Positions 1-64,000 of a stretch of 64,000 nucleotides of DNA are shown piece by piece. The DNA lies in contig OZ024743.1 in the NCBI GenBank assembly GCA_964016885.1, positions 36,022,001-36,086,000 of the forward strand, read 5' to 3'. The DNA comes from Eledone cirrhosa (Eukaryota). The position numbers and the translations under genes are program-made. The notes below the pieces were generated by a model that made no database searches, was not told where the DNA came from, and saw only the letters and a program-made list of their open reading frames with translations. Within the stretch, counting starts at the first letter, position 1; each line of letters starts with the position of its first letter.

Positions 1-77
1 ATATATATATATATAAATTGAAACAAAATGAAAACGAAATTTCATTTCTCACTCTTAGTATGGCACTTACTTAAATG

Positions 78-363
78 TAAGTATGCATGTATACGTACAT
101 ACATATATGTATACAGACGTACAGTAGCATGCACATATATATATATATATACATATATACATACATATGCATACAGGTACACATACATATATGCACGTAT
201 CAGTTTAGCGGCGCTAACGTCGCTTTGTTCGTTTGTAAACAAACTGAACAGCCTGAATTTATGCCATACGGTGTTAAGGCAACCACGTCACCTTTTTGTT
301 CAACACTGACACATGCTACTGTACGTCTGTATACATATATGTATGTACGTATACATGCATACT

Positions 364-365
<2 letters not shown>
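78..365. repeat. Inverted repeat, 54-bp arms (78-131 / 312-365), 180-bp spacer
   Basis: TAAGTATGCATGTATACG...CAGTAGCATG at 78-131 is the exact reverse complement of CATGCTACTG...GCATACTTA at 312-365; followed by (TA)n. Confidence 0.9.
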
Positions 366-390
<25 letters not shown>

Positions 391-394
<4 letters not shown>

Positions 395-573
395 TCTACC
401 TTTGGCACAAGGCCAGCAATTACCCAGTTCATTACTGGTACTTTATTTTATCGACCCCGTAAGGATGAAAGGCAAAGTTAACCTCGGCGGGATTTGAACT
501 TAGACTGTAAAGGGACGTAACTATGCTGGAAAGAATGGTGTCCAACCTTCTACCGATACTGCCAATCCACCGT
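391..573 (-). mobile_element. tRNA-derived SINE family A, type I variant
   Basis: Minus strand has box A-like TGGCAGTATCGG, box B-like GTTCAAATCC, central GCCTTTCATCCTTACGGGGTCGATAAAATAAAGTACCAG and tail GGCCTTGTGCCAAAGGTAGAAAC; many near-identical copies in the window. Confidence 0.9.
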
Positions 574-888
574 TATATATTAATATATAACTCTACAAAA
601 TTAACTGTCTTTAATATATATATAGAGATATATATATATATATCTATCTCTACATCTGTCTATCTATTTTAATATCGATTTCTTTCTCACACTATAAATA
701 ACACAAGTAATATAAATGATTTCTAACATAGTATTAAGCCTGGTATTTTGAGGAGGTGGCGTATATTGGACGATTAAATCAAGTGGCGAATTATTTAATC
801 AAACCTAGTATTTAATGATGGTGGGATTTAGATTTAGAACGTAGGTACACAGAAATATTCTACCGCCATAATAGTCATATCAATCATC

Positions 889-1320
889 ATTTCTAAGATA
901 AGCACAAGGCCATAAATTCGGTTCTAGGGGTTAGTCGACTATATCAAACTCAGTACCTGACTGTTACTTTATTTTATGAAACCCAGGCCTAAGGATGAAA
1001 GACGTAGTTGACCTTGACCGGACTTAACCCTTTAGCATTTAAACCGGCCATATCCGGCCAGAATACACTCACTTCTTTCTGTTCAAACCGGCTGTAACCG
1101 GTCACTCATACTGTTATTAAGGTATTGTTCTTAACATAAATAATATCATAATCTCACAGATTCAATATCATGTGTGATAATTATATAAGGGAAAGCCTTT
1201 ACCATGAAAATATAAGAGTAAATATAATAGTATATATAGAGTAATGTAAATGCAAAAGGGTTAAACTCAGAATGTAAAGGGCTCTACCCAAAAAGTATCT
1301 TGTGTGACGTTCTAACGATT
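889..1320 (-). mobile_element. Older, diverged SINE A copy interrupted by a TTAA MITE
   Basis: GCACAAGGCC...AAGGATGAAAGACGTAGTTGACCTT..GGAC|TTAA, resuming TTAA|ACTCAGAATGTAAAGGG after the MITE. Confidence 0.75.
1028..1260. mobile_element. piggyBac-type MITE, copy 1
   Basis: TIRs CCCTTTAGCATTTA / TAAATGCAAAAGGG, with TTAA at 1024-1027 and 1261-1264; homologous to 17370 and 36487. Confidence 0.9.
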
Positions 1321-1814
1321 AATACCATGACCACCACCACCACCACTACCACCACCAACAACAACAAGAACAGCAATATCAACAACAACGATGATTGACG
1401 ATGATGATGATGATGATGATGGTGGTGACTATGTTAAATAATATTGTTGAAATTTCATATTTTTGTAGCAAGGTGTAAACAATGGAATTTATCCCAGCAC
1501 TTTTATTTCTTTTTCTGACACACTGAATCATCTTTATAACGATGTCAATTTACAGAGGTCGTAGATGCTAGCGGAAAGCTTCTTCGTGGTTACTTGATGA
1601 TATAGTCCATGGTTCCCTGCATATAGTAAAGAGACGGTATGTCCATGGAAAAATATCTTTGATCATAGCTCCATTGGATAAAGAGTGAGCGGAGAGGGGC
1701 TAAGTAAGAATATGTACCATCGCTCTTTTAATAAAAAGGATTCTTAGTATTGCTACACGGCCAAACAGTTTAGATGTAGGGTGTCGTTTAATAAAGCCAA
1801 AGTTATTGTAATTT

Positions 1815-1962
1815 TGACGCAGGGTAAGAAGTTCGCTTCACAGTCATGATGTGATGGGTTCGATTCCACTGCATGGTATCTCGGACAGGTGTCTTTACCT
1901 TAGCCTCGTGTCACATTGGGAGTGAAGCTGAGAAGACGGAAACTGTGTCGATGCCTTTCGTA
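1815..1962 (+). mobile_element. SINE family B (tRNA head, CORE-like body), diverged
   Basis: GGTAAGAAGTTCGCTT...GGGTTCGATTCCACTGC...GGACAGGTGTCTT...AGACGGAAACTG; related minus-strand copies near 4335-4490, 43480-43580 and 44290-44430. Confidence 0.6.
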
Positions 1963-2483
1963 TGGATTGTCATATCACGCGACATGCCATTTTGCATCAC
2001 AGTTACGCCAATGTTAATGTGTCGGCGGAATATTCACGCATTTATACATTAACTTACGAATCAAACTTTCGGTTGATCAAACGACTGAAGGTTCATCGTC
2101 GAAACCGACGAAGGATCCATCAATGTTATTTTAAATTCTATTTCTGTGTGTGTACGTATGTGTGTGTGCATATGTATGTATGTGTATGTGTACGTATGTA
2201 TGTGTATGCATGTGTGTGTGTGTGTGTGTGTGTATGTGTGCATGTGTATGTATGTGTATGTGTATGTATGTATGTGTATGTGTGTGTATGTATGTGTGTG
2301 TGATGTGGTGATGGTGAGGTGAGAGTTGCTTTTGTTCTATTAATCTACAACGCTTCAGAGGTCTCCAGGTACGTGTCATACACAAATTCAGGCGGTTTAT
2401 GGGGCTGAGATAATGGATTCACTCAGGTGTGTTCAACCATACCTTCGTTTACTGATGACATCCAGTCTCTCGTTCTCTCTTTG

Positions 2484-2517
<34 letters not shown>

Positions 2518-2888
2518 GCAATTTCTCTCTCCCTCGCAGTTTCTGTTTGTCTCTCACTCTCCATCCCCCCTCTCTCTCTCTATATATATATAGAGAGAGA
2601 GAGGAGGACAGAGGGAGAGACAGTGAGAGAGAGGGGGGGAGAAAGTGCAGAAGTATATTTTCGAAGTCGATGTATTTCCTCATGTTTTTAAACTTTACCT
2701 GGCTCTCAATGCACCCCCTCCCCACACACACATACACCCCCTCCCTCCACACATATATGTCCGATGATCCTGTGAGTTCGCAAGTGAAACTCCAGAATAA
2801 CAAGGCTTCCCACTTTGACATAATAAATGAATATTTGAACTCTATTTCGGTATTCAGTCTTCATTCTCACGTCCGTCAATAATAGAAG

Positions 2889-2945
<57 letters not shown>

Positions 2946-3009
2946 TAAGTATGTAAGTATGTTTTGAAACAGTGAGCAGGTTTGAAATTAGAAATTAGAA
3001 TAGCTTTCG

Positions 3010-3337
<328 letters not shown>

Positions 3338-3396
3338 GAAAAAGAATGATTTCACTTGTAGTTATAAATAATTTTATTCATTATTATAATATTATG

Positions 3397-3576
3397 TGGC
3401 AGTATCGGTAGAGGGTCGAACGCCATGCTTTGACGCATAGAGTTACGGCCCTTGCCATTTTGAGTTCTATTCCCGCCGAGGTTAACTTTGCCTTTCATCC
3501 TTACGGGGTCGATAAAATAAAGTACCAGAAATGCACTGGGATAATTGCCGGCCTTGTGCCAAAAGTAGAAACAATT
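3397..3576 (+). mobile_element. SINE family A, type II variant
   Basis: TGGCAGTATCGG...CTTTGACGCATAGAGTTACGGCCCTTGCC...AGTAGAAACAATT. Confidence 0.9.
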
Positions 3577-3669
3577 GTATTATAAAATTAAATCAAACTA
3601 CAAGTGAAGTCATTCTTTTCCTTTTTTTCAAATATACCTAACTGTACCAAGGATCTAACACATTTTCAA

Positions 3670-3711
<42 letters not shown>

Positions 3712-3886
3712 TTTAGCCATTTCTCTATTTTCCACACATACTTTTACTTCACTTCTCTCTCTCTCTTTCTATCTTTCTTTCTTACACTTTCATTTGTACA
3801 TATAATTGCAAGCGTCCACACATACACATATATACGTAAATAAGTGTTTACTATTATCTCTCACTCACTCACACACAGGTATACAC

Positions 3887-3957
3887 ATACGAATCGAACG
3901 TAGGACGTTAGGATCATAAGCTGAGCACACGAACCACTAAGCCAGGTGCCTTCACAC
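3887..3957 (-). mobile_element. tRNA-like head of SINE family C
   Basis: Minus strand TGAAGGCACCTGGCTTAGTGGTT...GTTCGATTC, matching the head at 58912. Confidence 0.6.
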
Positions 3958-4334
3958 CTATCTAATTAAACTGGACCTGTCTAACTACTGTCATCCTGTT
4001 TAAATATAACTGTTTCTTCTTTATCAGGTATATTGTTCTTTATCAAGTACAGTATATTGTTCTTTATCAGGTATGTTGTGGCTATATTTTTGTGTAGTTC
4101 TGGAAATATTAGATCTATTACAAACATTACAATCAACCATACTTCTACACTGGAATAGACCTCCACCAGTTTCAACGATGAGTATTACAGTTATTCAATT
4201 ATCGGAACACCACAATCCTAAAATTAAAATGCAAGTGGTTGAGCATTTTACATACAAGTGTATCCCTAAAGTAAGTCTCGGGGAAATTCAGCGGGACAGT
4301 TTGTGACAAGGTTGGTCTTTTTGAATTGCTACTC

Positions 4335-4490
4335 CAGGCCATCAGACTTCTATCCAAATTCACTCACAAGACTTGGGTCAACCAGAGTCTATGGAAAAAT
4401 GACCCGTGTTCATAATATCAGGCTGTGAGATCGAACCCAGCACCTTATGATTGCGAAGCAAACTTCTTAACTCTTAAACATTCAGCCATG
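4335..4490 (-). mobile_element. SINE family B, diverged
   Basis: CCAAATTCACTCACAAG...GATCGAACCC...TTGCGAAGCAAACTTCTTAAC...CAGCCATGC; antisense to the 1815 copy. Confidence 0.55.
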
Positions 4491-4805
4491 CTACGTCTAC
4501 ACTTCTGCACTATATTACACCACACTACAATGAACAAACTTACACTACATAGTTCCACATATATACACTACGATATATTGTACAACTCTACACAAACTGC
4601 ATACACTAATTTGTTCCTCACTACTTCACTATATTACATTGTTCCAGATTTCTGCTTTACTTTGAACAACGCCTTTACACTATAGTAAACGAGATCACAT
4701 ACTGCAGCAAAGGAAAACATTCGCATAATCTTTTTAGAATAAGGCAAAGTTGACCTCGGGTTTAACCAGCATCACCACCACCACCACCACCACCACCACC
4801 AGTTT

Positions 4806-5355
4806 TGATCAAATTTTTCGCATGTGCAAATGGTCTGTTAAAATTCTGTGAACTGCATTTCTATCCAAGCCCATTTCTTCTGCAATCACCCCAACACTTA
4901 ACTGACGACCATTCGCCATCATCGCTCGCACCATTTCCACATTTTGTTCATTTTTTGTCGAGATTGTCCTTCCAGAACGAGGTTCATATTCAACATTTTC
5001 TCGGGCCTCTTTGAAAGCTTTGTGCCACTTAAAAACTCTATTTCTCGATAGAGTGACATCTCCATAAGCTTGTATTAAAGAATTAAATGTTTTGATGGCA
5101 GATTTGTTCTTTCACACACAATTAAATAACGTACCGTAGTTCGATATTTTCCTGCGTCGCAAAAATAACAGAGGTTATAAACATGTCTGTACATAAACAG
5201 CAATGACTCACGATATAACCAATCGATCATGTTGATAACAAGTATGTATGTGCAGTAATAGTCATTCTAACATGCCTATATACATTAACGAGTTGCTGCT
5301 TTACCATGTCATACATAGTAAAATCAGTAATCTTACTTTTGGGACAAACCTCGTA
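4806..5355 (-). mobile_element. Mariner transposon 5' fragment (TIR plus decayed transposase N-terminal HTH)
   Basis: Minus-strand translation KSAIKTFNSLIQAYGDVTLSRNRVFKWHKAFKEARENVEYEPRSGRTISTKNEQNVEMVRAMMANGRQLSVGVIAEEMGLDRNAVHRILTDHLHMRKI is a typical mariner N-terminus; terminus TA|CGAGGTTTGTCCCAAAAG at 5355-5336. Confidence 0.88.
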
Positions 5356-5609
5356 CATAGCTGAAAATACTAGGTGTGGTCTACACCTATACGCACACAC
5401 ACACACTTTCACACACACACACACACACAAAAGAACTTCCTCACACACACACATATAGTCACCTTCTCACTTTCAGTCAGTGTTACTGTTCAACATTTCC
5501 CAATAAGATAATTACCACTGGCATTTCGTCGGTATGGTATGTACTGTGTATGTGTGTTAACGCGTTTTTGTTTTACCTAACACACACATACGCGCGCGCA
5601 CACTAACAC

Positions 5610-5704
5610 ACACATATATACATGTAAATATACATATACATATGTATACATATATGTATATGTATATATATATGTATATATGTATATATATATGTATATA
5701 TATG

Positions 5705-5735
<31 letters not shown>

Positions 5736-5825
5736 GTATATACATACATATATATATACATATATATATATACATATATATACATATATATATATATATA
5801 TGTATATACATACATATATATATAC

Positions 5826-5883
<58 letters not shown>

Positions 5884-5973
5884 GTATATATGTATATGTA
5901 TATATGTATATATATATATGTATATATGTATATATATATATATATATGTATATACATACATATATATATATAC

Positions 5974-6006
<33 letters not shown>

Positions 6007-6017
6007 TACATATATAC

Positions 6018-6048
<31 letters not shown>

Positions 6049-6139
6049 CATATATATATATACATATATATATACATATATATATGTATATACATACATA
6101 TATACATATATATATATATGTACATACATATATACATAC

Positions 6140-6186
<47 letters not shown>

Positions 6187-6215
6187 TATACATACATACA
6201 TATATATATATGTAT

Positions 6216-6280
<65 letters not shown>

Positions 6281-6463
6281 CATACATATATACATACATA
6301 CATATATATATATATATACACACACACATATGTATATGTATAATATATGATACATATACATATGTATATGTATAATATACATATACATTTATACATTGTA
6401 TATATATATATGTATACATGTATCTATGTATGTATCTATATGTATACATATTCATTTACACAT

Positions 6464-6517
<54 letters not shown>
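5610..6517. repeat. Compound (TA)n/(TATG)n/(TACA)n microsatellite
   Basis: Direct inspection; source of the YI-repeat ORFs. Confidence 0.95.
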
Positions 6518-6519
<2 letters not shown>

Positions 6520-6705
6520 TCACGTGTACATGTCGATGTGTACATGTATTTATATGTGCGTGTGTGTAAATGGAGTGGTTAATACGTCGATGAAACGAAA
6601 CTGGAAATAATTAAATACAAACGTTGGCAATATAGAGTGGATAAACATTAATTAGAGTTCTATTTATATCAGACAACATACAGACCTGTATGACCACACA
6701 CACAG

Positions 6706-6770
<65 letters not shown>

Positions 6771-7583
6771 GCTTAAAATGGAATGAGAGTAAGAAGAAAG
6801 CAAGAACGGGGGGAGTTTTCCTCATCAGTTGTCTACTGGGGCTCTCGGATATTTCAAAACTTTAAAGACAAGATATCTACCCCCCCCCCCCCCCCACAGA
6901 GCGTTCAATAACTGGGTAAGTTATTGGGAAAACGGAGGAGGGAGAGAAGGAAAATAGAAGGGAAGAGGGAAGAAAAGAGAGAACAGCGAAAAAAACAACA
7001 TACCCAGCAATGTGCGAGCAACTTAAGGTAAGAAAATCCAAGACCACAGCGATAACAGAACTTAAGTTCAGGAGCGTGTGGGCGAACGAAAAGACACGTC
7101 TGACCCCAGCGAGTGTAAGTGAGAAAAGGACTGCTAGAGGGTCAGGCGAGGGAAGCAATGAGGTGGCTTAACTAGCAACTACACAACCAATCCTATTCTC
7201 CATATATATATATATATATATATACTTACATACTCACACACACATACACACTCACACACACATATATACATACACAGACATACACACATATAGACACACT
7301 CCCACCCACATATATACATACACACATTCTCACACATATACACATACTCACACATATACACACACGCGTACACACTCACACATACACACGCACATACACG
7401 TACACACACATATATACATACACACATTCTCACACATATACACACACTCACACATATACACACACTCACACATACACACTCACACACACGTACACACTCA
7501 CACACACATCACACACACGTACACACTCACATACACATACACACTCACACACACATAATACACAACGCAAACATATATACATA

Positions 7584-7665
7584 ATGGCTGCCTCCTCGTT
7601 ATCGAGTATGGCTATTGTACGAAAAAATCCCCAAAATAATAACGACAGCAATAATAACAATAATA
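7584..7665 (-). mobile_element. Isolated 3' terminus of the RTE family seen at 55848
   Basis: ATGGCTGCCTCCTCGTTATCGAGTATGGCTATTGTACGA aligns with 55848 GACGGCTGCCCCCTCGTTATCGAGTATGGCCATTGCACGA; both are followed by an (AAT/AAC)n tract. Confidence 0.75.
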
Positions 7666-8787
7666 AAAACTGCAACAATTGGATTATCTAAATATCTAAG
7701 GGAATCACATGATTGGATGATCAAACTCGTTTTGAAACACGAAAGCATCAAAAGATCATACTCCATTACAAAAGATGCACAAAGATACAGTAATGGACTA
7801 CACATTTCAGAAGTCCCATTTACTACTGAAATGGAAAACACAGAAAAAGCAAAGCAGGCAAAAGTAACTGCAAAGAAAGAACTGCTACAGAAACTGGCTA
7901 AGAAATGGCAAGAAAAGCCTCTGTATGGAAAATACCCAGAAAGAGCTAACAATCCTGATGTTGACAAAACTTTAACCCATCAGTTGTTGGCATCCTCTGG
8001 ATTGAAATCGGAGACTGAAGGACTGATTATATCAGCACAAGATCAGTGTCTGCCAACAAAAAATTACCAAGCCAACATAATAAAAAATGGATGCAACCCA
8101 TTATGCCGTGTATGTAAAAAACAACCAGAGACCATTGATCATATAATTTCAATGTGCAGTCCTATAGCTCCAACCGAATACCTAAACAGGCAATACATAC
8201 ATTGGATAATGTGTAAGCATTTTGACCTGCCCTATCAAAAGAATTGGTGGGAACATCAACCACCTCCCATACTTGAAAAAGATCACATCTCAATCTTGTG
8301 GAACTTTAGCATCCAAACAGACCGAAAAAATAGATGCAAATAGACCTGATATAATACTGAAGAACTTTAAAAAGAGGGTATGCACAAGAATGTATCTATA
8401 AAAGCATTTGAAAAATTGAGTATAAGGACCTGGAGATAGAAATTGGAAAAATGTGGAAATTGAGAACTAAAACAATACCAGTGGTTGTAGGCACTCTAGG
8501 AATGATACCTAAGGGGTCTAATGATTGCTTATCGCAAATCCCAGGAAACCCGCGTATAGGAGAAATACAAAAGATAGTACTAATGGGAACTGCCCATATA
8601 CTAAGGAAGATTCTGTCAATATAAGTACATCACAATTCTAAACACCTAAAGATGCATGTGTGTGTATGTATGTTCTTTCTTGAACTTGGCGAACCTTGTT
8701 GTCTCTTGAGGTCACTGGTTGTGACCTGGTGATAACTCGTATGAACATAAAGCAAGATAAATGCAACTGTAATAATAATAATAATAA
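7666..8787 (+). mobile_element. 5'-truncated R4/Dong-type non-LTR retrotransposon (CCHC knuckle plus RLE endonuclease), frameshifted, with (TAA)n tail
   Basis: ETEGLIISAQDQ; CRVCKKQPETIDHIISMC; ILWNFSIQTDR; RPDII; KDLEIEIGKMW...IPVVVGTLG...LMGTAHILRKILSI* (stop 8622-8624); 3' UTR then (TAA)n at 8770-8787. Confidence 0.9.
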
Positions 8788-8819
8788 AAATATATATACA
8801 TTCATATATACATACAACG

Positions 8820-9905
8820 TATAACCTGGGAATATAACACCCGAGTGAAAAGAATATGGTCTTCTGAAATGTCTGCGCACAATAAATCAGTGGCCCACAA
8901 TGTGTTTGATGTACCTGTACTAATACCAACATTTAGAATACTTGATTGGACGCTGGATGAAATTCGAGCCATCGATGTTAAAACCAGAATAATCCTAACT
9001 AACATCGGAAACTTCTACATTAACAGTAACATAGACTGCCTCTACCTGAAACGTAAACAGGGAGGGAGAAGCTTAACATCAGTCCTGGCAGCATTTTTGT
9101 GTCGCATCATATACTTCCAACAACATCTACGAAACACTACGCGTATGAGCCCATTGAAATTGAATCCATGGACGAAAAGGTACATGTTTATCAGCAAAAG
9201 ATCTTGCATGGGTATGTTGTCAGAAAGCCCTAAAGTGAGAGTAATATAGATAAGCAAAGTAGTCTATCTTGGACCAACAACCGCTATATTGGCTCCCACT
9301 TTGAAGGATATGTTTTTACAATCCACGAACATAAAATAACTACAAAATACCTGATTCACAAAAGAAATAGGGATGCTGGCAAGACACCCAGATGTGACAA
9401 GTGATGCAGACTCTAACGAATTAACATCGAAGATGTCAATCATATCATAAGCAGCTGTCCAAAGATGTCATAACGGTAGTATCTATCTATGAGGCATGAT
9501 GTAGTGGCCAAAAGACTATAGAATGTAATCTGTAGAATGGACAGCCTTGACAATAAACATATAAAAACTTACAGCAATGTGGAAGACATACATATACATA
9601 ATATGAAAGAGTACTGGTGGAATTTTCCAGTCAAATTCCCAATAAAATACAAAAACACAGACATAGTTATATGGAACAAAATTAATATAATGCTAAAGAT
9701 CAGTGAAAAGGAGAACATTTATGCTGAACTAATGAGGAAACTGTAGATATCTCACCCTGACTATACCTTTAGATTTGTACCTGTAATTACTGCGGCTCTT
9801 GGATAAGTTAATGCATCAGTACAAGTCATGAAAAGCTGAGTGTCACAGAACGAGAAAGTGTGCGGCAAGTTAGGAAGCGTAAAAATATGTTAAACTTTTC
9901 AGAAA
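8820..9905 (+). pseudogene. Second, more decayed R4/Dong-type LINE fragment (RT thumb to RLE), different subfamily
   Basis: RVKRIWSSEMSAHNK...DVKTR...LYLKRKQGGRSL; LHGY; SHFEGYVFTIHE; CRL*RINIEDVNHIISSC...RHD; WWNFP; FVPVITAALG; many stops and deletions. Confidence 0.82.
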
Positions 9906-9983
9906 TTCCGCAGGTAATAGCTGCATATACACATGCATAGATGCAGAAACATATGCACGTGTACACATAAATAACAGCTATAC

Positions 9984-10049
<66 letters not shown>

Positions 10050-11588
10050 TAAACACACATTGTAACTACCTATTTATTTACATAAAATCAATATCCCTAG
10101 TAACTTATATTAGGAAGAAACACCTATTTATTTATTTTTTTTATTTATTTATAAATAACATCCCTCGTAACTCATATTATAAACAAACTATCCTTTAATA
10201 AAAAAAACACATATGCTATTATTAAAATATATATAGATATTTATATATTATTATAATAAGATAAATAATTCTCCATATAAATATAGACAAATGTCTGAAT
10301 ATATTTTCCCTAAATTAACGTTCAAGTGGTCTTCCTTTTCCTTCTTCTTTAACAATTTTAGTTTGATAATTTATATAGCTTCGTTAAATTAACAATATTC
10401 TGAAAACATTCTCAATGTTGAAAATTTTTGAATCCACAAATTATTCTAATCTCACAACTTGAAAATAAAATTTTCAACATGCTTCGTAACTCATATTTGA
10501 TTATATAAACAATCAATGCATAAGCAACTTATTAATATATATAGAGAGATATACATATAACCTATCCTAATGTAATAAGATAAAAATAAAAATACTTACA
10601 ACCATATAATTCATATAATTTTATGACTCATAATATAGGTAACAAAAATCTTTACCCCCAAATTAATGTTATTCTTTTCTCTTTCTCTTCCTTCCTTATC
10701 ATAAATATTTAAATTTTCCATAGCTTCTAAAATAACGTTTTTTCAGCCCTTTAATATACACACATCATTTGCATACTCATATTAATAATTTTAAATATCT
10801 GACTTTTCTTCTCTCTTCCCTTCACTTTCCAGGGATAACTTGAACCGTTAAGGTATATTATCCTTGGTCATGTCAAATATTTATAAAACATTTTGTATTT
10901 TATCTGTGATAGCGTACCAAAATTTATGGTACCCTTGAAATATATATAATAGAATAAATATGGTTTTATAAATATAGTTTCCATTTATTTAATATCATAG
11001 TATATATATATATCACCATTGGATAGAACTGGTAATTCCGTATGGTCAACCTTGGTGAAATATTAGGGAGAGCACTCGACGTAATGCAACTCACCCGTCT
11101 TCGTTTGTGTTGTTGGTGGTGGTGCGAGTACGGAGTTAATTATTATAAAATAACAGGAGGCTGGCTGGTGTAATTCCTTAAAGGTTTATTATACTATGAA
11201 CATTTCAATGACCGGATTCAGTAAGAATCCGGTGACATCATCAGGTATTCGAAATTTAACAAAGGAATATAATAGACACAATCCATGGGGCTGAAAAAGC
11301 AGAGAAACAAGAGGGCGGCCAAACATTTATCAGTTTCTAGTCCGGTAGGCCGCCTAAACACACATACTATATGTACATATATTCATAGGTAACTAGCTAG
11401 TCTGTGGAAGACAACAAGTAATCATTTGTTTTCTCAGACTCTCCCCTAGTTGTGAGGTCGTTGCATTGTTGTACAACTTGAACTCTTCCTTCATGAAGAC
11501 TTTACCCAGGGAAGAGACAACGAGAAATCCTCTGCGTAATAGTTTATTCTGCTAAGAATAGCAACCATATATCCCTCAAAATACATAT

Positions 11589-11760
11589 TGGTTTCTTATA
11601 TAGGCACAAGGCCAGCAATTTTAGAGAAGGGGAAAGTCGATTAAATCAACCCCAGTGTATTACTGGTACTTCATTTTATCGAGCCAGTAAGGATGAAATG
11701 CAAAGGTAACCTCGGCGGGATTTGAACTCAGATCATAAAGCGGCATAATTCTATGCTAAA
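11589..11760 (-). mobile_element. SINE family A, long variant
   Basis: GGCACAAGGCCAGCAATTTT...GTCGATTAAATCAACCCCAG...AACCTCGGCGGGATTTGAACTCAG. Confidence 0.85.
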
Positions 11761-11857
11761 ATACATATTACATAAATAGAACTCATCGAATAATGTTCGC
11801 CAAAAGAGAAAGCATGATCATAGTTCTGTTTAATCAGGTCTTAAAAAGTTACCAATA

Positions 11858-14800
11858 TACTACTACAATCACAACTACCACCACCACAACTACCACCATC
11901 ACAACTACCACCTTCACAACTACTACCATCACAACTAGCACCATCAGAACTACCACCATCACAACTACCTCCATCACAACTACCACTATCAGAACTACTA
12001 CCATCACAACTATCACCATCACAACTACTACAATCACAACTACCACCATCACAACTACCACCATCACAACTACCACTATCACAACTACCACCATCACAAC
12101 TACCACCATCACAACTACCACCATCACAACTATCACCATCACAACTACTACAATCACAACTACCACCATCACAACTACCACCATCACAACTACCACTATC
12201 ACAACTACCACCATTACAACTACCACCTTCACAACTACTACAATCACAACTACCACCTTCACAACTACCACCATCACAACTACCACTATCACAACTACCA
12301 CCATCACAACTACCACCATCACAACTACCACCATCAGAACTACCACCATCACAACTACCACCATCACAACAACCACTATCACAACAACCACTATAACAAC
12401 TACCACATCACAACTACCACTATCAAAACTACCACTATCACAACTACCACATCACAATTACCACTATCACAACTACCACCTTCACAACTACCACTATCAC
12501 AACTACCACCATCACAACTACCACTATCACAACTAACACCTTCACAACTACCACCATCACAACAACCACTATCACAACAACCACTATAACAACTACCACA
12601 TCACAACAACCACTATCACAACTACCACCATCACAACTACCACCATCACAACTACCACTATCACAACTACCACCATCACAACTACCACCATCAGAACTAC
12701 TACCATCACAACTACCACCATCACAACTACCACCATCAGAACTACCACCATCACAACTACCACCATCACAACTACCACCTTCACGAATACCACCATCACA
12801 AATACCACCATCACAAATACCACCATCACAACTACTACCATCACAACTACCACTATCACAACTACCACTATCACAACTACCACTATCACAACTACCACCA
12901 TCACAACTACCACCATCACAACTACCACTATCACAACTACCACCATCACAACTACCACCATCACAACTACCACCATCAGAACTACCACCATCACAACTAC
13001 CACCATCAGAACTACCACCATCACAACTACCACCATCACAACAACCACTATCACAACAACCACATCACAACTACCACTATCACAACTACCACTATCACAA
13101 CTACCACATCACAACTACCACTATCACAACTACCACCTTCACAACTACCACTATTACAACTACCACCATCACAACTACCACTATCACAACTAACACCTTC
13201 ACAACTACCACCATCACAACAACCACTATCACAACAACCACTATAACAACTACCACATCACAACAACCACTATCACAACTACCACCATCACAACTACCAC
13301 CATCACAACTACCACTATCACAACTACCACCATCACAACTACCACCATCAGAACTACTACCATCACAACTACCACCATCACAACTACCACCATCAGAACT
13401 ACCACCATCACAACTACCACCATCACAACTACCACCTTCACGAATACCACCATCACAAATACCACCATCACAAATACCACCATCACAACTACTACCATCA
13501 CAACTACCACTATCACAACTACCACTATCACAACTACCACTATCACAACTACCACCATCACAACTACCACCATCACAACTACCACTATCACAACTACCAC
13601 CATCACAACAACCACTATCACAACTACCACTATAACAACTACCACTATCACAACTACCACTATCACAACTACCACTATCACAACTACCACATCACAACTA
13701 CCACTATCACAACTACCACCATCAGAACTACCACTATCACAACTACCACCATCACAACTATCACCATCACAACTACCACTATCACAACTACCACCATCAC
13801 AACTAACACCATCACAACTACGACCATCACAACAACCACTATCACAACTACTACCATCACAACTACCACCTTCACAACTACCACCTTCACAACTACCACC
13901 ATCAGAACTACCACTATCACAACTACCACCATCACAACAACCACTATCACAACTACCACCTTCACAACTACCACTATCACAACTACCACCCTCACAACTA
14001 CCACCACCACAACTACCACCTTCACAACTACAACCATCACAACTACCACCATCACAACTACCACCATCACAACTACCACCATTACAACTACCACCTTCAC
14101 AACTAACACCATCACAACTATCACCATCACAACTACGACCATCACCACAACCACTATCACAACTACCACCATCACAACTACCACCATCACAACTACCACT
14201 ATCACAACTACCACTATAACAACTACCACATCACAACTACCACTATCACAACTACCACCATCAAAACTAACACCATCACAACTAACACCATCACAACTAC
14301 CACTATCACAACTACCACCATCACAACAACCACTATCACAACAACCACCATCACAACTACCACCATCACAACTACCACTATCACAACTACCACCTTCACA
14401 ACTACCACCATCACAACTACCACCATCACAACTACCACTATCACAACTACCACCATCACAACTACCACCATCACAACTACCACCATCACAACTACCACCA
14501 TCACAACTACCACTATCACAACTACCACCATCACAACTACCACTATCACAACTACTACCATCACAACTACCACCATCACAACTACCACCATCACAACTAC
14601 CACCATCACAACTACCACCATCACAACTACCACTATCACAACTACCACCATCACAACTACCACCCTCACAACTACCACCTTCACAACTACCACTATCACA
14701 ACTACCACCATCACAACTACCACTATCACAACTACTACCATCACAACTACCACCATCACAACTACCACCATCACAACTACCACCATCACAACTACCACCA

Positions 14801-17240
14801 TCACAACAACCACCATCACAACAACCACCATCACAACTACCACCATCACAACTACCACCATCACAACTACCACTATCACAGCTACCACCATCACAACTAC
14901 CACCCTCACAACTACCACCTTCACGAATACCACCATCACAACAACCACTATAACAACTACCACATCACAACTACCACTATCACAACTACCACTATCACAA
15001 CTACCACATCACAACTACCACTATCACAACTACCACCTTCACAACTACCACTATCACAACTACCACCATCACAACTACCACTATCACAACTAACACCTTC
15101 ACAACTACCACCATCACAACAACCACTATCACAACAACCACTATCACAACTACCACCATCACAACTACCACTATCACAACTACCACTATCACAACTACCA
15201 CCATCACAACTACCACCATCAGAACTACTACCATCACAACTACCACCATCACAACTACCACCATCAGAACTACCACCATCACAACTACCACCATCACAAC
15301 TACCACCTTCACGAATACCACCATCACAAATACCACCATCACAAATACCACCATCAGAACTACTACCATCACAACTACCACCATCACAACTACCACTATC
15401 ACAACTACCACCATCACAACTACCACCATCACAACTACCGCCATCACAACTACCACCATCACAACTACCACCATCACAACTACCACCATCACAACTACCA
15501 CTATCACAACTACCAACATCACAACTACCACCATCACAACTACCACCATCACAACTACCACCATCACAACTACCACCATCACAACTACCACCATCACAAC
15601 TACCACTATCACAACTACTACCATCACAACTACCACCATCACAACTACCACCATCACAACTACCACCATCACAACTACCACTATCACAACTACCACCATC
15701 ACAACTACCACCCTCACAACTACCACCTTCACAACTACCACTATCACAACTACCACCATCACAACTACCACTATCACAACTACTACCATCACAACTACCA
15801 CCATCACAACTACCACCATCAGAACTACCACCATCACAACTACCACCATCACAACTACCATCATCACAACAACCACCATCACAACAACCACCATCACAAC
15901 TACCACCATCACAACTACCACCATCATAACTACCACCATCACAACTACCACTATCACAGCTACCACCATCACAACTACCACCCTCACAACTACCACATTC
16001 ACAACTACCACCTTCACAACTACCACCATCACAACTACCACCATCACAACAACCACTATCACAACTACCACCATCACAACTACCATCATCACAACTACCA
16101 CTATCACAACTACCACCATCATAACTACCACCATCACAACCATGATCACAACTACCACCATCACAACAACCACCATCACCACCACCACCTTCACAACTAC
16201 CACCATCACAACTACCACTATCACAACTACCACTATCACAACTACCACTATCACAACTACCACCTTCACAACTACCACCTTCACAACTACCACCATCACA
16301 ACTACCACTATCACAACTACCACTATCACAACTACTACCATCACAACTACTACCATCACAACTACCACCATCACAACTACCACCATCACAACTACCACCA
16401 TCACAACTACCACTATCACAACTACCATCATCACAACTACCACCATCACAACTACCACCCTCACAACTACCACCTTCACAACTACCATCATCACAACTAC
16501 CACCATCACAACTACCACCATCACAGCTACCACTATCATAACTACCACCATCACAACTACCACTATCATAACTACCACCATCACAACTACCACCCTCACA
16601 ACTACCACCTTCACAACTACCACCATCACAACTACCACCATCACAACAACCACTATCATAACTACCATCATCACAACTACCACCATCACAACTACCACCA
16701 TCACAACTACCACTATCATAACTACCACCATCACAACTACCACTATCATAACTACCACCATCACAACTACCACCCTCACAACTACCACCTTCACAACTAC
16801 CATCATCACAACTACCACCATCACAACTACCACCATCACAACTACCACCATCACAACTACCACCCTCACAACTACCACCTTCACAACTACCACCCTCACA
16901 ACTACCACCTTCACAACTACCACCATCACAACTACCACCATCACAACTACCACTATCACAACTACCACCATCACAACTACCACTATCATAACTACCACTA
17001 TCACAACTACCACCATCACAACTACCACCATCACAACTACCACTATCACAACTACCACCATCACAACTACCACTATCATAACTACCACCATCACAACTAC
17101 CACTATCATAACTACCACCATCATAACTACCACCATCACAACTACCACTATCATAACTACCACCATCATAACTACCACCATCACAACTACCACTATCATA
17201 ACTACCGCCATCACAACTACCACTATCATAACTACCACCA
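11858..17240. repeat. 15-bp minisatellite (ACAACTACCACCATC)n, ~5.4 kb, ~360 units
   Basis: Direct tandem array; reads TTTTI on +, and VVVVM or GGSCD on -; occasional 14-bp units shift the frame. Confidence 0.97.
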
Positions 17241-17313
17241 TAGGACCCATAGCTTCGAGTTAACACAAACATTACATAGCAACCTGTCAAATGAATTATA
17301 CCTAAAACTCATA

Positions 17314-17690
17314 AGTCCTGGTATTGTCACGTACAGTGTCATGTGCTTTCTGGCAGAAAATGTTCTTAACCCTTTAGCATTTGAACTGGACATATCCGGC
17401 CAGAATTCTCTCACCTCATTCTGTTCAAACCGGCTGTAACTGGCCACTCATACTTATGTTAAGGTTGTTCTCAAAATAAGTAATATAAAAATCTTGTAGA
17501 TTCGATATTTAGTGAGATAATTATGTGAGATAAAGCCTTTACCATGAAAATACAATAGTAAATATAGAGTAATGTAAATGTTAAAGGGTTAAGGCTACAC
17601 GTATTGTTGACTAGTCCAGGTATTGTCACCTACCCTTTTCATGCGCTTTCTGCCAGGAAATGATCTTAAGGCTACACGTGTTGTTGACTA
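17314..17690. repeat. Tandem duplication of a ~78-bp unit; the first copy carries the MITE
   Basis: AGTCCTGGTATTGTCAC...TGTTCTTAA[MITE]GGCTACACGTATTGTTGACT versus 17613-17690 AGTCCAGGTATTGTCAC...GATCTTAAGGCTACACGTGTTGTTGACTA. Confidence 0.88.
17370..17588. mobile_element. piggyBac-type MITE, copy 2
   Basis: TTAA|CCCTTTAGCATTTG ... TAAATGTTAAAGGG|TTAA; internal sequence homologous to 1028-1260. Confidence 0.92.
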
Positions 17691-18643
17691 CTTAGCTACT
17701 TACAATACTTATGTAACAAATATGTATTTCAATTGATTGGATTGTCGAATACTGATATCGTCGAAACCACAGATCTATTTATTCTACTATCTATATATAA
17801 ATTTGAGCGACTTCCGTCCGTCACACACTGCGTGTGTATGTGTGTAGTTGTGTGCGTGTGTGTGTTGTGAATGTATGTGTGTGTAAAACGAAGGAATGGA
17901 ATGGTGAAAAAAACTATAGTAAAACAGCGACCGGCGTTCCATTTACTACGCTGTGCGCGAGTGTATGTGTAAATGTATGAATGTGTGTGTGTGTGTGTGT
18001 GCGTCTGTGTGAATGTATATGTGTGTTTGTAAGAATGTATGTGTATTTGTGTGAATTTATATCTGTAAGTGTATATTTTTGTAAGTGTGCCTGTATTTCC
18101 GATTTTATAATTATACACTGAAACACGTGTCAGCGTGTTGAAAAATATTCTAGTACTACAAAATAACAGAGGGGGGGGGGGTTCTAGGAAAGGAAACACT
18201 TGGAGTCTGCTGTCATTTGTAATAATAGATTACTGTTGAGACAGTAGCGAATATGTCTGTCATGTAACAATATAACTAATAGAGCCGGTCTCATCGATTT
18301 TCCCATCCCAGTCGTTTAGGATGTGCGCAGCTTTATCTACTGAAATCAACGTTTTCTCACACTCTTTGTCTTCAACCGTGAGTTGTAGTAGACATCGAGG
18401 CAGGCACCAAAATATACTGTCTCCAATCCTCCCATTTGTGATCAGTTCAGAAAATACCTCGGATATACCTCACACATTTCATTGGAATTGGATAACATGT
18501 ATTCGTCACGATAATAACAAAAAATAGCTGATAAATACATTCAACACCCGACACTAAACTATTTCAATTCAGTAGCAAAACTCAAGTTGTACAGTTTCTG
18601 AATCCAACATAAACCCTATTTGATTACCAACTAATAAATAACA

Positions 18644-18837
18644 TAGTCCCGCCAACCTCTAAAAACCCAAATGGGGAGTACCATGCAAAATGTGCCCCAA
18701 AACGTGGAGAAATGAGGCAAAATGGGGAGATTTTACATAATGAAAGCTATACTCATTTTCACAAGAAAAGACATCTTTCACCCACACCAAAGTGGGTAGG
18801 AGTTCTCTCTGTCGGACGGGGAAAGTTGACATGTCTG
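18644..18837. mobile_element. hAT-type MITE, inverted homolog of 25740-25914
   Basis: CCGCCAACCTCTAAAAACCCAAA...GTTGACATGTCTG is the diverged reverse complement of the 25740 element. Confidence 0.7.
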
Positions 18838-19116
18838 AACACAAGTCGCACTATGTATACTCTACAGAATCGCCAGTAAACAATATAAGAAAACCCATAC
18901 AGCAAAGGGAAAGCAAGAAAGGATGTATGATTTTAAAATCAAATTTACGAGGGGGGGGGGGGGGAGCGTTAATGAAGTAATTTTTAAAAAGGGGGTGGTC
19001 TTCAAAAGTAGTACCAGCCAATTAAATAGCACAGCGCAAACTCTTATTAAATCGTTACCCGTTACTATAGCACCAACATCTCATAAAACTCAAGTTCTAC
19101 ATAACTGTCGCCTAAA

Positions 19117-19297
19117 AATTGTTTCTACTTTTTGGCACAAGGCCAGCAATAACCCAGTGTATTACTGCTACTTTATTTTATCGACCCCGTAAGGATGGAA
19201 GGCAAAGTTAACCTCGGCGGGATTTGAACTCAGAATGGCAAGGGTCGTAACTCTATGCGTCAAAGCATGGCGTCCGACCCTCTACCGATACTGCCAA
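19117..19297 (-). mobile_element. SINE family A, type II
   Basis: Near-consensus copy. Confidence 0.9.
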
Positions 19298-19627
19298 ACA
19301 CAACCTGAACATGAATACTCCGTGGTGTTCATGTCTGGTAGAGTTATCTCCCCTTACGCCAATGTCCACTTTACATTTTTGTATCTTAAGAGTATGATGA
19401 AATAAGAGTATTCTGGTCGATATAATCAATAAAGTTAAAGGCCTCAGCATGGTCATACTCGAATAACTGAAATCAGTGAAAAATAAAATAACAGAGATAG
19501 CTATCGATAGTGACCTATATAATAACCTGGTGACCTACATTGGATATAGGTCATGGGTGAAATACATTATTGACCCATATATATAATGATTACTGATCTA
19601 TATAAAAACTAACGGACACAATGACAT

Positions 19628-19693
19628 CATGACCTAATGACCCAATGACCCAATGACCGTATGACCTAATAGCCTTATGACCCAATGACCTAT
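19628..19693. repeat. 8-bp tandem repeat (ATGACCYA)n
   Basis: ATGACCTA ATGACCCA ATGACCCA ATGACCGT ATGACCTA ... ATGACCCA ATGACCTA. Confidence 0.8.
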
Positions 19694-19799
19694 ATGTATA
19701 CAGTTATGTATTGGCAAATACTCAGTGATCCTTAATTATGAAACTGAGTTTCACAATATAGTTGATATTCACTTTAAGCAAGAAATCGTGGGAGCATTG

Positions 19800-20368
19800 G
19801 CAGGAGTTATATTCTTGTTTGGCTGCGTTCCTCGGGACGGTTTTGCAGGAGTATGGGATCAATGGTCAGCTTCTTGTTGCCCTGATGTCTTTGTCCGAAT
19901 GCCCGAGTATTTGTGTTCGGATAAATGGTGCTAAATCGAAACCATTCAATATGGGAGTCGGACTCCGCCAAGGGTGCGTACTGTCACCTCTCCTGTTCAT
20001 TATTTACATGAACAGGATTGACATGTGCAGCCATGCTGGAAGTGGTATCACAACTGGTGGGTGTAAAATCAGTCGGCTGGGATTTTCAGCCGACATGGTG
20101 TTACTTAACTTGACAGAAAGTTATCCCCGGTTTGCACTTGATAGGTTTGATGTCGCGTGCTGCGAAAACTGAGACACTGGAATGAAAATCAGTGCTGTGA
20201 AAACTGAGACACTCGTCCTCTCAAGGAAGCCTGCACCGTGCACTCAACATGTGAATGGAGTTCCACTGAAGTTGATAAAGTTCACGAATCGAGTCTGTGT
20301 TCACGAGTGGTGGAAGACAGGAGGCTGAATTAAGTGCAAGAATTGCAGGAGCTGGTGCTGCAATGAAC
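19800..20368 (+). pseudogene. RTE-clade LINE RT fragment (Rex3/Expander-like)
   Basis: VLQEYGI..CVRING.KSKPF..GVGLRQGCVLSPLLFIIYMNRI...ISRLGFSADMVLL (decayed FADD)...ALDRF...GMKISAVKTETLVL. Confidence 0.85.
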
Positions 20369-20552
20369 CCCTAACTCCGAACTGAGTCGTAAGGGCACCG
20401 TAGTGATATACGTAATGTCTTGTCTTTGGCATTTAAACCTGGAGGAGTCCATCGCTCTTCAAGCCGGAACGCAATCCATTTCTTCCGTAGAAATAGAGAA
20501 TGGAAGTTAGAAACAGAAATAACGGAGTTTACCGCAATGCTGAACTGGAACA

Positions 20553-20690
20553 TTATTTATTGGTCTTGGAAGGATGAAACGCAAAGTTAACCTCGGCGGG
20601 ATTAGAACTCAGAGCGTAGACAACCGTAACGAATACCACATATAATTCTAGCCGACGTTCAAATGATTTTATATAGCCATCACCGTCAGT
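20553..20690 (-). mobile_element. SINE family A, diverged partial copy
   Basis: GAAGGATGAAACGCAAAGTTAACCTCGGCGGGATTAGAACTCAG. Confidence 0.7.
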
Positions 20691-21217
20691 TTACGATCAT
20701 CAACTTCACAGGAAAGGGATGACCTTCATATTACAATAATGACTGTTTCACATATCTATAATCTTCCTAAGAAATTACTGACTTTTATGTTCTACTAATG
20801 AGCTATATATATATCCTTTAAAATAAACTGCTGAATTTTACAACGTAATCAATAACTTTCTCAACATACTATGCACTTCAATTTAGGATTCTGAACTTCA
20901 TAGCAAATTTATCTCTTTTAACAATTTCGCTACCATATTTCATATGAAATATACTGCCAATGATTTCCAAATAAGTTTGGAAATAATCGAGAGTTTAGAG
21001 AGATTTTTTAACATATCTAACTTCTTTTATTATTAATCTGGTATTTGGAGCATAGTTTAACAAATGTTCTTACATAAAATTATGGTTGAAGGTATTTAGA
21101 TAAATATAAGCTCTTTATCATAGAAACTTGAGAAGTCTCAGACGCTCAGGTATCAAAATGACTAACGTTTAGCTGTGGCCTTTACGCACGACAGAATTAC
21201 AACGTTTGTAAAGTAAT

Positions 21218-21308
21218 AATTGTTTCTACTTTTGGCACAAGGCCAGCAATTATCCCAGTGTATTATTGGTACTTTATTTTATCGACCCCGTAAGGATGAA
21301 AGGCAAAC
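21218..21308 (-). mobile_element. SINE family A, 3' half only
   Basis: AATTGTTTCTACTTTTGGCACAAGG...AAGGATGAAAGGCAAA. Confidence 0.85.
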
Positions 21309-22007
21309 CAACCAATGATACCGCGAAATAACGAGGTAGCCTCTATATGGCTGCTTCACCTACTGCAAATAGTAGTCAAATCTCCCCCATATCACATCAT
21401 TCTGTCTTTAAAAAAAGTGGGAAATGACACATTAAATAATGTAGTCCTAGATAGCCGACAAAAAAGGTTGTAAAGTAACAGTTGAAATATCTTTGATCAG
21501 AAGTCAGCTCAAGAAAGAATCAACTGGGGCTGAACAACAACAGCTAGTAACGTTGAAAATAATACAATAATGTCAACAGAATAATGTCTTTCCCGGTAAA
21601 CCTAGGGAACTTCAATGTTCAAGCGACTACACTATGTTCTTGTCGCTGCCTCAGTTGTCCTGTTCACTTTCAAATTAAATTGATATATTTCCCTTTAGGT
21701 ACTTTATTGCAAATAAAATAAATAGAATGTATAGATAAATAACATGTGTCTGCTTTGACTAGCACACTAACTGTTGCATAGCTGTAATGTCATACACTTA
21801 CCCATTCACTGTCTTCATTATTCTCACATTCTCTGACGTATTTCTTTATTTCGTATCCTCGTCTTCCTATATATGGTTCCCTTACTTTTTTCTATCGCTT
21901 AAAACCTGCTTCCACCTTTTTTCTTCATTTCTAAACATCTCCGCCCCTCTCCCGTAAACACGCCCATGCACAAATAAACAAGCACACAATTAAACAAGCA
22001 CACACAC

Positions 22008-22110
<103 letters not shown>

Positions 22111-22561
22111 CACACATCTACACATGAATACCATACACGAATTTTTCACTATTTATCTATCATTCGCTCACTCTCTATATACCTATGTTATTTTATCATG
22201 TTACCTCTCTAATTTTACTTCTCTATTATATACTTCTTTCCACCGCTCCTCTCTTGTTTGCGCGTCACACTCTTCCTTAGTCACTCTGTCGTGCATCCCT
22301 TCATATACGTCACTTTCTGCTTGCCTGACTGTCTCTCTCACTTGCTAGCTGACTGATGGCTATTTTACTGTCTTTTCTTCTAGCAATCTCCTACTTGTGT
22401 ATAGTGAGACAAAACAAAAATACAACAACAAAAAACAACAACAAGAAACAGCAAACAGAAAACGGACATGTGACTTGGCCTTTTATGATATTGATAAATA
22501 CGAACAGGGAGAAAGAGAGTAAGAAATAATTCTAAAGGGAGATAAAAAGAGAGTAGATGTG

Positions 22562-22603
<42 letters not shown>

Positions 22604-22634
22604 TATATATATATATATAAAGTGAGTAAATTTG

Positions 22635-22686
<52 letters not shown>

Positions 22687-22979
22687 GTCCCATCTACTCT
22701 CTCGCACTCTCTCTCTATATATATATATATCCATTGTGTGTGTATCTGAATGTGAAATAGAGAGAGAGCGAGAGAGAGAATGAGGAGGGGGAGGGAAATT
22801 ATTAGTGAGAAATGGCACTTGACAGTGTGGGCGAGTGTGTGTGTATGTATGTGCATACATGTGCGCATCCTTGTATGTACATATGCACGCCTGTAAGTAT
22901 GTATAGAAGTCATACTCTAGTGTCAATTGGTGCGTTGTTCTTATAATTCAATCTTGACAGTTGTTTAGAATAAGGTGGA

Positions 22980-23098
<119 letters not shown>

Positions 23099-23455
23099 AA
23101 GGATGGGTGACTGAGAAAGACTGTGGGTGTTGGGCTGTCTGTAACGGAAGAATCTTTAGAATGTATGTGAGATGTATAGTATGTTTATGTGAGGATGTGT
23201 ATGTGAAGTTATTTGTAGGGAAGATAGAGGCAGAAAGATCAAAGTAGGAGTATGAAGAAGATAGATAGATAGACAGAGAGAAAGGGAGTTAAATGTATAA
23301 ACACACATATATGAATGTATGTATGTATGTATGTATGTATGTATGTATGTATGTATGTATGTATGTATATATGTATGTATGTATAATTTTGATGCCTCTT
23401 GTATTCTGGAGGTGTGGTCAAATATATATATATGTGTATATATATATATATATAT

Positions 23456-23709
<254 letters not shown>

Positions 23710-24656
23710 CTGTTAATAATAACAGCATCAAAATCAGGTAAAAATACCCCAAAGACGGAAAATAGTGGCCCGTGGCCGCTACGGAGAAACGGAGAGTTGT
23801 GAGGTGGGTTGGGTGAAAAGTATAGACGATTAAGAGAGGAGTGATAAGGAAAAGAGAATATAAAAAAAAACCAAGTGAAGACCAAAGTTACAAAGTGAGT
23901 GGAGATTAAATTTACAACCTCGTCAGCTCTCAGTTGGCCGTGTAGTTTCGCACGTTTACCTACATATTTTGTAGAGAGGTAAACGTAGGGGAAAGACAAA
24001 GTTTATTACGAATTAGTAGGAGCGATAGTCCTAGAACTAATATATATATACATTAATATACTAATATATATACTAATATATATATATACAGATATATATA
24101 TATATATATATATATATACATGTGTGTGTGTTGTTTACCTGCGCCGACAATAATGGCGGTAAATATATTTACGTACTTAAGTATTAAATTAAATAAATTA
24201 CAAATACAAATGTCTGTACAAGTTCGAATCGTTCGTACGTGACGAATGTTCTTCCTTTTTAATATAAGCCATTAACTACACTCTTTTAGAATCTAGACTA
24301 CGGTGTATCTAAGAAACGATTAAAAAAAAAAGTGTTTCTCCGAACCTAATTGGAGGATCTGTGTGGTTTCAGTGATGCTTATCACGTTGGCCAATATTTC
24401 TGAATCTGCTTCGTATCTTGTCATTATTTAATCTTTTTTTTTGGGGGGGGGGGGGGGGGGGGGGGGTCACTATTTTGTTGAGAATATATGTTGGTGTGTT
24501 AAATTAGCTCAACGCCGAATCCAATATATCAGTGCGAGTTTGTTTTCATTTGCACGCCAAAAATGTACACATTTGTATATATTAATACATAGATTATGAA
24601 ACACATGCATACACATACACCAACACAGACACACACCCTCACATTCACACACTCAT

Positions 24657-24715
<59 letters not shown>

Positions 24716-25739
24716 CATTAAATATGCCAGCAGGATATGATGGTGATTGTTATATTGATGTTATTGGTGATAGCCATGTTGTTTTTGTTTATCGCAGTTT
24801 TGCTGGTATTGACAATGATGTTAATGGAGTGATGATGATGTTGATGTTGATGGTCGTGATGATGGTGATGATAGTGTTAGTGATAGTGACGATGGTGAAG
24901 ATGGCATTGAGTGGTAATTGTGATGGTGATGATGATGATGATGATTAGCATCTCCTTGATAAACGCTGTAGTGTGGTAGTTATGTGTTTTCAATGAACGA
25001 ACTCTATTCACAAATTCTCCTTTTTTGATTCCCAGTTCGGACAGCTACTACACCCACTTTGCTTAAGATGCCCCTGGGAAAAGCCATACAGATCGCCGCT
25101 TCGCATTTTCTCAACGCAGCACGGCCACCACTACCGTCTACTACTTTAGTATGTAATTAAAAACTCATTATTCGCATCTGGTGGTGTTATCTGATTGCAT
25201 ATCTATGATAATCAGTACCAGCTGGGGTTAATAATATTGACAAAATAACAATATAACAAAAATATGCTACGAAGCCAATAGATTCTATGAGTGACAGGAC
25301 GATGAAGAGACGAAGGAGGAGGGAGGGAGGGAAATAGAGAGAACGAGAGGTGAATTCTTTTTAGAAATTGAAAGGGTTTATTTCACTCCCACCTCCATCT
25401 TGATCAGGTAAAGTTTTAACCAAATCTGTATTGCCAATGTGTTGCAGACTAACTACCTACCATCCAAATTAACATAAATGATTTTTACCTTTTTTTGAAG
25501 TTAGCGATTTCGGTAAGAAGTAAAGGAAATAAGTGTAATTTGGTCGATAAAAGCCTCCTGGTGGGTTTTTTGAAAATCATTACATGCTGTTCGGAGTTTT
25601 CATGGTAGAATACAAAAGTGATTTCTCTTTAGGTGTTTTTTTTTAAATTTAATTTTATTGTTTTACAAGTCACCGTGAGTATGAAAAGTGTGTTGGGGCG
25701 GGAGAGGGGAGAAAGACGCACCGCCCTTAGTACTTCATT

Positions 25740-25914
25740 CAGACCTGTCAACTCTCCCCTGTCCGACGGGGAGATCACCAACCCACTTTGGGGTGGGTAA
25801 GGGGTCTTCTCTTTCCTTATGTAAAATCTCTCCACTTTGCCTCATTACTCCCCATTTGGGGGCACATTTTTTCATGGTACTCCTCGTTTGGGTTTTTAGA
25901 GGTTGGCAGGTCTG
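25740..25914. mobile_element. hAT-type MITE inserted in a decayed SINE A
   Basis: TIRs CAGACCTGTCAAC / GTTGGCAGGTCTG; flanks CTTCATT / CTTTATT (imperfect TSD); SINE sequence resumes GACCTCGGCGGGATTTG. Confidence 0.75.
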
Positions 25915-26621
25915 CTTTATTTTTCGAATCTGAAAGGTAAAGCTGACCTCGGCGGGATTTGTACGCAGAGCACAAAGAACCGGAATGAATAACTCAAGTT
26001 AACCCACGTGATATTGTAACGAATCTGTCAATATCTTTGACCACATCTTTGGAAAAATATAGAGGTTTCATAAAAGTAGCTTTAATGGAGTTAGAACAAA
26101 TATTGTTGAGTAGAGATATTTTATCTACATTTAATGAAATAGATTTAACGGAAGTGAAGCAAATATTGCAAACCGCCTTAACTTACTGCCTGCTAAATAA
26201 CCTTTGATAAATTTATGTTTGACTAGCAGAAATACTACCCCCCCCCCACACACACACACCCGGGCAAAAGCGTACGTTTGTGCGTGTGTGCGTGTTTCGT
26301 AATGTGTCTAGCAAACTATACACATATATGTAAAGGGGAAAGTACATTTTTGACATACAAATGATACGAACTCGCACCAACACTACGAAACACCTCAGCT
26401 CAGCACCTTCGATAAGACTCGAACCCGTATCAATAATCCAATAAAACAATTTGTTATTGATTCTATTATACGCCATACCCTCTATTCTGGGAGCACACAC
26501 TGTAGCGAATCGCAAAATTTTGTGGTTTATTACTTAAGTTCTAAACACATTTGCCGAAGCCAGAAAGCCATGTGGACATAAGCCATGTGGACATAAGCAC
26601 ATAACTTTGCTATAAAGCCAC

Positions 26622-26818
26622 AGCAGTGGATTGGCAGCATCAGCCAAAATACTTAGCGATATTTAGTTATTAGTTTGTACGTTCTGAGATCAAATCCCGC
26701 CGAGGTCATCTTTACCTTTTATCCTTCGAGTCGATAAAATAAATTCAGGGGTCAATATAATCGACTTTTCTTTTTACCCCAAATTGCTGGCCTTGTGCCA
26801 ATTTTAGAAAGAATTATT
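26622..26818 (+). mobile_element. SINE family A, long variant
   Basis: GTGGATTGGCAG...CAAATCCCGCCGAGGTCA...GCTGGCCTTGTGCC. Confidence 0.8.
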
Positions 26819-27626
26819 ACTGATAAACGTAGTTTTAATGGTAATAGAGTAATTATGACATTTAGACACTCCTAAAACCCCTGATATTATCCATTAATGG
26901 GAAGGTCATGACGTCATTGGTAGAATACAGACCGTTGAGATCAGAATGTATACTTAGAACACTGTTGACTCAGACGCTTCAACTCATTCTGTAATTAGTC
27001 TATGTGTACTGTCCTTTAAATTGTATAAGGAATGATTTATGACTCGAAAAGTGTTAATAGAACAGAATTGAATGAAAAAGAACAACAATAACAAAAAAAG
27101 CATATCTGGTTTTGAAGTGGTAACCTTGGCTTTATGAAAGGAATGCTGGAGGTCATAATGAAAGGTTATCGCAGATTGTAAGCCCTAATACCTTGAAGAG
27201 ACTCAGATGATTTTGGCTGCATGTTGATAATGAGAAGGGAGGAGGTAGTTCAGTATTGTAGCCCTGTTTCCCTTAAGATATGTAGGTGTCGAAGGTGGGT
27301 GAGTGTGACGAATTATAACTCAGTTTCATCTCTAGGAAATTAGCTAATCTCATTCCATGTATTGTCAATAGAAATGTCTTGGTGTATAGAGACATGTACA
27401 GGTGTGTATAGCTTTGTGGCAAATAAAAAATATCACTAGTACAACTGTAGCGTGTGACATGGCTGGCACTTCGAATTATTACAGGTACAATTCGATTTTG
27501 CTTGCTGAAAGGAGTTGTGTAGCGTGATATAAAGTGTCTTGCTCAAGGAGACGACACGACAATTCATACATTTATATGTATAGTCTAAAATTTGTCTATT
27601 TGTGTGCATGCATTTATGTATGTTTT

Positions 27627-27683
<57 letters not shown>

Positions 27684-27691
27684 GAGAGAGA

Positions 27692-27733
<42 letters not shown>

Positions 27734-28155
27734 TTTTGTGCAAGTAGGTGTATTTAATACACGTGCACATGCGCCATAATAGTCCAGTGGTGTGTGTGTG
27801 CGTGAAATGCGTATGCTGTGGTCAATGAGGTCATGTATAGATGTGCGTGTCCATACGTGGGTGTAAAAGAGAGAGTGAGAGATAGAGGGGGGGGAGGTAA
27901 AGAGGAAGCATCGGTATGATTCTACTCTTAACTTCCTTCTTCCTCCTACTCTCGTATATTAGCCCATGACATTCCTTATCTAACATCTGCTCATTTGGCG
28001 TTCAAAATTATTCCACCATTTCCTTATGCACACACACACAGACACACACATACACACACACGCCCGCGTTCACACTTTATCTCTATTTCTCATATATACA
28101 GTTTATCTATATGTCTCTACATCTCTTTATCTCTATTTCACTATATATCACTTCT

Positions 28156-28202
<47 letters not shown>

Positions 28203-28389
28203 GAGGCACTCGCGCGTCCATACATAGATATGCAAGCTCATATGTCATGCACGTGCCTTGAGTAAATGCTCAGGGTAGGCAGTTTGCATGAATAAAGTAA
28301 ATTGTCGACTAAGGACTACGATAAATACGGAGCAATATTTTGAAGAAATCGAGTTACTTTTGTATATAATTGCAATAAGTGTGGCTTAA

Positions 28390-28900
28390 TTTGCAGGTCC
28401 GCTGGTGAGTTTGACTATCTCGAGGGTTTAAGGAAACTTAAAAGAATAGGCCTAATTAGGCAGTTGGGTGGATGCTGTAGGTATATCGGCGATATGTTTC
28501 TTCCTAATTATAGGCATTCGAGGGTTTGCTGCACAAGACCTATCCAAAGAGTTTCAAGGTGAATAGGAATAGATGTGACGTTAGCAAGGTTAATTATTTA
28601 GATCTGACTATCGAAATAGACAGCGAGACGATAGTTACAAAGGTCTCCAATAAGACTAACGACTTTAACTTGAAGGTGGCTTGGATACCCTTTGCATTTA
28701 GCTGTAGGCCAATATCTTTAGGATACAACGTGTTATCTAGTAAAGTTATACGTTATGGTAGGCTAAGTAGCTAGCTGAATGTTTTTAAGGGGGTAGTAAA
28801 TAAACTTTTAAAACATTTGGTAGGACAGGGATACTAGGAGAAATTTCCCATACGGCGCCTTCGTAGGTGCTGTGGCGGTAAAAGGGAGATTCTGGGAAAA
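28390..28900 (+). pseudogene. Penelope-like element RT fragment (Naiad-type palm/thumb), decayed
   Basis: CRYIGD (from RYIDD)...YPKSFKVN...VNYLDLTIEI...TKVSNKTNDFNLKVAWIPF..SCRP...YNVLSSKVIRYGR...LVGQGY resembles the PLE pattern YLDL...YDKRDDFNF...FP...SNIP...Y..SQLIRY.R...QGY. Confidence 0.75.
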
Positions 28901-30619
28901 ACTTGGGGTTATTTCTAGTTTGCAGACTTTGAAATTAACTTATTTATATTAAGACATTATAAGCTTAGCGTGTTTAAGAGAGATTCCAAAACATTTTGGT
29001 GGGTTTGTTTCACATTGCTTTGGAAAGCGTATAGCTCGGAATTTAAGTTGATTTAATTTTAATTTTTATGTATTTGCTTTCAGTAAATTTTGTATCACTA
29101 TGAATGTTCAAAAAATATTTATATCTAACCTCTAGCGTAAATTTTCTCGGAGAGGACCCGAAACAAAACATTTTGATGAATTTGGATGAATATTTTAGAA
29201 AATATGATAATTGGAATGGTCAGTGAATTGGTCGAAATCTTGTCTAATTAGGTCTAAATGAATAATTAGCCATATTTGTGATGTCATATCTTTGAAACTG
29301 GGGTGATAATCATCATCAAATTACACAAATTAATAGTGTCCATGGAATAACAGTTGCTTATGTTTTCAGGTTCTTGAAACTTTTTTCCAATTTAAATATT
29401 TATGAAAAGCTTATTTTGTTGCAAGTAACAGTCAATTTCGAAACGTGAGCGGAAACTTTTCATGTGTTTTCAGACTTAGTTAAATCCGAAAGTAAAAGCC
29501 ATAAGGACTTGAATTTTGGCATATTTGTAGTAGGTATAGGACTAAATAAACTGTGAGATTTTGGGATACGATACTAACCATTTCAATAAAAATTTAATGG
29601 ATTATTCGAATTGGCTATAAACAATTAGAGTGATTAAAAGCTGTCGCAAGCTTTTCATGCATTTTCAGACATGGCTATATTGCAATTCGTTATCTGTAGG
29701 GGACTCAGTTTTGACACTGGTACGAGGTATAAAATTGAATCCTCTCAGTTTGGATCTTTACAATACATCTAATAGGTATATCTGTAAAGCTCCGTGGAAA
29801 GGGCGACACGCACTTGATCATTTTCATGTCAAAATACATTTTTTTTCGCGAAAAATTACATATCATTTGAAAGTTCTGGATGTGAACTTTCTTCTCGTAT
29901 ACTTTTGATCAAAGTCCAACTTACATATCATGGTCGCGAATTCAATACAGGCATTGCCGAGGCTTAAAGGTTAACCAAACTGTTACAAAGTGTTAGTGAT
30001 ATTTAATAAAATTATTCAATTTTATTTAATTATTAGTGAAACTTTCTCAGAATTACATATAGATCTAAATTATAAAACAAACAATATGTGAAAAATAATT
30101 CCTCTTAGCAAACTCGTTAGTTGGAGAGAGAGAGAGAGGTATCGGCAATTCCCGTATTGAAATTGCGAGAAATCTTTCTTATGGTTTAAAAATCTTGAAG
30201 AAAATATGTTCTTTTCTAAGCGAAAAAGAACAGTAAAATTTCCACTTTTATATGTCATAACGATTATCTGATCTACTCACATCAATTTTTATATCAAAAT
30301 AAAGCAAAACAAAATCCTTTTGAGGATTGTATCATTTTCAACACAAACCAAGTTATAGTGCTCCAGTGCATTGAACTAGAACTAGCGTTAATGTTCAGCA
30401 GTCAAAAACGAAAACGGGATGAAAGTTGTCAATGGGTGGAAATGCGAGGGTGATTGAGGGGATATGACACTGGCATGATATTCATGTGTCGGATTTTGGT
30501 CAAAAGTATATAAGAAGAAAGTTCACATCTAGAACTTTTAAATGATTTATAATTGTCCACGGAAAAAAATGTATTTTGATAATGGTCAAGCAAAAAGTAG
30601 ATTTTTTGCGAGGTCAAAC

Positions 30620-31449
30620 TGTGCTTGTCACCTCTTTTCGGTGCTTTACTGTGTGATACCTACTTGAAGAGTGTGTAATTTTACATTGAAATTGTAGAAA
30701 TCTAACCTGTTTGCACCGACTGTATGGTATGACCTAGCTTGGTTTAAAGGTAATAACATTCTAAAAACCTTTGTTAGTATTTAAGTTTGACTGATATTTG
30801 ACCGGAGGGCATCAGCTAGTGGTGTCTTTATACTTACTTTATCACATTCTTTGCGTTCGCCTTGAAGAATGGTCGCATATTTTGGAACAATCCAGGCAAG
30901 TCAGTCTGTGATTATGTGTTTTATACATGTAAGTTTGTGTATATATTATTTAATCTTAATTATGTTTTGCATTTATGTGTATATATTATATTTATTTGTA
31001 TGTAAATAATGACACTGGGGTTTATACCTTTTGTTTGGCAGGAGTCATGGGTACAGGTTAGCGTTCGGTTAAGGGTGTTTGCTGAGGCAGAGATTGGAGC
31101 AATAACGGTCTTATTTACATACACACACACACACACATATATATATATTGCACCATACTGACGTATCTTCGCTAATTTCAGAATTTTCTGTGGTGTTGTG
31201 TGAAATATTTGCCTCGCACACAATTGATTTGATATTACATTTCTGTTGGAGGGGGCAGTTCTCTTTAATCCTTCAAGAGCAGCTTGGATTAACGTGAAGT
31301 ATATTCTTTGCAGTAATTTTTGATCTCATAGACGGTCTACCTGAATAGGATATCTTGACTGAATTGCAATTGAATACTTTACTGTATCTATGTTGTGGTG
31401 GGAAATGTCTGTCTATTAAATCTAAAAATTCTTACCAACATTAGTCTTT

Positions 31450-31452
<3 letters not shown>
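30620..31452 (-). pseudogene. Penelope-like element fragment (Neptune-type linker, Cys knuckle, decayed GIY-YIG region)
   Basis: 31452-31190 reads [45 protein letters not shown] and CS*RIKENCPLQQKCNIKSIVCEANI, like KTNIG...HFP...FNRN.VKISYSC and CNCR...CPL...C...IVY; the part left of 31150 is only weakly supported; abuts (TA)n. Confidence 0.72.
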
Positions 31453-31493
<41 letters not shown>

Positions 31494-31578
31494 TTATTTC
31501 CGTAGGAAGGGTAAAGGAAAGGAGAGGGCTCTATGTAAGCTACATAGCTATATATATTTATTAAATATTTGCTCTATG

Positions 31579-31616
<38 letters not shown>

Positions 31617-31659
31617 CGAGCCCTCTTCGTATTTTAGTCTTCACATTTATTATTATTAC

Positions 31660-31714
<55 letters not shown>

Positions 31715-32094
31715 TATATTATAGAGAGAGAGAGAGAGAGAGAGAGGGGGAGGAGCAGAGAGAAAAACAGAGAGAGGGGATAGCGAGAAAGAGAAAGATA
31801 CTAAAGGAAGCTTGAATTCCCTTGCGGTCGCCTGGTGTTTCTTCTAGCTGGTCAGATCTTGAGTTTTAGACAGAGTCTTAAAGGATAATCTGTTAATCAA
31901 TTTATTTTTTCTGATGCTGTTTAACATTTGTTATCTGAATCGATTTACTCTTCGTATCTCAATTATCTACAGTTGATGCTTTCAGATGTAATTTACCGCG
32001 AAATCTAGTGGAGGGGTGGGGTACAATTATGAATGCAATAGATGCACCACATTTACTACACAAGCTTACTGCCACAGATGGGATGAATGGACCT

Positions 32095-32262
32095 CAGTCT
32101 GCTTTGTCGACGAGTGTTCCAGTTGTTCGATCAATGGAACAGCCTGCTTATGAATTAACGTGCACGTGGCTGAACATTGGATAGACACGTGTACCCCTAA
32201 CGTAATTCTCAGGGATATTCAGCGTGACACGGAATGATAATTTTGGCCTTTTAAATTACTTT
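32095..32262 (-). mobile_element. SINE family C, 3' part
   Basis: GAACAGCCTGCT...TTAACGTGCA...GACACGTGTACCC is antisense to 59090-59190; similar piece at 43045-43150. Confidence 0.7.
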
Positions 32263-32322
32263 CCATACAATTTCACTAACATTGTTGGTTAACATAAATG
32301 ACACTTGCTCGCCGTATGTATG

Positions 32323-32407
<85 letters not shown>

Positions 32408-32574
32408 CTAAGATAAGATTTCTCGTTGTTCCTTCTCTGAATTTCGCGAACAGCCTTTTTTCGTGTTAGTCAACCTAAACATATATATATATAGTGCCAC
32501 TTTACACTTTAATATCAAAATTGAGAAAGTAAGTAGAAACATAACACCACTCTGCACAGGATGATACACAAATG

Positions 32575-32706
32575 TTGACCTGTTATCCGTGAAATACTAG
32601 GGTCAGTTTTTATCCAAGGTCCACGGAAAATTCCAGATTTTTTGGCCCCTAAAATAGAGGGTTCGACCTTTACAAGAGATCGACTATTGTTCGAGTATAT
32701 ACGGTA
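32575..32706. mobile_element. Tc1/pogo-type DNA transposon end fragment
   Basis: Ends CGAGTATATACGG|TA, a typical TA-flanked CCGTATATACTCG terminus; no partner TIR seen. Confidence 0.5.
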
Positions 32707-32938
32707 TATATATATATCAGTGTTTTGATAACTTGCCTGGTATAAGCAGTATTTAAAGTCGAATTTCACAATAATATTGTAGATAGCGATTTTAAGACGC
32801 ATTCGATTACGTACTAGACAATGAAACATATGTTAAAACTTGGAATAAACTCTACTATATAGCTTATCTGTGTTAATTTTCATTCATTCGTTATACACAC
32901 ACACACTCATATATATATATATGCATATATATATATGC

Positions 32939-32970
<32 letters not shown>

Positions 32971-33601
32971 ATGCATATATTTGTTAGAAAATGAAGGAAA
33001 ACTCAGCCGCAGGTAAATAATTGTAAATACAATTGGTTGCTACAAAATAGCTTAGAAATTTAGTTAAAGACACTCCATAGACTCCAAAAAAGTGATTGGC
33101 AATCGCTATGAAGAATTGAACTCCATATATATATATATAATATGCATAATCATTGAAATAATATAGTACTTACTATTCAGGAATATAACAACACAACTTC
33201 CGGTAATGGCTGCCCGTTTACGTAAATGTCCGCAACTTTGTTGGTTTTGATTTAACATTTTTTTAGTTATTTCTGAAATGGATAAAAATATAAACAAAAT
33301 TAAGTTAAGTGCTAGAATTAATTATTTGTTTTTTCATAATTTGATATTAATATTGATCTTAACTAATATTAAAAAAATTTTGTTGGGATGGGATGCCTGC
33401 CGAGGTTGGCTGCAGAGATTCTTATATTATATTACTCGTTTCATAGTCTGTAGAGATTAAGTCGTTCATATCGACCCGAGTAGATATTTACTTTTCACGT
33501 TTGGTACATATTTTATCGATCACTTTTTGTCAAGCCACTAAGTTACAGAACATAAACAAACAGTAAACCGAAACATAGATGAAGGCTCGGCCCCCCCCCC
33601 C

Positions 33602-33671
<70 letters not shown>

Positions 33672-33975
33672 GAATGTCTTTCCGAAAAGGAATAGAGGGA
33701 AACCACAAGTATACTCAATACATTAGTAGAGAAGGTACATATTTATTTCATATAGAAATGGCTTCTACGGGACTAGAACTGTTTCCTTCGTTTGAAATCA
33801 TTAGGAATATCCATATTCCAGATAATTTAAAACAAATGAAATAATTCCACTCTCATAGAAGACATTTCTATGTGAAATACGTGCATACCCCCTCCCTCCA
33901 CACACACGCACACATTTATTCTACAGATATATTCTACAGGACAAGACCTGTTTCATTCGCATACGCTGTTTGTTG

Positions 33976-34052
<77 letters not shown>

Positions 34053-34296
34053 GATAGGTAGATATATCGTTACATGTGAGTATATATTACTGGTTTCTAC
34101 CTTAGGCCCAACGTGAGCAATATTGAGGGTAGAATAAAGTCGATTCAATCCACTCAGTACTTGACTGTTACTTTATTTTATGTCTATCCAGGAAGAAAAT
34201 GAATAATTGCAAAGTAGACCTTGACAAATATTTGAACTGACCACATTAAGCAAAGTGCTATGATTAAATTAAGGAGGGCAGGGCATTTTGTCAAGA

Positions 34297-34432
34297 TTAT
34301 GATGACGATGATGACGATGATAATTATGATGACGACGACGTTGATGATAATGATGATGATGACGACGGCAGTGATGACGATGATGACGACGAATACGACG
34401 GCGACGGTGATGATGAAGATGATGATGATGGT
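34297..34432. repeat. (GAT/GAC)n trinucleotide repeat
   Basis: Direct inspection. Confidence 0.9.
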
Positions 34433-34562
34433 GGTAGAGAAGACTGTTGCTATAACAAATTGTAAAAAAGTCCCCGAATGACACCCGCTACCATGGAAGT
34501 GTGTCACATCACTACTACCATTAATAGTAAGTATATACATACACATACACGTGCATGTCCAC

Positions 34563-34624
<62 letters not shown>

Positions 34625-34630
<6 letters not shown>

Positions 34631-34833
34631 AATACAATATAATTACCTCATTACCAGAGGTTTCCCGAATAAGACGAATACAAGAAACGTCCTCATTCGT
34701 TCGTCAGACAAGGCAATTTAAAACATAGACAATGTTTTAAATTGCCTTGTCTGACGAACGAATGAGAACGTTTCTTGTATTCGTCTTATTCGGGAAACCC
34801 CTGGTAATGAGGTAATTATATTGTATTGTTTAT
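34625..34833. repeat. Near-perfect 209-bp hairpin abutting (TA)n
   Basis: 34625-34726 pairs with 34732-34833 (102 bp, 2 mismatches); loop AGACA. Confidence 0.95.
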
Positions 34834-34911
34834 TATACATTAAATTTAGCTCTGTAACTTACATAGAGCACTCTTGACTCCTATGACTTTTTCAATTTTC
34901 AACGTAAACTT

Positions 34912-34959
<48 letters not shown>

Positions 34960-35022
34960 AGATTTGAATGGATACAGTTTAGTTGAAAGGAATTTATTGA
35001 CACGTGTTTCTATAACAGTTAC

Positions 35023-35080
<58 letters not shown>

Positions 35081-35664
35081 AAGTATGTGGATACGTATAC
35101 ACGTGTATATAATGTGGCCAATACACATATTAAGACAACGAAAGTAGTAACAGTAACGGTAGAACCCCCTCCCCCTCCCCCTCCCGCCCTCTCTCTCTCT
35201 CCTTACATCGGGCATTGCCCAATATAGGTTTGTTATTTTTATTGATTTATTACTTTAAATAGAGTCAGGCAAACTATATTATTTTAAATTAGTATTTTTC
35301 AACCTAGCTAACTTTGTCATTTACAATTGGAACACATGTATACTTATATCTGTTTATATTACACGGCTCGGAAAGATTCCCTTCTTTGAGCTATTTAATT
35401 GTAAAAGACTATTTTATGTTTATAACTCAATCTATGATATATACACTTATATATATATCTATATCAGTAGCAGCAGAGGCAACAACAACAATAGTATAAA
35501 CATCGGGGTAAAAAGCCTGGTTATCACAGGCTTTAATCTAAAGCAAATTTGTTCCCCTCTGACAAACAACAATATTTTTCTAAATGACACTTGAAACACG
35601 AGACCCCACTCAGCCTTAGTAATTATCAGCAGCGGCAATAACAAAATACAGCAATAATAATTTG

Positions 35665-35872
35665 TGATTTAGGCACAAGGCTAACAATGTGGGAGGGAGG
35701 GGCAAGTCGATTAAATCGACCCCAGTGCATTACTGGTGCTTTATTTATCGACCCCCGTAAGGGTGAAGGTTAAGCTAATCCCGGCGGGTGTTGAACTCAG
35801 AATGTAAAGGGCCGTAACTCTTTGTCGCAAAGCATGTTGTCTGACGCTCTACCGATACTTGCACTTCGCCAG
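35665..35872 (-). mobile_element. SINE family A, long variant
   Basis: GGCACAAGG...GTCGATTAAATCGACCCCAGTGC...GAACTCAGAATG...CTACCGATAC. Confidence 0.85.
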
Positions 35873-35883
35873 CCTAACAACAG

Positions 35884-35918
<35 letters not shown>

Positions 35919-35933
35919 TGAAGAAAGAGAGAG

Positions 35934-35965
<32 letters not shown>

Positions 35966-36169
35966 GTATGTGTAAGAGAGAGAGAGAGAGTGTGTGTGTG
36001 TGTGGTATGTATATCAGAGTGTGTGAGTGTGTGTGGTATGTATATGAGAGAGAGTAAGTGAGCACGCGTGTATGTTTGTGTGTAGTTGAAGTGGCCATAC
36101 TCCTTCTTTTGTCGGTACTCCATTTCCGGTATGTCATTCAGAAGCCATGTCAGATCTTCACTTCGCACG

Positions 36170-36237
<68 letters not shown>

Positions 36238-36486
36238 TCACTCACTCACTCACTCACTCACTCACTCACTCACTCACTCACACAGGCATACACACATACA
36301 CGTTCAACTATCTATATGTGTGCGTACAATTAACTATATGTGTGTATGTACAATAACACATAGTGTGTGTCTGTGTGTGTTTGCATGAGGGTGAGATTGG
36401 TGGGAATGGTATATAGGAAGATTGAATGAGAACCAACAAACTATTGGGTTCAATACAATCGACTAAACCGGTGACCATTCTCTTAA

Positions 36487-36913
36487 ACCTTTAGCATTTA
36501 AACCAGCCATATCCGGCCAAAATTCTGTCACCTCTTTCTATTCAAACTGGCTGTACCTGGCTGCTCATACTGATGTTAAGGTAATGTACTCAAAATAAAT
36601 AACTGTTTCTACTTTAGGCGCAAGGCCAGCAATAACCCAGTGCATTACTGGTACTTTATTTTTATCGACCCCGTAAGGATGAAAGGTAAAGTCAACCTCG
36701 GCGGGGTTTGAACTCAGATCGTAAAGGGACGTAACTATGCTGGAAAGCATGGCGTCTGACCCTCTACCGATACTGCCAATCCACCGCCCTTGTACTCAAA
36801 ATAAAGAACGTCAAAATCTCACAGATTTGATATTATGAGAGATAAGTGTATAAGTTAAAGCTTTTACTGTGAAAATACAATAGTAAATATAGAGTAATGT
36901 AAATGCTAAAGGG
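36487..36913. mobile_element. piggyBac-type MITE, copy 3, interrupted by a SINE
   Basis: TTAA|ACCTTTAGCATTTA ... TAAATGCTAAAGGG|TTAA. Confidence 0.9.
36600..36790 (-). mobile_element. SINE family A type I, full length, 15-bp TSD
   Basis: TGTACTCAAAATAAA at 36585-36599 and 36791-36805. Confidence 0.93.
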
Positions 36914-37098
36914 TTAAATGGCCGCGGGGTGCAGTGACTAGAATACAAAAATTAAGTGGAAGCTGCTGATTGTAATCTTTGCCAGATTATTTATCAGCTA
37001 TAAAATTAATCGAAATCTCTTGCGCTCACATGTAGGCGTGAGTGGATTATGTAATTTCACCAACCACGTGTTACAGAAGTTTTCAGATAGTTTTAGAC

Positions 37099-37425
37099 CA
37101 GAGGTTCCCAAAGTTGTCAATATCAGCCTCCATGATATCGATAAAACTACCTAGAGGCCGATTAAATGTTGGGGTCAAAATATGATATCTGTATAAGTCT
37201 TATACTATAAGAAATGAAAATACTTAAAATATTACAATAAAATACAACTTAAAATACAACTTAAAATACAACAAGTTCCTGATTTATATGATATATAATT
37301 AGTCTCTTTATATTTTCTATATATTTTATAGCCTGTCTACTGATTTCTTTATTTATTTCTTTATATGATCGGGTTCAACGAGGAGTCAAGTATTCCATGA
37401 AGGAGTTGAGGATCTAAAACGGTTA
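37099..37425. mobile_element. Decayed hAT (Charlie-like) non-autonomous fragment
   Basis: Starts CAGAGGTTCCCAAA; the other end is degenerate. Confidence 0.4.
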
Positions 37426-38228
37426 TAGAGGGGTAAAAAAAAATAGACAAAGGCTCCTTAGTTTCTCTTAGAGTCGTATGGGTGCCGTCCTGACACACGG
37501 CGTGTCATGAACGTTTTAAACCAGGCGGAGCCCATTCTTTATTATTGATTAATTTCACTGAGATATAAATACATTATAAATCCCATTCATTGTTATTTGG
37601 GCACAGAAATAATTTCCACCAAGTGGAATGTTGTAAAATATTAAATGTATTCCATACCAACAGTGATATTTAGCTGTTTCTCTTGAAAACGGTGTCTCAT
37701 ACATACAAACATACATACATACATACATATACATACATAAATATATACATACACACACACGTACATACACACACATACATACATACATACATACACACAC
37801 ACACATACACACATACAAACACACACACATACATACATACGTACATACATACACACACGCATACATACATACGTACATATACATACGCACACATATATAT
37901 ATATACATACATACATACGTACACACACACATACATACATATATATATATATATACATACGTACATACATACAAATACAAAGATATATATATACATACAT
38001 ACACTCACACACACGCACACACATACATATACATAGATACATATGTAATTATATACATGTGTGTTATGTTTGTACGTAATATTTATAAGCCATATATGGT
38101 ATGTCTTGATATGCTTAACTATGGATGTGCTTAATATGGGTCTTAAACCGCCATTCTTACATTTCCATTGAAACTTATTCATAAGTCCGCAAACACACTC
38201 ACGCACATATAACACCCCCCTCCCCCCA

Positions 38229-39038
<810 letters not shown>

Positions 39039-39041
39039 CAT

Positions 39042-39639
39042 GGTGGCTGCCAACTCGTTTTCGAGTACGGCCACTACTTTATATCCATATAGGAGAACCC
39101 CTACCGATGCAGTGAACGAGTGTGACCTTTTAGTCCAGCCAGCGACTTGAAAACTCTGGTACAAACACTACACTTGTGACAAATATTGACACATAGTGCT
39201 GGGGCCATGGTACCCTGTGACGACAAGTGCAGAGAGATCTCCAGATATAAAGCAATGCCTGTGCCGTGAAGCTTTTATAGTGAGCAAAGGCACTGCACAA
39301 AGCCAGTCCCACTCTCTTAACCAAGATGATATTTACCAAAAAGAAGAACAAGTCAACATCATTGGATACCATCAGAGTTGCAGGTGTTATATCAGAGTTT
39401 TCCTTCTCCTAGAATTCTGCCTTGACAAAGGCTAAGGGGTCATCTCTCCCGGTGATTTTGGATGGCCATTGACTCTTAAGAGCTCCTTTGCCCTTTGACA
39501 GGTCTTGTTTTTAGTCCTGCAGGATGTCCAAAGTCACCCTCCTCACCAAGAAACCTTGGTGGGGTTGCCAGTTTAGTCGCCAACGACCCGACCATGGGAC
39601 AGGTTGTACTGGGATACATGTTACCAGTAGCACCAACTG
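39042..39639 (-). mobile_element. ~600-bp non-autonomous RTE-derived retroposon (NA-RTE), near full length
   Basis: Highly similar to the reverse complement of 62245-62842; contains CTAGGAGAAGGAAAACTCTGA; 3' end shared with the RTE at 55848; (CATA)n on both flanks. Confidence 0.9.
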
Positions 39640-39700
39640 CATACATACATACATATATACATACATATATATATACATACATACATACATACATACAAAT

Positions 39701-39777
<77 letters not shown>

Positions 39778-40214
39778 AAATCAATGTTAAACATCTGTAA
39801 GTTTGTCGTATATATTACAAAAATATATTTGTGTGCCATTTTTAAATGACACTTCTGGAATTCCTTTTAATATCATGTTTATTTTGGAAATAGTATTTGT
39901 TTGAAGTTGTCCAAAATGAATCTATGTAAACTGCTACTTAAGATATATATGGTTAGATATATATTTAAAAATTGTTTTAAGAAAGCCAGTAGATTCTATG
40001 GAGGAAATAAATGAGTGAAAACGCGAGTAAATTAAGACAAGACAATAGTTACACGTTTACCATATATTTTATATTTCATTTAAATATTTATATTGTTGGT
40101 TTGATTTGTTTTATTTTACCGTATTTCATTCCTTTCTTATTAACTTGAGTTGGCTTTTTTGAAATAGTTTTTTTGTGTACATAGTTCAAAATACTTCATT
40201 ATATATACGTAGAT

Positions 40215-40246
<32 letters not shown>

Positions 40247-40403
40247 GTATATATATGTATATATATATCCGTGACATATTCACGTTCGTGAGAATGCGTA
40301 CTCAATACCAAAGTAGAGTTTAAAATATTCTTATTATGGCTAAGTGTTGTTATTCTGAAGATTCGCCTGCATACTCACAAGACCATCTAACAAGACTTAT
40401 ATA

Positions 40404-40522
<119 letters not shown>

Positions 40523-40624
40523 AGCAGCCGGAGTTGCACGGATTCTCTTCGGCAAGTTTCGGAAACTTATATATATATGCAGGAGGTAAACAGAAATAAT
40601 GAAGCAAACGACACGCTAGTATGA

Positions 40625-40710
40625 AGAAATATATTAGTTTAACGCTTGATTTAGTAGGAAAAGTGTCTTAACCTTTCAGAGACTAGTCCGTCATCAGAAT
40701 ATAGAATGAG
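40625..40710 (-). mobile_element. Putative Penelope-like terminal repeat remnant, homolog of 42775-42860
   Basis: TTAGTTTAAC.TTGAT...TCTTAAC.TTTC.GA..CTAGTC..TCATC is shared; minus strand reads CTGATGA...GAAA. Confidence 0.5.
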
Positions 40711-41079
40711 AAATAAAAGATGAAATAAAAAGAAAGAAAGCGAGAAGAGGAAGGAAAGGAAAACAATTTTTTTTACAACAAAAACACAAACACGTGTGTA
40801 TTCAGTATGCATATACACACATACACACATATAAACAATATATATGTGTGTATACATATGTATAGATTACGTTACGACGAACATTGATATTAACTGTTAG
40901 TTTTTCAATATAGGCTTTTCTAAATCAGAAATATTCTCAAGACTCATCAATCAAACTATTATTGATTAACATTTTGTTTTAAAAATGTAACCTAAATTCT
41001 TTAACTGTTGACCTCCACCCCAACTATTATCCTGACTAACAGCAAACGTGAATCGATTCTCTACAACAACAATAAAAAT

Positions 41080-41623
41080 AATTGTTTCTACTATTGGCAC
41101 AAGGCCAGCAATTACCCAATGCATTACTGGTACTTTATTCTATCGACCCCATAAGGATGAAAGGCAAAGTTAACCTCGGCGGGATTTGAACTCAATAAAA
41201 ATAATGGCCTCTGATACAGGCACAAGGCCAGCAATTTTGGGGGAGGGGAAAGTCTAATAAATCGACCCTGTGTGATACTGGTACTTTATTTTATCGACCC
41301 CGGAAGGATGAAAGACAAAGTTAACCCCGGCGGATTTGAACTCAGAACGTAAAGAGCCATAACTCTATGCTGTAAAGCATGGTGTCTGACGCTCTACCGA
41401 TACTGCCAAACCACCACCCTCATAATAATGATTTCTACTATAGGCACAAAGCCAGAAATTTGTGGGGAGGGGAAGGTCGATTAAATCGACCCCAGTGCAT
41501 TACTGTTGCTTTATTTATCGACGCCATAAGGATGAAAGGCAGAGATAACCTCAGCGGGATTTGAACTCGGAATATAAAGGGCCGTAACTCTGTGTCGTAA
41601 AGCATGATGTCCGACGCTCTACG
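41080..41623 (-). mobile_element. Cluster of three head-to-tail SINE A copies (41080-41194, 41207-41420, 41430-41623)
   Basis: Three successive GGCACAA...AAGGATGAAAG...GATTTGAACTC units. Confidence 0.9.
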
Positions 41624-42540
41624 AAAATAAATGAAAACAATCATTTTTTCTGTTTGTCAAATTGTATGTCTTTATTTCTATGTAGCTTTCTTTCTTTCGC
41701 CCTCCCTTCTTTCTTTTCATCCTTTCGTTTCTGTTTGTCTTTCTTCTCTAAAACAACATTAAAAAAGTTATTCGCGAACTCCGGGTGTAAAGGAAGCATC
41801 ATTGCGATTGTAAAAGCTAACAAAGACAAACTGCCTTGTAATCTTGAAAGCAAGAAATTTTTCACACATAAAGACAAACGAGAGAATAAAATGAAACAAC
41901 AACAAAAAAAATGAAGAAAATTTCGGTATGTGTTGTATAAAATCTGAAATATAGCAGACGATAGCCAATAAACACAGCAGTTTTCTTTCATGGTTTAATA
42001 AAACAAAACATACACAATAATAAATAAATGAATAAATATGCCTACTCTTTACAGGGTTAATCCCAAAGCTAACCACAAACGAACAATTTCGCACAAGATG
42101 CAAAATAATATAACAGTATTTTATAGCATCAAACCCTTTCGTAATTATGTTTTTGCACACTGATGTATTGCCAATGCGATCACTATTGAGACTGGCAATT
42201 GCTAACTTCCATATATATAATAAACACAGCGTCCGTGTATAGGAGACCAAACATTAAGCTTAGCTACATAAAGATGAAGGATATAACATATTCAGTGAAC
42301 CATTATAACTCAAAAGATACTATCTCGTACTTGGAAATGTGTGTGTACTGTTTAATAGCGAGATATTAAAGAAAGTATTAGACAAAGCCTCATTAACATA
42401 GTACAATGAAGTACATTAGTATTTGGGCTAATGTTCATGTTCAAAATTGGGGAAAATTAATCAAAACGTCAGAAAGCAATTAAATCACACGGTTTAAACA
42501 TACATGCTCATATATACACTTACGTATACGCCTACCTATA

Positions 42541-42629
<89 letters not shown>

Positions 42630-43186
42630 ATATATATATATATAAAGAAACAGCGATGAAGTTTCATTTACATGTTTTTATTGATTGTCGACCTGTACGT
42701 ACGTTTCACAGATGATTGGCTCAACAGAAAAGTCCACAAGGGAAATAACACAGGATACCAATACAGTAAAATAATGATATTTTAGTTTAACCGTTGATAT
42801 ATTCGGAAACAAACTCTTAACGTTTCGGACGCTAGTCTTTCATCGAGATAGAAGAGGGGATGTTTGGAAGAGAGAAGATAGACAGAAGTAAGAAAAAGAA
42901 AAGTAAACAGGAAAAATAGATAGGAAAGGAGGCAGGTGTTGTTGTTAGTCATCTTAAGAAATCAGTAAATAAATATAAAGACAGATGCAAAAACAATTAA
43001 AACTAATGGGATATATATAGTGTAGGAAGGAAGGAAAGTATGGTCCTCCGTCGGTTTGGAAGATGAGTGTTCCAGTTGTTGCTGATGAAAATAAAGTGTA
43101 AGTAGCTGAGCAATCCACAGTCACGTGTACTCTTAACGTAATTCCAATAGAGTGTACATGTGTATATATATATATGCTTGCCTAAT

Positions 43187-43228
<42 letters not shown>

Positions 43229-43230
<2 letters not shown>

Positions 43231-43353
43231 AAAGGATTCAGATCTAAACTGTCTAGATCTAGCTGTCGAAATGGCCAGAGCTCAGCTACCCTAACTATCG
43301 AGTACTCTGGTGCGTTATGGTCCACCTGGTTCCTTACCACACTTCCTTTCTTT
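43229..43353. mobile_element. Repeat family T, copy 2
   Basis: CTAGCTGTCGAAATGGCCAGAGCTCAGC followed by GAGTACTCTGGTGCGTTATGGTCCACCTGG; (TA)n flanks. Confidence 0.8.
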
Positions 43354-43433
<80 letters not shown>

Positions 43434-43799
43434 TGTATATATGCATGTATATACGGTATCTTTGAATTACAAGTACAGTCCATCCGACGGTTTTTTAAAC
43501 AGTTTCCGTCAACCCAATATCACGAGGCTATGGTATATGACACTTGCCAAAGATGCTAAGCAGTGGGATAGAAGCACGGGGTTATACTACGTGTACGACA
43601 ATATAATATTCTAACACATTATATCAAAAGAAAATCTTACCAAAAAGATCTACTTTTCTTTATAACTATAATAGAAGAAAATAGAGTATTTTAGTCACCA
43701 GCTTTTGTTATAATGAATGCAGTCATACTTTGTTTCAAACAGGCATGGATCATTGCATTTATTTACGTATGCACGTATGTATGCACACAATATATATAC

Positions 43800-43855
<56 letters not shown>

Positions 43856-43874
43856 TCATCTATGTATATGTATG

Positions 43875-43925
<51 letters not shown>

Positions 43926-45769
43926 GCATTCAATATTCATGCAAACAGAAGTAAAACCAGTAAAGTCCTCTCAGTCTAATGTACTTTGTATCTTTGCCAA
44001 ACCGTCAATTCGTTTCATGTTCAAAATGTCAACTGACGTTCGTCTGTAAGCCTCTAAGGATTACCTCCCCATGCTGGGAATTCGATCAAACGGTTGCTGT
44101 AAGTGTTCTTCAGCCAATAATAATGAACTTCGAAAACCGACCTTTTTGTACGAACAAAATATTTTCTTTTCCTCACCTTGTTTTAGTTGATTATATCGAT
44201 CCTAGTGCTTATTTTATCGATCTCATTTTGTTGAACCGCTAGTTTACAGAACATAATAGGTACATATGCATACATACAGTACCTCCCCCTATATACATAC
44301 GACGGGTTTCTATAGTTTCTGTTAACCAAATTCCACTCACAAGGCATTGGCCCCTCCAAGGCTACTAGAAGTCGGGATTGGACTCAAGACCACGCGGTTG
44401 CGAAGTAAACTTTTGCACATAGTCATACTGACACCTCTAATATATTTATTGAAGAGAAATAACAAAACAAAACAAAAGAATAAACCACAACAAAAACACA
44501 TAAGCACACTTTCAGCCTCATCTACTCATCAGAACAACTTTACAAACTGTGATTCCTACCATAACACAAGGCTGCAACAAACCAGCGAGAGAACATATAT
44601 GCTAGAAGTTAATCTGTTAAAATTAACTGCCAAATGTGCCTCTAAAATAAAAAAAATATATAACGAGGAAGCACATGAATAATTTAGTCCTGAAAACAAT
44701 GATGGATGGTCATGACTAGAATGTCTTTGATGATAGATCTATTTGATCAGGGTTGAGATGGGACTAAACAAGAATAACAATAAAAATGCCATGCGTTTTG
44801 GAAGCAAGGTATGGTCGATAGAAATGAAGGATGGAATTTTAAAAAATACTACTACAGGTGAGCCAATCACATTATAAAAACTAAATTCAGTGCTAAAAAT
44901 AAAACAGTAAGTATATACTGTGCTGTACATCTTATTTGTAAACTATAACTTTAACATATTAAATATCAGTCCATGAAACATATACATATATACCAGGTCC
45001 GAACACAAAAGAACCAATCTCCCACTGACACTGTCTTAATCTCCCCCCGCTTCTCCCGTCTCTCATTATTATGAGCAAATGGTGGCCCCACGGCCCGGCA
45101 GACAGAATAGTAGAAGTTAAGTGAATTGAAGAGCTTGGATAGAAACACATACACACGCACAAACAAATTATACTGAGGTGTACAAAGGTATAGCCGATTA
45201 AATCGATCCCAACTGGTTCATATACTATCCACCCCGACAAAAGGAGATGCAAATTTTGATCGTGATCGAATTTGAACTCAGAATACACAAGACTGGATTC
45301 AGCAAGAGGACACCATGGCGACAATATAAAACGTGTAAGTGCCCTAACAGAGAGAGGGGGGGGGGGCAGAGAGAGAGAGAGAGACAGAAAGACACACAGA
45401 CAGACGGACGGACACACAGATATATGATTATATATTTATATATATACAGATATTTTAGGTATGCGCTTGGTGTTCAAGGGTTACCGGATAGGGTTTTTTT
45501 TTTCTTCACTTCCGGAATTCGAATACCGAGGCGTGAAATATATACAATGAATGGTTATATGAGAACAACGGACGAAAAAAAAAAAGAAAAATATGCATTA
45601 TCAAAAGAACAAGAAAAAAAAAAAGAGAAACCAGCGCATGAGTACAACAAGCCTTTGACATCGGCAAAGTTGAAATAGGTTAGTTACACAACAGTGACTA
45701 CACCATAAAACAAAACGGAAACCGTAGGGAAGTACTTGGCATTCATTTTGAATATTACACTTAAATCTT

Positions 45770-45836
45770 GATATATATATACACACACACATACACATGT
45801 ATATATATGTATATATATGTATATATATATGTATAC

Positions 45837-45878
<42 letters not shown>

Positions 45879-45927
45879 CTATATATGTATATATATATAT
45901 ATATATGTATATATATCTCTATATATA

Positions 45928-45970
<43 letters not shown>

Positions 45971-46019
45971 CTCTCTCTATATATATATATATGTGTATAT
46001 ATATATATATATGTATATG

Positions 46020-46107
<88 letters not shown>

Positions 46108-46114
46108 GAGAGAG

Positions 46115-46147
<33 letters not shown>

Positions 46148-46156
46148 CATATATAG

Positions 46157-46202
<46 letters not shown>

Positions 46203-46250
46203 GTATACATATATATATACATATATATACATATATATATATACACACAC
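45770..46250. repeat. Compound (TA)n microsatellite
   Basis: Direct inspection. Confidence 0.95.
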
Positions 46251-46485
46251 ATATATGTGGTGTGTGTGTATGTGTATTACATGTCACTCTTTCCCTCTTT
46301 TTCTCTCTCTCTCTCTCCCACACACACACATATATATTATTTATCGATTAGTTTCAAGAGGGAATTCTCTCATGATCTGTGTAAGTGTTCCAGACTTCCG
46401 AGATCGATGCAGTCGGTAGTTTAAAGCTGGTATATATTTTTTATTACCGTTTTGTGTGAGAGGTTCAATGTCCATAGCCCTAATG

Positions 46486-46745
46486 AAGTACCAGTAATAC
46501 ACTGGAATAATTGCTGGCCTTGTACCAAAAGTAGAAACAATTATATTATATTATTAATGGCGGTGGATTGGCAGTATCGGTAGAGGGTCGGACGCCATGC
46601 TTTCCAGCATAGTTACGTCCCTTTACGATCTGAGTTCAAATCCCGCCGAGGTTAACGTTGCCTTTCATCCTTACGGGGTCGATAAAATAAAGTACCAGTA
46701 ATGCACTGGATAATTGCTGGCCTTGTGCCTAAAGTAGAAACAATT
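46486..46745 (+). mobile_element. SINE A 3' fragment (46486-46543) plus full type I copy (46559-46745)
   Basis: Consensus match. Confidence 0.9.
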
Positions 46746-46769
46746 ATATTATATTATATTATATATAAT

Positions 46770-46860
46770 GTGAAAGAGTCGAAAACCCGACGGCTGAGCT
46801 CTTGCCGTTTCAACAGCTAGTTCCAGCATCTGGAACTAGCTCTACTACCTCAAGTATTGC
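46770..46860. mobile_element. Repeat family T, copy 3, with internal hairpin
   Basis: CCCGACGGCTGAGCTC...AGCTAGTTCCAG-CAT-CTGGAACTAGCT-CTACTACC.CAAGTATTG. Confidence 0.7.
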
Positions 46861-46893
46861 ATATATTTTGATTTATATATATTTATATATATT

Positions 46894-46929
<36 letters not shown>

Positions 46930-47050
46930 CGTGTGTGTGCATATGTATATATACATATGTGTGTATATCTCTATAGTATATGTGTGCGTGTTATATATAT
47001 GTATAATATATATATACATGTATTTAAACACATACGTGTATATGAGTAAG

Positions 47051-47083
<33 letters not shown>

Positions 47084-47084
47084 C

Positions 47085-47157
<73 letters not shown>

Positions 47158-47542
47158 GATAGTGATAGTTGCAGTAGAAACTAATTGAAAGCAGCCTACG
47201 AACGGAACTGAAAAATCCCGTTGCAAAACATTCGCTGCTGGGATATCCATGTTGTTCCATCTACAGCTCCATTTCTAACACTAGCACCACTAGCTAGCTA
47301 GTTGCTATATTGAAAGCACAGGAAGTGCTTTGTAAAAGAAAAAAAATGACTGCTGGGTAATGAGTGGAAACAAGCAAGGATGTTGATATTAATGTGTTAA
47401 TATGGCAATGCAACACTCCCTCTTTTTCCTCCACTCACCACTACCATTACCACGACCATCACCACTTGTTCGTAACAGCAAACTGTTCCAGCGTGACCAA
47501 CTAACAGGGGAAGGGAGAGAAAGAGAGAGGGGATATATATAT

Positions 47543-47585
<43 letters not shown>

Positions 47586-47797
47586 ATATATATATATATA
47601 GTGAGAGAGAGAGAGAGGGAAATAATCACAGTAAAATTAGCATATATATATATATATATACGTATGTGTGTGTGTGTGTGTGTTTGTTATCTAATTTGCT
47701 GTGTTCGTTTATTTATCTATGCATATAACTACACACAAACGTATATTTGTTTTCTTAAGTATGTATATCAACTCACATTATATATAATATATATAAG

Positions 47798-48185
47798 AGG
47801 GCGGTGAATTGGCAGTATCGGTAGAGGGTCGGATATGCTTTCCAGCATAGTTACGTCCCTTTACGATCTGAGTTCAAATCCCGCCGAGGTTAACTTTGCC
47901 TTTCGTCCATACAGAGGTCGATAAAATAAAGTACCGGTAATGTACTGGGTAATTGCTGGCCTTGTGCCAAAAGTAGAAACAATTATATATATATAGCGGT
48001 GGATTGGCAGTATCGGTAGAGGGTCGGACGCCATGCTTTGACGCATAGAGTTACGGCCCTTGCCGTTCTGAGTTCAAATCCCGCCGAGGTTAACTTTGCC
48101 TTTCATCCTTACGGGGTCGATAAAATAAAGTACCAGTAATGCACTGGATAATTGCACTGGCCTTGTGCCAAAAGTAGAAACAATT
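47798..48185 (+). mobile_element. Tandem SINE A pair: type I (47798-47984) then type II (47996-48185)
   Basis: Diagnostic CTTTCCAGCATAGTTACGTCCC in the first copy, CTTTGACGCATAGAGTTACGGCCC in the second. Confidence 0.92.
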
Positions 48186-48537
48186 ATATATATATATATA
48201 TATATACATATATACTCTATGAAGATTATACTTATGCCAAGTAGTTGCTTTTTTGCACCTACATACAGCACAATTGGACACTTATAGAACGTTTACATAA
48301 GTATTCCTTCTCACCTAACCTTCGATGTTATTTATACCTTAACTTTCAAAATTGAAAACTATTCATCACATATAATACATATATTTCGTTCTAGTCTCGT
48401 GTATAAAACCAACGAAACATTTCTTGGAATCTTGCAAAACTGGTTTTGAACCTCACACAGATTATTTTTCCTATTACGAAATGGAAGTTTTATATCATTT
48501 CTCAGGTGTAATATTTTGAAATCTATCCATTCCCTCA

Positions 48538-49185
<648 letters not shown>

Positions 49186-49429
49186 GTGTCAATATGTATA
49201 TGTGTCCATGTTTCATTCAGAAACTACGGGAAGAACACCGTAAACCATGTATATTGTTATTTGCCATCTCACTTTGAAGGTTTGCATTGCTTTTAATTCC
49301 ATATAGAGAGCAGTGATGTGATTAAATGAGATTCTTTTGAAAAATCTAAATAGCTCTTCTTTCAATTAACTCCCTTTGTTGCTTCTATTTCACTTCTAGA
49401 ATCAAGTCATTTTATGTCTCTCTCTCTCT

Positions 49430-49692
49430 GTATGTATGTCTATCTTTGTATGTATGTGTACGGATGTGTATGTATGTATGTATGTATGTATGTATGTATG
49501 TATGTATGTATGTATGTATGTATGTATGTATGTATGTATGTATGTTCTTTTGTGCATGAGCCAACGATAGAATCCTCAATATGGTATTTCGGCTTGAAAG
49601 AAATTGCAGTCAAATCTCCATAAAATCTCATGCTACTTTCTTCCACTCCTTTTGATACAACACCCGGACATTGCCGGGTAATTCTGCTAGTT
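49430..49692 (+). mobile_element. Possible non-autonomous Helitron/Helentron end
   Basis: (GTAT)n, then hairpin ACCCGG-ACATTG-CCGGGT (49662-49679), then CTAG|T at 49687-49691. Confidence 0.5.
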
Positions 49693-50721
49693 TCCTATAC
49701 GGAAGACATAAATTGGCTACCCCATGGACCGTAGCGTGATTAATTGTCCACATAACATAAATCTAACCAGAAGCTGTTATAACATAAGACGTTTATATTT
49801 TTCAGAAGTGAAGACTCCAGATAATTTCTTGTATGTAATATTTGCTGTAGTGTTCCTACTTTGAAACACCCTAGGGATCGCCCTCAGGAAACACTTGAAA
49901 CTAATTATCCATCTCATATAATCTGACAGAACACTGATGCAAGCAGAAGATGCTATTTAGAAATCAATACATCGGGTTATTCTTAAGAAGTTGCATTCGT
50001 CGTAATGCAATTATGACCATAATATTTCTTATTAGCCGCCATTTTGACTGGAAAATGTCCGTTATTTTCCATTTAATCAAATCAATATGATAAAATAAAA
50101 TGAAATAAAATGAAAAGGCAATTTGAATAAATTTCTCCGCCCTCGTTTCGTTTCTTCCTCCCCCACCCAACCTTTATCCTTGTTATCAACGAAGCCTATC
50201 ACGTGTATCTAAAATAAAAGCATTCCTAATCAGGGTAAAATGACAGTGTGTCATAAATATATTGATAGAAAAATGGATTGAAAACTCTCACCCGTAGCCG
50301 AAGCATGAAAAAATATACAACACTCTAATTAACTTTGGAACAACAACAACAGCAACGACAACGACGACGTCGAAGACAACAACAACAACAACAACAACAA
50401 CAACAGCAGCAGCAGTAGCAACAAAACCATCATCATCATCATCATCATCATCAAAGATAATGGTAACTACAAAAGCGAAATTATCTTCATCATCTTTATC
50501 TGTTCCAATACAACAGAATGAAGAATATCACCATCATCCCTATTCCGCAACACCATCGGCACCATCATGCTACACGATACATATCTTCCTTAACCCTTTC
50601 CTTGCCATATTTCTATTGAAACAATATAGCCTATGGTTTTCAAACAATTTTAAAGATAAAGAATTTGGAAATATTTAGTACTATAACTTTCTCATTAAGT
50701 TGTTGTTTGGATTGGAGCATG

Positions 50722-50777
<56 letters not shown>

Positions 50778-50787
50778 AGAGAGAGAG

Positions 50788-50849
<62 letters not shown>

Positions 50850-50852
<3 letters not shown>

Positions 50853-51010
50853 ACCAGCCTCGGTAGCAGTTTGGTACTTTATTGATTTCGAAAGGATGAA
50901 AGACAAAGATGACCTCGGCAAGATTTGAATTCAGAGCGCCGTGAGCCGGAACAAATACCGAGCTATTTTTAATCCAACGTTTTAACACCTCTGTTAATTC
51001 GTCGCCTTAG
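50850..51010 (-). mobile_element. SINE family A, diverged
   Basis: GGTACTTTATT...AAGGATGAAAGACAAAGATGACCTCGGC...ATTTGAATTCAG. Confidence 0.7.
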
Positions 51011-51012
51011 TT

Positions 51013-51478
51013 TATTGACAAGGAGGAGGATAGTCCGCTCTGTAGGATCTGTGGTGAGAGAAGGGTAACTGGGGCTCACATCGTGTCCCAGTGTAAACAC
51101 CTAGCCCAGACTCACTATAAAGGATGGAGACATGATATCATAGGAAACGTGATCCACTGGCATTCATGCAAACTGAACAAATTACCTCATTCTAAGAAAT
51201 GGTACGAATATAAGCCAGAGAGTCGGTAATAAAAAAACGATCGGGTGAAAATTATCTGGGATTTCAGGATACAAACAGACAAAGAAGTAGAACACAATAG
51301 GCCTGACCTGGTGGTTTTGACAAGGAAAATAGATCTTGCTTGATTATAGATATAGCTTGCCCATTTGACACAAGAGTACAAGAAAAAGAGGAGAAGGAGA
51401 AAATTAACCAGTACCAAGATCTACGGTGGGAACTGAAAAGGTTTTGGGATTGTCATGGTATCAAGGATGTCCAAATAT
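51013..51478 (+). pseudogene. Third R4/Dong-type LINE fragment (CCHC knuckle plus RLE endonuclease)
   Basis: CRICGE..TGAHIVSQC..LAQTHYK.WRHD...IHW...KWYEYKP...KIIWDFRIQTDKEVEHNRPDLVV...IIDIACPFD...KINQYQDLRWELKRFW. Confidence 0.88.
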
Positions 51479-52146
51479 TTCATAGTGTTGATTTCCTGTA
51501 TAGGTACAACCACCTATTTTCTTAAGGAGGAACAAGTCATTAAATCGCACCCTAGTCGTTGACTGTATGTTATCAATGACTGTGGGTGGTAGGATTAGTT
51601 AGAACTTTAATACTGAACAAATACCACAAGTTATTTTACTCGACGGTCTTTTGGTCGGATTCTACCAATTCAATGCCTTAAAATTTTTATATCATTTCTA
51701 AGATATGCACACGGTTATGAAATTTTGGCGGGAGCGGTCTAGATGGGGAGCAGCCGATCATATCGTTCCCATTATTTGGCACGTATTTGATTTCATCAAT
51801 CCTGAAAAGATGAAAGAAATAGTTGACTTCTGCGTAATTTGAACAGTAAAGAACAAGAAAAATATCGCAAGGTATTTTATCCGACATTCCAATGACTCCA
51901 AGAATTCACCAGCTAGTAGAAAAACCAAATTTATTTTAAGAGCAGCATTTATAGCTAAGTACACCATAGGAGATTTATGGTAGGTCTTGTATTATTTCAA
52001 ATCTTGAACGTAATTTACATGGGATATTTGAAGTACATTCGCAAAGTTGTGAAAACACCAAAGTATTGAAATCTTTTCATAAAGAAATTACAGAGTTTAT
52101 GTGTGTTGCATCCCTCTCTCTCACTCTCCATGGCTAATCCACCTCT

Positions 52147-52235
<89 letters not shown>

Positions 52236-53107
52236 GCTCACACACACACACGTGTACGTACGTATGTATGTATGTATGTATGTATGTATGTATGTATGTA
52301 TGTATGTATGTATGTATGTATGTATGTATGTATGTTTGTATGTATGTATGTATGTATGTTTGTATGTATGTATGTATGTATGTATGCATGTATGTATGTA
52401 TGTATGCATAAGCGATCGGGCACACACACACACATACATATATGGATGTGTGTATTTGTGTGCAAATTTATCGGTTATATTCTCTGTATTCGTACTATTA
52501 CATGAAAGCTTATAGGCTGAATATGCGGACATGTGTGTTTATATGTGTGTTTAAATGTACATATTATAATCTGTTAGCGTCTCTGCGTTTGCATGTGCGT
52601 GTGTTCGTGCACAAAAGATGTAGATGGTGTGATATGTATATGAGAGAGAACGGGGGGAGAGAGGGGGCGTGTATAACCAGTCTACATACAACATACACGT
52701 GGTATAGTGATAGTAAAAGATGTGAACAAGTGCAGTTATCGCATCTATCTATAGACATTCTAATCTCTGTATTTATCTCTATTTGCTTTTGTTGTTATTG
52801 CTGCTGGAGATGAGGTCCTACCATACGATTATCGCACCCCCAGGAGTTGAGGGACCACGATACAACATGTCTATGTTGTTGTTGTTGTTGCTGTTAGCTG
52901 CAGGTCAGCCTTGAAAGAACAATTTTAAGATGAAAGGCGTTCTAGCTGTGACCTTCCCATCAATTTTTGTTTGCTTGTATATTGGCCAATTTTCTTCATT
53001 TTTTAAGATAAGACGGTGGCGATCTACAATTTGAAGCAATTTAGCTGCTATTTCTTGCAGATCAAGTGAGTATATTGAGGCTTCCAGTTTGCGGCAGTGT
53101 TTGCATA

Positions 53108-53204
<97 letters not shown>

Positions 53205-53387
53205 AGCTGGATTAGCCTTCCCCCAAATTGCTGGCCTTGTGCCTAAATAAGAAACCGTTATTTGGCTCAAGCTTTTTTTTTTTATCACCAATACGATACT
53301 AAGAAAGAAATTAAAAACATGATCCTACTAACATATTTAAAGTCACTAGAATATCAATGTAGTAAATATCAAAAACAGAAGTATATT

Positions 53388-53751
53388 GCGGATTGGCAGT
53401 ATCGGTAGAGGGTCGAACGCCATGCTTTCTAGCATAGTTACGTCCCTTTGCAGACTGAGTTCAAATCCCACCGAGGTTAACTTTGCCTTTCATCCTTACG
53501 GGGTCGATAAAATAAAGTACCAGTAATGTACTGGGTAATTGCTGGCCTTGTGCCAAATGTAGAAACAATTATTGGCAGTATCGGTAGAGGGTCGGATGCC
53601 ATGCTTTGACGCATAGAGTTACGGTCCTTGCCATTCTGAGTTCAAATCCCGCCGAGGTTAACTTTGCCTTTCATCCTTACGGGGTCGATAAAATAAAGTA
53701 CCAGTAATACACTGGGTATTTGCTGGCCTTGTGCCAAACGTAGAAACAATT
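53388..53751 (+). mobile_element. Tandem SINE A pair: type I (53388-53570) then type II (53571-53751)
   Basis: Same diagnostic order as the 47798 pair. Confidence 0.92.
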
Positions 53752-54343
53752 ATTTTAAATCATCACTGACATCACTTTTAACTAACAAAAACTTTAAGAT
53801 CATTCAAGAAGTTTCCACATTATTGGAGGGGCTGAAGCTCCTTAGCGCCGGAAGGTTTGTGATCATTTCCATATCTTGCTGAGTCGGATATGATTCACTG
53901 AAAAGTTCGAAATGCATTCGTTCCTTTCATTAGTTGGTTTAAAAGACAAGATTAATTCTTGCCTGTATCGTCTTTATTTACCAAATATTTCGAATGGCTG
54001 ATATCGCAAGTGGTGAACTGGCAGAGTTTTTCGGACGACGGCTGGAATAATTTGTGCTATTCATTTCGGCTAAGTGGGGTGGATTTCCAGTATCGGGTGA
54101 GGGTCGGACGACCTTCTTCTTCTTCTCTCTTTCGAAAACTTCGGCTGTGTTCCAACTTAAAGAGGGATGTGTTCTGGCATGGTTAAATTGCCCTTATGTC
54201 GCCATTAGCAGTTAGAGAATCAGAATTTAATGAGTGATGTTATTGGGTTTAAGATTTTAAATTACTCCAGAGGGAGATTGTATCTACTAATTGCATGGAT
54301 AATCTCAGTTGATAAAAGTTTTTCAACTCATTATGTTACATTT

Positions 54344-54526
54344 GATTGGCAGTATCGGTAGAGGTTCGGACGCCATGCTTTGACGCATAGAGTTACGGCC
54401 CTTGCCATTCTGAGTTCAAATCCCGCCGAGGTTAACTTTGCCTTTCATCCTTACGGGGTCGATAAAATAAAGTACCAGTAATGTACTGGGTAATTTTCTG
54501 GCCTTGTGCCAATAGTAGAAACAATT
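54344..54526 (+). mobile_element. SINE family A, type II
   Basis: Consensus match. Confidence 0.9.
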
Positions 54527-54651
54527 ATATTTTACATATTACATATGAACAATCATATTGTGCGTGTATAGCGCTGTGTGTTTTGGTATCAACACAGAGT
54601 GTGTATAAGTCCATATGTATATATGTGTGTGTGTGTGTGGGGGGGGATACT

Positions 54652-54779
54652 GCAAGTGTACGTGTATGTAAGTGTACGTGTGTGTAAGTGTACGTGTGCG
54701 TAAGTGTACGTGTATGTAAGTGTATGCGTATGTAAGTGTATGTGTATGTAAGAGTACGTGTGTGTAAGTGTATGTGCGT
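54652..54779. repeat. 16-bp minisatellite (GTAAGTGTACGTGTRT) x8
   Basis: Eight consecutive 16-mers visible. Confidence 0.88.
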
Positions 54780-54935
54780 GTGCTGACCGAGTGTCTATCA
54801 TTGTGATTCAGTCACATTTTTTTCTAAACACACACACAAATACCTACACAAAGACACAAGCACATACAACATAGGCACACGCATACATACATACTTACAT
54901 ACATACCTACATAGATACGCGCACAAATACATACA

Positions 54936-54967
<32 letters not shown>

Positions 54968-55147
54968 CACATAATGCATACATACATACATGCATACATA
55001 CATACTTACTTACATACATACACATATACATACACACATACATACATACATACATACTTACTTACATACTTACACACATACATACATACACACATACTTA
55101 CATACATACATACGCACATACTTACATACTTACTTACATACATACGT

Positions 55148-55556
55148 GGTGGCTGCCAACTCGTTTTCGAGTACGGCCACTACTTTATATCCATGTAGGA
55201 GAACCCCTACCGATGCGCTGAACAAGTGTGACTTTTTAGTCCAGCCAGCAACTTGGAAACTCTGGTAAAAAAAACTACACTTGCGACAATTATTGACACA
55301 TAGTGCTTGGCCCATGGTACCATGTAACAACAAGAGCAAAGAGATCTCCAGATGTAAAGCAATGCCTGTGCCGTGAAGCTTTTATAGTGAGCAAAGGCAC
55401 TGCACAAAGCCAGTCCCACTCTCTTAACCAAGATGATATTTACCAAAAAGAAGAACAAGTCAACATCATTGGATACCATCAGGGTTGCAGGTGTTATATC
55501 AGAGTTTTCCTTCTCCTAGAATTCTGCCCTGACAAAGGCTAAGGGGTCATCTCTCC
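55148..55556 (-). mobile_element. NA-RTE, 5'-truncated copy
   Basis: Matches the 3' ~410 bp of the 39042 and 62237 copies; (CATA)n on both sides. Confidence 0.9.
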
Positions 55557-55847
55557 TCATACATACATACATACATACATACATACATACATACATACAT
55601 ACATACACACATACACACATACATACGTACATACATACTTACTTACATACTTACACACATACATACATACATACATACATACATACATACACACATACTT
55701 ACTTACATACATACTTACATACCTACATAGATACACACACAACTACTTACATACATACACACATAATGCATACATACATACATACATACATACATACATA
55801 CATACATACATACATACATACATGCATACATACATACATACGCACAT

Positions 55848-57536
55848 GACGGCTGCCCCCTCGTTATCGAGTATGGCCATTGCACGAGAAAAAAAATATA
55901 TATATACATATATATTGATAACAATAATAATAATAATAACAACAATAATAATAACGACAACAACAACAATAATAATATACATATATATATATACACACAC
56001 ACGCACACACATAAACAAATCTATACACACACGCGATAGCAACTAACAGCGCTGCGATCGAATTGGGCTTTTTAGCCCAGCCAATGATCTAAAATGTCTT
56101 GCACAGAGTCGGCAACCAAAACATTCACTGGGAATAGCCGGCTGTAGTTGGAGTTCATGTACTTTTGCATGTCGTTTGAGCCCTCCTGCTGATTTACATT
56201 CTCTACCACATCCTTGGCAAGCATGATGAGTAGCATCTCCAACAGCAGCCTGGAAGTCAACCACTGGTCTTACTTTATGACTGCGAAGATGACTTTCGAG
56301 TCCAGCTTTGCTTAGGCAGAGTCTCGCACAGACGCTGCATGTCAGCACCATAGGAAGACCCTCGCCGTCTGGAAGTGCAACAGCAATGCCCTTCCTCACA
56401 TCCCGCTTTACTTTCTCGTATGCGATTCGAGATGTCTCAAAGGCAACTTTCCCCTCATATACAGTCTTTCTCCATTTATTACGATCAGCAGCAATATTTT
56501 CCCATGTATCAGCAGAGATGTTAGCGTCTTTCAAAGAGGCTTTCAAGGAATCCTTATACCTCTTTTTTGGTTTATGTGGCGATCGTTTTCCTTTAACCAA
56601 CTCTCCATAAAAGAGTTGTTTTGGTATTCTAGAATCCTTCATCCTGGCAAGGTGACCACTCCAACGGAGTCGTTGCTTAAGCACAAGAGCTTCTATACTG
56701 TCACACATAGAGCTTTCTAAAATCTCGACATCACTGATGTAGTCCCTCCAGTGAACGCCATGGATCCGTCTGAGACACATCTGGTGGAAACGCTCCAATT
56801 GCTTAAGGTGGTGTCGATATGTGATCCAGGTTTCGCAGGCATAAAGAAGACAAGAGAGCACACATGCCTTGTACACCTTTACCTTTGTCTTCTTGCATAT
56901 GTCTTGCCGACCCCAGAGTCGCCTTTCTAGCTTTCCGAAAGCATCACTTGCTTTCCTAATCCTAAGTGAGAGTTCACTATCAAGGTTGCTCTATCGATTG
57001 ACAGTGCTTCCCAAGTAGACAAACTGATCAACCACTCCAAGTCGTTTACTATACACATAGATACTTGGTTCACTGTACTGCTTACCAGGGGCAGGTTGGT
57101 ACATGACGACGGTTTTCTTGAGACTGATAGTCAATCCTAGGGCAGTGCAAGCGTCAGAAAATGCATTCAAAATGTGCTGCATATCACTCTCTGTGTGCGT
57201 TACAAGATTGCAATCATCTGCATACGAGAGGTCTCTTATGATTGATGTAAATACTGTTGTCTTTGCAGCAAAGCTCCTGATGTTAAAAGGCTGTCTGAGG
57301 TTCGATATCGTATGTAAACACCATGCTCGCAATTCCTGAATGCAATACAGAAAACTATTGCAAAGTATATGGTAAACAGGGTCGGTGCTGGAATATCCCC
57401 CTGTTTCACTCCATTTTTTACTGAGATAGGCTCCGACATGTTAACTCCGACATTAACCCAAGCCTTCATGTCGTCATGGGAAGACCTAACTAAAGCAAGG
57501 AACTTATCAGGGCAACCACGTTTCTGGAGAACCTTA
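55848..57536 (-). mobile_element. 5'-truncated RTE-BovB-like LINE: RT with YADD, thumb, three C2H2-type fingers, 3' UTR, (ATGT)n tail
   Basis: GCPDKF...NGVKQG..APTLF...DLSYADD...GLTISLKKT...FVYLGS...LLYACETW...RLRWSGH..RM...RIPKQLFYGEL; frameshift near 57290 and stop at 56991-56993; terminal stop 56043-56045. Confidence 0.93.
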
Positions 57537-57577
57537 TACATACATACATACATACATACATACATACATACATACAT

Positions 57578-57859
57578 GGTGGCTGCCAACTCGTTTTCGA
57601 GTACGGCCACTACTTTATATCCATGTAGGAGAACCCCTATCGATGCGCTGAACAAGTGTGACTTCGTAGTCCAGCCAGCGACTTGAAAACTCTGGTATAA
57701 ACACTACGCTTGTGACAATTATTGACACATAGTGCTGGGCCCATGGTACCATGTGAGGACAAGTGCAGAGAGATCTCCAGATATAAAGCAATGCCTGTGC
57801 TGTGAAGCTTTTATAGTGAGCAAAGGCACTGCACAAAGCCAGTCCCACTCTCTTAACCA
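57578..57859 (-). mobile_element. NA-RTE, 5'-truncated copy
   Basis: Matches the 3' ~280 bp of the family; (CATA)n on both sides. Confidence 0.9.
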
Positions 57860-58328
57860 TACTTACATACATACACACATACTTACATACATACACATAC
57901 ATGCATTCATAAACAGTTTCTCTTCACAGTTCAGTGCTCTGGAATCTATTCCTCTTTACCTCTTCCATTTCCTCCCCCTCCATCTCTCTCGCTCTACTAC
58001 ACACACATACATACACATACACACACACGTACGTACATACATACATACATACATACATACACACACATCTTTAAGATACACACACTCATACACAGACAAA
58101 CATTCCAGTAATCTCACACATACTCAAGTAGACACACATACACATACACATTTTTACCTATATATATATACTGGTATTATACGGGATCGTAATACCATGC
58201 GGTATTTGCAATCAAAACAACCACCATCACCATGACTACATAACCACAACTATCAACATTACCACTGTGAATATCATTACAATAACAACCACTAGCACCA
58301 CTATCGCAACCTCCCCCTCTCTCTCTCT

Positions 58329-58362
<34 letters not shown>

Positions 58363-58370
58363 TATATATA

Positions 58371-58557
58371 TAACTGTTTCTACTTTTGGCACAAGGCCAG
58401 CAAATTACCCAGTGTATTACTGGTACTTTATTTTATCGACCCCGTAAGGATGAAAAGCAAAGTTAACCTCGGCGGGATTTGAACTCAGAATGGCAAGGGC
58501 CGTAACTCTCTGCGTCAAAGCATGGCGTCCGACCCTCTACCGATACTGCCAATCCAC
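58371..58557 (-). mobile_element. SINE family A, type II
   Basis: Consensus match. Confidence 0.9.
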
Positions 58558-58686
58558 TACCATATATATATATAGAGAGAATAATACCAGCAATATTGTT
58601 TCATTAACATCCCCGCCGCCATCAGCTTCTAATTCAATTTTCCCATCGTCACACTATCACATCTCTACCATATTAATTATGCTACT

Positions 58687-58872
58687 GGTGGATTGGCAAT
58701 ATCAGTAGTGTTGAACACCATACTTTGCAGCATAGAATCACGGCCCTTTACGTTCTGAGTTCAAATCCCGCCGAGGTTATCTTTGCCTTTCATCCTTACG
58801 GGGTCGATAAGATAAAGTACCAGTAATGCACTGGTGTTAATTGCTAGCCTTGTGCCAAAAGTAGACACAATT
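58687..58872 (+). mobile_element. SINE family A
   Basis: Consensus match; inverted relative to 58371. Confidence 0.88.
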
Positions 58873-58911
58873 AATTATGCTACTTTTTTCGCTGCACCCA
58901 TACACCACCAG

Positions 58912-59205
58912 TGAAGGTGCCTGGCTAAATGTTTAGGGTGTTCGGCTGATGAGTTCGATTCCCAGATGAGTACTGTGTTCTTGAGCAAGACACTTTCCGT
59001 TGCTCCAGTCCACTAAATAGGCAACGTTGTACTTCAAAGGACCAGCTTTGTCATTCAGAGTTTAATGTTGAATGAATCTCCATGAGAACTACCTTAAGAG
59101 TACACGTGTCTGTGGCATACACAGCAACTTGCATGTTACTTCCACGAGCAGGCTGTTCCGTTAATCAAACAGCTTAAATACACATCGTCGAAACTGATGG
59201 AGTCT
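58912..59205 (+). mobile_element. SINE family C (tRNA head plus conserved core GTGTTCTTGAGCAAGACACTT)
   Basis: TGGCTAAATG (box A-like), GAGTTCGATTCCC (box B), tail ACACGTGTCTGTGG...GAGCAGGCTGTTCCG. Confidence 0.75.
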
Positions 59206-59214
59206 CATTGCCAA

Positions 59215-59610
59215 ACTATTACTACTACGATGGTTACCACCACCCCTACTACTGTCACCACCAAAGCCACCACACCTATCACCACTACTAACACTACTAA
59301 CATCGCCATCATTACCTCAACCACTACTAACATCACCACCACCAGTACTACCACCATCACAACCACCACTAACACTACCATCACTATCACTGTTATCCCA
59401 AACCACCGACACCACGGCTACTACTACCACATCAACCATCATCGTTACCACTAACCCACCACCACCAGCACCACCAACACCAACACCACCACTACAAACA
59501 CCACCATCACCATCGCCACTGCATCCATCACAACCAACAACAGTACTACCACTACAGTCGCCACTACCAACACTACCATCACTACTACCAACATTATCCC
59601 AAACCACTAA
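59215..59610. repeat. Degenerate (ACC/ACT)n low-complexity tract with internal duplication
   Basis: AACACTACCATCACTA...TTATCCCAAACCAC occurs at ~59371-59406 and ~59569-59607. Confidence 0.85.
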
Positions 59611-59828
59611 TTTCTCAGTTTCCCTAAGCTGGTTTCCTGCGGACGCTGCCCCATCACATCAAAAGCCGAAAGCCCTTAGGGATGTGTAAGTGAAGGGTTT
59701 CGCTATTAAATGTAACAGGAAATCCACAGGCTTCTGTTAAGCAGATTTAATTTAATGTGTGCAAATACAGTCAAAGTGACTGTGTGAAGACGCACACACA
59801 CACACACATATATATGCATGTACATTAT

Positions 59829-59859
<31 letters not shown>

Positions 59860-59957
59860 AACACACACACACATATATGTATATATATATATATGTATAT
59901 ATATCTATATATATATATATATATGATTGTATGTATGTATATATATATATATGAATG

Positions 59958-60037
<80 letters not shown>

Positions 60038-60094
60038 TGCATGTATATATATATATATATATATATATATGAATGTATGTATATATATATATAT

Positions 60095-60233
60095 TAGTCC
60101 AGAATTAGCCGTCGAAACGGCTTGAGCTCAGCCGTCGGGGTCCTACTCGTTCCTATTACCCACTCTACTACCCTAAGTATTGAGTACTTTGGTGTGTTAT
60201 GGTCCATCTGGTTCCTTACCACATTTCCTCCGT
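60095..60233. mobile_element. Repeat family T, copy 4
   Basis: GCCGTCGAAACGGCTTGAGCTCAGCCGTCGGGGTCC...CCCTAAGTATTGAGTAC...TTACCAC; (TA)n flanks. Confidence 0.82.
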
Positions 60234-60613
60234 TATATATATATATATATATATAATATAATATAAGCAAACAGACACAGAAACATATATATATACACAC
60301 ACGAGATAGGTATAAATGATTTATATTTCATACATGCGTGTATATAAATGCGGGTGAGAAAATTGACACCTATACATATACATATAAATGTGTGTGTGTG
60401 TGTGTATGTGTGTGTGTGTGTGTATGTATCAATGTATACGCACACGCACACACGCTCACACACACAAGCATACACAGACACTCACACACATACACATACA
60501 TATACATACACATATGTAAATATTTGTATATTATACATATATACATATGTACGTAATTATTAATATAATATAATATATATATATGTATGTGTGTGTGTGT
60601 GTGTGCATGTATG

Positions 60614-60665
<52 letters not shown>

Positions 60666-60699
60666 CACATATATGCATATATATATTCAAATACATATG

Positions 60700-60777
<78 letters not shown>

Positions 60778-61126
60778 CATACATACATATATATGTATAT
60801 ATATACATACATACATACATACATACATGTGTGCGTGTGTGTGTGTGTGTGTGTGTAAATATATGTGTGTGTGTTTATACATTTATATTTGAATATATTT
60901 GAATGTATGAGTGTCTAGCAAGTATATTAGCATCCACCATATGTTTTCGTGATATATCCTTACTGGATTCTCAGTTTCGCTACCTCCTCACTACCCAAGC
61001 ACACTTACAATAAACGCTGTTGATGTTACTACTCTATATGAACCCATGTGTTTGGTCGTCTGCTTTTTCATTTATGTATTAAGATGCGTAAGAGATATGT
61101 ATATATAAACACACACACACACACAC

Positions 61127-61196
<70 letters not shown>

Positions 61197-61513
61197 GTGT
61201 CTGTATATATATATATATATATATATACTAAACTCGTCCCATGGATTGAGTGCTCTACTACTACGGTTATAACCCTCCAGTGTTCTACTATTATATATAT
61301 ATATATATGTGTGTATATAAAGGGTGTCCACAAAATATATATACATACTTTTATTACTATTACAGCCAATATTTATTAGAAAGCTGAGTTGAAGTGTGTA
61401 TATATTTTGTGGGACACCCTATACACACATGTATATATATATATAAACTATATGTGTGCATATATATATATATATACACACAAACACTCACACATATATA
61501 TATACAAAGTATA

Positions 61514-61553
<40 letters not shown>

Positions 61554-61630
61554 ATATGTGTGCATATATATATATATATATATATACAAACACACACACA
61601 CACACACATATATATATACACACAAAGACT

Positions 61631-61662
<32 letters not shown>

Positions 61663-62047
61663 GACACATAGACACATATATTTGAATAAATGTGCGTACA
61701 TACATACAATATTACTGGTCTCAGTAATTTCATCGGAGTGACATTAAGACAACTTTTAGTTGATCATGGCGACTCCATTAGGTATTTCAGCCAGGTTACC
61801 TATGTCAGTGATCTCCCTTTACTGAGCTAAATGTCATACGACACCATTAAATGCTCATGGAGTAATTTGTGTCTATACTCCTCCAGATGGACATAACAAT
61901 GTTTTACTCGGAGAACATGTGTTCTAACTTCTATGTATGTATGTATGTATGTATGTATGTATGTATGTATGTATCTATGAGTTTTTGTGTGTATGTATGT
62001 ATGTATGTATGTATGTATGCATGTTTATATGTATGTATGCATGTATG

Positions 62048-62078
<31 letters not shown>

Positions 62079-62236
62079 GTGTATGTGTGCATGTGTTTAT
62101 ATGTATGTATGCATGTGTATATATATATGTATGTATGTATGTATGTGTGTATGTGTGTACGCATGTTTATATGTATGTACACATGTTTATATGTATGTAT
62201 GTAAGTATGTATGCATGTATGTATGTATGTGTATGT

Positions 62237-62842
62237 CAGGTCACCAGTTGGTGCTACTGGTAACATGTATCCCAGTACAACCTGTCTCATGGTTGAGTCG
62301 TTGGCGACTAAACTAGCAACACCACCAAGGTTTCTTGGTGAGGAGGGTGACTTTGGACATCCTGTAGGACTAAAAACAAAACCTGTCAAAGGGCAAAGGA
62401 GCTCTTAAGAGTCAATGGCCATCCAAAATCACCGGGAGAGATGACCCCTTAGTCTTTGTCAAGGCAGAATTCTAGGAGAAGGAAAACTCTGATATAACAC
62501 CTGCAACCCTGATGGTATCCAATGATGTTGACTTGTTCTTCTTTTTGTTAAATATCATCTTGGTTAAGAGAGTGGGGCTGGATTTGTGCAGTGCCTTTGC
62601 TCACTATAAAAGCTTCACGGCACAGGCATTGCTTTATATCTGGAGATCTCTCTGCACTTGTCGTCACATGGTACCATGGGCCCAGCACTAAGTGTCAATA
62701 ATTGTCACAAGTGTAGTGTTTGTACCAGAGTTTCCAAGTCGCTGGCTGGACTAAAAAGTCACACTCGTTCAGCGCATCGGTAAGGGTTCTCCTACATGGA
62801 TATAAAGTAGTGGCCGTACTCGAAAACGAGTTGGCAGCCACC
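62237..62842 (+). mobile_element. NA-RTE, longest copy (606 bp)
   Basis: (GTAT)n|CAGGTCACC...CTAGGAGAAGGAAAACTCTGA (62472-62492)...TGGCCGTACTCGAAAACGAGTTGGCAGCCACC|GC(ATGT)n. Confidence 0.92.
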
Positions 62843-63174
62843 GCATGTATGTATGTATGTATGTATGTATGTATGTATGTATGTATGTATGTATGTATGT
62901 ATGTATGTATGTATGTATGTGTATGTGTGTAAGTATGTATGTATATGTGTATGTATGTTTATATGTATGTATGTGTGTATGTATGTTTCTATCAGTTCTT
63001 TAGAGGACGTCTCAGACTACACAACTGACCTGTGTACTTTGAAGAAAGGAAACTCAGCTAGAGTTATGAGACGTTATTAATGTGTGTGTGTATATATATA
63101 TATACACATAATATATATATACACATACATATATATATATATATATACACATACATATATAAATATATATATAT

Positions 63175-63224
<50 letters not shown>

Positions 63225-63352
63225 TGATGTGGTGATGTAATAATTCTGTTGGTTGTCTTATGACGTCACCCACATAAACAACCACAGAATTTGTTGAAAC
63301 CCGGAGTTTCGGCTAGTTTAGTTTCAACGGACAAACACACACATGCACACAT

Positions 63353-63393
<41 letters not shown>

Positions 63394-63519
63394 ACACACA
63401 CACACACACACACACTCACACACACACTTACACTGGTATTTGTAACCTGTCATTGCCCCTCGTCTCTCGTGTGATATATCAAAAATATAAAAAATATAGT
63501 TATGTTACCAAGGTTGTAA

Positions 63520-63650
63520 ATTGGTGAGTAGTTAGGCAGTGGAATAGAATGCTTCGAGGTATTTATTCCGGCTCTGAATCCAAATTCCAGCGAGGTCAAC
63601 TTTGTCTTCCATTCTTTAGAGATCCATAGAGTACCAGTTCAATAGTTCGA
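63520..63650 (+). mobile_element. SINE family A, highly diverged
   Basis: CAAATTCCAGCGAGGTCAACTTTGTCTTCCATTCTT...AGTACCAG. Confidence 0.6.
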
Positions 63651-64000
63651 CAGTTCGATTCTTCCTCTGTACTTTTTTTTCAACTCTCTCTCCCTTTTGT
63701 CTCCCTTTCTCTGGAAGAAACCTGCCGTATTCCAATCTGACGAGGGATGTGTTCTACTAGGTTTAAAATGTCATGTAGGTGACGACGGCAGCCCTACGGT
63801 TCCATCAGTAATTAAGGGTGCATTACATAGATATATCCAATAAAGGGTTATTAGTTATTATACTGTACAATTTACATGGTAAGAAAGTTTCAAGACGGAC
63901 AGCGTTCTTTCACATTATTTCCTCATATTATTCTACACTTGAGGGGTGTCGTGTGAAGCCCTGCTGTAGACTAAAACTTCTAGTATTACACATAACTATA

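Follow-up and report, generated by a model that had tools for sequence, protein, structure and literature searches.

The window, a 64,000-nt stretch of the Eledone cirrhosa genome, carries at 55 to 58 kb an array of three retroelement fragments on its minus strand: a 5'-truncated LINE, probably of RTE type, lies between two 5'-truncated copies of a shorter non-autonomous element (herein NA), and repeats of ATGT phase separate and flank them. The features of the array, read 5' to 3' on the minus strand, and two solo copies of NA found elsewhere in the window by sequence comparison are as follows.

57860..57915, minus strand: candidate 5' target piece, a compound ATGT/AAGT tract with pattern-breaking 11-mers in common with the lower tracts
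57578..57859, minus strand: 5'-truncated NA copy, equal to positions 326-607 of the 607-nt reference copy
57537..57577, minus strand: pure (ATGT)10 spacer, read from the sequence
55848..57536, minus strand: 5'-truncated LINE of probable RTE type, with the C-terminal part of the RT, C2H2 fingers, a (TTA/TTG)n 3' UTR and the shared 3' end
55557..55847, minus strand: compound ATGT/AAGT tract between the LINE fragment and the lower NA copy, with 65 11-mers in common with 54860-55147
55148..55556, minus strand: 5'-truncated NA copy, equal to positions 200-607 of the reference copy
about 54860..55147, minus strand: candidate 3' target piece, a compound ATGT/AAGT tract with common 11-mers
39042..39639, minus strand: solo NA copy, near full length, in an ATGT/AT tract
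62236..62842, plus strand: solo NA copy, full length (607 nt), in an ATGT tract; used as the reference copy

A preliminary description of this locus had proposed a co-oriented NA-RTE/RTE/NA-RTE array on the minus strand with each 5' junction inside ATGT-phase repeat, and a re-reading of the sequence agrees. It had also given the spacers as (ATGT)n; this holds for the pure (ATGT)10 at 57537-57577, but the other two of the three are old compound tracts. The LINE fragment (RVT_1, E = 1.4e-8 in a domain profile search; matches to the C-terminal C2H2 fingers are weak) carries two lesions, a frameshift near 57280 and a stop codon near 56991, and its best genomic copies are ~95% identical to it. The two NA copies are 93.6% identical to each other and truncated at different points; they are thus separate insertions, and tandem duplication as the origin of the array was rejected. 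The tracts at 55557-55847 and 54860-55147 have 65 pattern-breaking 11-mers in common, compared with at most 22 for control tracts (n = 8), and the upstream tract at 57860-57915 has 13 in common with each lower tract, compared with at most 9 in the eight controls. These common imperfections point to a single old compound tract that was cut three times. Comparison of positions 54000-59000 with four contig sets returned no piece spanning the array and is uninformative on empty sites. Both solo copies have ATGT-phase repeat at both ends, as first described, and the 3' flank of the copy at 39042-39639 passes gradually into (AT)n.

In the 3.0 Gb of genome searched, the 607-nt NA element has 22,792 exact 3' ends and, with a longer anchor, 9,684 exact matches to its full-length 5' end. 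Its autonomous partner is a single-ORF LINE with an APE-RT-C2H2 architecture. Two of 20 extended loci (L163 and L164) contain a common 4.9-kb unit, set in differing flanks, that encodes APE, RT and C2H2 domains; a domain search of L164 and L168 places Exo_endo_phos (E about 5e-12) ahead of RVT_1 in the ORF. A separate ORF1 was looked for in the ~1.1 kb of repeat-rich sequence before the APE ORF of L163 and L164, which holds no ORF of 250 codons. The nearest proteins, of 1,100-1,200 aa, have the same domain layout, and such relatives are common; a PDB search matched only RT of the L1 ORF2 type. Long copies terminate in (ATC)1-3, not poly(A), and the element-borne 3' end is a variable (CAT/CAC)1-3. 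This architecture and a likeness of motifs suggest that the LINE is of RTE type.

NA positions 191-397 are 67% identical to the 5' UTR of the LINE (E = 7e-17) and the last 30 nt of the two elements are 87% identical, while positions 1-190 match an older non-autonomous family at 84% and have no match in the L163 LINE. NA accordingly has the build of a bipartite, non-coding, non-autonomous RTE, with homology to the LINE at both the 5' UTR and the 3' end. Because the two have this end and the insertion signature in common, this LINE probably moves NA in trans. The 5' end of NA (window 62231-62335, plus strand) is sharply defined and carries nested hairpins that are kept in the older family. A fold of seven NA 5'-end sequences has 29 pairs, 2 compensatory; an Rfam search of this end gave matches only below the gathering scores, mostly on flanking repeats. 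It is possible that the 5' end is a putative self-cleaving ribozyme.

Placement of the family was counted exactly across the genome on the 3' side. (ATGT)3 follows the NA 3' end in 6,094 of 22,792 cases and (AT)6 in 4,845, the opposite-strand phase (ATAC)3 in 3 and the other ACAT phase in none. Full-length 5' ends gave 2,954 matches with (ATGT)3 within 6 nt upstream and 13 with (ACAT)3, counts that were made with a 16-nt anchor, include double counting in 2 of the first 100 rows and are not an exact fraction of the 9,684 5' ends. The strand bias in placement exceeds 200:1. Long autonomous copies behave similarly: 13 of 24 have an ATGT-like 5' flank and none an ACAT-like one (30 loci, less 6 copies running off their locus), or 13 of 17 once 4 interrupted, 2 full-length and 1 rearranged copies are set aside. 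The proposal that the family inserts into (ATGT)n is borne out by the 5' matches and by the autonomous copies. For (AT)n the proposal needs to be widened; this repeat is also a target, though a weaker one. A sample of 399,800 random bases contains 296 (ATGT)3 and 12,022 (AT)6 sites, or 45 and 616 tract-orientations, and use of ATGT over AT is 51-fold per site and 17-fold per tract. Among 146 NA 3' junctions, 136 begin ATGT or ATAT (60 of them ATAT, with no G), and the family is nearly absent from (GT)n/(AC)n.

Flanks were classified in 98 copies, drawn from 79 of the first 82 listed 3'-end places and from 20 random 10-kb stretches; they were chosen regardless of flank, the first 20 Mb of one contig supplied most of them, and neighbours within arrays are among them. 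The 5' flank is ATGT-like in 53, AT-like in 10, ACAT-like in 1, GT in 1 and other in 33; with 33 of 98 outside the repeat classes, the preference for ATGT is strong, not absolute. Scoring against background also upholds the original proposal. With the 7 rearranged copies of the 98 left out, as in the tract-length test below, 35 of 64 solo copies have an ATGT-like 5' flank; among solo 5'-truncated copies the figure is 16 of 34, with ACAT-like flanks in 0 of 34. The background rate is 1.25% of 114,016 positions, and two control SINEs have ATGT-like 5' flanks in 0 of 52 and 0 of 10 copies. The oriented microsatellite preference of this RTE-type family is real and strong.

One abundant control SINE (for example at window 58373-58559, minus strand) ends in AACAATTAT; it lands outside repeats, at AT-rich sites, leaves clear duplications and forms head-to-tail pairs of its own. 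An older bipartite family, 84% like the 5' part of NA and with a LINE-type 3' end, is found at L253:7741-8270, L002, L007, L015 and L155. Repeat of ATGT type flanks the L253 copy on either side, on which basis the ATGT preference may predate the young family.

The two flanks of a copy resemble one another. Their GT content is correlated (rho 0.54, n = 82, p = 1e-7), and copies followed by ATAC have ACAT upstream in 3 of 3 cases. An unanchored search for target-site duplications was swamped by periodic matches, and sets anchored on a break in the repeat were used for the counts. A break 7 nt past the 3' end marks 445 copies; among the first 30 of these (6 overlap earlier loci), a duplication of 8-14 nt runs from offset 0 in 12 (mismatched-pair null: mean 0.96, maximum 4) and 18 have no diagnostic duplication. 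Of the first 30 of 113 copies with a break on the 5' side, 29 were scored (L213, for which no 3' end was found, was dropped). The break recurs within 12 nt in 10, at 13-40 nt in 0, more than 40 nt away in 1 and nowhere in 18; the corresponding nulls are 1.9, 0.2 and 0.6, the first peaking at 6. Two of the 10 (L228 and L229) appear to represent a single duplicated locus. The implied duplications are 9-15 nt.

Tract lengths are equal on the two sides (medians 62 and 67 nt, p = 0.97, n = 91). Perfect runs of at least 12 nt occur on the 5' side of 35 of 98 copies and on the 3' side of 26, and the 3' runs match background (p = 0.15). Summed over both sides, perfect runs reach 58 nt vs. a background of 45 nt (n = 26 vs. 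179, p = 0.004); this excess of ~13 nt is about one duplication and also fits some expansion at insertion. Copies L176, L180, L184, L186, L188 and L198 each occupy the 3' margin of a long ATGT tract; these, together with the longer perfect runs on the 5' side, hint that upstream repeat counts more for recognition. On a tree of 71 of the 146 copies (75, too short or unlabelled, were left out), the AT/ATGT label changes 21 times, compared with 20.6-20.7 when shuffled, and is thus unclustered, although the star shape of the tree, in which 7 of 68 inner branches are well supported, weakens the label test. Separate AT-tailed and ATGT-tailed subfamilies found no support on this poorly resolved tree. 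Since duplications start at the element end, tract lengths are equal and the repeat type is independent of element lineage, the 3' tract is likely the split target, with no ATGT tail added by the element; a tail of one or a few units would be invisible inside perfect repeats. Flanks and duplications together make it very likely that pre-existing tracts are targeted.

Arrays such as the one in the window exceed chance, in keeping with the preliminary description. Among the first 100 NA 3'-end places, 10 of 99 gaps are same-strand and no longer than 1.5 kb and 1 is opposite-strand, with 0.64 expected in all, and close same-strand neighbours are ~15-fold over chance. A same-strand family 3' end lies within 200 nt upstream of 22 of 98 copies and an opposite-strand one of 0 of 98 (background, 23 of 1,960 windows). 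Targeting in one orientation makes repeat insertions co-oriented. A family member precedes 22 of 98 copies, compared with 3 of 45 random ATGT tracts (p = 0.03), an excess that may come from length-biased hitting. The family had further been invoked to help explain the abundance of (CATA)n tracts; a sample of 45 random ATGT tracts has only 6 with a member inside 150 nt, so the family is not the main source of (CATA)n. The other 39 have no nearby member, a count that old decayed copies could escape.

We favor a reading, to which we give a probability of about 70%, in which the RTE LINE and NA enter and split pre-existing (ATGT)n and (AT)n tracts strand-specifically, with no ATGT tail, and repeat hits build arrays. 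Each insertion would split an existing tract and add a 9-15-nt duplication, and several insertions into one tract would give a head-to-tail array. The idea that each insertion creates the next landing site would survive only in this form, as a split tract plus a 9-15-nt duplication with repeat left on both sides, and not by way of an added tail. In target-primed reverse transcription, the APE endonuclease would nick the ACAT (or ATAT) strand at a TpA step, releasing an ...AT-3' end that would pair with the terminal ...CAU of the RNA; the first nick at TpA and the ...AT-3' primer are suggested by the 3' junctions, most of which begin ATGT or ATAT. Such a nick and pairing would allow (AT)n, admit (ATGT)n in one orientation only and, for want of a TpA step, exclude (GT)n/(AC)n. 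That ATGT is favored over AT by a further 17- to 51-fold would need an added sequence preference, which we tentatively place in the endonuclease, and we lean slightly toward the endonuclease as the main determinant of the target.

It is less probable, at perhaps one chance in a few, that the RNA picks the target. Read-through transcripts, with (AUGU)n ends derived from the source locus, would pair with the ACAT strand, and priming would start at the first AU, so that no tail is copied; ATGT far above AT and the strand bias would both be accounted for, and RNA-target pairing is proposed for RTE-related elements in parts of PMC6007223. Near-identical sister copies nevertheless lie in differing repeat types, which would require loose pairing, and the 60 of 146 junctions that begin ATAT contain no G. 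An improbable course is that insertion takes place at a short ATRT seed and both flanks then grow, either during repair or through slippage afterwards; the maize DNA transposon TAFTA provides a precedent, described in a section of PMC5907723. Growth of this kind would also yield symmetric tracts of matching type, and summed runs do lie above background, but the imperfections in the flanks extend far outside the duplication and the excess amounts to only about one duplication length.

The preliminary description attributed to the element an added (ATGT)n tail that serves as the next landing site and feeds the abundance of (CATA)n. This model is largely refuted, and we regard it as very unlikely, even though (ATGT)3 follows 6,094 3' ends, arrays are enriched, co-oriented and somewhat over the tract-level expectation, and lepidopteran RTEs are reported in part of PMC2887409, where seeding is defined by repeat lying between the duplications, to add repeats within their duplications. 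Microsatellite seeding of the type of Tay et al., with repeat between the element end and the duplication, was seen in 0 of 29 copies at 13-40 nt, and duplications start at offset 0 in 12 of 30. Perfect runs are no longer on the 3' side than on the 5' side or in background, and the 3' repeat type tracks the 5' type, following the target and not the element lineage. Solo copies also lie in the target (35 of 64), 39 of 45 random tracts lie away from any family member, and the tracts of the array have old imperfections in common. The absence of any active targeting, with insertion at breaks under repair in fragile repeats, survival bias or an artefact of assembly in its place, draws on the richness of the genome in microsatellites (11.7% of random positions adjoin an RT tract of at least 12 nt) and is refuted by the >200:1 strand bias, unless repair is itself strand-specific; the fixed ATRT start, the 9-15-nt duplications and the unbiased control SINEs also speak against it, and its likelihood is negligible.

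The premise that RTEs are not regarded as sequence-specific agrees with their description in part of PMC2887409. Parts of PMC6007223 and PMC13295347 report a weak Tn-TA signature and a tail-target link for RTEs and confine site-specific APE LINEs to Tx1 and R1. Whereas published RTEs are unspecific or show a weak Tn-TA preference, the present family clusters in a single microsatellite class, in a single orientation. In other respects it resembles the RTE clade and its bipartite members, with a single ORF carrying APE and RT, a short repeat end and duplications of about 6-15 nt. The bipartite non-autonomous RTEs Bov-A, RTESINE and WALLSI3, covered in a portion of PMC5786205, likewise share a 5' UTR segment (here NA 191-397, 67%) and the 3' end with their partner; the portions of PMC5786205, PMC13282606 and PMC12988792 examined mention no target preference. 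RTE-2_OV of Octopus vulgaris also has an APE-RT-C2H2 single ORF and a microsatellite 3' UTR, and the parts of PMC9115989 examined, including eight supplementary files, mention no target preference for it. Three of its five published primers are collinear on L163 and L172, and all five match with 3-7 mismatches, near the shuffled minimum; identity with RTE-2_OV, compared by primers alone, was rejected, and RTE-2_OV would be at most a related family. No microsatellite-targeting RTE was found in the open-access literature searched.

An RTE with an oriented microsatellite preference would be unexpected for its class, repeat-targeting LINEs being already known in other clades. Waldo, Mino, Kibi and Koshi are such elements, and they belong, with Dong and TRAS/SART, to the R4, R1 or Tx1 clades. 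Dong targets (TAA)n and TRAS/SART target (TTAGG)n according to parts of PMC2887409 and PMC7265360, and SART1 and Dong are covered in sections of PMC7265360 and PMC3636483. As in the present family, insertion of these elements is oriented and into pre-existing simple repeats; unlike them, this family targets a dispersed ATGT/AT repeat, with incomplete specificity. SaTar MULE arrays of guayule and rice are similarly un-nested, linear and microsatellite-spaced, as described in a part of PMC5907723, but those MULEs are DNA transposons, whereas the elements here are co-oriented retroelements with short duplications. We consider it an open prospect, slightly short of even odds, that an RTE endonuclease recognising the (ACAT)n strand makes this a third APE-LINE lineage with true targeting, after R1 and Tx1: previously undescribed, present in tens of thousands of copies and provided with an inexhaustible target, since every insertion would leave repeat on both sides.

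A high-copy RTE oriented at >200:1 in (ATGT)n would be an exception to the restriction of site specificity to Tx1 and R1, and the family offers a clean system for asking whether the endonuclease or RNA-DNA pairing chooses the site. A single-ORF LINE aimed at a non-coding repeat would be of interest for gene insertion tools. The "microsatellite tails" of RTE consensus sequences call for caution, since they may consist of target sequence. Markers based on ATGT in this animal group may in many cases be linked to a repeat family.

Other elements were noted at the extended loci and in the window. At L156, L168, L170 and L172 (4 of 20 long RTE copies), another LINE with APE, RT and zf-RVT domains, which we take to be Tx1/L1-like, interrupts the RTE 5' UTR at the same (ATT)n tract. 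These interruptions suggest that a second LINE targets repeats, landing in a microsatellite of the RTE itself. At window 4809-5111 (minus strand) there is a mariner-type transposase HTH fragment (HTH_48, E = 0.001, below the cut-off). An old RTE-type 3' remnant at 7584-7669 (minus strand) adjoins plus-strand LINE-like ORF fragments, presumably R4/Dong-like, which lie with a weak zf-RVT match in TAA-rich sequence at 7584-9250. Positions 11859-17241 form a 5.4-kb array of a 15-nt unit, with ~360 copies at a 90% match.
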